From: Alphaproteobacteria bacterium
GTDB lineage: Bacteria > Pseudomonadota > Alphaproteobacteria > UBA828
Direction: 5' to 3'
Length of the DNA: 64,000 nucleotides
Assembly: GCA_965214705.1 (NCBI GenBank)
Contig: OZ243972.1
Location: 704,001-768,000 of the forward strand
A model generated the notes under the pieces. The model searched no databases, was not told the origin of the DNA, and was given only the letters and a program-made list of their open reading frames with translations. Shown one piece after another: positions 1 through 64,000 of the stretch. Position 1 is the stretch's first letter; each line of letters starts with the position of its first letter. The translations under genes and the position numbers were made by a program.

Positions 1-42
1 GCCCGCCTCAGCCTCGCCGACACCTCCGGCGCCGCCTGGGCA

Positions 43-222
43 TTGGCTCACCCTTTGGGTGATGGTCCCAGCGCTGGGCGGGAGGTTGCCCGAGAGGCCG
101 TGAAGCTGGACACCTTCGGCGGCACGGTTCATGTCGAATGGAATTCGGACGCGGCGGCGACGCCGCTGGGAGAACTCCTAGATCAGTGGGCAGCCTTCCT
201 GACGAACTCGCTAGCAGATTAG
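43..222 (+). pseudogene. Truncated transposase N-terminus (IS1380-like)
   Basis: Translates as (L)AHPLGD...VKLDTFGGTVHVEWNSDAAATPLG, which resembles the N-terminus of a common IS1380-like transposase family, then reaches a stop at 220-222. Confidence 0.55.
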
Positions 223-491
223 CAGCGGATTGCCCGCAGGCATCCGCCGTAGGCTGCAGGTACTGCGGCCATGGCCTGTTGAACTTCCTCCTTCACGAGC
301 AACGGGAGGAGGCTGTGCAGCCAGGTTTCCGGCAGGTCGAAGATGCAATGGAAGACGCAGGCGACACCCCACGGGCCCGATGCCTCCGTTTTGCAGTGGG
401 TGAAAGGAGCCGTCAATGGTCGCCCCGCGCGACCAGGTCGGCCGTCTGCGGTTCGGGGCAAGTGATCTCAGCCGCGTCGCCGCTTGCAGTC

Positions 492-2879
492 TTATCCGGT
501 CGGCCACGCCTCTGCCGATTCCCGAACGATACGCCAGAGTTTCTCCGGCGTCGCCGGCATATCGATGTGGGTAATGCCGAGCGGGGACAATGCATCGACG
601 ATCGCGTTCGTCACGGCGGCGGGGGAACCGATGGTTGCCGATTCGCCGCACCCCTTGACGCCGAGGGGATTGTGGGTACACGGATTGTCCTCATTTGTCG
701 CGTGGTCAAGAGTGCTAATGAAGCCTGCTCTCGGCATGCAGTAATCCATAAACGAGCCGGCCAAAAGCTGACCCGTATCCTGATCGTAAACGGCGTTTTC
801 CAGAAGCACCTGGCCCATACCCTGCGCGAGGGCGCCGTGAACCTGGCCCTCGACGACCATCGGATTGATGATCGTTCCGAAGTCGTCGACGACGACGTAT
901 CGCGCAATTTCCAGCTCGCCTGTCTCCCTATTTATCTCGACTTCGCAGACGTGACACCCGTTGGGGTAGGTCATGTTCTGCGCATCGTAGAACGCCGTCT
1001 CGTCCAGGCCGGGCTCGACCTCCTGGGAAGAGAAGTTTTGCGCTAGATACGCTTCGCCCGCGACGTCCTCGAAGCTCACCGACTTGTCGGTGCCCATGAT
1101 CGTGTAGGCGCCCTCCCTGAATTCGATGTCGACGTCCCTCGCTTCGAGCAGTTGGGCCGCGATCCTCCGGCCCTTTTCGATAACCTTTTCGACCGCCAGG
1201 AAGGCCGATGATCCACCGAGCGCCATCGAGCGCGAACCGTAGGTGCCGGTCCCGTAGGGGATCTGATCGCTGTCCCCGTGGACGACTTCGATCTTGCTCA
1301 GGGACAGGCCCAGACAGTCCGCGACCACCTGGGCGAACGTGGTTTCGTGACCCTGCCCGTGCGAATGGCTGCCGGTGAATAATGTCACCGAGCCTTCGGG
1401 ATGCACACGCACCTGCGCCGACTCCGGAAAGCCGACACGGGAGCCGAACGAGCCCAGCAATTTCGACGGTCCCATGGACCCGTTCTCGATGAAAGACGAG
1501 ATGCCGAGCCCGCGCAGCCTGCCCCTCGCCCGGCTCTCGTTCCGGCGCTGTTCGAATCCCTCGTAATCGCTGATCTTCAGCGCTTCTTCCATCAGAGTGG
1601 CGAAGTCGCCGGTATCGTACTCGAGGCCGACCGGGGTCCTGTACGGCATCGCGTCCTTCGGGATGAAGTTTCGCCGTCGAATTTCCGCGCGATCGATCCC
1701 CATCTCGCGCGCGGCATTTTCGACCAAGCGCTCTATAACCAGCGCGCCTTCCGGTCGGCCCGCACCGCGATACGCGTCGACTGGAACCGTATTCGTGAAC
1801 ACGCCCCTTATCTCGCAATGGATTGCCGGCGTCGTATAGGTGCCCGACATGATTGTCGTAAAAAAGAAGGTCGGGATCGCCGGCCCGAAGGTCGACAGGT
1901 AGGCTCCCAGGTTCGCTGTGGTCTTCACCCGCAGCGCAAGAAAGGTCCCGTCGGCATCGAGAGCAAGCTCTGCGTGCGTGACATGGTCGCGTGCCTGCGA
2001 ATCGGTGAGAAAGCTCTCCGACCGACTGGACGTCCACTTGACCGGACGATCCAATTTCTTGGCGGCCCATGCCGCGATACATTCCTCCCCATAGGCGAAA
2101 CTCTTGGCACCGAACCCCCCACCTACGTCCGGCGCAATGACCCGCACTTTGGTTTCGGGCACATGCAATATGTCGATCGCCATAAGGCTGCGGGCCATAT
2201 GCGGATTCTGACTCGAGAGATAGATCGTGTAGCGCCCGCTTATTCTGTCGTACTCGGCATTGACGGCGCGGACCTCCATGGGAACCTGCACGAGCCGGTT
2301 GACGACGAAATCAAGCTTCGTCACGTGGTGCGCGTTCGCGAAGGCGGCCTCGACCGCATCCCTGTCGCCGTTTTCCCAATCGAAGCAAACATTATCGGGT
2401 GCTTCCTCATGAAGCTGGGGCGCTCCCTTTCTGTCGGCGCCGGCCGTATCGGCGGCAACCGGCAACTCCTCGTAGTCGACTGCCACGAGATCGGCCGCAT
2501 CCTGGGCCGCGTCGAGGCTTTCTCCGATGACGACGGCGACCGGATCGCCCACATGGCGGACCTTGTCGACTGCGAGAAGGGGATGGGGCGGCAATTTGAT
2601 GTCCGAGCCATCCGCGTTCTGGAAAACCCAGACACAGGGAAGAGCCCCAATATTGTCGTGTTTCAGATCGACGGCGGTATAGGCTGCGATGATGCCCGGC
2701 GCCTTCGCCGCCTGCTCCGTATAGATCGACTTGAGGTGTGCATGGGCGTGTGGCGACCGGACGAAACAGGCGTAGGTCTGGCCGGGTCTCTTGATATCGT
2801 CGGTGTATCTGCCCTGCCCCGTCAGGAACCGGACATCTTCCTTGCGCCTTACGGCGGCGCCGATACCTTCGTCCACCAT
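492..2879 (-). CDS. Xanthine dehydrogenase family molybdopterin-binding subunit (form II CoxL-like)
   Basis: 795 aa; RKEDxRFLTG.G.Y.DD start, DVGGGFG, AYRGAGRPE (form II motif), GQGHET, KGCGES. Confidence 0.93.
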   Translation of the reverse strand: MVDEGIGAAVRRKEDVRFLTGQGRYTDDIKRPGQTYACFVRSPHAHAHLKSIYTEQAAKAPGIIAAYTAVDLKHDNIGALPCVWVFQNADGSDIKLPPHPLLAVDKVRHVGDPVAVVIGESLDAAQDAADLVAVDYEELPVAADTAGADRKGAPQLHEEAPDNVCFDWENGDRDAVEAAFANAHHVTKLDFVVNRLVQVPMEVRAVNAEYDRISGRYTIYLSSQNPHMARSLMAIDILHVPETKVRVIAPDVGGGFGAKSFAYGEECIAAWAAKKLDRPVKWTSSRSESFLTDSQARDHVTHAELALDADGTFLALRVKTTANLGAYLSTFGPAIPTFFFTTIMSGTYTTPAIHCEIRGVFTNTVPVDAYRGAGRPEGALVIERLVENAAREMGIDRAEIRRRNFIPKDAMPYRTPVGLEYDTGDFATLMEEALKISDYEGFEQRRNESRARGRLRGLGISSFIENGSMGPSKLLGSFGSRVGFPESAQVRVHPEGSVTLFTGSHSHGQGHETTFAQVVADCLGLSLSKIEVVHGDSDQIPYGTGTYGSRSMALGGSSAFLAVEKVIEKGRRIAAQLLEARDVDIEFREGAYTIMGTDKSVSFEDVAGEAYLAQNFSSQEVEPGLDETAFYDAQNMTYPNGCHVCEVEINRETGELEIARYVVVDDFGTIINPMVVEGQVHGALAQGMGQVLLENAVYDQDTGQLLAGSFMDYCMPRAGFISTLDHATNEDNPCTHNPLGVKGCGESATIGSPAAVTNAIVDALSPLGITHIDMPATPEKLWRIVRESAEAWPTG

Positions 2880-2883
2880 TCCA

Positions 2884-3354
2884 CTAACTCCTCATCGCCT
2901 TCGCACCGGCCATTACGGACTTGACGATGTTCACGTAGCCCGTGCAGCGGCAGATGTTGCCCTCGAGCCCCTGGCGGACCGTCTCTTCGGAGGGATCAGG
3001 GTGGCGCGCGACAAGGTCGAGCGCGCTCATCAGCATCCCGGGCGTACAGAAGCCGCATTGAAGGCCGTGGCACTCCCTGAAGGCGGCCTGCATTGGATGA
3101 AGTTCTTCCCCCTTCGCGAGCCCTTCGACCGTGAGCACTTCCGCCCCTTCGGCCTGAACCGCGAGTAGGGTGCAGGACTTGACCGAGCGTCCATTCACGT
3201 GAACGACGCAAGCCCCGCATTGGCTCGTATCGCAGCCGACATGCGTCCCGGTGAGCCCCAGGTGCTCGCGCAGAAAATGGACGAGGAGCGTGCGCGATTC
3301 GACCGCGGCCGAGGCCTCTTCGCCGTTGACCGTCATTGACACAGACACGCTCAT
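2884..3354 (-). CDS. (2Fe-2S)-binding small subunit (CoxS-like)
   Basis: [10 protein letters not shown] and QCGFCTPG...NICRCTGY motifs; start placed at MSVSVS after GGAGG. Confidence 0.93.
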
Positions 3355-4012
3355 GGGCCCTCCCCCCACTTCCCCGATCCGGTTTTCTCCCTGGAGTGCT
3401 TTTCGACGGGCGCCGCGCGCGGGCTCGGCGAAAGCGCCGAGGAACGTGTTCGCCTCTTTCCGGGCCGTGCCATTTGGCAAGTGGGTACGCTCGCTCTCAA
3501 GATCCCGGGATCGCAGCGCGCCTTCCAGGCCTCTCCACGGAATGCCGGCGACCGGTGGTCTCCCCTAAGTTCGATTCCCGAACCGATTGATAAGCTCGAA
3601 TTCACTATTTCAAAGCGCAAACGATTGGGCAAGTTCGTCGCCGGAACATGCGGTTGAAGCGGCCATGCCCGCGGCGCGTCTAGGATGGCTTCGTCACGGG
3701 AGACGGCGCAATGACGCGCCTTCGGCGCGAGTTGGTCGACGGGTTTTGCTGCTCCCATTGCGCTCCGCCCGTTCGACCCGCCTTCGAGGCTCGCCGCGGC
3801 GCCCCGCCCTTCCGTCCTGACCGGTCAAGGGCCGGTCGCTTCTCGTCAAACACCGGTAACAGTCTAAAATGACGAGCGGTACTAACCGTTGAGGCAGCCC
3901 GCTCCTTGCAGGAGACGTAGCAAGGGCAGTCCGATCTCATTCCGTAAAGCCTCCCGGCAGTTGGGATCGGGTACGAACCAGCTCGCAGCTAAACCGAGAA
4001 GGACACAGACTC

Positions 4013-4402
4013 ATGAATACAATCCACAATCCGAAGACTATTCATCCGCCAGTCGGCGACATCTACAGTCACGGAGCCGAAGTGTCTCCGAACTCCCGGC
4101 TCCTGTGGGTGGCGGGCGAAGTCGGCATTACGCCCGCGGGCGACGTGGTAAAGGGTTTCGAGGCGCAAACGCGAACTGCTTGGGAGAACATAGCTGAAGT
4201 ATTAAAGTCCGCTGGGATGAGTTACGGTGATATTGTCAAGATGGATTCCTATCTAGTCGGCCTCGAATATTACGAAGAGTACGTCGACCTCCTGAGAGAG
4301 ATCTTGGGAGAGGCCAAGCCCGCATCCAAGGCCATCATCGTGCCCTCGCTCGTGCTTCCGGGATTGCTGTTAGAAGTCGAAGTGACCGCCGCCAGAGAGT
4401 AA
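4013..4402 (+). CDS. RidA/YjgF family protein
   Basis: 129 aa; YSHG, AGEVG, Q....WEN, LLEVEVTAA; lacks the RidA catalytic Arg (PAS instead of PAR). Confidence 0.88.
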   Translation: MNTIHNPKTIHPPVGDIYSHGAEVSPNSRLLWVAGEVGITPAGDVVKGFEAQTRTAWENIAEVLKSAGMSYGDIVKMDSYLVGLEYYEEYVDLLREILGEAKPASKAIIVPSLVLPGLLLEVEVTAARE

Positions 4403-4617
4403 AAACAGCGGCGGGTTCGGCGGCGACGAGGACCTAGCCTGTCGGGCCGCCCCTTTCATCGTGGCCGGGTGAACGCTCGGCGTGTTCGGATGCAAAGGCG
4501 TGGATATTGGCCGCCTCTGTGGACGGAACGGCGTGGTTGCATCATACTTGTGGCTTGGCGGGGCAGGACGATTGCCCTTTCCCGCGTGTTCTTGAGTTCG
4601 GACCAAGGAGGGCTACG

Positions 4618-4983
4618 ATGCTGGACTTTCTGCAAGGCAAAGATCAAGGCACCTTGGAACCGTGGCCGGCGTTTGCTGATGCGGACTACGCAACTGTGCT
4701 CGAAGGCGATCCGAAGCAGGCATGCCGGCTCGACTTCGGTACCCTGGACGATCAACTGATGAGCGGCGTTTGGGAATGTACGCCTGGAAAGATGGAGTTC
4801 GTCTACCCGTTCAGCGAACTCTGTACCCTGCTCGAAGGGAAGGTCACGGTCACGGACTCCGCCGGCAGAGCGGTAACCTACGGGCCAGGAGATAGCTTTT
4901 ACATTGCGCAGGGTGAAAAGGTTCTCTGGGAGGTACACGAACGCGTTCGTAAGTGCTTCTTCCTGCATATCAACAAATCGTAG
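4618..4983 (+). CDS. Cupin domain protein (DUF861/EutQ-like)
   Basis: SGVWECTPG, ELCTLLEG, GPGDSF, VRKCF; AGGAGG upstream of ATG 4618. Confidence 0.85.
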   Translation: MLDFLQGKDQGTLEPWPAFADADYATVLEGDPKQACRLDFGTLDDQLMSGVWECTPGKMEFVYPFSELCTLLEGKVTVTDSAGRAVTYGPGDSFYIAQGEKVLWEVHERVRKCFFLHINKS

Positions 4984-5243
4984 CTCGACAGGCCGAGAAT
5001 TACGGCTTGCATCGCGCAGGCCGGTGACTTCACCGGTGCCTGGTCCCGCTGAGGCCAGGCACCGATTGGTCAGGGCGCGCAGCGCGACGCCGAGCGAACG
5101 CCGGTCACGAACCCTCGCCGTTGAAGCGGGGCCGCGTGAGTCTCGATGGCACAGTGGGCTCGACTGCCGCAAACCGCGAGGGGACGGTGCTCGCCTGCAC
5201 AGCCGGTTTGGCGAGCAACCTCGCCCCGCAGGTCATGCCACAG

Positions 5244-5627
5244 TCAGGCTTTCGGCGGCAGTGGCGGGAGGCCAATGAGATCCCAGCGCACCCCGTCTCC
5301 CGGGCAGATGGCGTAGAAGCAGACGGCCTTTCCTTCGGTTTCGTATATGAGCGGCGTGTCGCGCGGGAGCCAAATGGCATCGCCCGTATCGCAATCGAAC
5401 TTCTCTCCGGCGACGATCACGCGCAACTGCCCATCGAGGATGTAAAGGATCTCGTCGTAGGTGATCGTCCACTCATAAGAGCACTTCTCGAAGACGACGA
5501 TCCCTCCTCCCAGGGTTTTGCTCAACTCCGGCGTAACGAGGCGCGCAATCGTCGTGTTGTGTACCGGCAGCCCGCTCATTTCCTCGTAATGAAAATCCGA
5601 TTTCTTGAAAATTGTGGCTTTTGGCAT
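5244..5627 (-). CDS. EutQ-like cupin
   Basis: LGGG...WTITYDEILYILDG...GDAIWLP pattern typical of EutQ. Confidence 0.82.
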   Translation of the reverse strand: MPKATIFKKSDFHYEEMSGLPVHNTTIARLVTPELSKTLGGGIVVFEKCSYEWTITYDEILYILDGQLRVIVAGEKFDCDTGDAIWLPRDTPLIYETEGKAVCFYAICPGDGVRWDLIGLPPLPPKA

Positions 5628-5665
5628 TTCCTTTTCCCTTTCGTTCTTTGTGCGGATGAGCCTCT

Positions 5666-6640
5666 TCATTCCTGGCTCTTGCGACTGGAAACGGAAAACC
5701 GTTTTAACTTGAAGCGTTGGAATTGATCAGGGAGCGCCACGATGCCTTTGGGCATGAACAAGATAATCAGGACGACGGCCAGACCGAGAAGAAGAAGACG
5801 ATACTGCCCGACTTCGCGAAGCCATTCGTTGCCAATCGTCACGATGAACGCGCCCAGAATCACACCGGGAAATCGGCCTAGACCGCCTACCGAGAGCATA
5901 ACCATAACAATCAGAAAGAATTCGGTTCCGAGAATCTTGGGCGTCACGACAATTACGTAATGAGCGTAAAGTGCTCCGGCCAACCCAGTAATCATTGCCG
6001 AGACTGTGAATACGACAAGCTTGTACCTGTAGTAGTTAACGCCGAGACTCTTGGCGAATTCTTCCGAGTCCCGCATGGCAACGAACGCTTTGCCCCATCG
6101 TCCGGGCACGATAATGAAATAGATTATGTAGATGGCGACAGCGGCCACGCATAGGGTGACGTAGAACCAGGCAAGCTTGTTCTGAGCGACGAGAGCGAAG
6201 TCGCCGATCTCGAGCGGCGGTACGCCCAAGAGTCCGGTGGCGCCGCCGGTCCCGATCGGACGCCCCTGGCGGATTAGCGGAGGCAGGGCGAGATGGACGG
6301 TAAAGGTAAAGAGGGCGATGAACTCGCCACGAAGACGCAGACACGGCAGGCCGATCAGCAGGCCGACGACACCGGCGCAACCCATCCCGACCAGGAGCGG
6401 CGTGATGGACGGGGCACCGAGACTCATGGCGGCCATAGACGAGCCGTACGCGCCTACGGCGAAGAACACGAGCTGCGCAAAGTTGACGATCCCGGCGTAG
6501 CCCAGCACGAGATCCCAGCCCGCGACAACCATGCTCCAGATAAAGCATAGGATCAAAATATGGATGAAATACTTGTCCCCGATCACGGCTCCCAGAACCG
6601 CAAGAACGCCGATGGCGATGAGGAAATAGACGCGATTCAT
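5666..6640 (-). CDS. Branched-chain amino acid ABC transporter permease (LivM-like)
   Basis: GYAGIVNFAQ, LRLRGEF, A.RDSE..A.SLGVN; hydrophobic. Confidence 0.92.
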   Translation of the reverse strand: MNRVYFLIAIGVLAVLGAVIGDKYFIHILILCFIWSMVVAGWDLVLGYAGIVNFAQLVFFAVGAYGSSMAAMSLGAPSITPLLVGMGCAGVVGLLIGLPCLRLRGEFIALFTFTVHLALPPLIRQGRPIGTGGATGLLGVPPLEIGDFALVAQNKLAWFYVTLCVAAVAIYIIYFIIVPGRWGKAFVAMRDSEEFAKSLGVNYYRYKLVVFTVSAMITGLAGALYAHYVIVVTPKILGTEFFLIVMVMLSVGGLGRFPGVILGAFIVTIGNEWLREVGQYRLLLLGLAVVLIILFMPKGIVALPDQFQRFKLKRFSVSSRKSQE

Positions 6641-6740
6641 GGGGGCGGCTCGCTTCCCGCCGTTCTCATTGTTGCGGTGCCCGATAATTCGGCCGCCGGG
6701 ACGCGCGCCGTTCCACGAAGGCTGCGGGTTTCCCTCATGG

Positions 6741-7613
6741 TCATCGCGTCCAGCCGCCGAACAGTCCGCTGGGGCGAAAGATCAGGATCACGAGCAGGGT
6801 GATGAGCCACAGCGGTATGGTCCAGCTCGCTCCGATCCAGAACGTGGTGTAGGACTCGATAATCCCCAATATGAACGCGGCAACGAGCGTGCCTCGCGTG
6901 CTGCCGAGGCCCCCCAGCACGACGATCACGAAGGCCTTCAAGAACGGGACCCAGCCTACAAACGGGGAAATCAGGTGAATCGGTGCGAGCAATACCCCGG
7001 CAAGACCTGCTAGAACAGCCGAAAGTCCGAAGGCATAGCCGAAGATCTGATTGACGTTGATCCCGACCATGTTGGCGCCCTGCATGTCCTGGGCCACCGC
7101 CCGCATGGCCTGGCCATAGCGTGTCTTGCGCAAGAATAGTTCGAGCCCGAGCACGAATACGATCGCCAGCAGAAAGATGACGATCTTGTGGTACGAGAGG
7201 ACAAATCCGAAAGCCTCGAGCTTGCCCGGCACGAGCGGCGGCAGAACCTTGTTCTCGGGACCAAACCCTATCAGGTTCGCATTGTCGATAAAGAACGCCA
7301 AGCCCAGCGTCACCATCATCGTCGTGATGTTCCAGCCCGGCTTCCAGCGCAGCGGGCGGATCACCACCCGCTCGAGCGCCATGCCCAACACGAAGAGGGT
7401 CGGGATCAGGATGAGAAAGGTCACCGCATAGCTCAGCTCCAGATACCCGACCGTCAGAACCCACGCGAGATATCCGCCCACAGCATAAATCGCGCCATAG
7501 GCGAAATTGAGGATCCGGGTGACGCCGTAGACCAGGGACAGGCCAAATGCCAACAACGCGTAGACGGCGCCCAGCATGATCCCGCTGATCAGGATTTCGA
7601 TGATCTGATGCAT
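6741..7613 (-). CDS. Branched-chain amino acid ABC transporter permease (LivH-like)
   Basis: YALLAFGLSLVYG...NFAYG, G.AMRAVAQD, VLGGLGS. Confidence 0.92.
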   Translation of the reverse strand: MHQIIEILISGIMLGAVYALLAFGLSLVYGVTRILNFAYGAIYAVGGYLAWVLTVGYLELSYAVTFLILIPTLFVLGMALERVVIRPLRWKPGWNITTMMVTLGLAFFIDNANLIGFGPENKVLPPLVPGKLEAFGFVLSYHKIVIFLLAIVFVLGLELFLRKTRYGQAMRAVAQDMQGANMVGINVNQIFGYAFGLSAVLAGLAGVLLAPIHLISPFVGWVPFLKAFVIVVLGGLGSTRGTLVAAFILGIIESYTTFWIGASWTIPLWLITLLVILIFRPSGLFGGWTR

Positions 7614-7742
7614 TCACCAGCCATCCATTCCCTTGAACCCGAAACGCCTGCCCCGCCCAAAGTTGAAACGGGAACTCCCCGGCGCCCCCGGTTCTGACGA
7701 TACCTGTCGTGGTCACGACCACGGGTTGCTCAGCCGTCTACG

Positions 7743-8435
7743 TCAAGCCCTGTCCTCTGTCCGTCGGTGCTCGAGGGACTGAAGCGGACCTTCATAGCTT
7801 GTCTTTCCCTCTTCCAGAAAATACACACGGTCGATGAAGGTCTCGAGTTGGGCAATGTTTTCCTCGACGAGAAGTACGGTAATTCCTTCCTTGTTGATCC
7901 GCGCAATCGTGCGCAACATGTTCTGCACGAGATTCGGGGCAAGGCCGAAGGAGGGCTCGTCGATTGCCATGAATTTAGCCGCCGACATCAGGCCCCTAGC
8001 CAGCGCGAGCATTTGCGCCTCGCCACCGCTCAGGGTCCGCGCCACCTGGCCTTGCCGCTCCTTCAATTGCGGGTAGAGCTCGAAGACCAGGTTCAGGTTC
8101 TCGCTTTTCCGTTTGCGGGCATGGGGCAAGTAAGCGCCGAGGTCGAGATTCTCCCGGACCGTCATGTCGGGAAAGAGCCTGCGATCCTCCGCAACATAGA
8201 CCAGGCCCTGCTTGACGATCTCGGACACAGACAAACCATTGAGCCGCTTGCCCTGAAACGTCACGTCGCCCGACCGGATGGGAGTCAGGCCGCAGATCGC
8301 CTTCATCAACGTGCTCTTCCCGTGGCCGTTGGCTCCGATCAAAGCCACCGCTTCGTTCTCGGCCACGTGTATCGACACGTCGTGCAACACGTGGAATTCA
8401 TCGTAAAAGACATTGAGATTCGCGACTTCAAGCAA
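7743..8435 (-). CDS. ABC transporter ATP-binding protein (LivF-like)
   Basis: GANGHGKST, LSGGE, DEPS; TTG start inferred, overlapping the upstream stop. Confidence 0.9.
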   Translation of the reverse strand: MLEVANLNVFYDEFHVLHDVSIHVAENEAVALIGANGHGKSTLMKAICGLTPIRSGDVTFQGKRLNGLSVSEIVKQGLVYVAEDRRLFPDMTVRENLDLGAYLPHARKRKSENLNLVFELYPQLKERQGQVARTLSGGEAQMLALARGLMSAAKFMAIDEPSFGLAPNLVQNMLRTIARINKEGITVLLVEENIAQLETFIDRVYFLEEGKTSYEGPLQSLEHRRTEDRA

Positions 8436-9186
8436 CGGACTCGGATCCCAAGTAGATTTCGACCACCTTTGGGTCGCGCATGACGTTGAGCGGAGCATCC
8501 AGGCAGATGCGCTGACCGTGATCCAGGATCATGATTCGGTCGGACATATGGGTCAGCGCCCGAACCTTGTGCTCGATGATCATGAAGGTAATATCCAGTC
8601 GCTCCCGCAGGTGCAGGATCAAGGCGACCATCTGGTCGATTTCGTCCGTCGTGAAGCCGGCGAGAGGCTCATCCATGAATACCAGCTCCGGCTTCGTCGC
8701 AAGCGAGGCGGCCAGCATCGTCATCTTGCGGGTCAGGAGATCCACCTTGCTGGCCATCATGTCGCGCCGTGGATCGAGACCGCATTCGGCGAGGATTTCG
8801 TCGCGGAATTCTCTCTTCGTCCGACCCTCGATGGACTTCTTGCCCAATCCAAAGAGAGTGCCGACAGCGACATTCTCATCCACGCTGAAAGAGCTGAAGA
8901 TTTGCGGGATTTGAAAGGTCCGGGCCAAGGCTTTGTGACAGAGCCGATGCGGGGACCAACCGTCGATTCTTTCATTGTTAAAGAAGATTTTGCCCGAATT
9001 GGGTTTGAGCGCGCCGGTGCACACGTTCAGGAGCGTCGATTTTCCGGCCCCGTTGGGCCCGGCGACGCCAAAGATTTCGCCTCGCTCGATGTCGAACGAC
9101 AGGTCGTTGAGAGCGACGAGCGCACCGAATGATCGAGTTACGCCCTGCACCGAAAGCAGCGGACCGGTCGTCGTAGCGGAGGACAT
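8428..9186 (-). CDS. ABC transporter ATP-binding protein (LivG-like)
   Basis: GPNGAGKST, RTFQIP, DEPLAG, EH, YLG C-terminus. Confidence 0.9.
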   Translation of the reverse strand: MSSATTTGPLLSVQGVTRSFGALVALNDLSFDIERGEIFGVAGPNGAGKSTLLNVCTGALKPNSGKIFFNNERIDGWSPHRLCHKALARTFQIPQIFSSFSVDENVAVGTLFGLGKKSIEGRTKREFRDEILAECGLDPRRDMMASKVDLLTRKMTMLAASLATKPELVFMDEPLAGFTTDEIDQMVALILHLRERLDITFMIIEHKVRALTHMSDRIMILDHGQRICLDAPLNVMRDPKVVEIYLGSESVA

Positions 9187-9408
9187 CCTCAGCTGTTTCT
9201 GCGTGGCTGCACGGGTAGATGATACGCTGGTATTCCCAACGCGTGGCAGCGGCGCTCCCAGGAGGTGAGAGCCGAGCAAGCCGGCGTGGACACGCCTTCT
9301 GGATCAATCAAGCCGAGCCCACGCCCCTTGCGCCAGTTGTCGAGTTGACCCCCGCTCGGGTTCCCCTTGCGGTTCGATCCCAATCACCAGCTTATTCGTG
9401 CGATTCCC

Positions 9409-10641
9409 TCAGTCGTACCAATCAGGCTTCATGAAATCCGCGATCACGTTGGAGCCGATCATGAGCGTCACGAGCTCGCTGTTCTGGACCTGAAGAATCT
9501 GGGCCGGCGCGGCTTCGTCGGTCGAGGTTACGTGATGTCGGTCGTTAATCGTGAGCTTGCCCGTGATGCCGTCGTAGGTCATTGTCCGCATTTCTTCGTG
9601 GATCGCGTCATAATCGTCGACCGAACCAACCTTTTCGACGGCGGTCGCCCAAAACATGACTTGGTCGTAGATTTCGGCTGCGATACCGATTGCCGGGTCT
9701 TCGTCATAGGCCTCACGCCACCTTTCCACGAACACACGGCCTTTTTCGTCCGGCATGTGGGCCGAGGGCGTCATCCCCAGCACGCCGTCGGCGATTCCCC
9801 GCGAGACGACCTCGTTGAAGGCCGGGACGGCACCGGTGTAGCCGACGTAAAGGAGTGCCCCCTTGACTGGGTTGGTGTTGAACTGATCGACGAGGGCGTT
9901 CACGCCCGCCGGATCCAGGAACTCGGAGTAGATCAGGGCAGGTTGAGCCTCGTGGAGCTTGCTGAGGATCGGTCCCCACTCGCTGATACCGAAATCGACC
10001 TGCTCTGTCAGGGCGACCTCCCAGCCGAGCTCCTCGGCTGCCGCGATCGCGCCCCCCGTCATTTCGATTTCCCAATCGAACGGCCCCTGGATAATGGCCA
10101 GTTTATTGCTTGAGAATTCGTGGCCCATCTGCGTCAGCTGGCGAAACGTGATCCCGCCGTAATTCGCGGCCGTATCGATGAACATGTAAATATTTTTGCA
10201 TCCCATCTGTTCCGCAAGATTGATCACGTACTCCGGGCCGTCAACGTGAAGATACGGCACATCGTACGGACAAAACGCCGGGATATCGGGCCCCATGCCG
10301 CCGTACCCGTTGATCAGGACGTGGACCTCCTCCTGTTCGACCAGATTGAGGGCCGCCGCCTGAAGCTTGTCCGGCGTGAGATCGCCAATGTCGTACACGA
10401 TCATCTCGATCTGTCGGCCGAGCAGCCCGCCCTGCGCGTTTATGTCCGCAATGGCGAGCTTTTCCGCCTTCTCCATCACGAACCCGTCACTGGCGAAGGG
10501 ACCGGTAATCGGAATGGGTGCGCCCACCTTGATGGGCTCGTCGCTGGCATGGGCTCCGGGTATGACGGAACCCATAATAGAGCCCGCCAAAACCAGGAAT
10601 CCGGCGCAGATCAAAGATTTTATTTTTGCACGATACACCAT
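9409..10641 (-). CDS. Liv-type ABC transporter substrate-binding protein
   Basis: Signal peptide, then EPIKVGAPIPITGPFA...INAQGGLLGR; GGAGG before ATG 10641. Confidence 0.9.
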   Translation of the reverse strand: MVYRAKIKSLICAGFLVLAGSIMGSVIPGAHASDEPIKVGAPIPITGPFASDGFVMEKAEKLAIADINAQGGLLGRQIEMIVYDIGDLTPDKLQAAALNLVEQEEVHVLINGYGGMGPDIPAFCPYDVPYLHVDGPEYVINLAEQMGCKNIYMFIDTAANYGGITFRQLTQMGHEFSSNKLAIIQGPFDWEIEMTGGAIAAAEELGWEVALTEQVDFGISEWGPILSKLHEAQPALIYSEFLDPAGVNALVDQFNTNPVKGALLYVGYTGAVPAFNEVVSRGIADGVLGMTPSAHMPDEKGRVFVERWREAYDEDPAIGIAAEIYDQVMFWATAVEKVGSVDDYDAIHEEMRTMTYDGITGKLTINDRHHVTSTDEAAPAQILQVQNSELVTLMIGSNVIADFMKPDWYD

Positions 10642-10818
10642 TTTGAAGCCTCCCATGGTTAGCAATTCAACGGCGGTTTCGTGCTTGGTTCCTCCCCGCC
10701 GCCGTCCTGCGCGAGTCGGAACAACGGCTTAACCTCCTTTGATAGCGAGGAAAACACTGGCAGATCGCTGGTGCCGAGTCAACGAGTTGGCATTCCATGT
10801 CGAGAACAATCGGAACCG

Positions 10819-10947
10819 TGGAGTAGTCCCCTTGGGGTCGGACAGTTTCAGGTGGCCGACTTGACCAGAGTGCGGGACTGTTCCTCCTCAAAGCGGTTGG
10901 GACACAGGTATCCGAGAGCCGAGCGCAGGCGCCTGTCGGTGTAGTGA
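10819..10947 (-). mobile_element. IS3-family remnant (transposase C-terminus plus right end)
   Basis: Minus strand reads HYTDRRLRSALGYLCPNRFEEEQSRTLVKSAT* (IS3 'YN.RRLHSALGY.SP..FE' pattern), followed by a terminal-repeat-like ...GTCCGACCCCAAGGGGACTACTCCA. Confidence 0.75.
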
Positions 10948-10996
10948 GGCAGGTGGCACGTGCCTCCTTCGGCGCTCTCGTGGGCCGCCTTCGGTT

Positions 10997-11038
10997 AAGG
11001 GTTGGGCAGGCTCTCTCTCGAGAGCCTGCCCAACCCTT
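10997..11038. other. Perfect 19-bp-stem hairpin downstream of the IS91 transposase
   Basis: AAGGGTTGGGCAGGCTCTC-TCTC-GAGAGCCTGCCCAACCCTT. Confidence 0.85.
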
Positions 11039-11300
11039 TTGAACGAAGCCGCGGGCCACGAGAGGCGAAGTTGAGCTATGTGGAAAGTGCGCTGATGTCA
11101 GCGTCAGGCGGCATCCACCGGCAGCAGAGTTGCGCATAAAATCGACGCTCGCGCCGGTCTTTCGGCAGGCATGCGGGCGCACGCTGCGAGGACTGAGCGG
11201 GGTGTGAGCCGAGGGCTGTCAGCCCGGCTCAAGCGGAGACAGGTTCGGTCGTGCGTCGGCGCTTTGGCGCCGTTGCGCGGGGCCGAAGCGAGCGGGCGTC

Positions 11301-12542
11301 TCACGGTTTCCCCCTGTGGGTCGGCGGCAGCGCCGGCGGGCCGCGCGTCGAGCGGGGCTCATGGCGGCGGCGGATTTCGCGGACGAGGCGCATGACGCCG
11401 CCGCAGTGGGGGCAGGCCACGGGCGCGGTGCCGATCTCGGGCTCTTCGTCGGGCTCGGCCTGAGCGCCGTCCACGCTTCCCTCGGGGGCGGCGCAGCCGA
11501 GGGCGCCGAGAGCCTGGCGTGCTCTCTCCAGCGTGCTGGCGCGGCAGCCGTTGGCGAGGATGCCAAAGTAGCGAATGCGGTGCATGCCGTCCGGCAGGAC
11601 GTGCCTCAGGAAGCGGCGGATGAACTCGTCGGCGCTCACGGTGGCGATGCCGTAGCGCGGCTTTCTCTGCCCCGGCGCCTTGGGCTTTCGGTGGCGGAAG
11701 GAGACCGTCTCGCCGTCGAAGGAGACGATGCGGCTGTCGGAGATGGCGATCCTGTGCGTGTAGTGCGAGAGGTACCGGAAGACCTGCTCAGGCCCGCGGA
11801 AGGGCCGCTTGGCGTAGACCACCCAGTCCCTGGCCCGGGCGGCGGCAAGCGTGGCGTGGAACTCGCCGGGATTGGCGAGGTGGGCGAGGGTGCCGTGGAA
11901 CTCCAGGTCCCCCCGGCCGTGGGCGCGGGCGAGCTCCTTGAGGAAGAGGCGGCGGAACAGGCTGCCGAGGACCTTGACGGGGGCGAGGAAGGTGGTGCTC
12001 CCCGTCTTCCACTCGCCACTGTCTACGTCGAAGCCCGCGTTGGGCACGACCACGTGCAGGTGCGGGTGGAAGCGGAGCTTCTGATCCCAGGTATGGAGGA
12101 CCGCGGTGCCGCCGATGCGCATGCCGCCGTGGCGGGGATCGGCGGCGATGGTGCGCAGGGTCTCGGCGACGGCCCGGAAGAGGATGTCGAACACCACCCT
12201 GCGGTTGCAGAAGGCAATGGCGGCAACCTCCTTGGGCAGGGTGAAGACCACATGGAAGTAGGGCACCGGCAGGATGTCCCCGGCGCGCTCCTCGCTCCAG
12301 AGGTTGGCGGCGAGACCCTGGCAGGTGGGGCAGTGGCGGTTGCGGCAGGAGTTGAAGAGCGGATGCTCGCGCCCGCAGCCCTCGCAGGCGTACATGTGGC
12401 CGCCGAGCACGGCGGTGCGGCACGCCTCGATGGCGCCCATGACCTTGAGCCGGGCGGCGTCGATGCGCCCTTTGTGGCGCTCACGGAAAGCGGCGCCGGC
12501 GCGGCGGAAGATCTCCGCCACGCCCGCGCGTTCGGCCTCCAC
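11301..12542 (-). CDS. IS91-family (Y2 HUH) transposase
   Basis: Zn-binding CRT...C..C...SCRNRHCPTC, YFHVVFTLP, HUH motif HPHLHV, Y2 motif YLSHYTHR, HRIRYFG. Confidence 0.95.
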   Translation of the reverse strand: MEAERAGVAEIFRRAGAAFRERHKGRIDAARLKVMGAIEACRTAVLGGHMYACEGCGREHPLFNSCRNRHCPTCQGLAANLWSEERAGDILPVPYFHVVFTLPKEVAAIAFCNRRVVFDILFRAVAETLRTIAADPRHGGMRIGGTAVLHTWDQKLRFHPHLHVVVPNAGFDVDSGEWKTGSTTFLAPVKVLGSLFRRLFLKELARAHGRGDLEFHGTLAHLANPGEFHATLAAARARDWVVYAKRPFRGPEQVFRYLSHYTHRIAISDSRIVSFDGETVSFRHRKPKAPGQRKPRYGIATVSADEFIRRFLRHVLPDGMHRIRYFGILANGCRASTLERARQALGALGCAAPEGSVDGAQAEPDEEPEIGTAPVACPHCGGVMRLVREIRRRHEPRSTRGPPALPPTHRGKP

Positions 12543-12548
12543 GCGCCG

Positions 12549-13427
12549 TCAGTTGCGCAACGCTGCGAAGCCTGAGATCGGGTGGTCGAGGCCCTCGAAC
12601 ATCTTGCCGGTGACGCGGGCGTAGTGACGGGTCGTGTTCGCGCTTCGATGGCCGAGCATGTCCCGGATCACCTCGATATCGCCGCCGCGCTCGAGGAGAT
12701 GGGTCGCCGCCGAATGGCGCAGGCAATGGAAGGTGTAGCTGCGGTCGAGCTCGGCAATGTCGCGCGCCCTCCTGAAGGCGGCCTGCAAGGTCTCCGTTGC
12801 GATGGGCCTGTCGAGCGAGACGCCGTAGAAGAGCCAGTTCGTCGGACGCGGCCAGATGTTCCTGTAGTAGACGCGCAAGTAGTGGATGACGATGTCCGGC
12901 AACGGTGCCATTCTCTCGGTGCCGCCTTTGCCGGAGGGGATGTGCAGCAGCTTCTTCTCCGACAGGATGTCGCCGACCTTGATGGCCAAGGTCTCGGAGA
13001 TGCGGAGCCCGCCGCCATAGCCGGTGACAATGGCAGCACGGTGGCGGAGGTCGGGTGTCGCAAGGATGAGGTGCTCGACCTCCTGCTCCGACATGTAGCG
13101 CGGCAGCTTGCCGGGCTTCTTGCGGGAGCGCAGGCCGGCGACATGGTCAGGCCAGCCGAGTGTGTCGATGTAGAGGAAGTTCAGCGCGGCGAAGGAGACG
13201 TTGGTCGTGCCCGGACTGAGCCCCTTGTCGATCCGCCCCAGGTACCACTGGCGCACCTGCTCGGCGTCGAGCTCGTCCGGCGAGGCGTCGTAGTACCTGG
13301 CCAGGTTCTTGATCTCGCAGATGTAGGCCTTGGACGTGCTCGCGGCCAGATTGGCGATGCGGAGCTGCTCCTCCATGCGCTGGCGAAGAGGGGTGACGGT
13401 GTTCGTGTCGCACGCGGTCCCGGTCAT
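12549..13427 (-). CDS. Tyrosine recombinase/integrase
   Basis: TPLRQRM N-terminus; GLRISE (R), GKGG (K), HCLRHS, LGH, RHYARV (Y). Confidence 0.93.
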   Translation of the reverse strand: MTGTACDTNTVTPLRQRMEEQLRIANLAASTSKAYICEIKNLARYYDASPDELDAEQVRQWYLGRIDKGLSPGTTNVSFAALNFLYIDTLGWPDHVAGLRSRKKPGKLPRYMSEQEVEHLILATPDLRHRAAIVTGYGGGLRISETLAIKVGDILSEKKLLHIPSGKGGTERMAPLPDIVIHYLRVYYRNIWPRPTNWLFYGVSLDRPIATETLQAAFRRARDIAELDRSYTFHCLRHSAATHLLERGGDIEVIRDMLGHRSANTTRHYARVTGKMFEGLDHPISGFAALRN

Positions 13428-14054
13428 TATCGATCTCCCTGGATCGCGACGGCGCGCCGCCGGACCGATCCGGCGACGGTCCGTCGCAGGGGTCGATGCT
13501 AACCACTGGTGATCGGGAGGCTGCTGGGGATCCGCCACCCGACGGGCGGAGCGCCACTGACGCAACCGGGAAGCGAACGCACAGAACAAACGGCACCCGC
13601 GACGCCTCGGAAATGAATGAACTCTACGCCGCTAACTCCGCGTAGCGGCTTCGTTCAAAGTGCTTTTCGTCAGGCCGCGCGAGAAATCAAGGAACAGGAC
13701 GCCTTCATCTTTAACGAAGAGGCCGCCAGCCTCGGCAACCCTTACCCGCTACTCCCATCGCGATCAGGATAGCGCTGGCCGTTTGGCCACAGCCGCGTGC
13801 GCAGGCCGCACAGATTATCCGCGACCGGTGCCCGGTCTCGAGGAGGGTTCGCGCGAGGGCGAGCTCGCTGTCGTCCGTGGCCTGGGCCGCGAGAATGTTC
13901 CTGTAGTCGCGGTCGCGGAGGTCGCGAACGCCGTCGGGTCAGCGCTTGGCGATCTCGTCTTCCGACTTAAACTCCGCTAGCGCCAAGGTTGTCGCCGGAG
14001 CGTCCGCATGACCCGGCCGCTGCGCGTGGACCACCCTCGGGCCATCGTCAGCAA

Positions 14055-14078
14055 GGCCCACTTAGTGGGGGCAAACCA
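14055..14078 (+). mobile_element. Isolated IS3-family (IS407-like) terminal repeat remnant
   Basis: GGCCCACTTAGTGGGGGCAAACCA resembles ...CCAC....TGGGGGC....CA IS3 ends; no intact transposase nearby. Confidence 0.4.
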
Positions 14079-14126
14079 GGGCTAATAGCCAGCTTTGGCA
14101 AACCGATCCGTTTCGTTATTCCCTGC

Positions 14127-15113
14127 TCAGCCCTGGATCTTGCCGCCGCGGCCATAGACCAGCAGCATCACAATTATCACGCCGCCGTAGATGATCTGCC
14201 GCCCGGCCTCCTGCATCTGCATCACCGACAACATGCTGGAAAGGAGCGTCAGCAGCACGACGCCCATGACCGTGCCTGAATAGGTGCCGCGCCCACCCAG
14301 AATATGAGTGCCGCCCAGCACGACGGCGGCGATGGTGGGCAGGAGGTAGGGATCCCCCATCGCCTGGTAGGCCTGGTTGGCATAGCCCGCCAGCAGCATG
14401 CCGCCGACGGCGCTGCACGTCCCCGCCCAGACGAAACAGAAGACCAGCACCAGCCGGGTACGCACGCCCGAGAGATAGGTCGCCGTCTCGCGGTTGCCGA
14501 TGGCGTAGATGTAGCGCCCCAGCGGCGTCATCTTGAGGATGAACACCGCGACGATGGCGACGATGGCCCAGACGTAGATGGCATTCGGGATGCTGAGCAC
14601 GGCGCGCCCGACGCTGGCAGCCCGCATGAATTCCGTCGGCGCGCCCGTGGGCGCGAAGCCTCCAGTGTAGAACACCGAAATGCCGAGAATCAGGGCGTTC
14701 ATGCCGAGGGTCCAGATCATCGACGGCGCGCGCAGGTAGGCGACGCCGAGGCCGTTGAGCAGGCCCACCAGGGCGCCGAAGGCGAGCCCCGCGGGCACCG
14801 CGGCGAGCGAAAGCGGGCCGGTGCCCTCGATGCCGGCAAGCGCGGTCGCGACGATCGCCGCCCCGGTGAAGGTCCAGGGTATCGAGAGATCGATGTGGCC
14901 GAGCAGGATCACCAGCATCGCGCCCGTGGCGAGGACGCCGAGGAAGGAGGCGATCTGAAGCTGCTGCAGCAGATAGGTCGCCGTCAGCACCTGCGGGAAA
15001 TAGGCGCTGCCTGCGAAAATCAGGGCCAGGATGAAGCAGAACGCCACCAGCACCGGGCGGTCGACGCGCTTCAAGGCGGCAGACGCGGGCCCTTGCAGGC
15101 GGAGTACGCGCAT
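14127..15113 (-). CDS. Sugar (CUT2/Rbs-type) ABC transporter permease
   Basis: GHIDLS, GRYIYAIGN, IAAVVLGGT...GG.G. Confidence 0.92.
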   Translation of the reverse strand: MRVLRLQGPASAALKRVDRPVLVAFCFILALIFAGSAYFPQVLTATYLLQQLQIASFLGVLATGAMLVILLGHIDLSIPWTFTGAAIVATALAGIEGTGPLSLAAVPAGLAFGALVGLLNGLGVAYLRAPSMIWTLGMNALILGISVFYTGGFAPTGAPTEFMRAASVGRAVLSIPNAIYVWAIVAIVAVFILKMTPLGRYIYAIGNRETATYLSGVRTRLVLVFCFVWAGTCSAVGGMLLAGYANQAYQAMGDPYLLPTIAAVVLGGTHILGGRGTYSGTVMGVVLLTLLSSMLSVMQMQEAGRQIIYGGVIIVMLLVYGRGGKIQG

Positions 15114-15117
15114 CGCC

Positions 15118-16092
15118 TTAGTCCATGACCTCGAGGCGGTTGCGGATGCGCACCACGCGCAAGGCCGCAAGCGCCACCGCGCCCAGGAGTATGATGCCCT
15201 CGAACAAGGGCTGGGCCAGAGGCGGCGCACCTGCGAAGAACATCACGCCGTTGATGGTGCGCAGGATGTAGGCGCCGAAGATCGAGCCGATGACCCCGCC
15301 GATTCCGCCATAAAGGGACGTGCCGCCGATCACCACCGCGGCAATCGAGTTGAGGGTGTAGGGCACGCCGATCAGCGCATCGCCGCTGAATGTTTGAAAG
15401 CCGAGGAAAAGCCCGCCGATCGCCGCGAACAGGCCGGCGAGCGAGTAGGCTGCGAGCTTCGACCGGTCGACCCGCACGCCGGACATATAGGCCGCAACCT
15501 CCGACGAGCCCGCGGCATAGACGCCGCGGCCCAGCACGGAGTTCTTGAACGGAACCCAGATCAGCACCACGACCGCCACGATCAGCAGGAGCGAGGTCGG
15601 CACGACCCCGAAGGTTTCGTAGGTCATTGCCTCGCTCAGCACGTCGTCGATCTCGCCGCCCGGAATGGGGCGGATCAGCAGCGCCAGCCCAGTGTAGACG
15701 GCGCCGCTCGCAAGTGTGGCGATGATCGGCTGGATGCGGCCGTAGACCACGACGATGCCGTTAATCAGGCCGCAGGCGAAGCCCGTGAGCAGCACCAGAA
15801 TGACTCCGAGCGCGACCCGCTCCGGCGAGCCGTTGACGACTTCCGAGGCAAGCGCATTGCAGAGCGCGAGGATCGAGCCGATTGAAAGATCGAGCCCGCC
15901 CGTGAGCACGGGCAGCGTCTGGCCCATTGCAACAAAGGCAAGCGCCGCGCCGGTGTTGGATGCCGTCGTCATGACGTAAACCGACGGCCCTCGCGGGTGG
16001 AGCGAGAGAAACACCGCAAAGAGGATGAGGAAAATCGTGATCGCGAGCACCGCGCCGTAGTTCTGACGCAGGTGAAGGAACAGGCCGCTCAT
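15118..16092 (-). CDS. Sugar (CUT2/Rbs-type) ABC transporter permease
   Basis: TGGLDLSIG, IAAVVIGGTSL.GG.G. Confidence 0.92.
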   Translation of the reverse strand: MSGLFLHLRQNYGAVLAITIFLILFAVFLSLHPRGPSVYVMTTASNTGAALAFVAMGQTLPVLTGGLDLSIGSILALCNALASEVVNGSPERVALGVILVLLTGFACGLINGIVVVYGRIQPIIATLASGAVYTGLALLIRPIPGGEIDDVLSEAMTYETFGVVPTSLLLIVAVVVLIWVPFKNSVLGRGVYAAGSSEVAAYMSGVRVDRSKLAAYSLAGLFAAIGGLFLGFQTFSGDALIGVPYTLNSIAAVVIGGTSLYGGIGGVIGSIFGAYILRTINGVMFFAGAPPLAQPLFEGIILLGAVALAALRVVRIRNRLEVMD

Positions 16093-17639
16093 CCGGCGGC
16101 GTCCTTGTGCGCCTCGTCCAGCGCCAGGTTTAGCGATGCGCGGACGATGTTGCGCTCGGTGATCTCTTCGCCCGCAAACACGTGCTGGACCGCGCCCTGA
16201 TAGAGAATGAAGACGCGGTCGCACATGCCGATCAGCTCGTCATAGTCCGAGGTGTAGAAGAGGATAGTGGCGCCCTCGTCGGCGAGTTGGCGCATGAGTG
16301 CGTAGAGCTCTTGCTTGGTGCCGACATCGATTCCCCGGGTCGGGTCCATGAGCAGCAGGATTTTGGCTTCGGTGACCAGCCATTTGGCGATCACGACCTT
16401 TTGCTGATTACCACCGGAAAGGCTGGCGACGGCATCGCGGACATTGCCAATCCTGATATTGAGCCGCTCGACCAGCTCGTCCACGCGCGCGCCCTCGCGC
16501 TTGCGATCGATGACCACGTGGCGCATCATCTTGCTGAGACCCGCAATGGTCAGGTTCTCGCGCACGCTCATCGGTAGCATGAGGCCTTCGGTTTTGCGGT
16601 CTTCAGGGATCATGGCGATCCCGCTACGCGGTGCCTTTGCCTGGGCCGGGCTGGAGATCCGCGCTCGCCTGCCGCCGATGCGGACCGCACCGCGCACCCC
16701 CCTGAGCGCGCCGAAGAGCGCAAGCAGGAGCTCTCGCTGTCCTTGGCCATCGAGGCCGCCGAGGCCAACGATTTCGCCCGGCGCAGCTGTGAGCGAAATG
16801 TCGCGGAGGCGGTCCTGCCAAGTCAGCTCCTCAATTTCGAGCGCGGGCTGCCCGTCGGGCGGCGCCTTGGGCCTGGGCGGATAGACCTGGCTGATCTCGC
16901 GCCCGATCATCATGTGCACGATCTCGTCGCGTGAGCGGTCGGCCTGCGGAAAGGTCTCGATGTGGCGGCCGTTGCGGAACACCGAACACGTATCGGCGAT
17001 CGCCTCGATCTCCGTCATCCGATGCGAGATGTAGAGGATCGCGAGCCCTTCATCGCGCAGCTCCCGCAGGATGCGAAACACGGCCGCCACGTCGCGCGCG
17101 GTGAGCGCGGACGTGGCCTCGTCCAAGATCAGGACCTTGGGATCGCGCGCGAGCGCGGTCGCAAGCTCCACCAGCTGGCGGCGCGAGAGCGGCAGGTTAC
17201 GCGCGCGCTCCAGCGGATCGATGTCCTCGCAGCCGACACGGGCGAGCAAAGCCTCGGCGCGCCGGCGCTGGCGGCGCCGGTCGATGAAGCCCCATTTGCC
17301 CGGCGGGCGCGTGATAAAGATATTGTCTGCGACCGAGAGATCCGGAACCAACGACAGCTCCTGAAAGACGCAGACGATGCCCTGCCGCATGGCCTCGGGC
17401 GGCGTCGCGAAGCGGACCTCCTCGCCAGCAAGCCGCATCGTGCCGGCGTCGGGTCGGACGACACCGGCGGCGATCTTGATAAGCGTGCTCTTCCCCGCGC
17501 CGTTCTCGCCCAGCACCGCATGGATCGAATGGCGGCGGCAGGCGAAGTCAACGTCCTGTAACGCGTGCACGCCGCCATAATGCTTGGCGATCCCGACCAT
17601 TTCGAGGAACGGCGCATCGGCACCGCCTCGATCAGACAC
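16089..17639 (-). CDS. Sugar ABC transporter ATP-binding protein (double domain)
   Basis: GENGAGKSTL, DEAT, PEDRK.EGL, LSGGNQQKV, DPTRGIDVG. Confidence 0.94.
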   Translation of the reverse strand: MSDRGGADAPFLEMVGIAKHYGGVHALQDVDFACRRHSIHAVLGENGAGKSTLIKIAAGVVRPDAGTMRLAGEEVRFATPPEAMRQGIVCVFQELSLVPDLSVADNIFITRPPGKWGFIDRRRQRRRAEALLARVGCEDIDPLERARNLPLSRRQLVELATALARDPKVLILDEATSALTARDVAAVFRILRELRDEGLAILYISHRMTEIEAIADTCSVFRNGRHIETFPQADRSRDEIVHMMIGREISQVYPPRPKAPPDGQPALEIEELTWQDRLRDISLTAAPGEIVGLGGLDGQGQRELLLALFGALRGVRGAVRIGGRRARISSPAQAKAPRSGIAMIPEDRKTEGLMLPMSVRENLTIAGLSKMMRHVVIDRKREGARVDELVERLNIRIGNVRDAVASLSGGNQQKVVIAKWLVTEAKILLLMDPTRGIDVGTKQELYALMRQLADEGATILFYTSDYDELIGMCDRVFILYQGAVQHVFAGEEITERNIVRASLNLALDEAHKDAAG

Positions 17640-17658
17640 GGAAAAATCCCGAAAGGCG

Positions 17659-17685
17659 GGTTCGCCCGCGCGTGGCGGGCGAACC
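17659..17685. other. Intergenic stem-loop after the substrate-binding gene
   Basis: GGTTCGCCCGC-GCGTG-GCGGGCGAACC; position typical of an mRNA-stabilising hairpin. Confidence 0.6.
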
Positions 17686-17698
17686 GCGCGTCACCGAA

Positions 17699-18817
17699 CT
17701 ACTCGTCTTCCGCGGTCTCGGCCAGCACTTCCTCGGCAGTGAGCGCCGGGCCACAGGCAGGAAATCCGCTCCCCAGGTTGATCACGTCGGGAAGATCCGG
17801 GAAGTAATTGACACCCTCCTCCAGATCCTCGCTCAGCACATAGGGCAGCGGGAGCGCGATCATCGCCGGCAGCTCGTGGCCCTTGAGCAGCGCGATCGCA
17901 GCCTGCATGGCGATGGCTGACATCGCCGGTGCCTGGGTGACCGAGGCGCCCGGCACGTTGTGCTTCGCCATCAACTTGCGGGCGCCGTTTTCGCCGTCGC
18001 CACCGATCGGGACAATTTCGTGGCCAGCGTTGAGGATGGCGTTAATTGCGCCGACGGTGCCGTGTTGGAGCACCATGCCGTCGAAATGTCCGTGGGTTGC
18101 GATGGCGTCTGCCACGACCTTTTGCACGGTGCCGGTGTCCCAGTTGCCGATCACCGTGACCACCTCGACGTCCTCGATCGGGTCGAACACCAGGTGCATA
18201 CCGATCGAGCGGTCGCGATCCACAGAGTTGCCGGGCAGCCCCCGCACCTCGAGCACCTTGCCGCTCTTCCTCACCATATGCTTGACCACAGCCCGCGCCT
18301 TGGTCCCTTCGAGCTCGAGCTGAGGCTCGTTGAGCTGCACCACCTCGTCGGTGTCGAGAATGTTGTCGAACGGCACCAGTATCGTGCCCGCGCGCTTGGC
18401 GCGCTTTATCACACCGGTGAACGCCGTCGGGTTGACGGCGATAAAGATGATCGCATCGAAGCCGGCCGCGATCATGTTGTCGATCGCCGAAATTTGGGCC
18501 GCCACGTCGGTGCCGGTGCTGACGATTTTGAGCTCGGCGATGTCCTTGGCGTTCTCCGGCCGTCTGGCCCACGCCTTGAGGCTCTGGATCATCTCGATGC
18601 GCCAGTCATTGCCGGCGAACCCGTTGGCAAGCGCGACACGGTACGGCCCCTCGCGCTCGGGGTAGCTGATCGTGGGCGTGTTTTCGTCCCACGGCGCGAA
18701 GCAGTCCGGCAACGGATTGGGCTTTTGCGCCAAGGCGTCGCCGGCGCCCACGGCTATGCCGAGGGCCAGTGCGGCGGCAGCAAGCCAGCGCAGCGGCTTC
18801 AGACGTTTCCCCGTCAT
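17699..18817 (-). CDS. Sugar ABC transporter substrate-binding protein
   Basis: Signal peptide; NGFAGNDWR, QISAIDNMI, periplasmic binding protein type I pattern. Confidence 0.9.
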   Translation of the reverse strand: MTGKRLKPLRWLAAAALALGIAVGAGDALAQKPNPLPDCFAPWDENTPTISYPEREGPYRVALANGFAGNDWRIEMIQSLKAWARRPENAKDIAELKIVSTGTDVAAQISAIDNMIAAGFDAIIFIAVNPTAFTGVIKRAKRAGTILVPFDNILDTDEVVQLNEPQLELEGTKARAVVKHMVRKSGKVLEVRGLPGNSVDRDRSIGMHLVFDPIEDVEVVTVIGNWDTGTVQKVVADAIATHGHFDGMVLQHGTVGAINAILNAGHEIVPIGGDGENGARKLMAKHNVPGASVTQAPAMSAIAMQAAIALLKGHELPAMIALPLPYVLSEDLEEGVNYFPDLPDVINLGSGFPACGPALTAEEVLAETAEDE

Positions 18818-19481
18818 CTTCCATCTCCCTGTCACGGCTGCGGTGCGGGACAATGGGTGCCATTCACGGATCCCGAATTCTCGGATATCCCTACCGGATC
18901 GAACCTCCCACACCGGAGAGCCTTATTGTCAGTTTGTTGGCACCGGCCCCCGGATGCGGAATGATCAGAGAAAGCAGGCCACGCGTCAACGCCGGGGGGC
19001 ACGCGTCCAGATCACCCGGCCGCTTGGCGTGAAGCATTAATCCGCTTCCGTTAACGGCAGCTCTCTGGAGTGGGCACTGTCGGAGGGAATTTAATTCGGA
19101 GCTCTCTCTAACATGCTGAATCTTCTCTATCTTTTGGCTTGTTTTCCTGGCCGCTCCACACTTGGCCCGACACCATCGCTTGAGTCATTAGCACCCCCCT
19201 CCCCGAGCCAATTCTGCGCCCCGCCCAAACAGTTCAGTCGTGGTGCATTGCCGCTGCGCCCACGTAAAACTTTGAGGAGCCGCTAATCGGTACGCCGGTT
19301 CATCCCGTAGATATTTTCGCGGGGAGCGCTGATCGACTTGTCCACATCGCTCAACTGCAAGTGCGAGAGCCTCGCATTTCTCCGGAATTGTGGTCACCAT
19401 CGCAATGTATGACATTGATCGGCGTGCGAGAGCCAGAGCGGCTCGGGTGCAAACAAAAAGACATGACAGGAAGCAAGACAT

Positions 19482-20567
19482 TCAGGATTGCGTCTCTCCC
19501 GCCGCACGGATGCAGGCAGCGAACGGGGCGTGGATTCCGGTGAGATAGAAGGACTCGAAGTCGCCCGCCCCGGAGTTCTGGCAGAGCGTTGCGCTCACGC
19601 CGGAGGCTTCGTGGTGGCCCGTGCAGGTGGTATGGCCCGGTAGCTGGCCGATGTGGCCCTTGATATCGAGCCCGTCGATCGTGGACACCAGGATACCGTG
19701 GCCGTTCGCCGTGATCGGCGCGCCGGGGAAGCTCGCCTCCTTCAGATTGCCAGCCATTTCGTGAAGACGGGTATCGTCCAGTACTAGGCCTGCGAAGAGA
19801 GCATGGATCCAGCGCATCAGATCGCGCGGGGTCGCGACGATGTCGCCTGCCGCGTTGGCGCCCGAGAGCGGAAACCAGCCGGTCGAATCCCAGCAGCCGT
19901 CAACCGGCTCGCCGGCGCCCGCAATGTCCCACTGGCCGTCCTCGTCCTCCTTGTGGAAGTAGGCGCGCGTCACACGCGCGGCGGGGTAGGGCTCGTCGGT
20001 GCCGACCCAGGTGTCTTGGAGACCCAGCGGCTCGAACAGGCGTGAACGCAGTGCCTGGCTGAGCGTGCTGCCCGTCTCCTGCTCGATGATCATGCCGGCG
20101 AGGATGTAGCCGGTGTTGTTGTACTGCATCTGGCCCCAGGGCTCGCCCTGCTCCGTCATCTCGAAGGCGAAGTCCACGATTTCCTGCGGCGTCCAGACGC
20201 GGTCCGAGATCATCGGCATGTGGTTCTCGAACTCGGGCAGGCCGCTGCGGTGGTTGACGAGGATGCGAACCGGCAGGCGCTCCGCCTTGGGCAGGTCGGG
20301 GAACCAGCGGGTGATGGGCTCGTCGAGGTCGAGCCGGCCCTCCTGGGCGAGCTGCAGAAGACAGGCCGCGACATAGGTCTTGGTGCAACTCGCGATGCGG
20401 AAGAGATGATCGGGTGTCAGCGGCTCCTGTCGCGTACGATTGGCGAGCCCGCTCGCGATCAGAACTTCCTCCTCGTCCGGTGCTCGCAGCGCGAGCGAGA
20501 CGCCGACAATCCCCTGCGCCACGTAGTCGTCCACAATCCCCTGCAACCGTGTCCTGAGAGTACTCAT
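19482..20567 (-). CDS. Serine hydrolase (beta-lactamase/D-peptidase family)
   Basis: FRIASCTK (SxxK), NHRSGL, YNNTGY, GHIG. Confidence 0.9.
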   Translation of the reverse strand: MSTLRTRLQGIVDDYVAQGIVGVSLALRAPDEEEVLIASGLANRTRQEPLTPDHLFRIASCTKTYVAACLLQLAQEGRLDLDEPITRWFPDLPKAERLPVRILVNHRSGLPEFENHMPMISDRVWTPQEIVDFAFEMTEQGEPWGQMQYNNTGYILAGMIIEQETGSTLSQALRSRLFEPLGLQDTWVGTDEPYPAARVTRAYFHKEDEDGQWDIAGAGEPVDGCWDSTGWFPLSGANAAGDIVATPRDLMRWIHALFAGLVLDDTRLHEMAGNLKEASFPGAPITANGHGILVSTIDGLDIKGHIGQLPGHTTCTGHHEASGVSATLCQNSGAGDFESFYLTGIHAPFAACIRAAGETQS

Positions 20568-20710
20568 GGCCCGCTCCCCCAAATGGTCCTCGTTCCGTCC
20601 CATGGTCGCACAACGGCGCGGCAAGTGCCTCATTCCGTGCTTGCTCGTTGGTTTTGGCACGGCAATCGTCCATACTTTCCGGGACACGGGCCCATGGCGT
20701 GGAGACGGCT

Positions 20711-21500
20711 GTGTGTGACTCGTTCGTAGCGCTTGGCGATTCCACCGTGCGGGGTTCCGTGCTCCTGGCTAAGAGCGCGGATACCGAGGTCAACGAGGCC
20801 GAGCACGTCGTGCGTTTCGGGGCGCGGGACTATCCTCACGGCGCGCTCGTCCGCATCACCCATCTGAACATTCCGCAGGCCCGCCGCACCCACGAGATCA
20901 TCCTCGGAAAGTCCTTCTGGAGCTGGGGGGCCGAGCTCGGCTGCAACGAGCATGGCGTCGCCGTCGGCAACGAAGCGGCGTTCAGCAACCAGAGCGAGGA
21001 GAAGGACGGCGTCGTAGTGCTCGATCTGCTGCGGCTCGCCGTCGAGCGCGCGCGCAATGCGCGCGAGGCGGTAGACGTGATCGGCCACCATATCGAGACC
21101 TATGGCCAAGGCGGCAACTGCCAGATGATGGGCAACTACGCCTTCGATTCGGGCCTGCTCGTGGCCGACCGGAACGAAGCCTATGTGGTGAACGGGGCGG
21201 GCCGGCACTGGGCCGCCCGGCGTGTGAGCGGCGTCGAGGCGATCTCCAACCGCTATCAGGTCCGGGACGACTGGGATCTCTCGTCGCTGGAGCCCGAGAA
21301 CGGCGCGAAGCCGGACTTCCGCGCGCTGTTCGCCGAGGAGGCCTTGGAGGCGAGCTGCGGCGCGAGCGAACGGGAGAACGCCGCTCAGCGCATCCTGGAA
21401 GAGCGCCGAGGCGCGATTACCTTGAAGGACATGGCTGACATCCTCCGTCACGTGGGCGACGAGGACGCGTACGAAGTCTGCTACGAAGGCGGGCCGGACC
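20711..21500 (+). pseudogene. C69 family dipeptidase (secernin-like), 3'-truncated
   Basis: Starts CDSFVA...AKSAD, WGAELGCNEHGVAVGNEA, DLLRLAVERA. Family-like sequence stops near DILRH...EVC and the frame then runs into the next gene; the breakpoint is approximate. Confidence 0.75.
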
Positions 21501-21593
21501 GCTCGCGCGGAAATACGCGGGAATCCCGACGCTTTGGCGATTGTTTGGCGACCGGCCCGGCACCAGCCGGAGCCGCCAAACAGGGAGATCGCC

Positions 21594-22382
21594 ATGAAAT
21601 CGACGCTCTGCACCGTGGCCTTGGCCGCGGTCGCCACGCTTACGCTTGCCTCGTGCGGTGGAGGCGGTGGATCGCCAACCACGTCCGAGCAGCCTCCACC
21701 CCCAGAAGTCGGGGATCAGGATCAGGTTCCCGATCCTATGCCCGAGGTTCCTGGAAGCGACGACGCAACAGGCCAGATGCCGGACGATGACCTGATGGAG
21801 CCTCCACCGCCCCCAACGCCCGGCCTGGCAACGCTGACAGAGAGCTTGGAGACGTACAACAACTACACGTCGACGTCTCTTGCCATTGTAGGGGGGGATA
21901 TCGTCGAGGTTCCCCGCACCTACATCGACATCGGGAACTGGGGGTACAGCGCCACAGCAGCGAATGGCACCCAACTCTTCACCGCAACGTCTCAAGCTTC
22001 GGGCTCGATCACCAACGGAGAGCCCGACTATCAGTCCTACTTCTCCTCGGTGATCGGCTCTTGGAGCTTCTCCAACCCTGTCGAGGCCGGAGGATTGGCA
22101 ACATGGGCCGGCGGCGTGCGCGGCATCTCCGACGACTACAGGCGAGTGGAGGGCAAATCGAGCATCCGCTACCACTTCGGCGCCAATCTGGTTGATGTGA
22201 CGTTCGACCAGTTTGACGACGGCCGTGCGGCAATGCAGTGGCTTGCTCTGCCTGTCCTCATCGGGGGGTTCAGCTATGGTCTTCAGCTCGACGGCAACTT
22301 CTACGGCACCAATCACGAGGGCGTTGCCGGCAAGTTCGATCGCGACGACTTGCGGGGCGTCTTCGGCGCGGTGCGCCAGTAG
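21594..22382 (+). CDS. Surface lipoprotein with TbpB-like C-terminal beta-barrel
   Basis: Lipobox LASC followed by GGGGG, Pro/Asp-rich linker, C-terminus GNFYGTNHEGVAGKF...GVFGAVR. Confidence 0.75.
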   Translation: MKSTLCTVALAAVATLTLASCGGGGGSPTTSEQPPPPEVGDQDQVPDPMPEVPGSDDATGQMPDDDLMEPPPPPTPGLATLTESLETYNNYTSTSLAIVGGDIVEVPRTYIDIGNWGYSATAANGTQLFTATSQASGSITNGEPDYQSYFSSVIGSWSFSNPVEAGGLATWAGGVRGISDDYRRVEGKSSIRYHFGANLVDVTFDQFDDGRAAMQWLALPVLIGGFSYGLQLDGNFYGTNHEGVAGKFDRDDLRGVFGAVRQ

Positions 22383-22402
22383 CACGATCACGGGGGCGGA
22401 GA

Positions 22403-22912
22403 TCATTCTTCGCCCCCGTCGTCATCCTCGGTGGCGGGCGGCCTCTTCTTCACTTCCGGTGACAAATTGAGACTGCCCTCTAGGCCACCATCGAAATCAA
22501 CCGAAAGGCGAACCGGGAGAGCAAGCCGGTAGCTGCCATCGGCCATCGACACGATGTTCGTCCCATCAGGTAGCTTGGCGTAGGTGTGACCGTCGCTAAG
22601 CGGACGTTGAGGGAACTGGCGAATGGTCCCCTTCAAGCTCCGCACAGTCTCTGCGTCTATCGCGTTCCGAAGATGACGCTCGTGTTCGGCCGCTAAAGGC
22701 GAACCGTGGAAGTTGACAGTCTGCGTGATGGACGGTGTTCGATTTTCTTTTTCTAAGGCGTCAAGCCTCGCAAGAAGGCGCTTGCGCCCACCTCTCCCCC
22801 AAAGGAGCGTGCTGATCACGCCCACCCCCAAGGCGATGATACCGCCCGCCAGATGCCAGCCGATTTTGACGAGAAAGTCGGCGGTTGCCGCGTCCGCAAG
22901 ATGATCTTCCAT
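22403..22912 (-). CDS. Hypothetical protein with N-terminal transmembrane helix
   Basis: 169-aa ATG ORF, one hydrophobic segment, lower GC. Confidence 0.6.
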   Translation of the reverse strand: MEDHLADAATADFLVKIGWHLAGGIIALGVGVISTLLWGRGGRKRLLARLDALEKENRTPSITQTVNFHGSPLAAEHERHLRNAIDAETVRSLKGTIRQFPQRPLSDGHTYAKLPDGTNIVSMADGSYRLALPVRLSVDFDGGLEGSLNLSPEVKKRPPATEDDDGGEE

Positions 22913-22968
22913 CCCGTCATCATCGAGAATCCCCTCCCTCCCCGGGTCAACCTTTCTTTGTAATCCCC

Positions 22969-23437
22969 TTCGACTTTCTCGGCTTCACCCACGTGTGGGG
23001 ACGGTCGCAGCGAGGCAGGACCGTCGTTCGCCAGATCACCGCCAAGGATCGCTTCACCCGCGCGCTGAGGGCGGTGCACCAGTGGTGCAAGGCCGATCGG
23101 CATCGCCCGCTCGATGAGCAGCAGCGATACCTTGCGCGGGTCATCCGGGGCCACTGCGGCTACTACAGTCTGACGGGGAACAGCAAACGTCTCAGTGACT
23201 TCCGCTATTGGGTCATCCGCCACTGGCGCAAAGCGCTCGCGCGCCGCAGCCGAAAAGGGCGCGTGACCTGGGATCGCATGAAGGACATCCTCGACCGCTA
23301 TCCCCTGCCGCCGGCCACGGTCGTGCACTCGATCTATGCCGCCTGAGCGAACCTGACATGCGAGGAACCGAGTGCGGTGATCCCGCTCGCTCGGGTCTGT
23401 GAGGGGAGGGGCTCGGCAACGACCACTCCTACTCCGC
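22969..23437 (+). mobile_element. 5'-truncated group II intron (RT/maturase C-terminus plus RNA domains V-VI)
   Basis: FDFLGFTH (RT7) and maturase domain (RGH.GYY...GN, RRS.K...W) end at 23346; then GAGGAACCGAGTGCGGTGATCCCGCTCGCTCGGGTCTGTGAGGGG (domain V) and ...CCTACTCCGC (domain VI end). Confidence 0.9.
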
Positions 23438-23794
23438 CCGCGGTGTCACGTAAATCAATGAGTTAGCAGGCCGATTGGCGTCCAATCTACGTACCGATCA
23501 ACAAGCGGCTACCACGAGGCTGGCGCAGGCAAGCTAGTCTCCCGCGGCCTAGGCCATCGCGAACCCGCCTTGGGGTTGCGGGATTGCAACAACACCCTGA
23601 GCCTGAGGAAAACCACGCGATTGCACTCCCGGCCTCGGTCGCACGTTCGAATCTGACAGGCATTCCAAATACCATCGTGGTAGGCTGCAAATCTGGTTTG
23701 GGAAGCTCGCTATGCTTCTTTCCGGCGTGTTGGGCCAAATGTGGGGCTGGCGAGAGTTTTTCCCAAAAGGGTATTTGACTTCTGTAGGTTACGG

Positions 23795-23822
23795 GAGGGT
23801 TCGAATCCCACTCCCTCCGCCA
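23795..23822 (+). other. tRNA-Ser 3' fragment (att-like scar)
   Basis: GAGGGTTCGAATCCCACTCCCTCCGCCA is a T-arm plus acceptor 3' strand with CCA; no 5' half upstream. Confidence 0.75.
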
Positions 23823-23993
23823 CCCCTCTTCCGTAAGCTACTGTAATAGACGGGTTTGCGTTGATCGGGCTGCACGTCACCCCGTTCTTGTTCCCAAACT
23901 GAAGCCGGATTATTCGATATGTCCTGCCATCTCGCGGGGCGGTGACCAACGTCCCCGAAGAGTCTCGCAAGTCACCGAACGGGGTAGTGGATC

Positions 23994-25445
23994 ATGACGG
24001 TAGTTGTGGAAACCCGAGCCGATCTCACGCTGGAGGCCGCCCGGCGGGTGGCCTGGGAGGGCGAAGGGGTCGAACTCGGCGAGAGAGCGCTCGCCGCCAT
24101 GGCGCGGGGACGGGAGCGCCTGGAACGCATTATCGAGCACGATCCCGACGTCACCATTTATGGCGTGACCACAGGGCCGGGTCAGCTTGCCCGAAAGACG
24201 CTGACACCCGAACAGCGCGAGCGGTGGGCCGGCATGTCGCCGGCGCGGATCGCGGCCTCATGGGGCGATCCGTTGCCGGAGCGCGTGGTCCGCGCCATCG
24301 TGCTGGCGCGGCTGACCAACTTCGTGGAAGGTCATGCCGCAGTCTCGCCAGAGATCGCGCAGCGCGTCGCCACCATGCTCGACAAGGACGCGATGCCCAT
24401 GGTCCCGACCAAGGGCCAAGGCGGCGCCGGCGAGATCCTGTCGTTGAGCCATCTGTTCATGGGCCTCGCGGAAGAGGCGGAGCCCGCAATCAAGGACGTG
24501 ATGTGCCTGGTCAACGGATCGCCTGCGGCCACGGGCCTCGTGACAGATGCCGCGCTGGTCGCCGAGGGTCGGCTCGAGATCGCAGCACGGGTCTTCGCGT
24601 TCTCCTTCGAGGCCTTCAACGCGCCGCTCGACCACCTCGACCCGGCGCTCGGCGACTATTGGAACAACCCGCACGATCGCTGGGCGCTCGGGCACCTGCG
24701 TGAGCTGGTGGCGGGCGGTCATGGCGGGGACCGGCGCCCCTATCAGGCGCCCGTCAGCTACCGCATCCTTCCGCGAATGCTGGGTCAGGCCCGGCGCGCG
24801 GTATCACTGGCTGCGGAGGTCGCGGCTGAATCGCTCCAGGCGGTGACCGACAACCCGGTGTGGGCCGAAAGCGCCGACGACGATCAACCGTTCGGCCGCT
24901 TCGTCACGAACGGCGGCTACCACAACCCCCACGCGGTGCTCGCCATGGATGCGCTCACTGCTGCGTGCGTCAACCTCTGCGTTCTGGCCGAGCGCCACGG
25001 TGCGAAGCTTCTGGACGGTGCCGTCTCGTTGCTTCCCGACCAGCTGGCGGTTTCGGACGCCGACGGCGACACCCCGCGCCCTTACATGGGATGTCTGCCG
25101 ATGGCCCAGACCGGCTACGAGGAGGAAGCCCGCCTTTACGCCCAGGCCACGGTGTTGCCCGGTAGCGAATCGGGCGGCTTCGGCCAGAACGACGTGGCGA
25201 GCCCGGTGTTCCTGGCATGGTCCAAGCAGGATCGCGCCGGCCGGTGCCTCGACATGGCGCTCGCCAGCCTCGTGCCGATCGCGTTCCGTGCCCTTGACGT
25301 TACCGGCCGCCCCGTCCCCGCGCCGCTGGCCGAGCTCGAAGCCGCAGCCCGGGAGATCGTGCCCGACCCTGTGCAGCGCCCGGCATTCGGCCCCGTGGTG
25401 GCCGCGCTCGCCGACGCCTTGCGCCGCGATATCTATCCGTCTTGA
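23994..25445 (+). CDS. Aromatic amino acid ammonia-lyase (HAL/PAL) fold protein lacking the ASG MIO motif
   Basis: IYGVTTGPG, QAPVSYRILP, VTDNP, NGGYH, GQNDVAS; the MIO loop reads GQGGAGEI. Confidence 0.88.
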   Translation: MTVVVETRADLTLEAARRVAWEGEGVELGERALAAMARGRERLERIIEHDPDVTIYGVTTGPGQLARKTLTPEQRERWAGMSPARIAASWGDPLPERVVRAIVLARLTNFVEGHAAVSPEIAQRVATMLDKDAMPMVPTKGQGGAGEILSLSHLFMGLAEEAEPAIKDVMCLVNGSPAATGLVTDAALVAEGRLEIAARVFAFSFEAFNAPLDHLDPALGDYWNNPHDRWALGHLRELVAGGHGGDRRPYQAPVSYRILPRMLGQARRAVSLAAEVAAESLQAVTDNPVWAESADDDQPFGRFVTNGGYHNPHAVLAMDALTAACVNLCVLAERHGAKLLDGAVSLLPDQLAVSDADGDTPRPYMGCLPMAQTGYEEEARLYAQATVLPGSESGGFGQNDVASPVFLAWSKQDRAGRCLDMALASLVPIAFRALDVTGRPVPAPLAELEAAAREIVPDPVQRPAFGPVVAALADALRRDIYPS

Positions 25446-25524
25446 CGGAAGTTAGAGAGTCGCCCGCTCGCACCCCTTTTTGGCCCCGCCCATTTGTCGC
25501 AATGTTTGCACCGGCAAATCGACT

Positions 25525-26547
25525 CTACATCGTCGTCAAACCGTCTTTTCCCGGTGCATCGGATCGACAGAATGTGATTTCTGGCTCTCGGCTTATCCAC
25601 CGCTCCCTGACGCTTCTTAATTCTTTGCTTTCCACTTTCAGTTCTCCTGCCAGGTCGACGAGCACCGTCAGAAAACGTCTGGCACTGGGGTTCCTTTGTC
25701 CCGTCGTTGTCAGAAAAGCGTACAGGCCGCTTTTCGTCTGCAACCACTCATCACGAATTGGAATAAGACGGCCAGTCTCGAAATCGCTATTCAAATAGCC
25801 ATTCCAACCCAGGGCGAGTCCCTGTCCCCTCGCCGCAGCGTCCGTCAAGTGAAAGTAAATTTCGTGTTTTTCGATCGGGGCCTCCGGGGGCCGGCAGTTC
25901 TGTGACTTGAACCATGTCTCCCACGTTGTCCAACTCGCTCCCGCCGCGGTCCAGTCCAAACGGGGCACGCCAAGCCATTGAGAGGGATGTTCGGCGAGCT
26001 CCCGCCTGAAGCGCTTGAAATAGGAGGGCGAGGCTACCGGAACGACTTCTTCATCAAGTAGCCTCTCCGAATGTTGATTGCGGCAAACGGTCGAATACTC
26101 GAAGAACACGTCGACACCCACCGGCAGCAGCGAGGGAAGCATGTCGTATTCGCAGTTCAGTATCCGGAGATCGATGCTTTCATCCAGATGCCGCTTCAGC
26201 CTCGCGTAGAGTGGAAGCAAGATCATCACCGAAACGGCCTGCGTACAGCCTATCGTCACGATTGTGTTTTCGGCGTGAAGTTTGTCACTTGCGGCACGCA
26301 GGCTTTGAATCGATGGCTGTACAGAGGAAAAATAGTCTTCACCGGTTCTGGTCAGTACGAGACCTCGGCCCTTTCGTTCGAATAAGCGAACGTTTAGCGC
26401 GTTCTCCAGCTTACCGATGTGACGGCTGATTGCGGGGGACGACACCTCCAGCTCCTCGGCAGCATGAACTACGCTACCGAGGCGAGCGGTCGCCTCGAAC
26501 GCGAGTAGAGCGCTGGTAGAGGGAATGCCCGATTTGACGTCTTTCAA
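25525..26547 (-). CDS. LysR family transcriptional regulator (GcvA-like)
   Basis: LLAFEATARLGS...AAEEL.VS.PAISRHI..LE..L.V.LFER; TTG start inferred. Confidence 0.9.
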   Translation of the reverse strand: MKDVKSGIPSTSALLAFEATARLGSVVHAAEELEVSSPAISRHIGKLENALNVRLFERKGRGLVLTRTGEDYFSSVQPSIQSLRAASDKLHAENTIVTIGCTQAVSVMILLPLYARLKRHLDESIDLRILNCEYDMLPSLLPVGVDVFFEYSTVCRNQHSERLLDEEVVPVASPSYFKRFRRELAEHPSQWLGVPRLDWTAAGASWTTWETWFKSQNCRPPEAPIEKHEIYFHLTDAAARGQGLALGWNGYLNSDFETGRLIPIRDEWLQTKSGLYAFLTTTGQRNPSARRFLTVLVDLAGELKVESKELRSVRERWISREPEITFCRSDAPGKDGLTTM

Positions 26548-26730
26548 GGTGCCTCGCTGGTACTGTCCGATGTCGAGTCCTCTGAAGGCGTGTCGAACGC
26601 ACCCCCCCAATTCGTTGGTTAAACCCTATTCGTCCGGGCGCTCTCTGCCGCCTCCCAATTAGGGGGGACTGCAAGAATTGTCAGTAGCGTGGACGAGAGC
26701 GGAACGTGCCATTGTGAGCAGGCTAGGGTG

Positions 26731-27881
26731 TCATTGCCGCGCCAGAGGGAGGTCTCCCAACGACATAACCATTTGCACCAGATCCAACTGACGGGAGATG
26801 CCCAGCTTTCCGAACATATGCTTGATGTGCCAGCGGATGGTGCCTTCGCTCCGCCCCGTCTCGATGGCGATTTGGCGGATGGTGTATCCCTGAGCCAGCA
26901 TCACCGCCACGTGGCTCTCCGCCGGTGTCAGGCCGAGCAGAGCTTCCACCAGCGCCGGATCGATACGTGCCCGGCTCGCCGGGTCGACCACCAGCACGAG
27001 CGCGGCGACGCTGCTGGGACGCATGTCCGTCCGCTCGTCGCTTACGGGCATCGTGTGCAAGACGAGACCGGGCGAAACGACCGAGCGCTTCACCATCATC
27101 GTGCCGCTTGCACCTTGGCCACCGAAGCGCGGCAGTGCCCGACCCAATATTTTTGGAGAGCGGCGTCGTCTGCCGGTGTGCAGGCGCACAGAAGACCGTC
27201 CCGGTCTGACAATCCATCGCTCTTGCGCAGAATATCGCGGGCACGGTCGTTCGCGTCCACGATCCGCCCGCGCCGGTCAAGCTGGATGACTCCGAAACGG
27301 GTGTTCTCGAGCAACCCGATGACGGACGACCCCAGCGCGCGCGCGCTGACCAGCGACTGCCTGACCCGCACGAACTGACGAATGTGGGGCAGAAGACGCT
27401 CGATCGTCTCGATCCGGGCCGTCAACCAGCCGTCCCCGTCAACGGGGTCGGCAGTTTGCCAGCCGATGTGCGAACTACCCGGCCCGTCCAGACGTACGTT
27501 GAGGCCATTCTGGGTCTCGCCGAGCGGCATCGCCTCATTGAATGCCGGGGAGGTCTTACGCTCCTGGTCGGTGTAGAGCTCGGCGACACGGACCAGCCGG
27601 CTGTCGGGCAACTGCCTGAATCGAGGCATGCGTTCGTCGCTGGAGTGATAGACGTCGTAGTACAGCCGCTCGAAGTACTCGTTGCGCTCCCCGCGGTAGC
27701 AGAACCGTTTGAGGAGGATTTCGACTTCTTCCCGGGAGCGCCTCTCGCCGAACACCAGGAAGTTGCCCTTCGACCCTATGGCCTCGTCGATCAGGCCCGC
27801 AGTCGCCGGCCAGTGCGCGTCGTCGAGCGCTGCTTCGTGCAGCGATCCCAGAATGCGCTCAAACAGCTCTTGATCGCCCAT
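26731..27881 (-). pseudogene. LuxR-type HTH regulator with PAS-like domain, frameshifted
   Basis: N-terminal ORF (27096-27881) and C-terminal HTH ORF (GLTPAE..VA..LA.G...SEGTIRWHIK) join if one base is added to the 5-base run at 27150-27154. Confidence 0.8.
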
Positions 27882-28158
27882 GAGGGATCCGTTCTCACGG
27901 TCCATTTGTTGACGATGTTCTCTTGCCGACGATCTCCGGTCCGTCGGCTTTGGCGGGGGGCAACATTCAAACTTCGCTCTTGGCGAGCATCATTCTTCTC
28001 ACCTCCGCCGGGCCGGCCAGCGACGCTCGCAGCCCCGGCGGCATGGGCCAAAGCCCTGCACCCGTATCGTCCCGTTGCCGGCGAACGGACACAGCGCTCC
28101 AACCATGATCGATGGCTGCGCGTCGGACCAATGGTAAGCGGGCGCACGACTAGTGCCG

Positions 28159-28174
28159 CCTCCCAAATGGGAGG
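28159..28174. promoter_or_regulatory. Palindromic operator-like motif CCTCCCA-AA-TGGGAGG
   Basis: Perfect inverted repeat upstream of the LuxR gene; related copy at 26651-26666. Confidence 0.5.
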
Positions 28175-28532
28175 GGAAACAGCCAAAATTGGGGGGCTGC
28201 AACTTCGGCACGGGGTTCGGAGTGAAGGGCGCGTGCCGGAGTGAACGGTCCCAGGCTCGGGCGTCTAGCCCGCATTTTTCACCACGGTCGCGGCCTGCGT
28301 CGCGGCCAGGCGTTTGAGCCGCCAGGAGCGGGCCGAAAAGCGTATCAGGGAATACGGTTGAGGCCCGCAACGCCGCGGGCGGGCGCCTAGGCGCAACCCG
28401 AAGGGCGGCGCTCTCCGTCCGACAGCGTGCGTCACGGCTCTTGCCCGATGTCCCCGCATCGCGCTGCGCGCCGTTCCTACCCTGTCGGCCGGACAGAGCC
28501 GCGCAGACCATGACCGTGGTGAGAAATGCGGG

Positions 28533-29354
28533 CTAGTGCGACATCAGCACCGGTACGGTCATCTGCCGCAGGATGTCGCGGGTCACGCCGCCCAACAGCA
28601 CCTCGCGCATGCGGTGGTGGCCGTAGCCGCCCATGACGAGGAGGCCCGCTCCGAGATCGCTGATCTCGGAGAGAAGGGCGTCGCTCGCACCAAGGTCCGA
28701 CGAACTGATCGCGTGCCTGGCATCTGTGCTGACGCCGTGACGCGCGAGGTAGGTGCTGACTTCGGCTCCCGGAATGTGCTTGCCGTCGCCGGTGTCGATA
28801 CCGAGCACGATCACCTTGCTCGCCTGCTGCAAGAGCGGCAGCGCGTCGGCGAGCGCGCGCCTCGCCTCACGGGTGCCGTTCCAGGCGAGCATGACGGTCT
28901 CCGCATTCACACTGAAGGAGCCGGCGTAGGGCCAGACCAGCACCGGTCCCCCTGCTGCGAGCACCGCGCTGTCCGCCAGCCCTGAGATGCTGTTGTCGTC
29001 GTCAGGGTCGGTCTGGCCCACGATCGTGATGTCGGCGTAGTGGGCGCTCGTGGTGACGCCATCGACCGGGTCCCCCGTCAGCAGGCGCCATTCGGTCGGC
29101 GCCGTCGTCTTGGCCGTCCGCTGAGTGAATTGCCGCTCCGCCTCCTCGGCGCGCGCCCGTTGTTCGGTATCGAGCCGCTTATAGACCTCCGTGGAGAGCT
29201 CGAAGCTCGCGAAACCGGGGACGACGAGGCGAGGCAGCACGTAGACGCCGGTCACCCTGCCTTCATGCCGTTCGGCCAGCTCGATCGCCGCCTCCAGCCG
29301 CACCTGCGAGCGCTTATCCTGAGCCAGATGAACGACGATGTCCTTGTACGCCAT
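28533..29354 (-). CDS. Universal stress protein (tandem USP domains)
   Basis: YKDIVVH, AWNGTREARRAL.DALP, LVMGGYGH.R.RE..LGGVT...PVLMSH. Confidence 0.92.
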   Translation of the reverse strand: MAYKDIVVHLAQDKRSQVRLEAAIELAERHEGRVTGVYVLPRLVVPGFASFELSTEVYKRLDTEQRARAEEAERQFTQRTAKTTAPTEWRLLTGDPVDGVTTSAHYADITIVGQTDPDDDNSISGLADSAVLAAGGPVLVWPYAGSFSVNAETVMLAWNGTREARRALADALPLLQQASKVIVLGIDTGDGKHIPGAEVSTYLARHGVSTDARHAISSSDLGASDALLSEISDLGAGLLVMGGYGHHRMREVLLGGVTRDILRQMTVPVLMSH

Positions 29355-29442
29355 GATCAAGCCTCCTTCTCCGTACCGGCTCGTGCGTGACACCCGAGCC
29401 ATGGAGCGCAAGTCAGCCTAACGGGGTGACTGAGGGCGCGGT

Positions 29443-29456
29443 TTGACATGGGTCAT
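29443..29456. promoter_or_regulatory. Putative FNR/FixK box upstream of usp
   Basis: TTGA-CATGGG-TCAT, one mismatch to TTGA-N6-TCAA, ~90 bp upstream of the usp start. Confidence 0.5.
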
Positions 29457-29482
29457 TCCAGCCGTCGGCGCGCGCCTCATTC

Positions 29483-29770
29483 CTAGTGCGCCATCAGCAC
29501 CGGCACGGTCGTCTCCCGCAGGATGTCGTGCGTGACGCCGCCGAACAGCCGCTCGCGCAGGCGGTGGTGGCCGTAGCCGCCCATGACGAGGAGGCCGATG
29601 CCGTGATCGCCGATCTCGGAGAGCAGGACATCGCCCGTGTGGATGCCCAAGGAGGCCCGCGTGTGCCGAGCCTCCGCCCTGACTCCATGGTGCGCCAGAT
29701 GCGTGCTGATATCAGTGCCGGGTATGTGCCTGCCGTCGGACCTGTCGACCCCGAAAACGATTAGTGCCGG
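29483..29770 (-). pseudogene. Universal stress protein 3' fragment (paralog of the neighbouring usp)
   Basis: HIPGTDISTHLAHHGV...LLVMGGYGHHRLRE...PVLMAH; the N-terminal two-thirds are missing. Confidence 0.82.
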
Positions 29771-29957
29771 CGCGGGCTCGGCAGGGCTGACGCGGGCGCG
29801 TACGGCGGTCTGCGGACGCTGTCCGGGCGTCTGTCGCAATTGCCGCCCGGCTGTCATCTGCCGTGCCCTCTCATCGTCCTCTCTCTTTCCGACATGGTGA
29901 GAAGGGAACATCGGCGCAAGGCCGGGGCGATCAGGGTCGTGGTGAGTACACCGCCGG

Positions 29958-30422
29958 CTAGGCCGGTGCGTCGCGGGAGGGAACCTGGGCCAACGCCCGG
30001 CCGGCAAGCACGGTCCGCTCGGCGACGGAGCACGTGGTCTCGAACTCGACGCGCCGACGCTCCGGGATCAGGCGGTCCACCACCGCCCGTGCGATCACCT
30101 CGTCGCCGGGGCGGACCGGAGCCGTGAATCGGAGGGACTGCGAGAGGTAAATGCAGCCCGGCCCCGGCATCCGGGTGCCGATGACTGTCGAGATCAATGC
30201 TGCGGTGCACATGCCGTGGACGATCCGGCCGCCGAAGCGCGAATGTTCGGCAAAGTCGTCGTCGAAGTGGAGCGGGTTGGTGTCGCCCGTCAGGTCGGCG
30301 AAGAGCCGCATCTCCTCGTCGTTGATAACGCGCCCGTATTCTGCGCTCATGCCAATCTTCAGGTCCTCGAAGAAATAACCGAATCGGGCATCGCCCGGGG
30401 CCGCCTGGGCCGCCTGCTCCAT
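29958..30422 (-). CDS. MaoC family dehydratase (PhaJ-like)
   Basis: FEDLKIG, FADLTGDTNPLH, IVHGM, PGPG.IYLSQSLRF.APV. Confidence 0.92.
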   Translation of the reverse strand: MEQAAQAAPGDARFGYFFEDLKIGMSAEYGRVINDEEMRLFADLTGDTNPLHFDDDFAEHSRFGGRIVHGMCTAALISTVIGTRMPGPGCIYLSQSLRFTAPVRPGDEVIARAVVDRLIPERRRVEFETTCSVAERTVLAGRALAQVPSRDAPA

Positions 30423-30656
30423 GATCGAATTCCCTCCTTCCGGGTTGCCGAGCGCCGGATTGTGCGGTGCAACAGAGCGCCTGGCAAGCGCGCGCCCATG
30501 ACCGGTCGCCGCCACCCTCCACACGCGGCTGCGGCCGCCTTGTTCGCTGGCGCGGGCGCGCGGTATATGTGGCGCTCCGGCAGGGGCTATATGTGTGGCG
30601 CTCCTGCAGGAGCGACGGCGCTCGCCGTCGGCGCGGCAATGAAGGGAGAAGAACCG

Positions 30657-32192
30657 ATGGCCAAGTTTCCGACGGTGCGCACACCGACGATCGAGGAGGT
30701 CCTCGACATCGCCGAGGGCTACGGCATGACGATTACCGTGGAGGACGCGGAATCGTTCCAGGGCCTCATGGCGGGCACGATCGCCTCCTATCACCGGCTC
30801 GACGATCTCGACGAGCCGAAGCTGCCCGTGAAGTATCCGCGCAGCACCGGCTACCGGCCGCCGCCGGAGGAGAACCCCTACAACGCCTGGTACTGGAAGT
30901 CCGAGGTCAAGGGCGCCAGCAGAGGGCCGCTCAAGGGCAAGAAAGTCGCGCTCAAGGACAACATCTGCCTCGCCGGCGTCCCGATGATGAACGGGGCGAC
31001 GGTGCTCGAGGGCTACGTGCCCGACATCGACGCGACCGTGGTGACCCGCATCCTCGATGCCGGCGGCACCATCGTCGGCAAGGCCGCCAACACCTATCTC
31101 TGCTTCGACGGCGGCAGCGCGACCACCGCCACCGGCATGGTCGATAACCCGCACAAGAGGGGCCATACCTGCGGCGGCTCGTCCGCCGGCAGCGGCGTGC
31201 TGGTGCTCACCGGCGAGGCGGACATGGCGCTCGGCGGCGACCAGGGCGGCTCGATCCGCATGCCGGCCTGCTGGAGCGGCATCTACGGGCACAAGCCCAC
31301 GCACGGCCTGGTGCCCTACACCGGCATCTTCCCCATCGAGATGACCCTCGACCACACCGGCCCCATGGCGCGCTCGGTGAGCGACGTGGCGGCCCTGCTC
31401 CAGGTCATCGCCGGTCCCGACGGGCAGGACCCCCGCCAGATCGGCACCAAGACCCAGCGCTACACGAGCGCCGTGGACAAGGGCGCGGACGGCATGAAGA
31501 TTGGCGTGGTCAAAGAGGGCTTCGGCCATCCCGAGAGCGAGGACGCCGTCGACAGCTGCGTCAGCGCGGCGGTCCGGCGCTTTGCCGAACTCGGCGCCAC
31601 GGTGGAGGAGATATCGATCCCCATGCACCTGGACGGCCCGCACATCTGGAACGGCATCGCCGTCGAGGGCGCCACCGCGCTGATGCTGAAGGGCAACGCC
31701 TTCGGCACCAACTGGGAGGGCTACTACACCACCTCGCTGATGGACGCCTACGCGCGCGGCTGGCGCTCACGGCCGGACGATCTCTCCGAGACCGTGAAGT
31801 ACGTCATGATGCTCGGCGAGTTCATGCACCGCGAGTACCACGGCCGCTACTACGCCAAGGCGCAGAACCTGAGCCGCCGGCTGCGCGAGACCTACGACGC
31901 AGCGCTCGCGGAATACGACGTGCTCGCGATGCCGACGCTACCGATGCTGGCGACCAAGCTGCCGGAGCCGGACTGCTCGCGCGAGGAGTACGTCGATGCC
32001 GCGCTCAACATGCTGGCCAACACCTGCCCGTTCGACGCCACGGGGCATCCGGCCATGACGGTGCCCTGCGGTAAGGCGGACGAGTCGCCGATCGGCCTGA
32101 TGCTGATCGGCAAGCGCTACGACGACGCGACCGTGATCCGGGCCGGCGGCGCCTTCGAGAGCCTCGGCGTCTACACGGTCTCGACCGTATAG
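30657..32192 (+). CDS. Amidase signature family amidase
   Basis: ALKDNI, GGSSAGS, GDQGGSIRMP (Lys-cisSer-Ser triad). Confidence 0.93.
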   Translation: MAKFPTVRTPTIEEVLDIAEGYGMTITVEDAESFQGLMAGTIASYHRLDDLDEPKLPVKYPRSTGYRPPPEENPYNAWYWKSEVKGASRGPLKGKKVALKDNICLAGVPMMNGATVLEGYVPDIDATVVTRILDAGGTIVGKAANTYLCFDGGSATTATGMVDNPHKRGHTCGGSSAGSGVLVLTGEADMALGGDQGGSIRMPACWSGIYGHKPTHGLVPYTGIFPIEMTLDHTGPMARSVSDVAALLQVIAGPDGQDPRQIGTKTQRYTSAVDKGADGMKIGVVKEGFGHPESEDAVDSCVSAAVRRFAELGATVEEISIPMHLDGPHIWNGIAVEGATALMLKGNAFGTNWEGYYTTSLMDAYARGWRSRPDDLSETVKYVMMLGEFMHREYHGRYYAKAQNLSRRLRETYDAALAEYDVLAMPTLPMLATKLPEPDCSREEYVDAALNMLANTCPFDATGHPAMTVPCGKADESPIGLMLIGKRYDDATVIRAGGAFESLGVYTVSTV

Positions 32193-32232
32193 CCCGAACC
32201 GGGCAGCCGGCTCCGCCGGCCGCGCTTCTCAA

Positions 32233-32271
32233 GGGGCGCCTTCCAGCGCGGGCGGCGCCCCGCTTTCTTTT
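32233..32271 (+). terminator. Rho-independent terminator-like hairpin
   Basis: GGGGCGCC...GGCGCCCC followed by TTTCTTTT, downstream of the amidase. Confidence 0.55.
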
Positions 32272-32453
32272 GGTGATTATATGGTTCGCATCACTAGGTG
32301 GCGCGGTCATTCGTCGGCCGACTGATCTTCGTTGGCTTCCTCAGTCGGCGCCTGGGGCTTCGCCAACTCACCAATGACGCGAGCGAATTCGTCCTTGCTC
32401 ATGTCGGCGCCCGCCTCGCGGGCGGTTGCTGGAAGCGTTGAAGCTGAATGGGA

Positions 32454-32605
32454 TCATTCGACTTCGCCATCGAACCGAACCCTGTGAATTGTCACTCGTT
32501 CATCGTCGTAAGAGTACAGCACCCACAATTCGCGGGTCTCCGCTACTTTGTTTTGAGGGAACACGTGCACCAGATACTTCGTAGCTTCGTGATGGTATCG
32601 AGGAG
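32454..32605 (-). pseudogene. 3' half of a RelE-like toxin gene interrupted by the IS66 element
   Basis: YHHEATKYLVHVFPQNKVAETRELWVLYSYDDERVTIHRVRFDGEVE*; in frame with 35062-35211 once the IS and one TSD copy are removed. Confidence 0.8.
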
Positions 32606-32701
32606 GTAACTGCCCAGGTCTGATTCCGCCGAGCACTCACGCGTGATGGACTGATGCCTCTGGCCTGGTGCCGCTGACGTGGAGCGGAGCGGCGGGGGAT
32701 T

Positions 32702-34243
32702 TCAGAAGCGCAGTACCGGGATTAGCTGCATGGGATCGGGGTGCGCCAGGGTTTCGAGGACATTCCAGCGCTGTTTTCGAGCGGTGGCGATGACGGACCG
32801 CAGGTTGGCGAAGTCGCAGGCACCTTGCATCGAGCGGAAGCCGCCTGAGATTTTCTGACGCAGCTTGCCCATTCGCAGATCGCGCTCCGCCTCATTGTTC
32901 GAGAACGGGGTTCGCGGGTCGGTGAGGAAGCGCAGGCACCCCTCCTTGTACTTCTGGAGCCGGAGCGCGAGGTTGTGACCGATGCGGCGCTTTTGTCGTC
33001 CGCGCTTTCCGGTCTGGAGCGGCGGCATCTCTTCGTGAGCGGCGATGGCACGTTCGAGGATGCGGTCCCAGGCTCGCGAGATGCGGGCGACCAGTGATGC
33101 GGGCACGTCGCGATCATTCTTGCGGGCGAAGCGGGCGGCTCTGTTGGCACGGGAGAGCAGCTGGTGCGTGCTCGTTGCCCAGTCTTCCTTCTCGATCTCG
33201 ATCAGGGCCTGGAGCTCACGCAGGTGATGGGCGTTGCAGGCCCCGTGGCGCACGCCCTCGAGAGCGAAGTAGGTGGCATAGTCGTCATGGATGACGATGC
33301 CGTTGAGCTTCTCGTCGAAATGGCCGCGCCCGCTGGCGACGCGCAGGATGGTCAGCAACGGGGTGCACAGCACGTGGAGCCAATGGGTCCGGGCGGCGAT
33401 GCGGATGCCGGTCTCGTCGAGGTGTTTGACCGGGGCTTCGGTGCGGATGATCTCTGCGACACGATCGAGGAAGCCCTCGAAGCGCCGGGCGGTGCGCCGG
33501 CCCATGGCGGCGATGGTGGCCGTTGAGATCTTGACCGCGAAGAGATCGCTCATGACCTCGGCGACGCGCTTCTCCGGAATGAACTGAGCGTGCAGCAGGT
33601 AGGTCACCCACGCGGTGATGCGCGGCCCGTACTGGACCGGGGCGCTCACGCCGTTCGGGAAGGCGGCTGTTGTCATGGTACCGCAGGCGGCGCAGAGGCA
33701 GCGATGGCCGCGATGCTCGGTGGCCTCGAGGGGCTGCGGCTCGGGCACATCGAAGACCTGCCGGCAGACGGGGGCTCCGTGACGGTCGGCGTCCGACAGC
33801 GGCGCGCCGCAGCCCTCACAGGCGGACGGATCATGATCCACGACGTGGTCCGGGTTCTCGGTCCGCTCCAGGGTGGTTCCCTTGTGGCCCGGCTGACCGC
33901 CGCTGGGCCTGTCGGATTTGCCGCGCCGGCTCCGGGTGCGCTTCTCCTGGTCTCCGCTCTTCTTCTTCAGGCCGTCGCTGGCCGGCGGCTTGGAGCTGGT
34001 GGTGCTGTCGAGCGCGGCGCTGCGCTCAAGTTCGGCGATCCGCTCGCGCAAGCGGGCGTTCTCCCGCTCCAGCGCGTCGTTCTCCTTGACCAGCGCCGCG
34101 CTCAGGCGAAGCAGCCCCTGGCCCCATTCCCGGATGGCTTTGACGGCGGTCATCGCGAAGGATTGTGGGGTGAAAAGGTCCTGCAGGCACGCGAAAGCCT
34201 CGTCGTGAGCGGCGAGGTCCGCGTGCCAGCGCGACACTGTCAC
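32702..34243 (-). CDS. IS66 family transposase (TnpC-like)
   Basis: Coiled coil, SSKPPASDG, C..C...C..C zinc finger, HLDETG, HDDY, CNAHHLREL, NNEAERDLR..K...KISGGFRS. Confidence 0.95.
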   Translation of the reverse strand: MTVSRWHADLAAHDEAFACLQDLFTPQSFAMTAVKAIREWGQGLLRLSAALVKENDALERENARLRERIAELERSAALDSTTSSKPPASDGLKKKSGDQEKRTRSRRGKSDRPSGGQPGHKGTTLERTENPDHVVDHDPSACEGCGAPLSDADRHGAPVCRQVFDVPEPQPLEATEHRGHRCLCAACGTMTTAAFPNGVSAPVQYGPRITAWVTYLLHAQFIPEKRVAEVMSDLFAVKISTATIAAMGRRTARRFEGFLDRVAEIIRTEAPVKHLDETGIRIAARTHWLHVLCTPLLTILRVASGRGHFDEKLNGIVIHDDYATYFALEGVRHGACNAHHLRELQALIEIEKEDWATSTHQLLSRANRAARFARKNDRDVPASLVARISRAWDRILERAIAAHEEMPPLQTGKRGRQKRRIGHNLALRLQKYKEGCLRFLTDPRTPFSNNEAERDLRMGKLRQKISGGFRSMQGACDFANLRSVIATARKQRWNVLETLAHPDPMQLIPVLRF

Positions 34244-34908
34244 AAACCCTCGTCAGCCTCGACGGCCATGATCGCGGCCAGCACCGCCAGGCGTTCGCCC
34301 GCCGGCATGGCCTCGTAGCGCCGGCCCCAGTTGGCCGCCTTGCGCTTGATGCGCTGGCGGTCGGTGAAGTTGCGGCCCGCGCAGCTCGCCCAGTGCACCC
34401 GGTCGGGCGCGAAGTTGAACCACACCACCTCGGTCCGCACCTGGGCCTGGGTCGTCACCTGCAGCGCCAGCCGGCGCCAGCCCGCCAGCAACTCGTCATA
34501 GAGCGCAGACGGGTGGCCCGAGACCATCACCTGGCAGGGCAGACCCTTGAGCAGTTCGAGGAGCGCGACGTGGTCGGCCTCCTCGTACTCGAAGCGGTAG
34601 CGCTGCGACGAACGCCGGGTCGCGTGCAGATAGGGCGGATCGCTGTAGACCAGCTCCGGGCCCAGGAACGGGAACGAGGCCAGAAAGGAGTGGGCGCAGC
34701 CGTGCACCAACTCCACCGGGTAGCCACAGTCGAAGGACTCAAGCGCCCGCTCGTCGCGGTCAATCCCGATCGAGCGCACGGCCGCAGGCTTGCGCTTCAT
34801 CAGCGCCCCGCCCCCCAAGTGGCTCTCGATATAGACAGAGTGCGGGGGCATCAGCGCAATCAGCGCCTGGCTCAGACCGGTCGTCGCCTTCGATCCGAAA
34901 TACCCCAC
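34240..34908 (-). CDS. DNA adenine methyltransferase (compact Dam/D12-like)
   Basis: YFGSK (motif X), YIESHLGGG (SAM-binding motif I), YSDPPY (catalytic motif IV), VMVSG, RTEVVW.N. Confidence 0.9.
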   Translation of the reverse strand: MGYFGSKATTGLSQALIALMPPHSVYIESHLGGGALMKRKPAAVRSIGIDRDERALESFDCGYPVELVHGCAHSFLASFPFLGPELVYSDPPYLHATRRSSQRYRFEYEEADHVALLELLKGLPCQVMVSGHPSALYDELLAGWRRLALQVTTQAQVRTEVVWFNFAPDRVHWASCAGRNFTDRQRIKRKAANWGRRYEAMPAGERLAVLAAIMAVEADEGL

Positions 34909-34936
34909 CGGCTGCTCCTCTCATGCGAGAGAGCAA

Positions 34937-34965
34937 CCCATAGGCGAGCGCGCCTATACAGTCAA
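34937..34965 (-). promoter_or_regulatory. Putative promoter of the MTase-transposase operon with an overlapping palindrome
   Basis: Minus strand TTGACT-N17-TATGGG; ATAGGCG-N4-CGCCTAT inverted repeat at 34940-34957. Confidence 0.45.
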
Positions 34966-35061
34966 GGGGCAGATCATCGATGCGCCGACGGCCAAACGGC
35001 ACCGGCGGCGACCAACATCAGCACGCACTCAGATCTGGCGGCGGGGTACCTGGGTAGTTAC

Positions 35062-35211
35062 TCGAGGAGTTCCTTTTTCAGGACTTCTCGCAAGACGCCA
35101 TTCTATGCCGCGCCAGTGGTCATCGAAGCGCGGCGTCTGTGCAGTCGCCTCGTCGACAAAACATTGCGCTTGCGGGTCCAGCGCAACGTCCCGATATACG
35201 GACCACTGCAT
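35062..35211 (-). pseudogene. 5' half of the RelE-like toxin gene
   Basis: MQWSVYRDVALDPQAQCFVDE...WRGIEWRLARSPEKGTPR; its ATG overlaps the antitoxin stop (TAATG). Confidence 0.8.
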
Positions 35212-35819
35212 TATCGGGCTGCGGCGCTCTCGATTTGCTCGACAGCAGCGTTGGCCCAGTCTCTGACTTCATCCGTTATGGCTCCCTTACCACTAGCAAG
35301 AGTGGCATATAGGGGAATTTCCTCGCCCTCAGCGGCTGCTTCCCAAATCTCTTCATGGGTAAGTTCGCTGATCTCGTTTGCAGAGTGGCTGCACACAAAA
35401 TCAAGTACGATCTTGGCCCATGCCTGTTCCGCTTCCGACAAAATCCCGGAATCCAGCCGCCCGCGGAAAATGTATTTCCGCGTGTCATAATGATGCTCCG
35501 GTTCCTGGATGATAATTTTCTCGTCAGCCTCGAGCTCTGCCAACGTAGCAAGTATCGTCTTTGGAACAGGACCCTTCTTCCTCTTGACGTACGTTTCTCC
35601 GGTAATCGATACGCCATTCGCTTGGTAAGCGAGCATATCGGCAAACCAGAGTGCCTTGTTCAGCCTTATAGCTCCGAGGCGCGATGGGTTATGCCGGCAT
35701 TCGTGCACCATAAAGTGCACTAGCGCCTTGAACTTTTCCCGTGACATGGGACGCTCCCTCGGTTGGTCAGGGTCTACATATGGCACTTGACACACCAAAT
35801 GTCTAGTGTTAGGCGCCAT
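35211..35819 (-). CDS. Panacea (DUF4065/SocA-like) antitoxin
   Basis: RLNKALWFAD...G.SITGE.Y.K...GPVP and SANEISELTH...W pattern; start uncertain (35846, 35819 or 35747). Confidence 0.85.
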   Translation of the reverse strand: MAPNTRHLVCQVPYVDPDQPRERPMSREKFKALVHFMVHECRHNPSRLGAIRLNKALWFADMLAYQANGVSITGETYVKRKKGPVPKTILATLAELEADEKIIIQEPEHHYDTRKYIFRGRLDSGILSEAEQAWAKIVLDFVCSHSANEISELTHEEIWEAAAEGEEIPLYATLASGKGAITDEVRDWANAAVEQIESAAAR

Positions 35820-36158
35820 GTCCGAACGGCGATTCGTATGCTCCATAAGGCTAAGTGCCTATCAATCAAGCATATTTTAGGCGTTTTCCTCTCACGCCAC
35901 GAAGAACCTGAGGCGCTCGACCTTCATCCTCAGTATTCCTCGCGACTCGATGGCCCGCGTCGCGTGGGCGCATGAGACGGCTTCTCTTTCTCTTGGTGGG
36001 ATTCGCCGGGATTAAGTGGGACAAGTGGGATTTCACGGGCGGACGACGGGCGTCCGCCTATCCTGTCTCCGCCTCCTGGAGCGTGCTTACCTTTAACCAT
36101 CATCGTGCGATTGTGACGCGGGCGCCAAACGCTCTGCACCGCACTATGGTCCGGGGCG

Positions 36159-36563
36159 TCAGCCGATGACGGCGGTGGCCTCCACCTCGCAGCGGACATC
36201 GGGCGAATAGAGGGCCTGGACGCCCATCAGCGTCATCGAAGGCGGCGTGTGGCCCTCGAAGAGCTTCCTGTTGGCTTCGTTAACCACCTCGCCTTCCTCG
36301 AAACGGTAGTTGGCGACGTAGGTATTGAGCCGGACGATATCCGCCACCGTCCCGCCGGCCTCGGCGAGCACGCGCCGGATGTTCTCGTGCGCCTGGGCGA
36401 GCTGAGCCGCGAGGTCCGGTCCCACCGACTCGCTGTTCTCGTTCCAGCCGACCTGGCCCGAGAGATAGATGGTCTTGCCGCCCTCGGCCACCACCGCGTG
36501 GCTGAGACCGTAGGTCAGATAGTCCGGCACGTTGTCAGGGTTGATGTGGGTGAACTTGGCCAT
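36159..36563 (-). CDS. RidA/YjgF family protein
   Basis: [25 protein letters not shown]; lacks the catalytic Arg. Confidence 0.9.
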
Positions 36564-36602
36564 GGGGTCCTCCGTCGTTGCGGCCGGGCGCGCGGCGGCG
36601 CC

Positions 36603-38297
<1,695 letters not shown>

Positions 38298-38350
38298 TGT
38301 CCGTCCCTACCTCGTCCGGGCTGCCCGCCGCCGCGGGCAGGGAGCGCCGG

Positions 38351-38423
<73 letters not shown>

Positions 38424-38499
38424 TTAGGCCGGCACGCGGGCCTGTGTATAGGACACGGGGCGGCGGCTGTCTACGCGCCGGGCGCGGTCGTGGACAGGG

Positions 38500-39465
38500 T
38501 CAAACGGCGAGGTACTGCGCGGCGACGAAGGCGGCATAACCGAGCAGCAGGAGCACGCCGAAGAGCCGTCCCAGCCTGAGCCCTGAGAGCATCGTCGCGA
38601 TCACGAGGCCGGTGACCCCCGCAAGCACCCAGATGTCGAGATGCCTGATCTCGTCGGGCACCGGCAGCGGCGTCACCACGGTCACGACGCCCAGGATCGC
38701 AAGGATGTTGAACACGCTGGAGCCGATCACGTTGCCGATCGCGACTTCGGCGTGCTTGCGATAGGCCGCCACCACGGTGGTCGCGAGCTCCGGCAGCGAG
38801 GTGCCGACCGCCACCACCGTGATGCCGATCACGGTCTCGGTGATGCCGAGGCCGCGCGCGATGATCGTGGCGGCGCCGACCATCAGGTGGGCGCCGAAGC
38901 TGACGCCCGCGAGACCAAGCAACGCAGCGAGCACGGCGAGCCAGATGGGCTTGGGCAGGTGCAGGCGCTCCTCGGCCTCCTGGCTGTGGCGGCCGCCCGT
39001 CGCGTTGCCGAGCCGGCGCTCATGCCAATAGGAGGCGACGGTGAGCACCCCGAGCAGCACCAGCATCAGCGCGCCCTGCCAGGCAACAAGGGTGCCGAAC
39101 GAGACGAAGACCACGAGCAGCGCCGTCGCCCCGATCAGCGTCGCGCCGTCCCGCACCGCCGCCTGCCGCGACACCATGACCGGCGTGATCGCGACGGCGA
39201 GGCCGAAGATGAGAAGCAGGTTGGCGATGTTGCTGCCGATGACGTTGCCGAAGGCGATGCCGGTCGAGCCCCTGAGCGCGGCTTGCAGGGTGACCACCAG
39301 CTCCGGCATCGAGGTGCCGAAGGCCACGACCGTGGCCCCGATGAGCAACGGCGAGACGTTCAACCGCCGAGCGAGCGCGACCGAGCCCCGCACCAGCGCT
39401 TCACCGCCCACGAAGAGCAGAATGAACCCGCCGATGAGTTGGATATGGGTCAGCGGGTCGAGCAT
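38500..39465 (-). CDS. Calcium/sodium antiporter (YrbG-like)
   Basis: Two alpha-repeats GTSMPEL...GNVIGSN and GTSLPEL...GNVIGSS. Confidence 0.93.
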   Translation of the reverse strand: MLDPLTHIQLIGGFILLFVGGEALVRGSVALARRLNVSPLLIGATVVAFGTSMPELVVTLQAALRGSTGIAFGNVIGSNIANLLLIFGLAVAITPVMVSRQAAVRDGATLIGATALLVVFVSFGTLVAWQGALMLVLLGVLTVASYWHERRLGNATGGRHSQEAEERLHLPKPIWLAVLAALLGLAGVSFGAHLMVGAATIIARGLGITETVIGITVVAVGTSLPELATTVVAAYRKHAEVAIGNVIGSSVFNILAILGVVTVVTPLPVPDEIRHLDIWVLAGVTGLVIATMLSGLRLGRLFGVLLLLGYAAFVAAQYLAV

Positions 39466-40856
39466 CTGCCTCTGTGGCTTGCGGCGGCCGGCGTGCCGCC
39501 CCGCTCTAGCACGAAACGACCATGCGGCTGGGCCGGATCGGAAACGAGCGTGACCGGAATCCCGAGCCAACGCGCCAACGCGTCCTCACCGGGCGCGGCG
39601 AGCGCTTCCAGCAGCACCGGTGCAGCGCGGAGCGTCAAGGCCCGCGCGCCGCTCGCCGCCTCGCGCCGGGCGGCACCCGCCGCCTCGTGCGCAATGGCTT
39701 CAAGCCGCAACCTGCGGCCGCCGAAGCCGCCCGCCGGTTTGGTCAGCGCCTGACGCAGGCTCGGGCCGAGGCGCTGGCGGTTCACCTCGACCACGCCGCC
39801 GGCGGTGACGCCGAGCACGCGGTGGGGAGTCCGGTCGGCCGCGAGGGCGTTCTTCAGCGCCCCGATCTGCGCCTCGCGCCGGCGGGTGCCGCCGCGGCCC
39901 GCGAAGTCGATGGCGATCAGCCCGCTCAGGTTGCGCAGCACGATTTCGCGGCCCGCCGCCTCGGCTGTCTCAGCCGCCGCGGCATCGGCGGCCTGGCTCG
40001 TGTCGACATCGATGGCGCAGAGCGCGCGGGTCTCCTCGATCGTGAGCCGGGCGCCACCAGGGAGAGTCACCTCGGACTCCAGCGCCGCCTGGAGCTGGCC
40101 GGCACAATCGTACCGCTCGAAGAGCGGCGCCGCGTCCCGGCACACACCTTCATACGCAAGCACCGGCGCAAGATCGGGCGCCTCTTCCGTTGTCAGCGCT
40201 CTTGCCCGCTCGAGCACCGCGCGGTCGTCGATGGCGATGCACGCGGGTCCGGGCGCCGCGTCCCGCAGCAGGCGCCCGAGCAGACCGCCCGCGTGCCAGA
40301 GGCGCCGGGGGGTCCGGTCGCGCCTGGCCGCTGTCTCGATCTCCTGCCAGCGCGCCGCCAGCGCCGCGACGTGGGCCGGCACCGCGTCCGGGCACGCAAC
40401 GGCGGCACCCCTGATCGTCAGCGCCCCGCCGTCCACCCCGGCCTCATCCAGCACCACGCCCAGCGCACGCTTGACCTGCAGATCGTGGAGACGGCGCGAG
40501 AAGGTGAGCCCGCTCCCGCCGGGGCGGAAGACGGCGTAGCGGCCGGCCAGCGCCGGCTTGCGCGTGACCCGCGCGCGCTTGCCTTCATAGGCATCGCAGA
40601 CCACCTGCACGATCGGCGGCGCGTCGTTGGCATCGAGGCCGCGCGCGCCTTGCAGAAACGCCTCCTTGCCCCCGCCGATATCGACAATGCAGGCTTCGAT
40701 GCCCGACATGCGGCCGAGCGGACGCGCCACGTGTACATCGCCGATGCGGCTCGGGCTCGCACTCCACTCGACGAAGAACGCGACCGGCCGCCCGCCCGCG
40801 ACCGCCGCCGCCTGCATGCCATAGGGGCTCGCGGTGATGAGTAACTCGTCGCCCAT
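39450..40856 (-). CDS. Ribonuclease E/G family protein
   Basis: IEETRALCAIDVDT, LRNLSGLIAIDF, GVVEVNRQR; follows maf. Confidence 0.85.
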   Translation of the reverse strand: MGDELLITASPYGMQAAAVAGGRPVAFFVEWSASPSRIGDVHVARPLGRMSGIEACIVDIGGGKEAFLQGARGLDANDAPPIVQVVCDAYEGKRARVTRKPALAGRYAVFRPGGSGLTFSRRLHDLQVKRALGVVLDEAGVDGGALTIRGAAVACPDAVPAHVAALAARWQEIETAARRDRTPRRLWHAGGLLGRLLRDAAPGPACIAIDDRAVLERARALTTEEAPDLAPVLAYEGVCRDAAPLFERYDCAGQLQAALESEVTLPGGARLTIEETRALCAIDVDTSQAADAAAAETAEAAGREIVLRNLSGLIAIDFAGRGGTRRREAQIGALKNALAADRTPHRVLGVTAGGVVEVNRQRLGPSLRQALTKPAGGFGGRRLRLEAIAHEAAGAARREAASGARALTLRAAPVLLEALAAPGEDALARWLGIPVTLVSDPAQPHGRFVLERGGTPAAASHRGRCSTR

Positions 40857-40864
40857 CGCCTCGA

Positions 40865-41473
40865 TCACATGGGGCCGGGCGGCCGGGGCGGCAAGCCGAG
40901 GCCGACCAGCAGCCGGTAGGTCTCGTGCAGCGGCAGCCCCACCACGTTGGAATAGGAGCCGCCCACGAAGCGGACGAAGGCCGCCGCTCTCCCCTGGATC
41001 GCGTAGCCGCCGGCCTTGCCCCGCCACTCGCCGCCGGCGAGATAGGCCGCGATTTCCTCGTCGGAGAGCCGCTTGAAGGCCACGGCGGTGCGCGCCAACC
41101 GGCTCACTGCGCGGCCCATCGGGTCGATCACCGTAACCCCGCCGTAGACCCGGTGGCGCCGGCCCGAGAGCAGCGCGAGGCAGCGCCGCGCGCTCTCCTC
41201 GGTCTCCGCCTTCTCCAGGATGCGCCGGCCGCAGGCCACCACCGTATCGGCGCCGAGGATGAAGGCCCCCGGATGGCGCGTCGCGACCGCCTCCGCCTTT
41301 GCCCGCGCGAGCCGGGCCGCGTGCGCCTCCGGCCGCTCGCCGGGGAGCACGGTCTCGTCGAGCGCGGCAGGCTCGACCGTATCCGGCCCATAGCCGATCT
41401 GCTCCAGCAGCGCGCGTCGGCGGGGCGACGCCGAGGCAAGCACCAGGGGCGGGCGCGGCGAAGGGCCGGCCAT
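40865..41473 (-). CDS. maf: Maf family nucleotide pyrophosphatase
   Basis: LVLASASPRRR, LGADTVV, GKAGGYAIQG, SNVVGLPL. Confidence 0.95.
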   Translation of the reverse strand: MAGPSPRPPLVLASASPRRRALLEQIGYGPDTVEPAALDETVLPGERPEAHAARLARAKAEAVATRHPGAFILGADTVVACGRRILEKAETEESARRCLALLSGRRHRVYGGVTVIDPMGRAVSRLARTAVAFKRLSDEEIAAYLAGGEWRGKAGGYAIQGRAAAFVRFVGGSYSNVVGLPLHETYRLLVGLGLPPRPPGPM

Positions 41474-41475
41474 GC

Positions 41476-41922
41476 TCAGACCACCGGCGGGCGGGGCGCG
41501 CCGAAGCGCTCCGTGAGCTTCGCCATGAGCCCGTCCCGCACCTCGCGGTAGGCGAACAGCCGAGTCTCGCGGTTGCCCTCGACGATGCTGGGATCGAGGG
41601 TGTGCCAAAACTCGAGCTCGCAGTGCGCGGTGCGGGTGAGCTCGATCGCCCTGTGCTGGGCCTCCGGCGAGAGCGACACCACCATGTCGAAGGAGTCGCT
41701 TTCGAGATCGTCGAAGGTCTTGGGCCGATGGCCGCCGATATCGATCCCGATCTCCGCCATGACGAGAACCGCGAAGGCGTCACGCCCGCCGCCGCCGCGC
41801 ACACCCGCCGAATCGACGAAGAGCCGGGTGCCGAAGAGGCTCTTCATGAGCCCTTCCGCCATGGGCGAGCGCACGGAGTTCCACGTGCAGGCGAAGAGGA
41901 TGCTGCCGGGGAGTATGCCCAT
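41476..41922 (-). CDS. Low molecular weight phosphatase / ArsC family protein
   Basis: ILFACTWNSVRSPMAE P-loop. Confidence 0.9.
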   Translation of the reverse strand: MGILPGSILFACTWNSVRSPMAEGLMKSLFGTRLFVDSAGVRGGGGRDAFAVLVMAEIGIDIGGHRPKTFDDLESDSFDMVVSLSPEAQHRAIELTRTAHCELEFWHTLDPSIVEGNRETRLFAYREVRDGLMAKLTERFGAPRPPVV

Positions 41923-41936
41923 GGCGAGCGAGCGGG

Positions 41937-42422
41937 CTAAAGCCGGACATGCAGCGCGTGGACGAGCGTGAACAGCCGCCGCGCCGTCGTCTCGTCGATA
42001 TCGATGGTGCCGGCGAGTTCGCGCCGGATGATCTCGGCGCCATCGTTGTGGCAAGACCGCCGGCCCATGTCGATCGCCTCGATCTGCGACCGCGGCGCGG
42101 TTCGGATCGCCTCGTGATAGGTGTCGCAGATTGTGGCGTAGTCGCGCAGCGTCTGGCGCAGCGCCGCAAGCAGCAGCACGGCCTGGACCTGCGGCACGCC
42201 CATGTCGTCCTCGACATCCAGCAGTAGTCGCCCTTCCTCGCGGCCAATGCGCAGCCGATAGGGGCCGCCCGACCCTTCGACCGGCGCGAAGCTGTTCTCC
42301 TCCAGCAGATCGTGGATGGCGATGCGGCGCTCGTGTTCGTAATCCGGGCCCCGGCGAAAGCCGGCGCTCGGGTCCAGTGCGACCTCCACCAGCCGGTCCG
42401 TCCCGGCCGGGTCCCCACCCAT
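41937..42422 (-). CDS. UPF0262 family protein
   Basis: EHER.IAI.DLLEENSF, IEAIDMGRR..HN, TARRLFTL. Confidence 0.92.
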   Translation of the reverse strand: MGGDPAGTDRLVEVALDPSAGFRRGPDYEHERRIAIHDLLEENSFAPVEGSGGPYRLRIGREEGRLLLDVEDDMGVPQVQAVLLLAALRQTLRDYATICDTYHEAIRTAPRSQIEAIDMGRRSCHNDGAEIIRRELAGTIDIDETTARRLFTLVHALHVRL

Positions 42423-42426
42423 GTTC

Positions 42427-43728
42427 TCACTCCGAGCAGTCGCCGAGCCTGAGCGCCACCGAGAGGGCGTGGGCGTGAAGCCCTTCGGCTTCGGCGAGCG
42501 TGACGGCCGCCGGGCCGATTTGCGCGAGGCTCGCGGCGTCGCAGCCGACGAAGGTCGTGCGCTTGAGGAAATCTAGCGGCGAGAGGCCCGAGGAGAAGCG
42601 GGCGCTGCGGGCGGTCGGCAGCACGTGGTTGGGGCCGGCCACGTAGTCGCCGATGGCTTCCGGCGTGTGCCGGCCGAGGAAGATGGCACCGACGCTGGTC
42701 ACCGCCTCGGCCAGCCGGGCGGGCTCCTCCACCGCAAGCTCCAGGTGTTCGGGCGCCAGCCAGTTGACCAGCGGCGGCGCCTCGTCGAGGGTGCCGACCA
42801 CGATGACCGCGCCGTGGTCGCGCCAGCTCGCAGCCGCGATGTTGGCGCGCGGGAGCCGCGCCAGATGCGCCGCCACCGCCTCGGTTACCCGGTCCGCGAA
42901 CGCCCCGTCGTCGGTGATCAGGACGGCTTGTGCGTCGCCGTCGTGCTCGGCCTGGGAGAGCAGGTCCGCGGCGACCCATTCCGGCTCGTTGGCGCTATCC
43001 GCGACCACCAGGATCTCCGACGGGCCCGCGATCATGTCGATGCCGACGGTGCCGAAGACCAGGCGCTTGGCGGCGGCGACATAGGCGTTGCCGGGGCCCA
43101 CGATCTTGTCCACCGGCGCGATACTCTCGGTGCCGTAGGCGAGCGCGGCGACCGCCTGCGCCCCGCCGACCCGATAGATCTCGGTGACTCCGGCGATCTC
43201 GGCGGCGGCCATCACCGCCGCATCCAGCGCGCCATCCGGCGTCGGCACCACCATGGCGATGCGTCTGACACCGGCGACCCGTGCGGGGATCGCGTTCATC
43301 AGCACGGTGCTCGGATAGGCTGCGGTGCCGCCCGGCACGTAGAGCCCGACCGCATCCAGCGGGCGCCAGCGGGCGCCGAGTTGAACACCCGCCTCATCGC
43401 GGTAGTCGAGGTCGGTCGGCATCAGGCGGGCGTGAAAGGCCTCGATCCGTTCGGCCGCCTGCCTGAGCGCGTCGCGCACGGCCGCAGGTGCAGCGGCGGC
43501 CTGGCCGGCAGCCTCATCCGCCGAGAGCCGGATCGTCTCGGGCGTGAGCGCGATGCGGTCGAAACGCGCGGTGTAGTCGAGCAACGCCGCATCGCCGCCC
43601 TCGCGCACCCCTTCGACGATGGCAGCGGCCTCGCGGTCGACGTCCTCCGCCACGCCCCGCCGCGCAGCCAGCAGAGCGTCGAAGGCGGCGGCGAAGCCCG
43701 CGCCCGCGCTGTCGAGCCTATGCGCCAT
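42427..43728 (-). CDS. hisD: Histidinol dehydrogenase
   Basis: [51 protein letters not shown]. Confidence 0.97.
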
Positions 43729-44374
43729 TCACCGCCTCGCCGAAGCGCTCGATCCAGGCCTGCAGCTCGCCGGCCCTAGTCTTGAGCGCAGTGCGGTTGA
43801 CCACGAGCCGCGCCGAGATATCGGCGATATGCTCCACCTCGACCAAGCCGTTGGCCCTGAGCGTCGCGCCGGTGCCCACCAGATCGACGATCCGCCGGCA
43901 GAGTCCCAGCCCCGGCGCGAGCTCCATCGCGCCGTTGAGCTTGATGCACTCGGCCTGAACCCCGCGGGCGGCGAAATGGCGGCGCGTCACTTGCGGATAC
44001 TTGGTGGCGACCCGCACGTGGCTCCAACGCGAGGGATCGTCCCCGGTCGCGAGTTCCGCCGGCTCCGCCACCACCATGCGGCAGAGGCCGATGCCAAGGT
44101 CGAGCGGCGCATAGATTTCGCGGTAGTCGAACTCCATCAGCACGTCGTTGCCGACCACGCCGAGCTGGGCCGCGCCGAAGGCGACGAAGGTGGCAACATC
44201 GAAGCTGCGCACCTGGATCAGGTCGAGCCCCGGATCCGAGGTGGCGAAGCGAAGCTGGCGCGCGTGCTCGTCCGCAAACGCGGCTTCCGGCTCGATGCCG
44301 GCGCGCGCAAGCACGGGCGCAAGCTCGCGGGAGATTCGGCCCTTGGGCAGCGCGAGCAGCAGGCCGGCGCTCAT
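43718..44374 (-). CDS. hisG: ATP phosphoribosyltransferase (short form)
   Basis: ALPKGR, VATKYP, GAMELAP, IVDLV.TG.TLRANGL. Confidence 0.96.
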
Positions 44375-44802
44375 GCCCGATCCTCCTCCCCCTGCACCGC
44401 AGCCAGCCGCGGCTCCTCCAGGTCCTGAAACAGGCAAGCCAGGTGCCCGGTCTCGATCCATACCTCGGCACCGTCCTGGAACAGGAGCCGCACCACGGTC
44501 GTGGACCGGCCGGGCTCGGCGACCATGCCCGCGAGCTTGAGCAGCCGCGCGGGCTCGGCGCGGTCGATCCCGCGCAGTTTGACCGCAGAGACCGCATCGA
44601 AGTGGATCGCGGCCCGTGCCTGGCCCGCGGGTCCGCCCGCGGCCTCGCGGCAGCGGCGCACGACGATCGCTGCGAAGCGGCTGTCGGCGGGCTCGAAAGC
44701 CATCTCGCCCACCGCGAAGACGGCATCCTCAAGGCATGCGGAGATCACGGCGAGATCGCCGGCATCCTCCGCCCGCAGCTTGAGACGCGTGCACGCGGTC
44801 AA
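44371..44802 (-). CDS. DUF2948 family protein
   Basis: [21 protein letters not shown]; conserved position after murA. Confidence 0.85.
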
Positions 44803-46082
44803 TGATGGACCCGGTCGATCTCGGCGCCGCAGGCCGCGAGCTTGTCCTCGATCCGCTCGTAGCCGCGGTCCAGGTGATAGACCCGGTGCACCACCGTCTC
44901 GCCCTCGGCAGCGAGCCCCGCAAGGACCAGCGACGACGAGGCCCGGAGGTCGGTGGCCATCACCTGCGCGCCAGTGAGCGAGTCTACACCGCGCACCAGC
45001 GCGGTCGGGCCGCGCACGGCAATGTCCGCGCCCATGCGGCGCAGCTCCTGCACGTGCATGAAGCGGTTCTCGAAGATCGTCTCGGTGATCATCGCAGCGC
45101 CGTCGGCGACCGTCATGAGCGCCATCGCCTGCGCCTGCAGGTCGGTGGGAAAGCCGGGATAGGGCCGGGTCGTCACGTCCGTTGCGGTGGGCCGGCCGTT
45201 GCCGCGCACCCGGAGCCCGCGCGCCGTCACGGTGATGCTGACCCCGGTAGCCTCCAGATAATCGAGCAGCGAGCGCAGAAGGGCAGCCGGCGCACCGGCG
45301 AGCTCGACATCGCCGCCCACCATGGCAGCCGCCAACGCATAGGTGCCGGCCTCGATCCGGTCGCCCACCACGTGATGCTCGGCGCCGGAGAGCGCCTCCT
45401 TGCCGCGAATCAGAAGCTCGTCGGTGCCGATTCCCGTGATGTCGGCGCCCATCGCGTTCAGGCAAAGGGCGAGATCGGCGATCTCGGGCTCGCGCGCGGC
45501 GTTGCGGATGACCGTCTCACCGTCCGCCAGCGTCGCCGCCATCATCAGGTTCTCGGTCGCCCCCACCGAGGCGAAGGGCAGCCTGATCTCGGCCCCGCGC
45601 AGGCGCCCCCGCACATGCGCGTGGATGTCGCCGTCCTCGAGTACGACCTGGGCGCCGAGGCGGGTGAGCCCGTCGATGTGCAGGTCCACCGGGCGCGTGC
45701 CGATGGCGCAGCCGCCGGGGAGCGAGACGGTCGCGCGCCCCGTGCGAGCCAGCAGCGGGCCCAACACCAGGATGGAGGCGCGCATCCGGCTCACCAGCTC
45801 GTAGGGCGCCGTGGTGCTGGTGATCTGGCGGGCCCGGAGCGAGAGCACCCGCCCGGCGTTGCCGCCGCGCCGGGCGTGGCCGTCCATGCCGATCTCAACG
45901 CCGTGCTGGGCGAGCAGGTGCGCGAGCGTCGTGATATCGGTGAGGTGCGGGATGTTGGCGAGCGTGAGCGTTTCGTCGGTCAGGAGGCACGCCGCCATCA
46001 GCGGCAGGGCCGCGTTCTTGGCGCCAAAAATCTCGATCTCGCCCTCGAGCGGGCGGCCGCCCCTGATGCGAATACTGTCCAT
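44799..46082 (-). CDS. murA: UDP-N-acetylglucosamine 1-carboxyvinyltransferase
   Basis: [36 protein letters not shown]. Confidence 0.97.
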
Positions 46083-46211
46083 GAACCGCCCCTGGCGCCG
46101 GGGGCAGGGCGCCGCGCCGCCATGCGGCCGCACATGAGAATCGGCGCGGCCGCCCCGTCCGCTTTCGCGGCCGCACCATAGGCGAGCGGCGCCCGGCGGA
46201 CAAGCGGCTGC

Positions 46212-46805
46212 TCAAGCCGGGCGATACTCCGCCATGGCGTCGAGCAGCCAGGTGGCGAGGTATACCGAGAACGAGTTGCGCACCGTGATCTCGTAGGAAG
46301 GTGCGTCGTCGGTCTGGTGCAGGATGACGGTTGCCTTGGCCAGCGCCGTCTGCACGCAGGTGCCGGGCTCGAACGCGCGCGGATGCAGGTCGAGCCGGCA
46401 GCCCTTCATCAGCACCTCGCGTGCGCGCGGGCCCGAGAGCGCGAGCGTTGCATACATGGCGCTCACGTTGGTCAACGCGTGGTGGCGACCGTCAAGGCGC
46501 CCCCGCAGCGTGTCTTCGAGCTGAGCGCCTTCCTCCGCCGGCCCGGTCACCAGCCACTCGTCGGGACCGAGCCAGAGCAGGGTCTTGCCGTTGACGGTGG
46601 TGGCCGCGGTATTGGGCGTACGCGGCAGCGACCCGCCGAGGATCGCGCCTGCGGCGGTGAGCGCGTCGGCGTCCTTGGGATCGAGCCGGAGGTTGAAGCG
46701 CGCACGCGCCGATCCGTCAGTCAGCGTCACGCCCTCGGCGCTCGCCTCCGCGAGTGCATCGGCGAGGCCTGCGAGCGGGCTGCGGGGTGCCGGCGCCTCA
46801 GCCAT
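46212..46805 (-). CDS. soxG: Sarcosine oxidase subunit gamma
   Basis: LWLGPDEWL, KGC.LDLHP..F, VRNSF..Y. Confidence 0.93.
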   Translation of the reverse strand: MAEAPAPRSPLAGLADALAEASAEGVTLTDGSARARFNLRLDPKDADALTAAGAILGGSLPRTPNTAATTVNGKTLLWLGPDEWLVTGPAEEGAQLEDTLRGRLDGRHHALTNVSAMYATLALSGPRAREVLMKGCRLDLHPRAFEPGTCVQTALAKATVILHQTDDAPSYEITVRNSFSVYLATWLLDAMAEYRPA

Positions 46806-49803
46806 CCCGCTTGGCTCCTTCCGGGTCGTAGAATACCGGCTCCGTGATCTTGCAGGGCAGGAAGCCGCTCTCGGGTGCCGCGTAGATGGTCTCGCCTTTG
46901 CGCGCGCGGCCGCCCTTCACCAGCGCGAGCGCGATGGAGCGGCCCAGCGCCGGGCTCTCGTAGCTGGAGGTGACGTGGCCGATCATCGGGATCGGCGGGC
47001 GCCCGCGCTTCTCCACGAGCTGCGTGCCCTCGGGCAGCACCTTCTTGGGGTCGTCGGTAAGGATGCCGACGAGCTGCTTGCGGTCCTCGCGCCGCGAGTC
47101 CTCGCGGCTCCAGGCGCGCTTGCCCAGGAAATCGGCTTTCTTCTTGGAGACGATCCAGTCCATGCCGAGGTCGTGCGGCGTGGTGGTGCCGTCGGTCTCC
47201 TGGCCCACGATGATGAAGCCCCGCTCCGCACGCAGCACGTGCATCGCCTCGGTGCCGTAGGGGGTGATGCCGTGCTCGGCGCCCGCCGCCATCAGCGCCT
47301 CCCACAGGTGACGTCCGTGGTGCCAGGGCACGTTGATCTCGAAGCTAAGCTCGCCGGTAAAGCTGATGCGGAAGACGCGGGAATCCACGCCGGCGACCGT
47401 GCCCTCCTTCACGCTCATGAAGGGGAAGGTGTCGGCATCCAGCGCCATCTCCGGCGCCAGCGCAGCCAGCACGTCGCGGGCCTTGGGGCCGGCCAGCGCA
47501 ACCGTCGCCCACTGCTCGGTGACCGAGGTGCAATAGACCCTGAGCTCCGGCCACTCGGTCTGCAGCCACTCCTCGAGCCACTCCAGCACGTGGGCCGCGT
47601 TGCCCGTGGTCGTCGTCATCAGATAGTGGTTCTCGCCGAGGCGCGCGGTGGTGCCGTCGTCGAAGACCATGCCGTCGTCGCCGCACATGAGCCCGTAGCG
47701 CACGCGGCCCGGCTTCAGCGTCGAGAAGGCGTTGGTGTAGACCATGTCGAGCAGGGTGGTTGCGTCCGGCCCCCTGATGTCGATCTTGCCGAGCGTCGAG
47801 GCGTCGAGAATGCCCACCGCGTCCCGCACCGCACGGCACTCGCGCGCGACCGCTGCGTGCTTGTCCTCGCCTTGCCGGGGATACCACCAGGGCCGGTGCC
47901 ACTGGCCCACCGGCTCGAACACCGCGCCCGCGGCCTCGTGCCATTCGTGCATCGCCGTGCGCCGCACCGGATCCATCAGCGCGCCGGTATCGCGCCCGGC
48001 GAGCGCGCCGAAGGTGACCGGCGTATAGGGCGGGCGATAGGTGGTAAAGCCCACCTCGGGCACGGTCTTGCCCAGCGCATCGGCGAGGATGGCGAGGCCG
48101 TTGACGTTCGCCGTCTTGCCCTGGTCGGTGCCCATCCCGACCGTGGTGTAGCGCTTGACGTGCTCGACCGAGCGGAACCCCTCGCGCGCGGCGAGCCGGA
48201 TGTCGGCCGCGGTCACGTCGTCCTGATGGTCAACCATGTGCTTGGCCTTGCCGTGGCCGAGCGGCTTCAGCCCCGGCGCGAGCCAGTAGGGCGCGATGGC
48301 GCCGGGCTCGGGCGCTTCGACCGGCGGTACCGGCGGCGGCGTGCCGTCGCCGAAGCCCGTTGCTTCCGCGGCGCGCGCGCCGGCGGCAGCGCCTTCTTCC
48401 AGGCAGGCGGCGAGGCCGAAGCTGCCGTTGGCGGCACCTGCGACCTCCAGCGCCTGCGTCGCCGTGCCGGGAATGAAGATGCCGCGCGCCTCTTCGTAGG
48501 TGAGCTTGCCGGCCGACTGGCTGAAGAGATGCACCGCCGGGTTCCAACCGCCGGAGACCAGCACGCTATCGCAGTGGATGCGGTATCGCTCGCTGCCGAG
48601 CCCGCCGTCCTTGCCGAGCTTCGCGACCGTGACCGAGCGCACCCGCTTCGCCCCGTGGGTGGCGGCGATAACCGATCCAGTGTGGAGCGCGACGCCGGCG
48701 CCCTTGAGCGCAGGCGCCAGCGGCGCCGCAGGGTCGGGCCGGCAATCGATCACCGCGCCGACCGTGCCACCCGCCTCGACGATATCGTGGGCTGCCTCGT
48801 AAGCCGCGTCGTTGTTGGTGAACAGCACCGCGCGCTCGCCCGGCAGCGCCGCGTAGTGGTTTAGGTAACGCTGCGCCGCCGAGGCCAGCAGGATTCCCGG
48901 GCGGTCGTTGTCGGCGAAGACCAACGGCCGCTCGTGGGCGCCGGTGGCGAGCACCACACGGCCCGCCTTGATGTTCCAGAGGCGCTGACGGCTCACGCCG
49001 TCCGGCGCGCGCGGCCCCAGATGGTCGGTGCGGCGCTCGAACGCGCTCAGCGAGTTGTGGTCGTAGTAGCCGAAGAGCGTGGTGCGGGTGACGACGCGCA
49101 CCTCCTCCATGGCGGCCAGCCGGCCCGCCGCCGCCTCGGCCCAGGCCACGCCGTCCACGCCATCGATCCGGCGGCGGTGGCCCAGCAGCGAACCGCCGAG
49201 CGCGGCCTCGTCGTCCACCAGCAACACCCGCGCGCCGGCCTCACCGGCGGCGAGCGCTGCAGCGATGCCGGCCGGCCCGCCGCCCACCACCAGCACGTCG
49301 CAGTGGACGTTCATCTTGTCGTAAGAATCCGGGTCGGGTACCTCGGGTGCGCGGCCGAGCCCGGCCATGCGCCGGATTGCGGGCTCGTAAAGCGACTTCC
49401 AGAACGACGCCGGCCAGAGGAAGGTCTTGTAGTAGAAGCCGGCGGGGAAGAGCGGCGCGAGCTTCCCGGTCCAGGCGGCGAGGTCGCAGTTGGCGCTCGG
49501 CCAGGCATTGACGCCGGCAGCGGTGAGCCCGTCGTAGAGCTCCACCTGGGTTGCGCGCAGGTTGGGCTCGGTGCGCGCGCCTTCGCCGAGCTGGACCAGT
49601 GCCGACGGCTCCTCCGCGCCTGCGGTCAGGATCCCGCGCGGCCGGTGGTACTTGAAGCTCCGGCTCGTGAGGTGGGTGCCGTTCGCGATCAGCGCGGATG
49701 CCAGCGTGTCGCCGGCGAAGCCCTCGTAGCTCTGCCCGTTGAAGGTGAAGCGCAGGCGCTTGGTCCGGTCGATCCGCCCGCCTTCCTTGAGACGAAAGCG
49801 CAC
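46798..49803 (-). CDS. soxA: Sarcosine oxidase subunit alpha
   Basis: GDTLASAL.ANG...RSFKYHRPRG, KRYTT.GMGTDQGK, DASTLGKI; GTG start overlaps the soxD stop. Confidence 0.95.
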   Translation of the reverse strand: MRFRLKEGGRIDRTKRLRFTFNGQSYEGFAGDTLASALIANGTHLTSRSFKYHRPRGILTAGAEEPSALVQLGEGARTEPNLRATQVELYDGLTAAGVNAWPSANCDLAAWTGKLAPLFPAGFYYKTFLWPASFWKSLYEPAIRRMAGLGRAPEVPDPDSYDKMNVHCDVLVVGGGPAGIAAALAAGEAGARVLLVDDEAALGGSLLGHRRRIDGVDGVAWAEAAAGRLAAMEEVRVVTRTTLFGYYDHNSLSAFERRTDHLGPRAPDGVSRQRLWNIKAGRVVLATGAHERPLVFADNDRPGILLASAAQRYLNHYAALPGERAVLFTNNDAAYEAAHDIVEAGGTVGAVIDCRPDPAAPLAPALKGAGVALHTGSVIAATHGAKRVRSVTVAKLGKDGGLGSERYRIHCDSVLVSGGWNPAVHLFSQSAGKLTYEEARGIFIPGTATQALEVAGAANGSFGLAACLEEGAAAGARAAEATGFGDGTPPPVPPVEAPEPGAIAPYWLAPGLKPLGHGKAKHMVDHQDDVTAADIRLAAREGFRSVEHVKRYTTVGMGTDQGKTANVNGLAILADALGKTVPEVGFTTYRPPYTPVTFGALAGRDTGALMDPVRRTAMHEWHEAAGAVFEPVGQWHRPWWYPRQGEDKHAAVARECRAVRDAVGILDASTLGKIDIRGPDATTLLDMVYTNAFSTLKPGRVRYGLMCGDDGMVFDDGTTARLGENHYLMTTTTGNAAHVLEWLEEWLQTEWPELRVYCTSVTEQWATVALAGPKARDVLAALAPEMALDADTFPFMSVKEGTVAGVDSRVFRISFTGELSFEINVPWHHGRHLWEALMAAGAEHGITPYGTEAMHVLRAERGFIIVGQETDGTTTPHDLGMDWIVSKKKADFLGKRAWSREDSRREDRKQLVGILTDDPKKVLPEGTQLVEKRGRPPIPMIGHVTSSYESPALGRSIALALVKGGRARKGETIYAAPESGFLPCKITEPVFYDPEGAKRDG

Positions 49804-50099
49804 TATTCGCCCTCCGCCCCGTTGCCCGGCGGATCGGGCCGCGGCGTGCCCATGGGATAGATCGCGATCACGTCGTTGCTGACGGTATCGCGCAGCGCAT
49901 TGAACCAGCGCCGGCAGCCTTCCCTGTGCATCCAGCGCTCGGCGTGGACGCCCTTGGGGTTGGTCCGCATGAAGAGGTAGTCGGCCCAGCCCGCGTCGTC
50001 GGTCGCCGCCGGGTCGGGGCGCGCGATATGGGCCTCGCCGCCGTAGCGAAACTCGGATTCGGGCCGCGCGCCGCACCAGGGGCAGTCGATCCAGAGCAT
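49803..50099 (-). CDS. soxD: Sarcosine oxidase subunit delta
   Basis: IDCPWCG.R.E.EF.YGGEAH, W.H..GCRRWFN..RDT. Confidence 0.95.
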   Translation of the reverse strand: MLWIDCPWCGARPESEFRYGGEAHIARPDPAATDDAGWADYLFMRTNPKGVHAERWMHREGCRRWFNALRDTVSNDVIAIYPMGTPRPDPPGNGAEGE

Positions 50100-50111
50100 C
50101 CCCCGCGTCCT

Positions 50112-51362
50112 CTAGTGCGCCACGGCCGCCGCCGCGTGCTCGTCGATCAGCGCGCCGGAGGTGAAGCGGTCGAGCGCGAAGGGCGCGTTCAGCGGGTGCG
50201 GCTCGCCCGTCGCGATGGTATGCGCCAGCACCCAGCCCGAGCCCGGCGTCGCCTTGAAGCCGCCGGTGCCCCAGCCGCCGTTGATGAAGAGGCCGTCCAC
50301 CGGAGTCTTGCCAATGATGGGCGAGGCATCGGGGCACACGTCCACGATCCCGGCCCAGGAGCGCATCATGCGCACCCGGCTGAAGATCGGGATCAGCTCG
50401 ACGATCGCCCCCATCTGGTCCTCGATGGTGTGGAGCCCGCCCCGCTGGCTGTAAGAGTTGGGCGGGTCGAGGCCCGCGCCGATCACCAGTTCGCCCTTGT
50501 CGGACTGGCTGACGTAAACGTGCACGCCGTTCGACATGATGACGCAGTGCAGCACCGGCTTCAGCGGCTCCGAGACCAACGCCTGCAGCGGGTGGCTCTC
50601 GATTGGCAGCCTGAAACCCGCCATCGCAGCCAGCACCGAGCTGTGGCCAGCAACCACGATGCCGACCTTCTTCGCGGCAATCGCGCCTTGCGTGGTCTGC
50701 ACCCCGGTCACCCGGCCGGCCTCGACGTCGATGCCGGTGACCTCGCAGTTCTGGATGATGTCGACGCCGCGCGCGTCCGCCGCGCGCGCGTAGCCCCAGG
50801 CGACCGCGTCATGGCGTGCGTTGCCACCCCGCCGCTGCAGGGTGCCGCCCATGATCGGGTAGCGCGTCTTCGTCGAGGTGTTGAGGATCGGGCAGAACGC
50901 CTTGACGTCTTCCGTCGTCAGGAGCTCGGCGTCGACCGCGTTGAGCCGGTTGGCGTTGACCCGCCGGGTCGCCTCCTGCAGGTCGTGGACGTTGTGGATC
51001 AGGTTCAGCACGCCCCGCTGGCTGAACATCAGGTTGTAGTTCAGCTCCTGTGCGAGGCCTTCCCACAGCTTGAGCGCGTGCTCGTAGAGGGCGGCGCTCT
51101 CGTCCCACAGATAGTTGGAACGGATCACCGTGGTGTTGCGCCCGGTGTTGCCGCCCCCGAGCCAGCCCTTCTCCAGCACCGCCACATTGGTTATGCCGTG
51201 GAGGGCGGCGAGGTAGTAGGCGGTCGCCAGCCCATGCCCGCCTGCGCCGATGATGACCACGTCGTAAGCGGCCTTCGGCGCAGGGCTCCGCCACTGCTCC
51301 GGCCAGCGCTCATGATGACTCAGCGCGTTGCGCGCCAGGCTGAAGATCGAGAACTTTTTCAT
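50112..51362 (-). CDS. soxB: Sarcosine oxidase subunit beta
   Basis: [41 protein letters not shown]. Confidence 0.96.
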
Positions 51363-51434
51363 CTGCGGATGCCCGAATACAGGAACCGCGCGGCCGTGTC
51401 ACTCGCTCCGGTTGGACGAATCCCCGTGCGCGTC

Positions 51435-51463
51435 TTGACGGGCTGCGGCCGGGGGGCTACTTG
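51435..51463 (+). promoter_or_regulatory. Putative sigma70 promoter
   Basis: TTGACG-N17-TACTTG upstream of the CoA-binding/metY operon. Confidence 0.4.
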
Positions 51464-51504
51464 TGCGCCTCACGCACCCCCGACAGCCGCACGGATCTCT
51501 CACG

Positions 51505-52056
51505 ATGGTCGATGTCGCGATCAAGTCGACGGACGGGCACCCGCTCGTCTTCCTGCCCGAGCACGACGGCTACGCCGACGATTACCTGCGCACCATCCTC
51601 CGAGGGGTGAAGACCTTCGCGATGGTGGGCGCCAGCACTCAGTGGCGCCGGCCCAGCTTCTACGCCATGAAGTACCTGACCAAGAAGGGTTATCGGGTGA
51701 TTCCCGTCAACCCGGGCCGGGCCGGCGAGACGATTCTGGGCGAGACGGTCTACGGCAGCCTCGCCGAATGTCCTCACAAGCTCGACATGGTGGATATCTT
51801 CCGCACCTCGGAGGAGGCGCTGGATATCACCAAGGACGTCATCGCGAACAAGGACGAGAAGGGCATCGGGGTGCTGTGGATGCAGCTCACGGTGCGCAAC
51901 GACCGCGCCGCGCAGCTCGCCGAAGAGGCCGGGCTCACGGTCGTCATGAACCGCTGCCCCAAGATCGAGTTCGCCCGGCTCTCGGGCGAGCTGAGCTATA
52001 GTGGCATCAACTCGCGGATCGTATCCGCCAAGCGGGCAAGGCCGCTCAACGCATGA
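51505..52056 (+). CDS. CoA-binding protein (YccU-like)
   Basis: AMVGAS...RPS, VIPVNPG, DMVDIFR, WMQL, VMNRCPKIE. Confidence 0.92.
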   Translation: MVDVAIKSTDGHPLVFLPEHDGYADDYLRTILRGVKTFAMVGASTQWRRPSFYAMKYLTKKGYRVIPVNPGRAGETILGETVYGSLAECPHKLDMVDIFRTSEEALDITKDVIANKDEKGIGVLWMQLTVRNDRAAQLAEEAGLTVVMNRCPKIEFARLSGELSYSGINSRIVSAKRARPLNA

Positions 52057-53378
52057 ACGAGATGCAACCCCTCAAGGCGGAGGCCTCCAAGGCCGCGCCG
52101 CAACACGAGTACGGGATAGAGACACTGGCGGTCCACGCCGGCGCGCGGCCCGACCCGGTCACCGGCGCCCGGACGACGCCGATCTATCAGACCGCGGCCT
52201 ACGCTTTCGACGATGCCGACCATGCGGCCGAGCTCTTCAATCTGCAGACCTTCGGCTACATCTATTCGCGCATCACCAACCCCACCGTTGCCGTGCTCGA
52301 AGAGCGGGTCGCGGCGTTGGAGAACGGACGCGGCGCCGTGGCGGCTGCCACCGGCCACGCGGCGCAGTTCCTGGTGGGCGCGACGCTGCTGGAGAGCGGC
52401 GACGAGTTCATCTCGTCCAACAATCTCTACGGCGGCTCGGTCACCCAGTTCGGCCTGAGCTTCAAGAAGCTCGGCTGGACCTGCCACTTCGTTGACATGA
52501 CGGAGCCCGAGAACGTCGAGAAGGCGATGACCGACAAGGTCAAGTTCGTCTTCTGCGAGGGGCTGGCGAACCCCGGCGGCATCGTGCTCGATCTCGAAGC
52601 GATCGCCGAAGTCACGAAGCGCCACGGCGTGCCGCTCATTGTCGACAACACGATGGCCTCGCCCTATCTCTGCCGGCCCTTCGACCACGGCGCCGACCTC
52701 GTGGTCCACTCGACCACGAAGTTCATCGGCGGCCACGGCAATACCATGGGCGGCATAGTGGTCGAATCCGGCCGTTTCGACTGGTGGCAGAACGACAAGT
52801 TCCCGAGCATGACCAAGCCGGACCCGGCCTATCACGGCCTCACCTTCGCCGAGACCTTCGGCGATTTCGGCTTCACCATGAAGATGCGCGCCGTGGCGCT
52901 GCGGGACTATGGCCCGAGCATGGCCGCGCAGGCGGCCTGGAACCTGCTGCAAGGGGTGGAGACGTTGCCGCTCCGCATGGAGCGCCATTGCTCCAACGCG
53001 CTCGCGGTCGCCAAGTATCTGGAAGACCATCCCAAGGTCTCCTGGGTTTCCTACGCCGGGCTGAAATCGAACCGCTATTACAAGCTCGCCCAGAGATACC
53101 TGCCGCGCGGTGCCGGTGCGGTCTTCACCTTCGGCGTCAAGGGCGGCTACGAGGCCGGGCTCAAGGTGGTCGATACCGTCAACATGTTCTCGCACCTCGC
53201 CAATATCGGCGACACGCGGAGCCTGATCATCCACCCGGCGTCCACCACCCACCGGCAGCTCACCGACGAGCAGAAGACCAACGCCGGTGCCGGGCCGGAC
53301 GTGGTGCGGCTTTCGGTCGGCATCGAGAGTCTCGACGACATCATCGCCGACCTCGACCAGGCCCTCGATCAGGCCTGA
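52053..53378 (+). CDS. metY: O-acetylhomoserine aminocarboxypropyltransferase
   Basis: PIYQT, YSRITNPT, HSTTKFIGGHG (PLP Lys), HLANIGD.RSLIIHPASTTH. Confidence 0.93.
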   Translation: MNEMQPLKAEASKAAPQHEYGIETLAVHAGARPDPVTGARTTPIYQTAAYAFDDADHAAELFNLQTFGYIYSRITNPTVAVLEERVAALENGRGAVAAATGHAAQFLVGATLLESGDEFISSNNLYGGSVTQFGLSFKKLGWTCHFVDMTEPENVEKAMTDKVKFVFCEGLANPGGIVLDLEAIAEVTKRHGVPLIVDNTMASPYLCRPFDHGADLVVHSTTKFIGGHGNTMGGIVVESGRFDWWQNDKFPSMTKPDPAYHGLTFAETFGDFGFTMKMRAVALRDYGPSMAAQAAWNLLQGVETLPLRMERHCSNALAVAKYLEDHPKVSWVSYAGLKSNRYYKLAQRYLPRGAGAVFTFGVKGGYEAGLKVVDTVNMFSHLANIGDTRSLIIHPASTTHRQLTDEQKTNAGAGPDVVRLSVGIESLDDIIADLDQALDQA

Positions 53379-53401
53379 CGCATTGATCTAAGGGAAGATT
53401 T

Positions 53402-54169
53402 CTAAGGGCTTGGGGGCGCCTTGCCTTCGGGCTTCGTTGGCGCGCCTGCGCGGTCGCGGGCAGCGAGCAAACCGCGGCAGAGTGCGCCGTTGAATTCCAT
53501 GGCGATGCGGACGCTCGCGAGCGTGCGCAGATGCTCGTCGAAGCCCGCTTCGGTGAGCGGTGCGCCTTCTGCTGTGACGAAGGCGCTGTCGTCCGGCCCG
53601 GCCGGACCGCCGACGCGACCCCTCATCTCCAGGTAGCGGCGCTTCAGGTCGCCCCTCTCGCCCCCGGCGACGGCGGTGCGTGCCAGTGCTTCGACGGTCA
53701 TCGCCACCAATGCGGCCTTGCCGAAACCTTGGGCCAGCAGGGCGCGCAGCAGAGCCTCCTGCCGCCCCTGAAACGCCTTGCGCCGAAAGGTCGTACGCAA
53801 ATTCGCCAGAGAATCGTCGTCGCCTGCTTCTCCGAAAGCGTCACCGAAGGCGAGGCCCTCGGCGACCCCTCGATTGACCTCGTCCGCGCACATGTGCTCC
53901 CGCAGGCGCGGAACCACGCGAGTCACCCACGGCAGTGAGGCAACGGCATCGCGCATGTCCTCGGCCATCATGTAGGCGAAGTTCGCGGCACACCAAAAGG
54001 TCGGCAGGCGGAAGTCGATGGAAACCGCGCCGTCCATACCGACCGTCACCTCCTCCACGAAACCCAGATCGGTCACCGGCTCGTCGAGCTCGGGGTCGGT
54101 GACCGTGGCGAGCCGCGCCAGAACCTCGGCCTCGCGCCCGGCCTCGGCCGCGCCGTCACGCGTACTCAT
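53402..54169 (-). CDS. DUF59/FeS assembly-like metal-sulfur cluster protein
   Basis: V.DPELDEPVTDLGFV, RLPTFWCAANFAYMM, FNGALCRGLL..R. Confidence 0.88.
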   Translation of the reverse strand: MSTRDGAAEAGREAEVLARLATVTDPELDEPVTDLGFVEEVTVGMDGAVSIDFRLPTFWCAANFAYMMAEDMRDAVASLPWVTRVVPRLREHMCADEVNRGVAEGLAFGDAFGEAGDDDSLANLRTTFRRKAFQGRQEALLRALLAQGFGKAALVAMTVEALARTAVAGGERGDLKRRYLEMRGRVGGPAGPDDSAFVTAEGAPLTEAGFDEHLRTLASVRIAMEFNGALCRGLLAARDRAGAPTKPEGKAPPSP

Positions 54170-54191
54170 GGGCCGCATCCGCCGCGCCGGC

Positions 54192-55190
54192 CTAGCTCCA
54201 GAGCTTCGCCTTGGCCGCGTCGATGTCGATGTCGTAGAGCCGGGCCGCGTTGAGCCCCAGAATCTTCCTCTTCACGTCGGGCGTCAGGTCGACGCCGCGC
54301 TCCTGCTTGATGTCCTCGGGCAGCTCGAAGGCCCAGAACTTCTCCACCAGCCACTTGGGCGTCCAGATGGCGTAGTCGCTCGCAAAAGTAAGCTTGTCCT
54401 CACCCACCCAGAAGAGGAGCTCGGCGATTACCTCCGCGAAATAGCGCGGGCGCGCGTGCATGAAGGGCATCACCACGGCGAGCCCGCCCCAGACGTTCTC
54501 CTCCTGCACGGCGATCCAGCAGAAGTCGTCGAGCCGCGGCAGGCCGACGTGCTCGACGATGAATTTGAGGTTGGGGAAGTCGGTCGCGGCGTAGTCCACG
54601 TCGTGGCAGTCGAAGGCGTCCTTAGCCAGCGGCGTGATGGTCGGCCCCTTGTGGACGTGCATGTTGGTGATGCCGAGCTTCTCGCAGAGCTCGAAGCAGC
54701 GATAGGCCTCGGTGTCGTTGAGCCGCCAGCCTCGCGAGGCGCCGCGCCATTCCGCCGTGTAGAGCTTCACGCCCCTGATGCCGTAGGCCTCCTTCAGCGC
54801 GTGAATGTGCTCCAGCGCAGCCGTGCCCTCGCGGGGGTCGAAGGAGCCGTTGAGGATGAAGCGGTCCGGGTGCGCCTGCGTGATGACGGCGTTCTGCTCG
54901 GTGGTGTTGAAGCCCTCGATATAGAACTCCTTGAGGTAGGTCGGCTGGATGATCGCCATGTCCACCGGCCCATCGACGAATAGGTCGCGGACCATCGTCT
55001 CCGCGTCGTACTTCTCGAACTTCTCCTTGGGCCAGACCTCCTGCTCGGGGCTGAGCGCGCTGTGGTAGGCGTAGAAGCAGTCGATGAACTGCTTGCCGTG
55101 GATGTTGCGCTGGTTGGCCGGCGCGGCATCCCAGAAATGGGTGTGCCCGTCGACGACGAACAGCTCCTCCCCGTCGCTGGTCCTGTACAT
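54192..55190 (-). CDS. Amidohydrolase_2 family protein
   Basis: DGHTHFWD, GVKLYTAEW, HVHKGP, VEHVGLPR, FASDY, KILGLNAARLY. Confidence 0.92.
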   Translation of the reverse strand: MYRTSDGEELFVVDGHTHFWDAAPANQRNIHGKQFIDCFYAYHSALSPEQEVWPKEKFEKYDAETMVRDLFVDGPVDMAIIQPTYLKEFYIEGFNTTEQNAVITQAHPDRFILNGSFDPREGTAALEHIHALKEAYGIRGVKLYTAEWRGASRGWRLNDTEAYRCFELCEKLGITNMHVHKGPTITPLAKDAFDCHDVDYAATDFPNLKFIVEHVGLPRLDDFCWIAVQEENVWGGLAVVMPFMHARPRYFAEVIAELLFWVGEDKLTFASDYAIWTPKWLVEKFWAFELPEDIKQERGVDLTPDVKRKILGLNAARLYDIDIDAAKAKLWS

Positions 55191-55332
55191 CTTGCCCCCC
55201 TTCAACTGCGACCGAGGGCGAGGGTAGCCGGGCCCGCGCCAAACACAAGCCGCGATGCGGGAGGCGATATGGCGCGTACACGGCGCCGCTGATAAGCTTG
55301 CGGGAGCGCGGAACGAGAGGGGAGATCCGGGG

Positions 55333-56037
55333 ATGGCTGAGCGGATGGTCGACCTGACGTTGACGCTGACCGACAACATGCCGGCGCACAAGCTCTTCCA
55401 GCGCCCGGTCATCGTGCCCCACTACACCCACGAGCAGACCCGCGAGCAGTTCTTCCTGGGCGTCGAGGACGACAGGCTCTCCTTCGCCACCACCTACATG
55501 GGCATGATCGACCACATCGGCACCCACGTGGACGCGTTCTATCACGTCAATCCCGAGGGCGCGCCGGTGGACCAGATGCCGCTCGACATGTTCATGGGCA
55601 AAGCGGTCTGCTGGGACCTGACCTACGTTCCCGATCTCGGCGACATCGACGTGGCGGACTTCGAGGAGGCGGAGGAGAAAGGCGGCGTGAAGGTGGATGG
55701 CCACATCGTGCTGCTCAACACCGGGCTCCACAATCGCCACTACCCGGACGTGAAGTCGGTATGGAGCAACCCCGGCATCACCGAAGCCGCGACCCACTGG
55801 CTGGCCGATCGCGGCTCAAAGCTCCACGGCGTCGAAGGCCCATCTACCGACAAGCCGTCGGATAACCTGTTTCCCAACCACCGCGTCTGCCGCGACCGCG
55901 GCATCGCCCACTACGAATGGTTGATCAACCTCGAAGAGCTGATCGGCAAGGGCGAGTTCATGTTCTACGGGCCGCCGATCAAGATCGGCAACGGCAGCGG
56001 CGCGCCGGTCCGCGCCTGGGCGATCCTCGACGAATAG
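55333..56037 (+). CDS. Cyclase family metal hydrolase (kynurenine formamidase-like)
   Basis: HIGTHVDA..H motif, GSGAPVRAWA. Confidence 0.92.
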   Translation: MAERMVDLTLTLTDNMPAHKLFQRPVIVPHYTHEQTREQFFLGVEDDRLSFATTYMGMIDHIGTHVDAFYHVNPEGAPVDQMPLDMFMGKAVCWDLTYVPDLGDIDVADFEEAEEKGGVKVDGHIVLLNTGLHNRHYPDVKSVWSNPGITEAATHWLADRGSKLHGVEGPSTDKPSDNLFPNHRVCRDRGIAHYEWLINLEELIGKGEFMFYGPPIKIGNGSGAPVRAWAILDE

Positions 56038-56073
56038 ATCGCGCGCCTGCGCCTGGCGCCGGGTGAGGCGCCG

Positions 56074-57159
56074 ATGACCCGCATCGACGACCGCTCGGTC
56101 GACGCGCGCATCCCCATCACCCTGCTCACGGGTTTCTTGGGCGCCGGCAAGACCACGCTGGTCAACCGGCTGCTCAGCGCGCCGGACGCCGGCAAAATCG
56201 CGGTCATCGTCAACGAGTTCGGCGAAATCGGCATCGACGGCGACCTGATCGCCCGCGCCAACGAGGACATGCTGGAACTCACCAACGGCTGCATCTGCTG
56301 CGCGGCCCAAGGCGACCTGATGGACGGACTCAACCGGCTCTTCCTGCGCAAGATCGGCCTCGCCGAGCCCCAGGTGGACTTCGACAAGATCGTGATCGAG
56401 ACCACGGGAATCGCCGACCCCTCCCCGCTGGCCCGGCTCTTCTACACCGACATGAAGCTCGACCTCACCTTCCGCCTCGACGCGGTGCTGACGGTGGTCG
56501 ACCTGAAGCACGTGACCGGCCAGATCGCGCGCTCGCCGGAGGCGCAGAAGCAGATCGCCATCGCCGACAAGCTGATTTTCAACAAGCGCGACCTGGTGGA
56601 CGACGAAGAGTTCGCGCACGCCGTGGCAGCGGTCGAGAGACTCAACCCCTTCTCGGTGAAGGAGGTCACCACCCACGGCGCACTGCCGGTGGACCGGCTG
56701 CTCGACCTCGACCTGTTCGAGCCCAAGCGGCGGGACGACATGGTGGGCGCCTGGATCGGCGCCGACCGACCAGATACCGATCACGCAGCCGACGATCATG
56801 CCCACGACGATCCCGTCCACACACCGGGAGTCGGTGCCGTCTGCCTGCAAACCCGTGAACCGCTGGAGTGGAACGCGCTGCTCCGCTTCTTCCTGGAGCT
56901 CACTGAGGAGAAGGGCGAGGACCTTTTCCGCGTGAAAGGGATGGTGCACTTCCAGAACGTCGAGAAGCCGGTGATCATCCAGGGCGTGCAGGCCACCTTC
57001 AGCCCGCCGACCTATGCCGAGGCGTGGCCGCGCGGTGAGGCTGAGACGCGGATCGTGGTGATCGGCCGCGACCTCGACCGGGCGACGATGGAAGCGCGCT
57101 TCGCGGCTTGCGTGGCGAAGCGCGAGACCACCCTCGACCGCGGCCTCGGCGCCATCTGA
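56074..57159 (+). CDS. CobW/COG0523 metal-chaperone GTPase
   Basis: GFLGAGKTT, NEFGE, NGCICC, ETTGIADP, His-rich linker, FRVKG. Confidence 0.94.
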   Translation: MTRIDDRSVDARIPITLLTGFLGAGKTTLVNRLLSAPDAGKIAVIVNEFGEIGIDGDLIARANEDMLELTNGCICCAAQGDLMDGLNRLFLRKIGLAEPQVDFDKIVIETTGIADPSPLARLFYTDMKLDLTFRLDAVLTVVDLKHVTGQIARSPEAQKQIAIADKLIFNKRDLVDDEEFAHAVAAVERLNPFSVKEVTTHGALPVDRLLDLDLFEPKRRDDMVGAWIGADRPDTDHAADDHAHDDPVHTPGVGAVCLQTREPLEWNALLRFFLELTEEKGEDLFRVKGMVHFQNVEKPVIIQGVQATFSPPTYAEAWPRGEAETRIVVIGRDLDRATMEARFAACVAKRETTLDRGLGAI

Positions 57160-57172
57160 GCAGGAGCCATCC

Positions 57173-58567
57173 ATGAGCTTTGCGTACATGACGGCGACCG
57201 AACTGACGGGCCTGCTGGCGGCGCGCGACATCTCGCCGGTGGAGCTGGTGGAGGACACGCTCAGTCGGCAGGAAGCGCTGGAGCCCGAGATCAACGCCTT
57301 CGTCACCCGCACGCCGGAAGTCGCGCTGGAAGCCGCACGCGCGCAGGAACGCGCGATTGCCGCAGGCGAAGCAGGCGCGATTGCCGGCCTCCCCACCTCG
57401 GTCAAGGACCTGGTGGCGATGGCTGGCGTGCCCTGGACCTTCGGCTCCCGGCCCTTCGCCGAAAACGTGGTGGACTTCGATGCGCCCGCTGTGGAGCGGG
57501 TCAGGGCGGCCGGCGGCTGCATCGTCGGCAAGTCCACCACCAGCGAGTTCGGCTGCAAGGCGGTCTGCGACAGCCCCCTCACCGGGATCACCCGCAATCC
57601 GTGGAACCTGGCGAAGACATCCGGCGGCTCCAGTGGCGGCGGGGCCGCGAGCGTCGCCGCCGGGCTCACGCCCTTTGCGGTCTGCACCGACGGCGGCGGC
57701 TCCGTGCGTATTCCCTCTGCGCTCTGCGGGCTCTTCGGCATCAAGGGGCAGTTCGCCCGGGTGCCGGTGCACCCGGTCTCGGCAGCGCCCACCCTCGCCC
57801 ACGTGGGCGCGATCGCGCGGACGGTGCGGGACGCCGCGTTGCTGCTTAGCGTGATGGCGGGCCACGACCGGCGCGATGCCTTCGGCGTCGCCGAGCCCGT
57901 ACCGGATTTCGTTGCCGCCTGCGAGGCGGGCGCAAAGGGAATGCGCATCGCCTGGAGCCCGACCCTCGGCTACGCCGAGCCCGAGCCCGAGATCGCGGCC
58001 CTTTGCGAGGTCGCTGCCCGGCGTTTCGAGGCGCTGGGGTGCGAGGTGGAGCTGGTCGAAGACGCGCTCGGCGAGGATCCGGTCGAGATCTGGATGGCGG
58101 AGTTTTACGGCGGCATCGGCACCAAGCTGAAGGGCGTGATGACGGAGCGGCCGGAGGAGCTGGACCCCGCCGTGGTTGCGACGCTGAGCGGCGGGCTCGA
58201 CCGCTCCATGGTGGACTATTTCGGCCAGCTCTTCGCCCGCTACGAGTTCCGCGAAAAGATGCGCCAGTTCTTCGAGCGCTACGACCTGCTGCTCTCGCCG
58301 ACGCTGCCGTGCGCCGCCTTCGACGTGGGCCACGACACGCCGCCGGGGCTGGAGGCGCGCAACATCGTCTCCTGGGTCTACTACACCTATCCCTTCAACC
58401 TGACCGGTCAGCCGGCGGCATCGATCCCGGCAGGCTTCACCGACGCCGGGCTCCCGGTCGGCCTGCAGATGGTGGCCGGCATTAACCGCGAGGTGGACAT
58501 TCTGCGCGCCGCCGCCGCGTTCGAGGAAGCGGCACCCTGGGCCGACCGCCGACCTCCCCTGACTTGA
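57173..58567 (+). CDS. Amidase signature family amidase
   Basis: SVKDL, GGSSGG, TDGGGSVRIP, PFNLTGQPA. Confidence 0.93.
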   Translation: MSFAYMTATELTGLLAARDISPVELVEDTLSRQEALEPEINAFVTRTPEVALEAARAQERAIAAGEAGAIAGLPTSVKDLVAMAGVPWTFGSRPFAENVVDFDAPAVERVRAAGGCIVGKSTTSEFGCKAVCDSPLTGITRNPWNLAKTSGGSSGGGAASVAAGLTPFAVCTDGGGSVRIPSALCGLFGIKGQFARVPVHPVSAAPTLAHVGAIARTVRDAALLLSVMAGHDRRDAFGVAEPVPDFVAACEAGAKGMRIAWSPTLGYAEPEPEIAALCEVAARRFEALGCEVELVEDALGEDPVEIWMAEFYGGIGTKLKGVMTERPEELDPAVVATLSGGLDRSMVDYFGQLFARYEFREKMRQFFERYDLLLSPTLPCAAFDVGHDTPPGLEARNIVSWVYYTYPFNLTGQPAASIPAGFTDAGLPVGLQMVAGINREVDILRAAAAFEEAAPWADRRPPLT

Positions 58568-58613
58568 CCTGCAACGCTGGCCCGCCGCACAGCGCACAAC
58601 GAGGGAGGCGGCG

Positions 58614-59300
58614 ATGCCGCTGGATGACAAGGTTCGCCAAGCGCTCGACACCATCTTCTCCGGCGACTCCGGCCTCTATAAGAATCGCGGCTGGAACCAG
58701 CGCTCGGGCTTCGGCACGCGGCCTGCGCTCCTCAACATCGACCTCGCCAACGCCTGGACCCGGCCGGGCTATCGTTTCTCCTGCGACGACATGGACGATC
58801 GCATCATCCCTGGCGTACAGCGCCTGCTCGAAGCCGCGCGCGCCAAGCGGATACCGATCGTCTACACCACCACCGCATTCTGCAGCCGCTTCGACATGGG
58901 CGCCTTCCCACTCAAGAAGCCCTTCGAGGACCTGATGCTGGGCTCGCCGGCGACCGAGATCGACGACCGCGTGCCCCTGGAGGAAGGCGTCGACACACTG
59001 ATTGTGAAGAAGCGGCCGAGCGCCTTCGCGGGTACCCATCTCGGCGGCATCCTGCGTGCCGGCGGCATCGACACGCTGATCTGCACCGGCGTCACCATGG
59101 CGAGCTGCGTCAGGCATACGGTGGAGGACGCGCTCGGCGAGGGCTTCCGCACCGTCCTGGTGCGCGAATGCGTAGGCGATCGCGTGCCCGCAGCCATCGA
59201 GTGGAACCTGTTCGACCTCGACATGAAGTATTGCGACGTCGAGCCGCTCGAACGTGTCCTCGCCTACCTCGCCGACCTGGAACCCTTCGAAGAGCGCTAA
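58614..59300 (+). CDS. Isochorismatase family cysteine hydrolase (N-carbamoylsarcosine/maleamate amidohydrolase-like)
   Basis: GFG.RPALL.ID, KKRPSAF.GT, ASCVRHT (D-K-C triad). Confidence 0.9.
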   Translation: MPLDDKVRQALDTIFSGDSGLYKNRGWNQRSGFGTRPALLNIDLANAWTRPGYRFSCDDMDDRIIPGVQRLLEAARAKRIPIVYTTTAFCSRFDMGAFPLKKPFEDLMLGSPATEIDDRVPLEEGVDTLIVKKRPSAFAGTHLGGILRAGGIDTLICTGVTMASCVRHTVEDALGEGFRTVLVRECVGDRVPAAIEWNLFDLDMKYCDVEPLERVLAYLADLEPFEER

Positions 59301-59977
59301 GCCGGCCCACGCGTGAGGGGGACGAAGGCCACCGGCAGCAGCGATTTCGCCTCGCTCGGGCCGTCCGAGCGCTTCTCGATGCGCTGCAACTGCTGGGTCG
59401 CGCCGGCGGGGCCGACGGGGATGACCAGACGGCCGCCGGGCCTGAGCTGAGCCACCAGCGCTGGCGGCACTGCGGGCGATGCCGCAGTCACGATGATGCC
59501 GTCGAACGGCGCCTCCTCCGGCCAGCCTGCATGGCCGTCCCCGGCGCGCACCGTGGCCTGCGCATGGCCCAGCGCCTCGAGGCGCGCCGCCGCCGCCGCC
59601 GCCAGCGGCTCGACGACCTCAACCGAGTGAACGATAGCTCCCAGCGCACAGAGGACGGCGGTCTGGTAGCCGCAGCCGGTGCCGACCTCCAGGATGCGCG
59701 CGCCCGGCTCGACATCGAGAAGCTCGGTCATCAGGGCGACGACGAAGGGTTGCGAGATGGTCTGGCCGTGGCCGATGGGAAGCGGCCTGTTCTCGTAGGC
59801 GAACGCCTTCTCCGTCTCGGGCACGAAGGCCGCGCGCGGCACGGTGCACATGGCCTCCATGACAGCATCGCCGAAGACCGGCCGTCCGGTCTTGTCGCCG
59901 GTCTCATACGCGTCGCGCGCAATCGCCTCCAGCATGGTGTCGGCGGTCGCGGTCGCTCCAAGCAAATTGCGCAGCAT
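59297..59977 (-). CDS. pcm: Protein-L-isoaspartate O-methyltransferase
   Basis: PIGHGQTISQP, LEVGTGCGYQ, APFDGIIVTA, FVPL. Confidence 0.94.
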   Translation of the reverse strand: MLRNLLGATATADTMLEAIARDAYETGDKTGRPVFGDAVMEAMCTVPRAAFVPETEKAFAYENRPLPIGHGQTISQPFVVALMTELLDVEPGARILEVGTGCGYQTAVLCALGAIVHSVEVVEPLAAAAAARLEALGHAQATVRAGDGHAGWPEEAPFDGIIVTAASPAVPPALVAQLRPGGRLVIPVGPAGATQQLQRIEKRSDGPSEAKSLLPVAFVPLTRGPA

Positions 59978-60000
59978 CGTCCGCGTGCGCCTTCGCTCCG

Positions 60001-61020
60001 CTAGCGGAGGTGAGGGATCACCTTGGTCGCGTACTCGGCGACCATTCGTTCCTGGTCTTCCGTCATCAGGTAGAGCGCGAACTGCGTGACCCCGGCCGCT
60101 TCCAGCGCCTTGATCTTTTCAATGTGGGCCTCGGCCGGGCCGATCAGGCAGAAGGATTCGGTGATGGCGTCGGTGACGTAGTGCACGTTGTCGGAGCCCG
60201 CGACCGCGTGCTTCTGATAGTCGTAACCCTCGTCGGCGCCGCGCCCTTGGCGCGCGGCGATGAACGCGGTCAGGCTCTCCGGCACTAGGTCCGTATCCGC
60301 ACCGTGGCGCTCCACGATGTCGGCGACATGGTTGCCGACCACGGCGGGGAACCAGCTGGTCTGGGCGATGGCGGTCTCGCGGTCGCCGATCCAGGCCGGC
60401 GCGCAGGAGAGCACCCGGTATCCGGCCGCATCCAGGCCCGCCGCCTTGCGCGCCGCGAGCGCTTGGCCAGCCATCCACTGGCAGAGCCCCGGATCGGCCA
60501 GCTGGATCACCAGCCCGTCCCCGTGCGTGCCGGCGGCGGCGAGCGCGCGCGGCCCGTAGGCCGCGATCCAGATGGGCAGGTCGTAGGGGTCGGCCCAGTC
60601 GAGCTGGACCGGCCCGCTGGCGCCGTCGTATTCGCACGCCTCGCCCCGCAACATGGTGCGAAGCGCGTCGCAGTATTCAGTAAGCGTCTCGACCGTCGCG
60701 GGCCGGTGCCCCATGACGCGCACCGAGCTGTCGCCGCGGCCGACCGCCACGTCGACCCGGCCGTCGCCAAGCTGAACCAGCCGCGCGAAGATGCTGGCGG
60801 CCACCGACCAGTCGCGCACCCTGGGGTTAGTGACCAGCGGCCCGACCCGGATGCGCTTCGTGTGGTCCAGGCAGACCGCCATCTGGGTGTAAACGTCGGA
60901 CCACAGGATGTGCGAATCCGCGAACCACATGTAGTCGAAGCCGGCGGCCTCGGCCTGGTGGGCGAGCGCGACGGTGCGGCGCACGTCGAGGTCGCCCTTG
61001 ATACTGATGCCCAGCTCCAT
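60001..61020 (-). CDS. LLM class oxidoreductase (probably F420-dependent)
   Basis: WFADSHILW, VTNP.VRD.SV.AS.FA, GRGDSS.RV.G, WIAAYGP.AL. Confidence 0.85.
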   Translation of the reverse strand: MELGISIKGDLDVRRTVALAHQAEAAGFDYMWFADSHILWSDVYTQMAVCLDHTKRIRVGPLVTNPRVRDWSVAASIFARLVQLGDGRVDVAVGRGDSSVRVMGHRPATVETLTEYCDALRTMLRGEACEYDGASGPVQLDWADPYDLPIWIAAYGPRALAAAGTHGDGLVIQLADPGLCQWMAGQALAARKAAGLDAAGYRVLSCAPAWIGDRETAIAQTSWFPAVVGNHVADIVERHGADTDLVPESLTAFIAARQGRGADEGYDYQKHAVAGSDNVHYVTDAITESFCLIGPAEAHIEKIKALEAAGVTQFALYLMTEDQERMVAEYATKVIPHLR

Positions 61021-61184
61021 GATGCCCTCCCCGGCCAAGCCGGCAGGATGGCACAGTCGTGGTCGGCCCGCCACGCGCCGGGCCGGCGCGCCTGCCAAAC
61101 GCCCGCCCGCCGTGCTAAACCCCGCGCAGGCGGCGCCCGGCGCCGCCCTCCCGCCCCGGTGAGCGACGACAGGCGACGGCGAGC

Positions 61185-62522
61185 ATGAGCAAGCGGCAGA
61201 TGGTCCTGGTGGGCTTCCTCCAGGCGCAGAACTGCTCCAACTACCCGGCGTCCTGGCGCCACCCGGAGTCTGCCACGGACTTCCTCACCGCCGACTACTA
61301 CCAGCGCATCGCGCGCATCCTCGAGGCCGGCAAGTTCCATCTCGCGTTCTTCGACGACCGCCTCGCACTGCCGGACATCTACGGCGGCGACCATGCCGAA
61401 GCGGTGCGCAACGGGGTGCGGGTGGTCAAGATGGACCCGATCCCGATCCTCACCCTGATGGGGGCCGCAACCACGCGGCTCGGGCTGGGCGCGACCTGCT
61501 CGACCACCTACTACCAGCCGTTCCACGTGGCGCGCATGTTCTCCACCCTCGATCACATGAGCGGCGGCCGGGCGGCCTGGAACGTGGTGACGTCGCTCAA
61601 CGATTCCGAGGCCGCGAACTACGGCGCGGACAGGGTGATCGAGCATAACGAGCGCTACGACCGTGCCGACGAGTTCATGGAGGTGGTCCTCGGCCACTGG
61701 GGTGCGTGGGACGAGGACGCCATCGTCCTCGACAAGGAGCAGGGCCTTTTCGCCGACCCGGCGGGGGTGCATCGCCTCGACCACGCGGGCCGCTTCCTGC
61801 GCTCGCGCGGGCCGTTCACCGTGCCGCGCACGCCTCAAGGGCGTCCCATCGTGATCCAGGCCGGCCAGAGTGGGCGGGGGCGCCAGTTCGCGGCGCGCTG
61901 GGCCGATGTGATCTTCGCGATCTACCCCACCCTGGAGTTCGGCCAGAAGGCCTACGCGGCGACGCGTGAGGCGGCCATCGCCGCCGGCCGCGACCCGGAC
62001 TCCTGCCGCGTGGCGCCGGCGGCCTACGTCACGGTCGGCGAAACCCAGGGGGAGGCGGAGGAGAAGGCCGCCTTCATCGCCGGTCTCGCGCGGCCCATCG
62101 ACACGCTGGCGCTGCTCTCCGAAGCGCTCAACTACGACTTCGCGACCAAGCCTGCGGGCGAGCCCTTCACCGACGAGGAGATGGCCTCCATCAGTGGCCT
62201 CCAGGCGATCCGCGACCGGGTGGTGACGCTGAGCGGCAATCCGCACCCGACGGTCGAGGACTTCGTGACCTACAGCAGGCGCGGCACGGTGAACGAGATG
62301 CCCCATTTCGTGGGCACGCCAGCGGCGGTCGCCGATCAGATGGCGGAATGGTTCGAGGGCGAAGCCTGCGACGGCTTCGTGCTCGCCGCGACCCACATGC
62401 CGGGCGCCTACGAGGATGTAGCCCGCCTCGTGGTGCCCGAGCTGCAGCGGCGCGGCCTCTACCACGAGGACTATGCCGGGCCGACGCTCAGGGAGAATCT
62501 GGGGCTGGGAAACACGCTATGA
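61185..62522 (+). CDS. NtaA/DszA/SnaA family flavin-dependent monooxygenase
   Basis: AR.F.TLDHMSGGRAAWNVVTS, RYDRADEF, IQAGQS.RG..FA, VPELQRRG...Y...TLRENLG. Confidence 0.93.
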   Translation: MSKRQMVLVGFLQAQNCSNYPASWRHPESATDFLTADYYQRIARILEAGKFHLAFFDDRLALPDIYGGDHAEAVRNGVRVVKMDPIPILTLMGAATTRLGLGATCSTTYYQPFHVARMFSTLDHMSGGRAAWNVVTSLNDSEAANYGADRVIEHNERYDRADEFMEVVLGHWGAWDEDAIVLDKEQGLFADPAGVHRLDHAGRFLRSRGPFTVPRTPQGRPIVIQAGQSGRGRQFAARWADVIFAIYPTLEFGQKAYAATREAAIAAGRDPDSCRVAPAAYVTVGETQGEAEEKAAFIAGLARPIDTLALLSEALNYDFATKPAGEPFTDEEMASISGLQAIRDRVVTLSGNPHPTVEDFVTYSRRGTVNEMPHFVGTPAAVADQMAEWFEGEACDGFVLAATHMPGAYEDVARLVVPELQRRGLYHEDYAGPTLRENLGLGNTL

Positions 62523-62529
62523 TCGCCCG

Positions 62530-63996
62530 ATGAATGTCAAAGATGGGGCCGCCCACCTGCGCGCGCTCGATAAGGACCGGGCGGTCTATCTCGACGGCGA
62601 GTTGATCACGCGCGTCGCCGACCATCCGGCCTTCGCTTCTGCCTGCCGCTCTGCGGCCGCCCTCTACGACTTCCAGGCGGCCGCAGAGAACGTCGAGCGT
62701 ATGACCTTCGAGACCAAGACTGGGCGCCGCGCGAACCGCGCCTGGCAGATGCCGCGCAGCTACACCGAGCTGGTCGCGAGGCGCGAAGCGCTCACCGCCT
62801 GGGCCGAGCTTCATGCGGGCTTCCTCGGCCGCTCGCCCGATCACCTCGCCTCCTCCATCGCGGGCCAAGCGATGGGGATCGAGGTCTTCGAGCGCCACGG
62901 TGCGCGCCACGCCCATGCGCTCCGCGACTACTACGCCTACGCGCGCGACAACGACCTCTACCTCACCTACGTCATCATCAACCCGCAGGGTGATCGCTCC
63001 AAGTCGTGGGGCGAGCAGGCGAGCGAAGAGATGACCATGCGGGTCGTCGACGAGGACGCGGAAGGCGTGACCGTGCGCGGCGCCAAGATGCTCGGCACCG
63101 GCTCGGTCATGGCCGAGGAAATCCTGGTCGCGAACCTGCAGCCGTTGCAGCCGGGCGAGGAGCGCTTCGCCATCTCCTTCGCGCTGCCGCTCGATACCCG
63201 CGGCCTCAAGGTGCTCTCGCGCAAGAGCTACGAGGCAAGCGCCGTCAGCGCCTGGGACAACCCACTCTCCCACCGCTTCGACGAGAACGATTCCGTCGTC
63301 TATTTCGATGACGTCAAGGTGCCGTGGGAGCGGATCTTCGTCTTCGGCGATACAGACATGTGCCGGGCGCAGTTCCACGACACGCCGGGCCACGTCTTCC
63401 AGAACTACCAGTCGCAGATCCGCCTGGTGGTGAAGCTCAAATTCCTGCTGGCGGTCGCGCGCCGCATCGCCGAGACCATTGGCACCGCCAAGATGCCGCC
63501 GGTGATGGGGCAGCTCGGCGAGATGGCGTCCGAGGTCGCAGCCGTGGAAGGGCTGCTCTACGGCATGGAGAGCGCGGGCGGCATGGTGGGCGAGCACTAC
63601 GTGCCGAATGCGAGCATGATGTACGCCGCACAGGTCCAGACCCAGGCCCTCTACCCACGCCTGATCGACGGGATCCGCTCTCTCGCCGGCGGCAGCCTGA
63701 TCATGCTGCCGTCGTCTGTGGCGGACCTGGGCAACCCGGACATCGCGCCCCTGATTGAGCGCACCCAGGTCTCCTCGCGACCCGGCGAGGGTGCTGCCGA
63801 GCGGATGGCGCTGATGAAGCTTGCCTGGGATGCGGTGGGCTCCGAGTTCGCCGGCCGCCACACCCAGTACGAGATGTTTTACGCAGGCGCCAAGTTCGTC
63901 ACCACCGCGCACTGCTTCAGGCGCTACGACTGGGCCGGCGCCGATCGCATCCTGGAGGGGCTGATGGCCGGCAACGAGGGCCCCGGCGCGCCGTGA
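62530..63996 (+). CDS. 4-hydroxyphenylacetate 3-hydroxylase family oxygenase
   Basis: GRSPDH, INPQGDRS, GAKMLGT, RFDENDS, WDAVGSEFAGRH.QYE.FY.G. Confidence 0.93.
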   Translation: MNVKDGAAHLRALDKDRAVYLDGELITRVADHPAFASACRSAAALYDFQAAAENVERMTFETKTGRRANRAWQMPRSYTELVARREALTAWAELHAGFLGRSPDHLASSIAGQAMGIEVFERHGARHAHALRDYYAYARDNDLYLTYVIINPQGDRSKSWGEQASEEMTMRVVDEDAEGVTVRGAKMLGTGSVMAEEILVANLQPLQPGEERFAISFALPLDTRGLKVLSRKSYEASAVSAWDNPLSHRFDENDSVVYFDDVKVPWERIFVFGDTDMCRAQFHDTPGHVFQNYQSQIRLVVKLKFLLAVARRIAETIGTAKMPPVMGQLGEMASEVAAVEGLLYGMESAGGMVGEHYVPNASMMYAAQVQTQALYPRLIDGIRSLAGGSLIMLPSSVADLGNPDIAPLIERTQVSSRPGEGAAERMALMKLAWDAVGSEFAGRHTQYEMFYAGAKFVTTAHCFRRYDWAGADRILEGLMAGNEGPGAP

Positions 63997-64000
63997 GGGT

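Follow-up and report, generated by a model that had tools for sequence, protein, structure and literature searches.

An IS66-family insertion sequence with a translationally coupled gene for an Upf31-family protein of predicted Dam-type fold and a candidate operator at its promoter

Results

The window analysed here is a stretch of 64,000 nucleotides from an alphaproteobacterium of the UBA828 lineage (contig OZ243972.1, positions 704,001 to 768,000), and at window positions 32606-35061 it holds an IS66-family element of 2,456 bp with GTAAC termini and two coupled minus-strand genes. The element is flanked by an exact 8-bp target-site duplication, TCGAGGAG, at 32598..32605 and again at 35062..35069, and it ends in terminal inverted repeats, GTAACTGCCCAGGT at the transposase-distal end (32606..32619) and, read inward, GTAACTACCCAGGT at the promoter-proximal end (35048..35061). 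GTAACTACCCAGGT, which is the 35061 end in reverse complement, agrees with GTAACTGCCCAGGT in 13 of 14 bases, and both start with GTAACT. The ends were read directly, the 14-bp terminal repeat not being among the 25 longest repeat pairs of the repeat search, and they are kept in eight aligned relatives. The first gene (34240..34908, minus strand, GTG start) encodes a protein of 222 aa that we assign to the Upf31 family, and the second (32702..34243, minus strand) encodes an IS66-family DDE transposase of 513 aa with an N-terminal DUF6444 coiled-coil region. According to the ORF coordinates and the junction sequence, the stop codon of the first gene and the GTG start of the transposase share the four bases GTGA (34240..34243, minus strand); an RNA hairpin predicted over the transposase start has a z of -2.28, with 6 of 200 shuffles folding equally well. 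A first-pass annotation of this DNA had described a complete 2,456-bp element with GTAAC ends and an exact 8-bp duplication, carrying only two genes that overlap by GTGA, the first of them upstream of the transposase in the place of tnpA/tnpB in canonical IS66, and the sequence, with ORFs at 34908-34240 and 34243-32702, bears out this description.

The transposase matches PF03050 (1.3e-38) and PF20042 (4.1e-10) and reaches 283.3 bits with the NCBIfam model NF033517 (IS66 family transposase equivalog), for which the cut-off is 180; moreover, the DET, HDD and LRE motifs are invariant in the transposase alignment. The IS66 family is defined by termini beginning 5'-GTAA, and the element combines ends of this kind with an IS66-type DDE transposase and an 8-bp duplication, which makes it a member of the family.

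In its own genome the element is present in 12 full-length copies of 98-100% identity, all 12 of which are bounded by an exact 8-bp duplication at exactly these ends, each one different, as the first-pass annotation had suggested looking for. Long-read assemblies with the element hold 9-15 copies. We conclude that this is a genuine IS66-family insertion sequence that is active. Five of the 12 copies have a +1 G frameshift of the first gene in common and yet sit at five different insertion sites. Furthermore, the same genome carries a sibling IS of 1,681 bp, about 775 bp shorter than the element, with a single gene for a transposase that is 56% identical; it has identical termini and does not carry the first gene. 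Considering that the frameshifted copies still spread and that a gene-less sibling exists, the first gene is dispensable for the chemistry of transposition.

Among related genome loci both genes occur in this order at 80 of 80, in 14 assemblies from four phyla (78 passed the automatic test and the other two are split by insertions of 2.2-2.6 kb), and an IS66 transposase follows the first gene at 60 of the 72 evaluable metagenome loci, where the first gene is 64-74% and the transposase 27-35% identical to that of the window. Searches detected the subgroup in 266 genome stretches, of which 80 were examined, and in at least 513 stretches of metagenomes; as the compared sequences are related these counts are not counts of independent events. 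At a between-lineage dS of 0.25-0.5, the first gene has a dN/dS of 0.17-0.26 and the transposase one of 0.24-0.30, and both genes are under purifying selection. The two-gene arrangement is widespread in environmental bacteria, and the first gene belongs to the element as a fixed component and is not a one-off passenger. The reservation in the first-pass annotation that other copies might lack the methyltransferase gene did not materialise, every copy and relative examined carrying the first gene.

It is highly improbable that the gene was captured a single time and rides along neutrally as a passenger, serving no role. Some loci do have the gene without an IS66 transposase (L119, L139, L150 and L180), but it is present in all 12 own copies and all 80 genome loci, it accompanies transposases of two deeply diverged lineages and, with a dN/dS of about 0.2, it is better conserved than the transposase. 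A one-off capture was rejected, being already contradicted by the copy and locus counts.

Within-lineage rates predict a first gene about 1.5-2 times more distant between the two transposase lineages than it is, as module swapping between IS lineages might produce, a comparison that is affected by saturation. In an automatic search the lineage-2 left end GTAACTACTCACCCC was found in many loci, and a convincing lineage-2 right end in L162 alone (16 of 20 bases), with flanks that are not an exact duplication. About 47 N-terminal residues of the lineage-1 transposases are without counterpart in the gene-less sibling, and this extension, together with the upstream position and translational coupling of the first gene and its retention with two lineages of transposases that are about 30% identical and whose left ends are alike (GTAACTAC), would suit a transposition cofactor that stands in for TnpA/TnpB and joins the transposase at the element's ends or at the target. 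We nevertheless regard such a role as distinctly unlikely: five frameshifted copies transposed, though supply of the protein in trans is possible, the sibling IS with identical termini has no such gene, and the first gene is far more conserved than the transposase N-terminus that it would need to contact. The predicted complex of the transposase and the 222-aa protein (score 0.00, mark 0.32) carries no weight for or against binding.

Among 401 genomes of the phylum sample a close copy was found in the element's own genome alone, and two other genomes of the sample carry homologues of 42-45% identity with no transposase alongside. The plasmid and phage collections contained neither a first-gene homologue nor a transposase above 60% identity, and hence no annotated copy of the element. 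A methylase-like gene paired with an IS66 transposase was not found described in the literature searched, ISfinder and REBASE lying outside the scope of this search. Loci at which the first gene has no IS66 transposase place it beside ribF (L119) or beside an amino-acid permease (L139), and at L150 and L180 it precedes other DDE transposases.

The 222-aa protein matched no Pfam family at an E value of 0.01, its match to the NCBIfam model 'dam' is sub-threshold (8e-6, 25.7 bits against a cut-off of 114.85), and a sequence search of the PDB returned DpnM alone, at an E value of 0.55. Of 40 relatives, 34 match PF02086 (best 9.2e-15), and as the window protein itself stays below the profile thresholds, the methyltransferase call rests on these PF02086 matches of the relatives and on the fold. 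The AlphaFold2 model has a pLDDT of 89.4, and the structures that match it best are DpnM (Z 16.7), E. coli Dam (16.5), Mcbe1 (16.4) and T4 Dam (16.2). The structural alignment spans model residues 1-168 and Dam residues 8-270, with 146 of 243 Dam residues aligned; in the model, residues 1-168 form a putative Dam-type methyltransferase core and residues 181-221 a C-terminal two-helix hairpin. The target-recognition domain of the Dam type is absent from the 222-aa protein in this alignment with Dam. Motif I, GGG, lies at residues 32-34, and DPPY at 90-93, about 57 residues after the SAM loop; across 40 family members D90, P91, P92 and G32 never vary and conservation of Y93 is 90% or more. D90, P91, P92 and G32 are likewise constant in 16 of 16 clade members, and across the clade the GxK, GGG and DPPY motifs are invariant. 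In addition, Type II methyltransferase models of PADLOC match at 2.5e-21 and the PHROG 'DNA methyltransferase' at 7.2e-21, and the source databases label the protein a DNA adenine methylase.

In comparison with the Dam family (E. coli Dam, T4 Dam and DpnM), the 222-aa protein shares the core fold, DPPY and the glycine-rich SAM loop, whereas about 100 Dam residues, the recognition domain included, have no counterpart and two C-terminal helices are extra. Likewise, it has the DPPY and SAM loop of the D12 class while falling below the PF02086 threshold and having no recognition domain. The methyltransferase label given in the first-pass annotation consequently stands in part: DPPY, the Dam-like fold and the PF02086 matches of the relatives speak for it, but the window protein taken alone does not pass the profile thresholds. 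From sequence and model, the first gene product appears to be an Upf31-family protein with a Dam-fold core and without the Dam recognition domain. A disguised tnpA/tnpB was also considered and rejected, the upstream gene having no PF01527 or PF05717 (tnpA/tnpB type) match in the Pfam search and its product having a methyltransferase fold. We know of no enzymatic activity for any member of the Upf31-like Dam subfamily.

The only homologue that has been studied by experiment is Upf31 (upf31.0) of IncP-1beta plasmids, which is 43.3% identical to the window protein over residues 1-220. The two share full-length homology and a domain layout in which C-terminal helices follow a Dam-type core, with DPPY and GGG both kept, and each has at its own promoter a 10-base-spaced inverted repeat behind the -35 box (TTGACA in upf31), a candidate operator in the case of the element, so that the window protein falls within the Upf31 family. 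Upf31 stands alone on the plasmid, whereas the first gene is the leading gene of an IS-borne operon that also encodes a transposase; the half-site is CATAG in the element and CATCG in upf31; and the IS-borne proteins form a clade of their own (support 99). Upf31 gave neither GATC methylation nor a SMRT signal in a methylase-free strain, and in a reporter assay it brought the activity of its own promoter down from 4.76 to 0.09 XylE units (PMC11997246 and preprint). An inverted-repeat operator, which was not footprinted, and a C-terminal dimerisation domain are proposals of the authors (PMC11997246). Upf31 is also proposed to act with KorB.

A putative promoter lies at 34937..34965 on the minus strand, with TTGACT at 34960-34965, a spacer of 17 bases and TATGGG at 34937-34942, and its -35 box is kept in all aligned relatives. 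A consensus promoter scan of 32500-35200 returned no promoter-like site, because the -10 candidate TATGGG has no final T, and the promoter was therefore assigned by eye and by conservation. After the -35 box and overlapping the -10 box, an 18-bp palindrome (ATAG, 10 bases, CTAT; 34940..34957, minus strand) constitutes a candidate operator. Directly behind TTGAC, all of the 84 distinct element promoters compared have TAG, exactly 10 bases and CTA, with outer base pairs A..T in 55, G..C in 11 and G..T in none, and with unpaired outer bases in 16 (A..C in 12, A..G in four); conservation of the right half-site may in part be due to the -10 box alone. The promoter of upf31 (plasmid pB8) and those of two chromosomal homologues read TTGACA, CATCG, 10 bases, CGATG, and that of a Xanthomonas plasmid homologue has CATAG, 10 bases, CTATG. 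Comparison of CATAG/CTATG with CATCG/CGATG indicates that the inner half-site base varies symmetrically across the family. Such a repeat is missing upstream in three of seven non-IS homologues, and chance alone would give about 0.15 perfect 5+5 inverted repeats per 170-base region, which is not rare.

A leader hairpin (34910..34938, minus strand) is predicted to pair the Shine-Dalgarno sequence GAGAGGAG at 34915-34922; promoter, palindrome and leader all lie within the first 153 bp of the element. Its z is -3.64, none of 200 shuffles folding equally well, and at least 70% of the Shine-Dalgarno window is paired in 56 of 73 distinct leaders as against 230 of 730 shuffles.

Discussion

On balance we lean towards the first protein being a built-in autorepressor that limits expression of the transposase. 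From the Upf31 experiments we infer that the 222-aa protein may bind DNA, dimerise and repress. A single promoter close to the left end, as the genes are oriented, would drive a two-gene operon in which translation of the transposase would be coupled to that of the first gene through the GTGA overlap; a dimer of the 222-aa protein would bind the palindrome CATAG, 10 bases, CTATG, overlapping the -10 box, and would thereby repress the whole operon, and with more copies of the element, less transposase would be made per copy. Against a regulator of this kind, a pure repressor would not obviously need invariant GxK, GGG and DPPY motifs, and its properties are transferred from a plasmid protein that is 43% identical.

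The invariance of the catalytic motifs and the purifying selection on the gene would also be expected of a functional orphan N6-adenine DNA methyltransferase acting at many sites of host or vector DNA, the benefit being that a methylated carrier (plasmid or phage) survives restriction or that the mark shifts host expression. The PF02086 matches in 34 of 40 members, the PADLOC and PHROG matches (2.5e-21 and 7.2e-21) and the adenine-methylase name in the databases point the same way. Orphan methylases are usual on conjugative plasmids and in P2-like phages, and homologues of the first gene are common in both (134 of 198 records for conjugative plasmids). However, the protein has no recognition domain of the Dam type, a site-specific binder accounts better for the conserved palindrome in the promoter of the gene and for the way in which Upf31 regulates itself, and we consider an orphan methylase of this kind rather doubtful. 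To our knowledge an insertion sequence is never transferred by itself, so that any protection from restriction would be indirect. The sole tested homologue, Upf31, showed neither GATC methylation nor a SMRT signal (PMC11997246). Accordingly, the 'self-methylating transposon' of the first-pass annotation is not supported, considering the missing recognition domain, an Upf31 that gives no methylation signal and represses its own promoter, the upf31-like operator layout, the five frameshifted copies that spread and the sibling IS without the gene.

Autorepression and catalysis could also be combined, the protein being both repressor and enzyme and methylating adenine in its own CATAG/CTATG half-sites only, which we hold to be unlikely. 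A Dam without a recognition domain would then act at the operator, and hemimethylation would tie transposase expression to replication, as it does in IS10 through host Dam; such a switch would be self-contained, would not depend on the host and could be carried from phylum to phylum. Methylation of the operator only is compatible with the negative SMRT result for Upf31 (PMC11997246), provided that the sequenced strain was without the upf31 operator. A site of about 20 bp like the operator is unlikely to occur by chance in a host genome.

IS66 is a large IS family whose mechanism and accessory proteins are poorly understood, and the element differs from both of the groups that it resembles most. 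Canonical IS66/IS679 elements have the same transposase family, GTAA ends and 8-bp duplication, and their accessory coding is likewise upstream of, and overlapping, the transposase; the upstream gene of the element, however, is of methyltransferase fold and not tnpA/tnpB, which sets it outside the canonical group. Work by Han et al. from 2001 is said to have found all three genes necessary in IS679. Members of the ISBst12 group, e.g., ISDge4 of Deinococcus geothermalis, resemble the element in having no tnpA/tnpB, an 8-bp duplication and similar termini, reported for ISDge4 as GTGACTACTCAGCA and GTAACTGCTCAGCA (PMC12898284), as against GTAACTACCCAGGT and GTAACTGCCCAGGT here. The ISBst12 group is defined by a single ORF (PMC12898284), whereas the element, whose transposase and termini otherwise resemble those of single-ORF elements, has a second conserved, coupled gene and thus falls outside that definition; in build it is an ISBst12-like element with one gene more.

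IS10 and IS50, which are under host Dam, and IS1, with its InsA repressor, follow the same logic: a factor that acts on the promoter of the element keeps transposase expression low. In comparison with Dam control of IS10/IS50, the factor would here be encoded by the element and have a methyltransferase fold. Autorepression by the 222-aa protein offers a likely explanation of how these elements limit their own copy number. They form a widespread subgroup whose single-gene IS66 transposase stands behind a portable cassette, also present on IncP-1beta and other plasmids, that consists of a promoter, a palindromic candidate operator and a Dam-fold protein, and they provide a minimal two-gene system for working out the function of the Upf31 family, a question that the plasmid work has left unanswered. 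Moreover, the name 'DNA adenine methylase' may be wrong for thousands of database entries, which would then be regulators. In the literature searched, we know of no transposon that brings its own Dam-type epigenetic control, and if the protein should indeed methylate its own operator, the element would be the first known to do so.

The stretch or its relatives also occur in 20 listed public runs from 13 studies, which include sponge, coral and marine metagenomes, though neither transcription nor habitat follows from these runs. Contigs from three RNA libraries span both genes at 88-99% identity and end at 32606 and 35061, the flanks being uncovered; carry-over of DNA is possible in such libraries.

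A two-gene element related to single-gene IS66 elements

The element runs from 32606 (GTAACTGCCCAGGT...) to 35061 (...ACCTGGGTAGTTAC) in plus-strand reading, with ends that match at 13 of 14 bases and the target duplication TCGAGGAG on both flanks. Both of its genes lie on the minus strand, a 222-aa ORF (34908-34240) whose GTG start is preceded by GAGAGGAG, and a 513-aa transposase gene (34243-32702) sharing GTGA with the end of the first. Profile searches of the 513-aa protein returned PF03050 (1.3e-38), DUF6444 (4.1e-10) and NF033517 (283 bits against a cut-off of 180). The first-pass annotation, which described a complete element with inverted ends, an exact 8-bp duplication and two genes overlapping by GTGA, the second an intact IS66 transposase, is thereby confirmed. 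The element has the features of the IS66 family, but it departs both from the canonical layout of three genes and from the single ORF that defines the ISBst12 group.

Single-gene IS66 elements also occur in the element's own genome (G000). One of 1,681 bp (locus L186, 1851-3531; G000:C1, ~1947850-1949530) carries GTAACTGCCCAGGT at both ends, a terminal repeat shared with the studied element, and shows the duplication GATATTGC; the encoded transposase (501 aa; DUF6444, zf-IS66 and DDE domain) is 56% identical to that of the window, but, unlike the studied element, it lacks the first gene. The same genome also contains about 11 matches to the transposase alone, with 66-67% nucleotide identity. 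Very similar termini and likewise an 8-bp duplication are found in ISDge4, which belongs to the single-ORF ISBst12 group and is active in experiments (PMC12898284). Given this sibling and ISDge4 with their like termini, the element is best filed as an ISBst12-like IS66 element plus an added regulatory cassette.

Recent expansion in the own genome

The expectation of further copies with different target duplications was borne out, as the 7.9-Mb genome (three contigs) holds 12 full-length copies at 98-100% identity, all 12 with an exact 8-bp duplication at precisely the element's ends, each different. The element is an active, recently expanding insertion sequence, and a chance arrangement is ruled out. 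The first gene is intact in seven of the 12 copies; the other five (L006, L007, L008, L010 and L011) form one subfamily with about nine substitutions in common and carry an extra G in the G6 run encoding the GGG loop, shifting the frame at about codon 31. Since each of the five occupies a separate site with a separate duplication, the broken version has spread, either with help in trans or because the first gene is unneeded for movement. The element generates 8-bp duplications when it transposes, a broken first gene has not stopped copies from spreading, and a close relative does without the gene; a first protein acting as a transposition cofactor, which help in trans would accommodate, is on these observations improbable.

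A second subfamily in this genome, at 82% nucleotide identity, encodes a first-gene protein 89% identical and has a frameshifted transposase. In one further copy (L098) the first gene is split at about codon 40 by a 2,093-bp IS1634-family element (L098 1852-3944; G000:C1:2066851-2068943; NF033559, 5e-83). At 100% identity this IS1634-family element occurs at least 20 times in the genome, which also has a related family at 68%; insertion sequences are very abundant there. At loci L003, L004, L005 and L012, a 21-bp in-frame tandem duplication repeats KKSGDQE in the basic linker of the transposase, and at L012 a 32-bp insertion also replaces the last residues, changing the C-terminus.

Linkage of the first gene to IS66 transposases

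Pairing of the methylase-like gene with IS66 across genomes, proposed earlier as a survey, was found throughout the sample: a scan of the genome collection gave 266 related stretches, and both genes are present in all of the best 80 of these 266, the transposase starting within a few bases of the first-gene stop in 78 and the genes being separated or split by a 2.2-2.6 kb insertion in the other two. These 80 loci, at most 15 per assembly, come from 14 assemblies labelled Alphaproteobacteria (12), Dehalococcoidia, Binatia and Tectimicrobiota. First-gene proteins from Dehalococcoidia-labelled loci (L016, L028, L030, L031, L060) are 95-96% identical to those from Alphaproteobacteria-labelled assemblies, which suggests recent cross-phylum transfer unless binning or labelling is wrong.

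Both genes are under purifying selection: between lineages at dS 0.25-0.5 the first gene had a dN/dS of 0.17-0.26 and the transposase one of 0.24-0.30. Conservation is stronger in the first gene, at 86-90% protein identity vs 79-84% for the transposase. We see scarcely any room for a first gene that is a neutral passenger, given the selection on the gene and its presence in all 80 genome loci.

With a deeper branch of the clade as query, a metagenome scan yielded at least 513 related stretches; 80 loci were kept, 72 of them evaluable with at least 300 bases downstream of the first gene. An IS66 transposase follows directly in 60 of these 72 (PF03050, ~1e-39), where the first gene is 64-74% and the transposase 27-35% identical to the window's. 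Of the remaining 12, six offer under about 620 bases beyond the gene, L174 runs into a DUF6444 ORF truncated where the contig stops, the metagenome contigs L150 and L180 carry transposases of the DDE_5/DDE_Tnp_1 type rather than IS66 (either a nested insertion or a cassette paired with another transposase family), L119 and L139 have housekeeping genes downstream, and L175 fits none of these classes. Gene-linked transposases of this second lineage (lineage 2) are only 29% identical to both the window's and the L186 sibling's, so the first gene is not restricted to one branch of the transposase tree and has undergone either one or more losses or two or more acquisitions or exchanges.

In a quick, midpoint-rooted FastTree of 181 family members, genomic context being known for the fetched ones only, a single clade (support 99), distinct from plasmid and phage homologues, unites the sequences with at least 64% identity to that of the window. 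One database protein, P0125, opens like the methylase-like first protein and closes with the C-terminal part of an IS66 transposase of lineage 2 (PF03050, 1.2e-9); it is probably a deletion derivative of a lineage-2 element.

A Dam-like core followed by a helical hairpin

Searched alone, the 222-aa protein matched no Pfam family and gave only a sub-threshold match to NCBIfam 'dam' (residues 85-154). PF02086, the D12 class N6-adenine DNA methyltransferases, was matched by 34 of 40 aligned family members. The 90%-identity protein collection gave 3,768 clusters at E 0.001 or better from 5,292 candidates, among which the best 120 all reach 71% identity and measure about 220 aa, and the 50%-identity library gave 6,018, 2,526 and 515 representatives at E 1e-3, 1e-10 and 1e-30. 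Features of the 40-member alignment include an N-terminal GxK, a glycine-rich loop (E28, G32, G34), DPPY with D90, P91 and P92 invariant and Y93 at least 90% conserved, and a conserved basic C-terminal stretch around RIKRKA.

The AlphaFold2 model (pLDDT 89.4, pTM 0.84) has a Rossmann-type core to about residue 168, then two long helices (181-200 and 203-221). In a search against representative structures the top four matches were DpnM (Z 16.7), E. coli Dam (16.5), Mcbe1 (16.4) and T4 Dam (16.2), about 2 Z units above generic small methyltransferases, and Foldseek agrees. Since these four span model residues 1-168 only, with 146 of 243 Dam residues aligned, the protein is a catalytic core of the Dam type that lacks Dam's DNA-recognition domain and ends in a helical hairpin.

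Homologues outside insertion sequences

The plasmid collection held 198 matching records, 134 of them conjugative, and the phage collection 78, all below 60% identity, with full-length phage matches in P2-like phages of Salmonella and Klebsiella. No transposase lies beside the homologue on a Xanthomonas conjugative plasmid (where it stands alone), Methylorubrum extorquens plasmid pME152, an Acinetobacter plasmid whose context was examined, IncP-1beta plasmids, or at two chromosomal homologues (42-45%). On pME152 (L094 3989-6773), the homologue (44% identity) and the beginning of a cysteine desulfurase gene overlap, and a DUF4007 gene comes next, a layout that we take to resemble DNA phosphorothioation clusters.

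The IncP-1beta homologue upf31.0 (43.3% identity over residues 1-220) encodes Upf31, which retains DPPY and the glycine loop and is the only family member with an experimental study that we found in the literature available to us. In that study, Upf31 gave no Dam-like protection of GATC sites and, expressed in methylase-free E. coli, no kinetic signature of base modification; full-length Upf31 represses the upf31 promoter (0.09 vs 4.76 XylE units), for which the authors propose inverted CAGCATCG repeats as operator, a modelled C-terminal dimerisation domain is needed for the phenotype, and methylation of another substrate is still considered possible (Elg et al., Mol Biol Evol 2025, PMC11997246). 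We regard an ordinary orphan methylase as a rather unlikely identity for the first protein; its Dam-type motifs would suit one, the two negative results with Upf31 would not.

A candidate operator and autorepression

Upstream of the first gene, on the minus strand, a putative promoter (TTGACT, 17 bases, TATGGG) holds a perfect 18-bp palindrome, ATAGGCG, 4 bases, CGCCTAT (34940-34957), in the -35/-10 spacer and overlapping the -10 box, and a leader hairpin pairs the Shine-Dalgarno sequence (z = -3.64; 0 of 200 shuffles fold as well). A consensus promoter scan called no promoter at this site. One upstream region, comprising conserved -35 box, palindrome and Shine-Dalgarno-pairing leader, precedes the two coupled genes. 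Among the distinct promoter sequences of all fetched elements, which are related to each other, 84 of 84 have TAG, exactly 10 variable bases and CTA, 3-5 bases after TTGAC, the right half-site overlapping the -10 box; the bases just outside are A..T in 55, G..C in 11, A..C in 12, A..G in 4, C..T in 2 and G..T in none. The element consensus is TTGACA, one base, CATAG, 10 variable bases, CTATGCTG. Elsewhere in the window the degenerate pattern occurs once, and 7 of 100 shuffles give two matches.

Similar repeats precede the upf31.0 gene of pB8 (TTGACA, G, CATCG, 10 bases, CGATGCTG), the two chromosomal homologues (TTGACAT, CATCG, 10 bases, CGATG) and the Xanthomonas plasmid homologue (CATAG, 10 bases, CTATGCTG); none was found upstream of the phage SEN5, Acinetobacter plasmid and Methylorubrum plasmid homologues. 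One gene with one promoter-operator layout thus travels on plasmids, chromosomes and these insertion sequences. The inner half-site base varies symmetrically across the family, either A with T or C with G, the behaviour to be expected of a candidate site that a dimer reads. On pB8 (L101 2380-2470) the promoter repeat has a second CATCG, 10 bases, CGATG copy about 46 bases further upstream, in keeping with the clustered repeats reported for IncP-1beta plasmids (PMC11997246).

We somewhat favour the reading that the first protein is the element's own autorepressor: it would dimerise via its C-terminal helices, and the dimer would bind the palindrome and shut off the operon, a negative feedback on the transposase that would tighten as copies accumulate. 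The leader hairpin may block translation of read-through transcripts from outside, a mechanism described in other insertion sequences. A pure repressor leaves chiefly the invariance of the catalytic motifs unaccounted for, and because of these motifs we keep a bolder reading, itself unlikely, that the first protein methylates an adenine within its own operator; the published SMRT null would be compatible with it, since the operator is not evident in the sequenced strain from the text available.

Both parts are of known kinds, an IS66 transposase and a Upf31-type protein; as far as we can tell, the novelty lies in their conserved pairing, in how widespread it is and in the common operator. Among the publications screened by listing and abstract on IS66 with methyltransferase or passenger genes and on ISBst12, no paper describes the arrangement, and an uncommented ISfinder, TnPedia or REBASE entry may exist.

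Insertion site of the window copy

The window copy interrupts a minus-strand gene (32454-32605 and 35062-35211), and removal of the element with one duplication restores a continuous 116-codon frame across the insertion point. Neither of the two fragments matched Pfam. The frame lies directly downstream of a gene at 35211-35846 with a SocA/Panacea antitoxin domain (PF13274, 1.8e-15), and from this position it may be the partner toxin.
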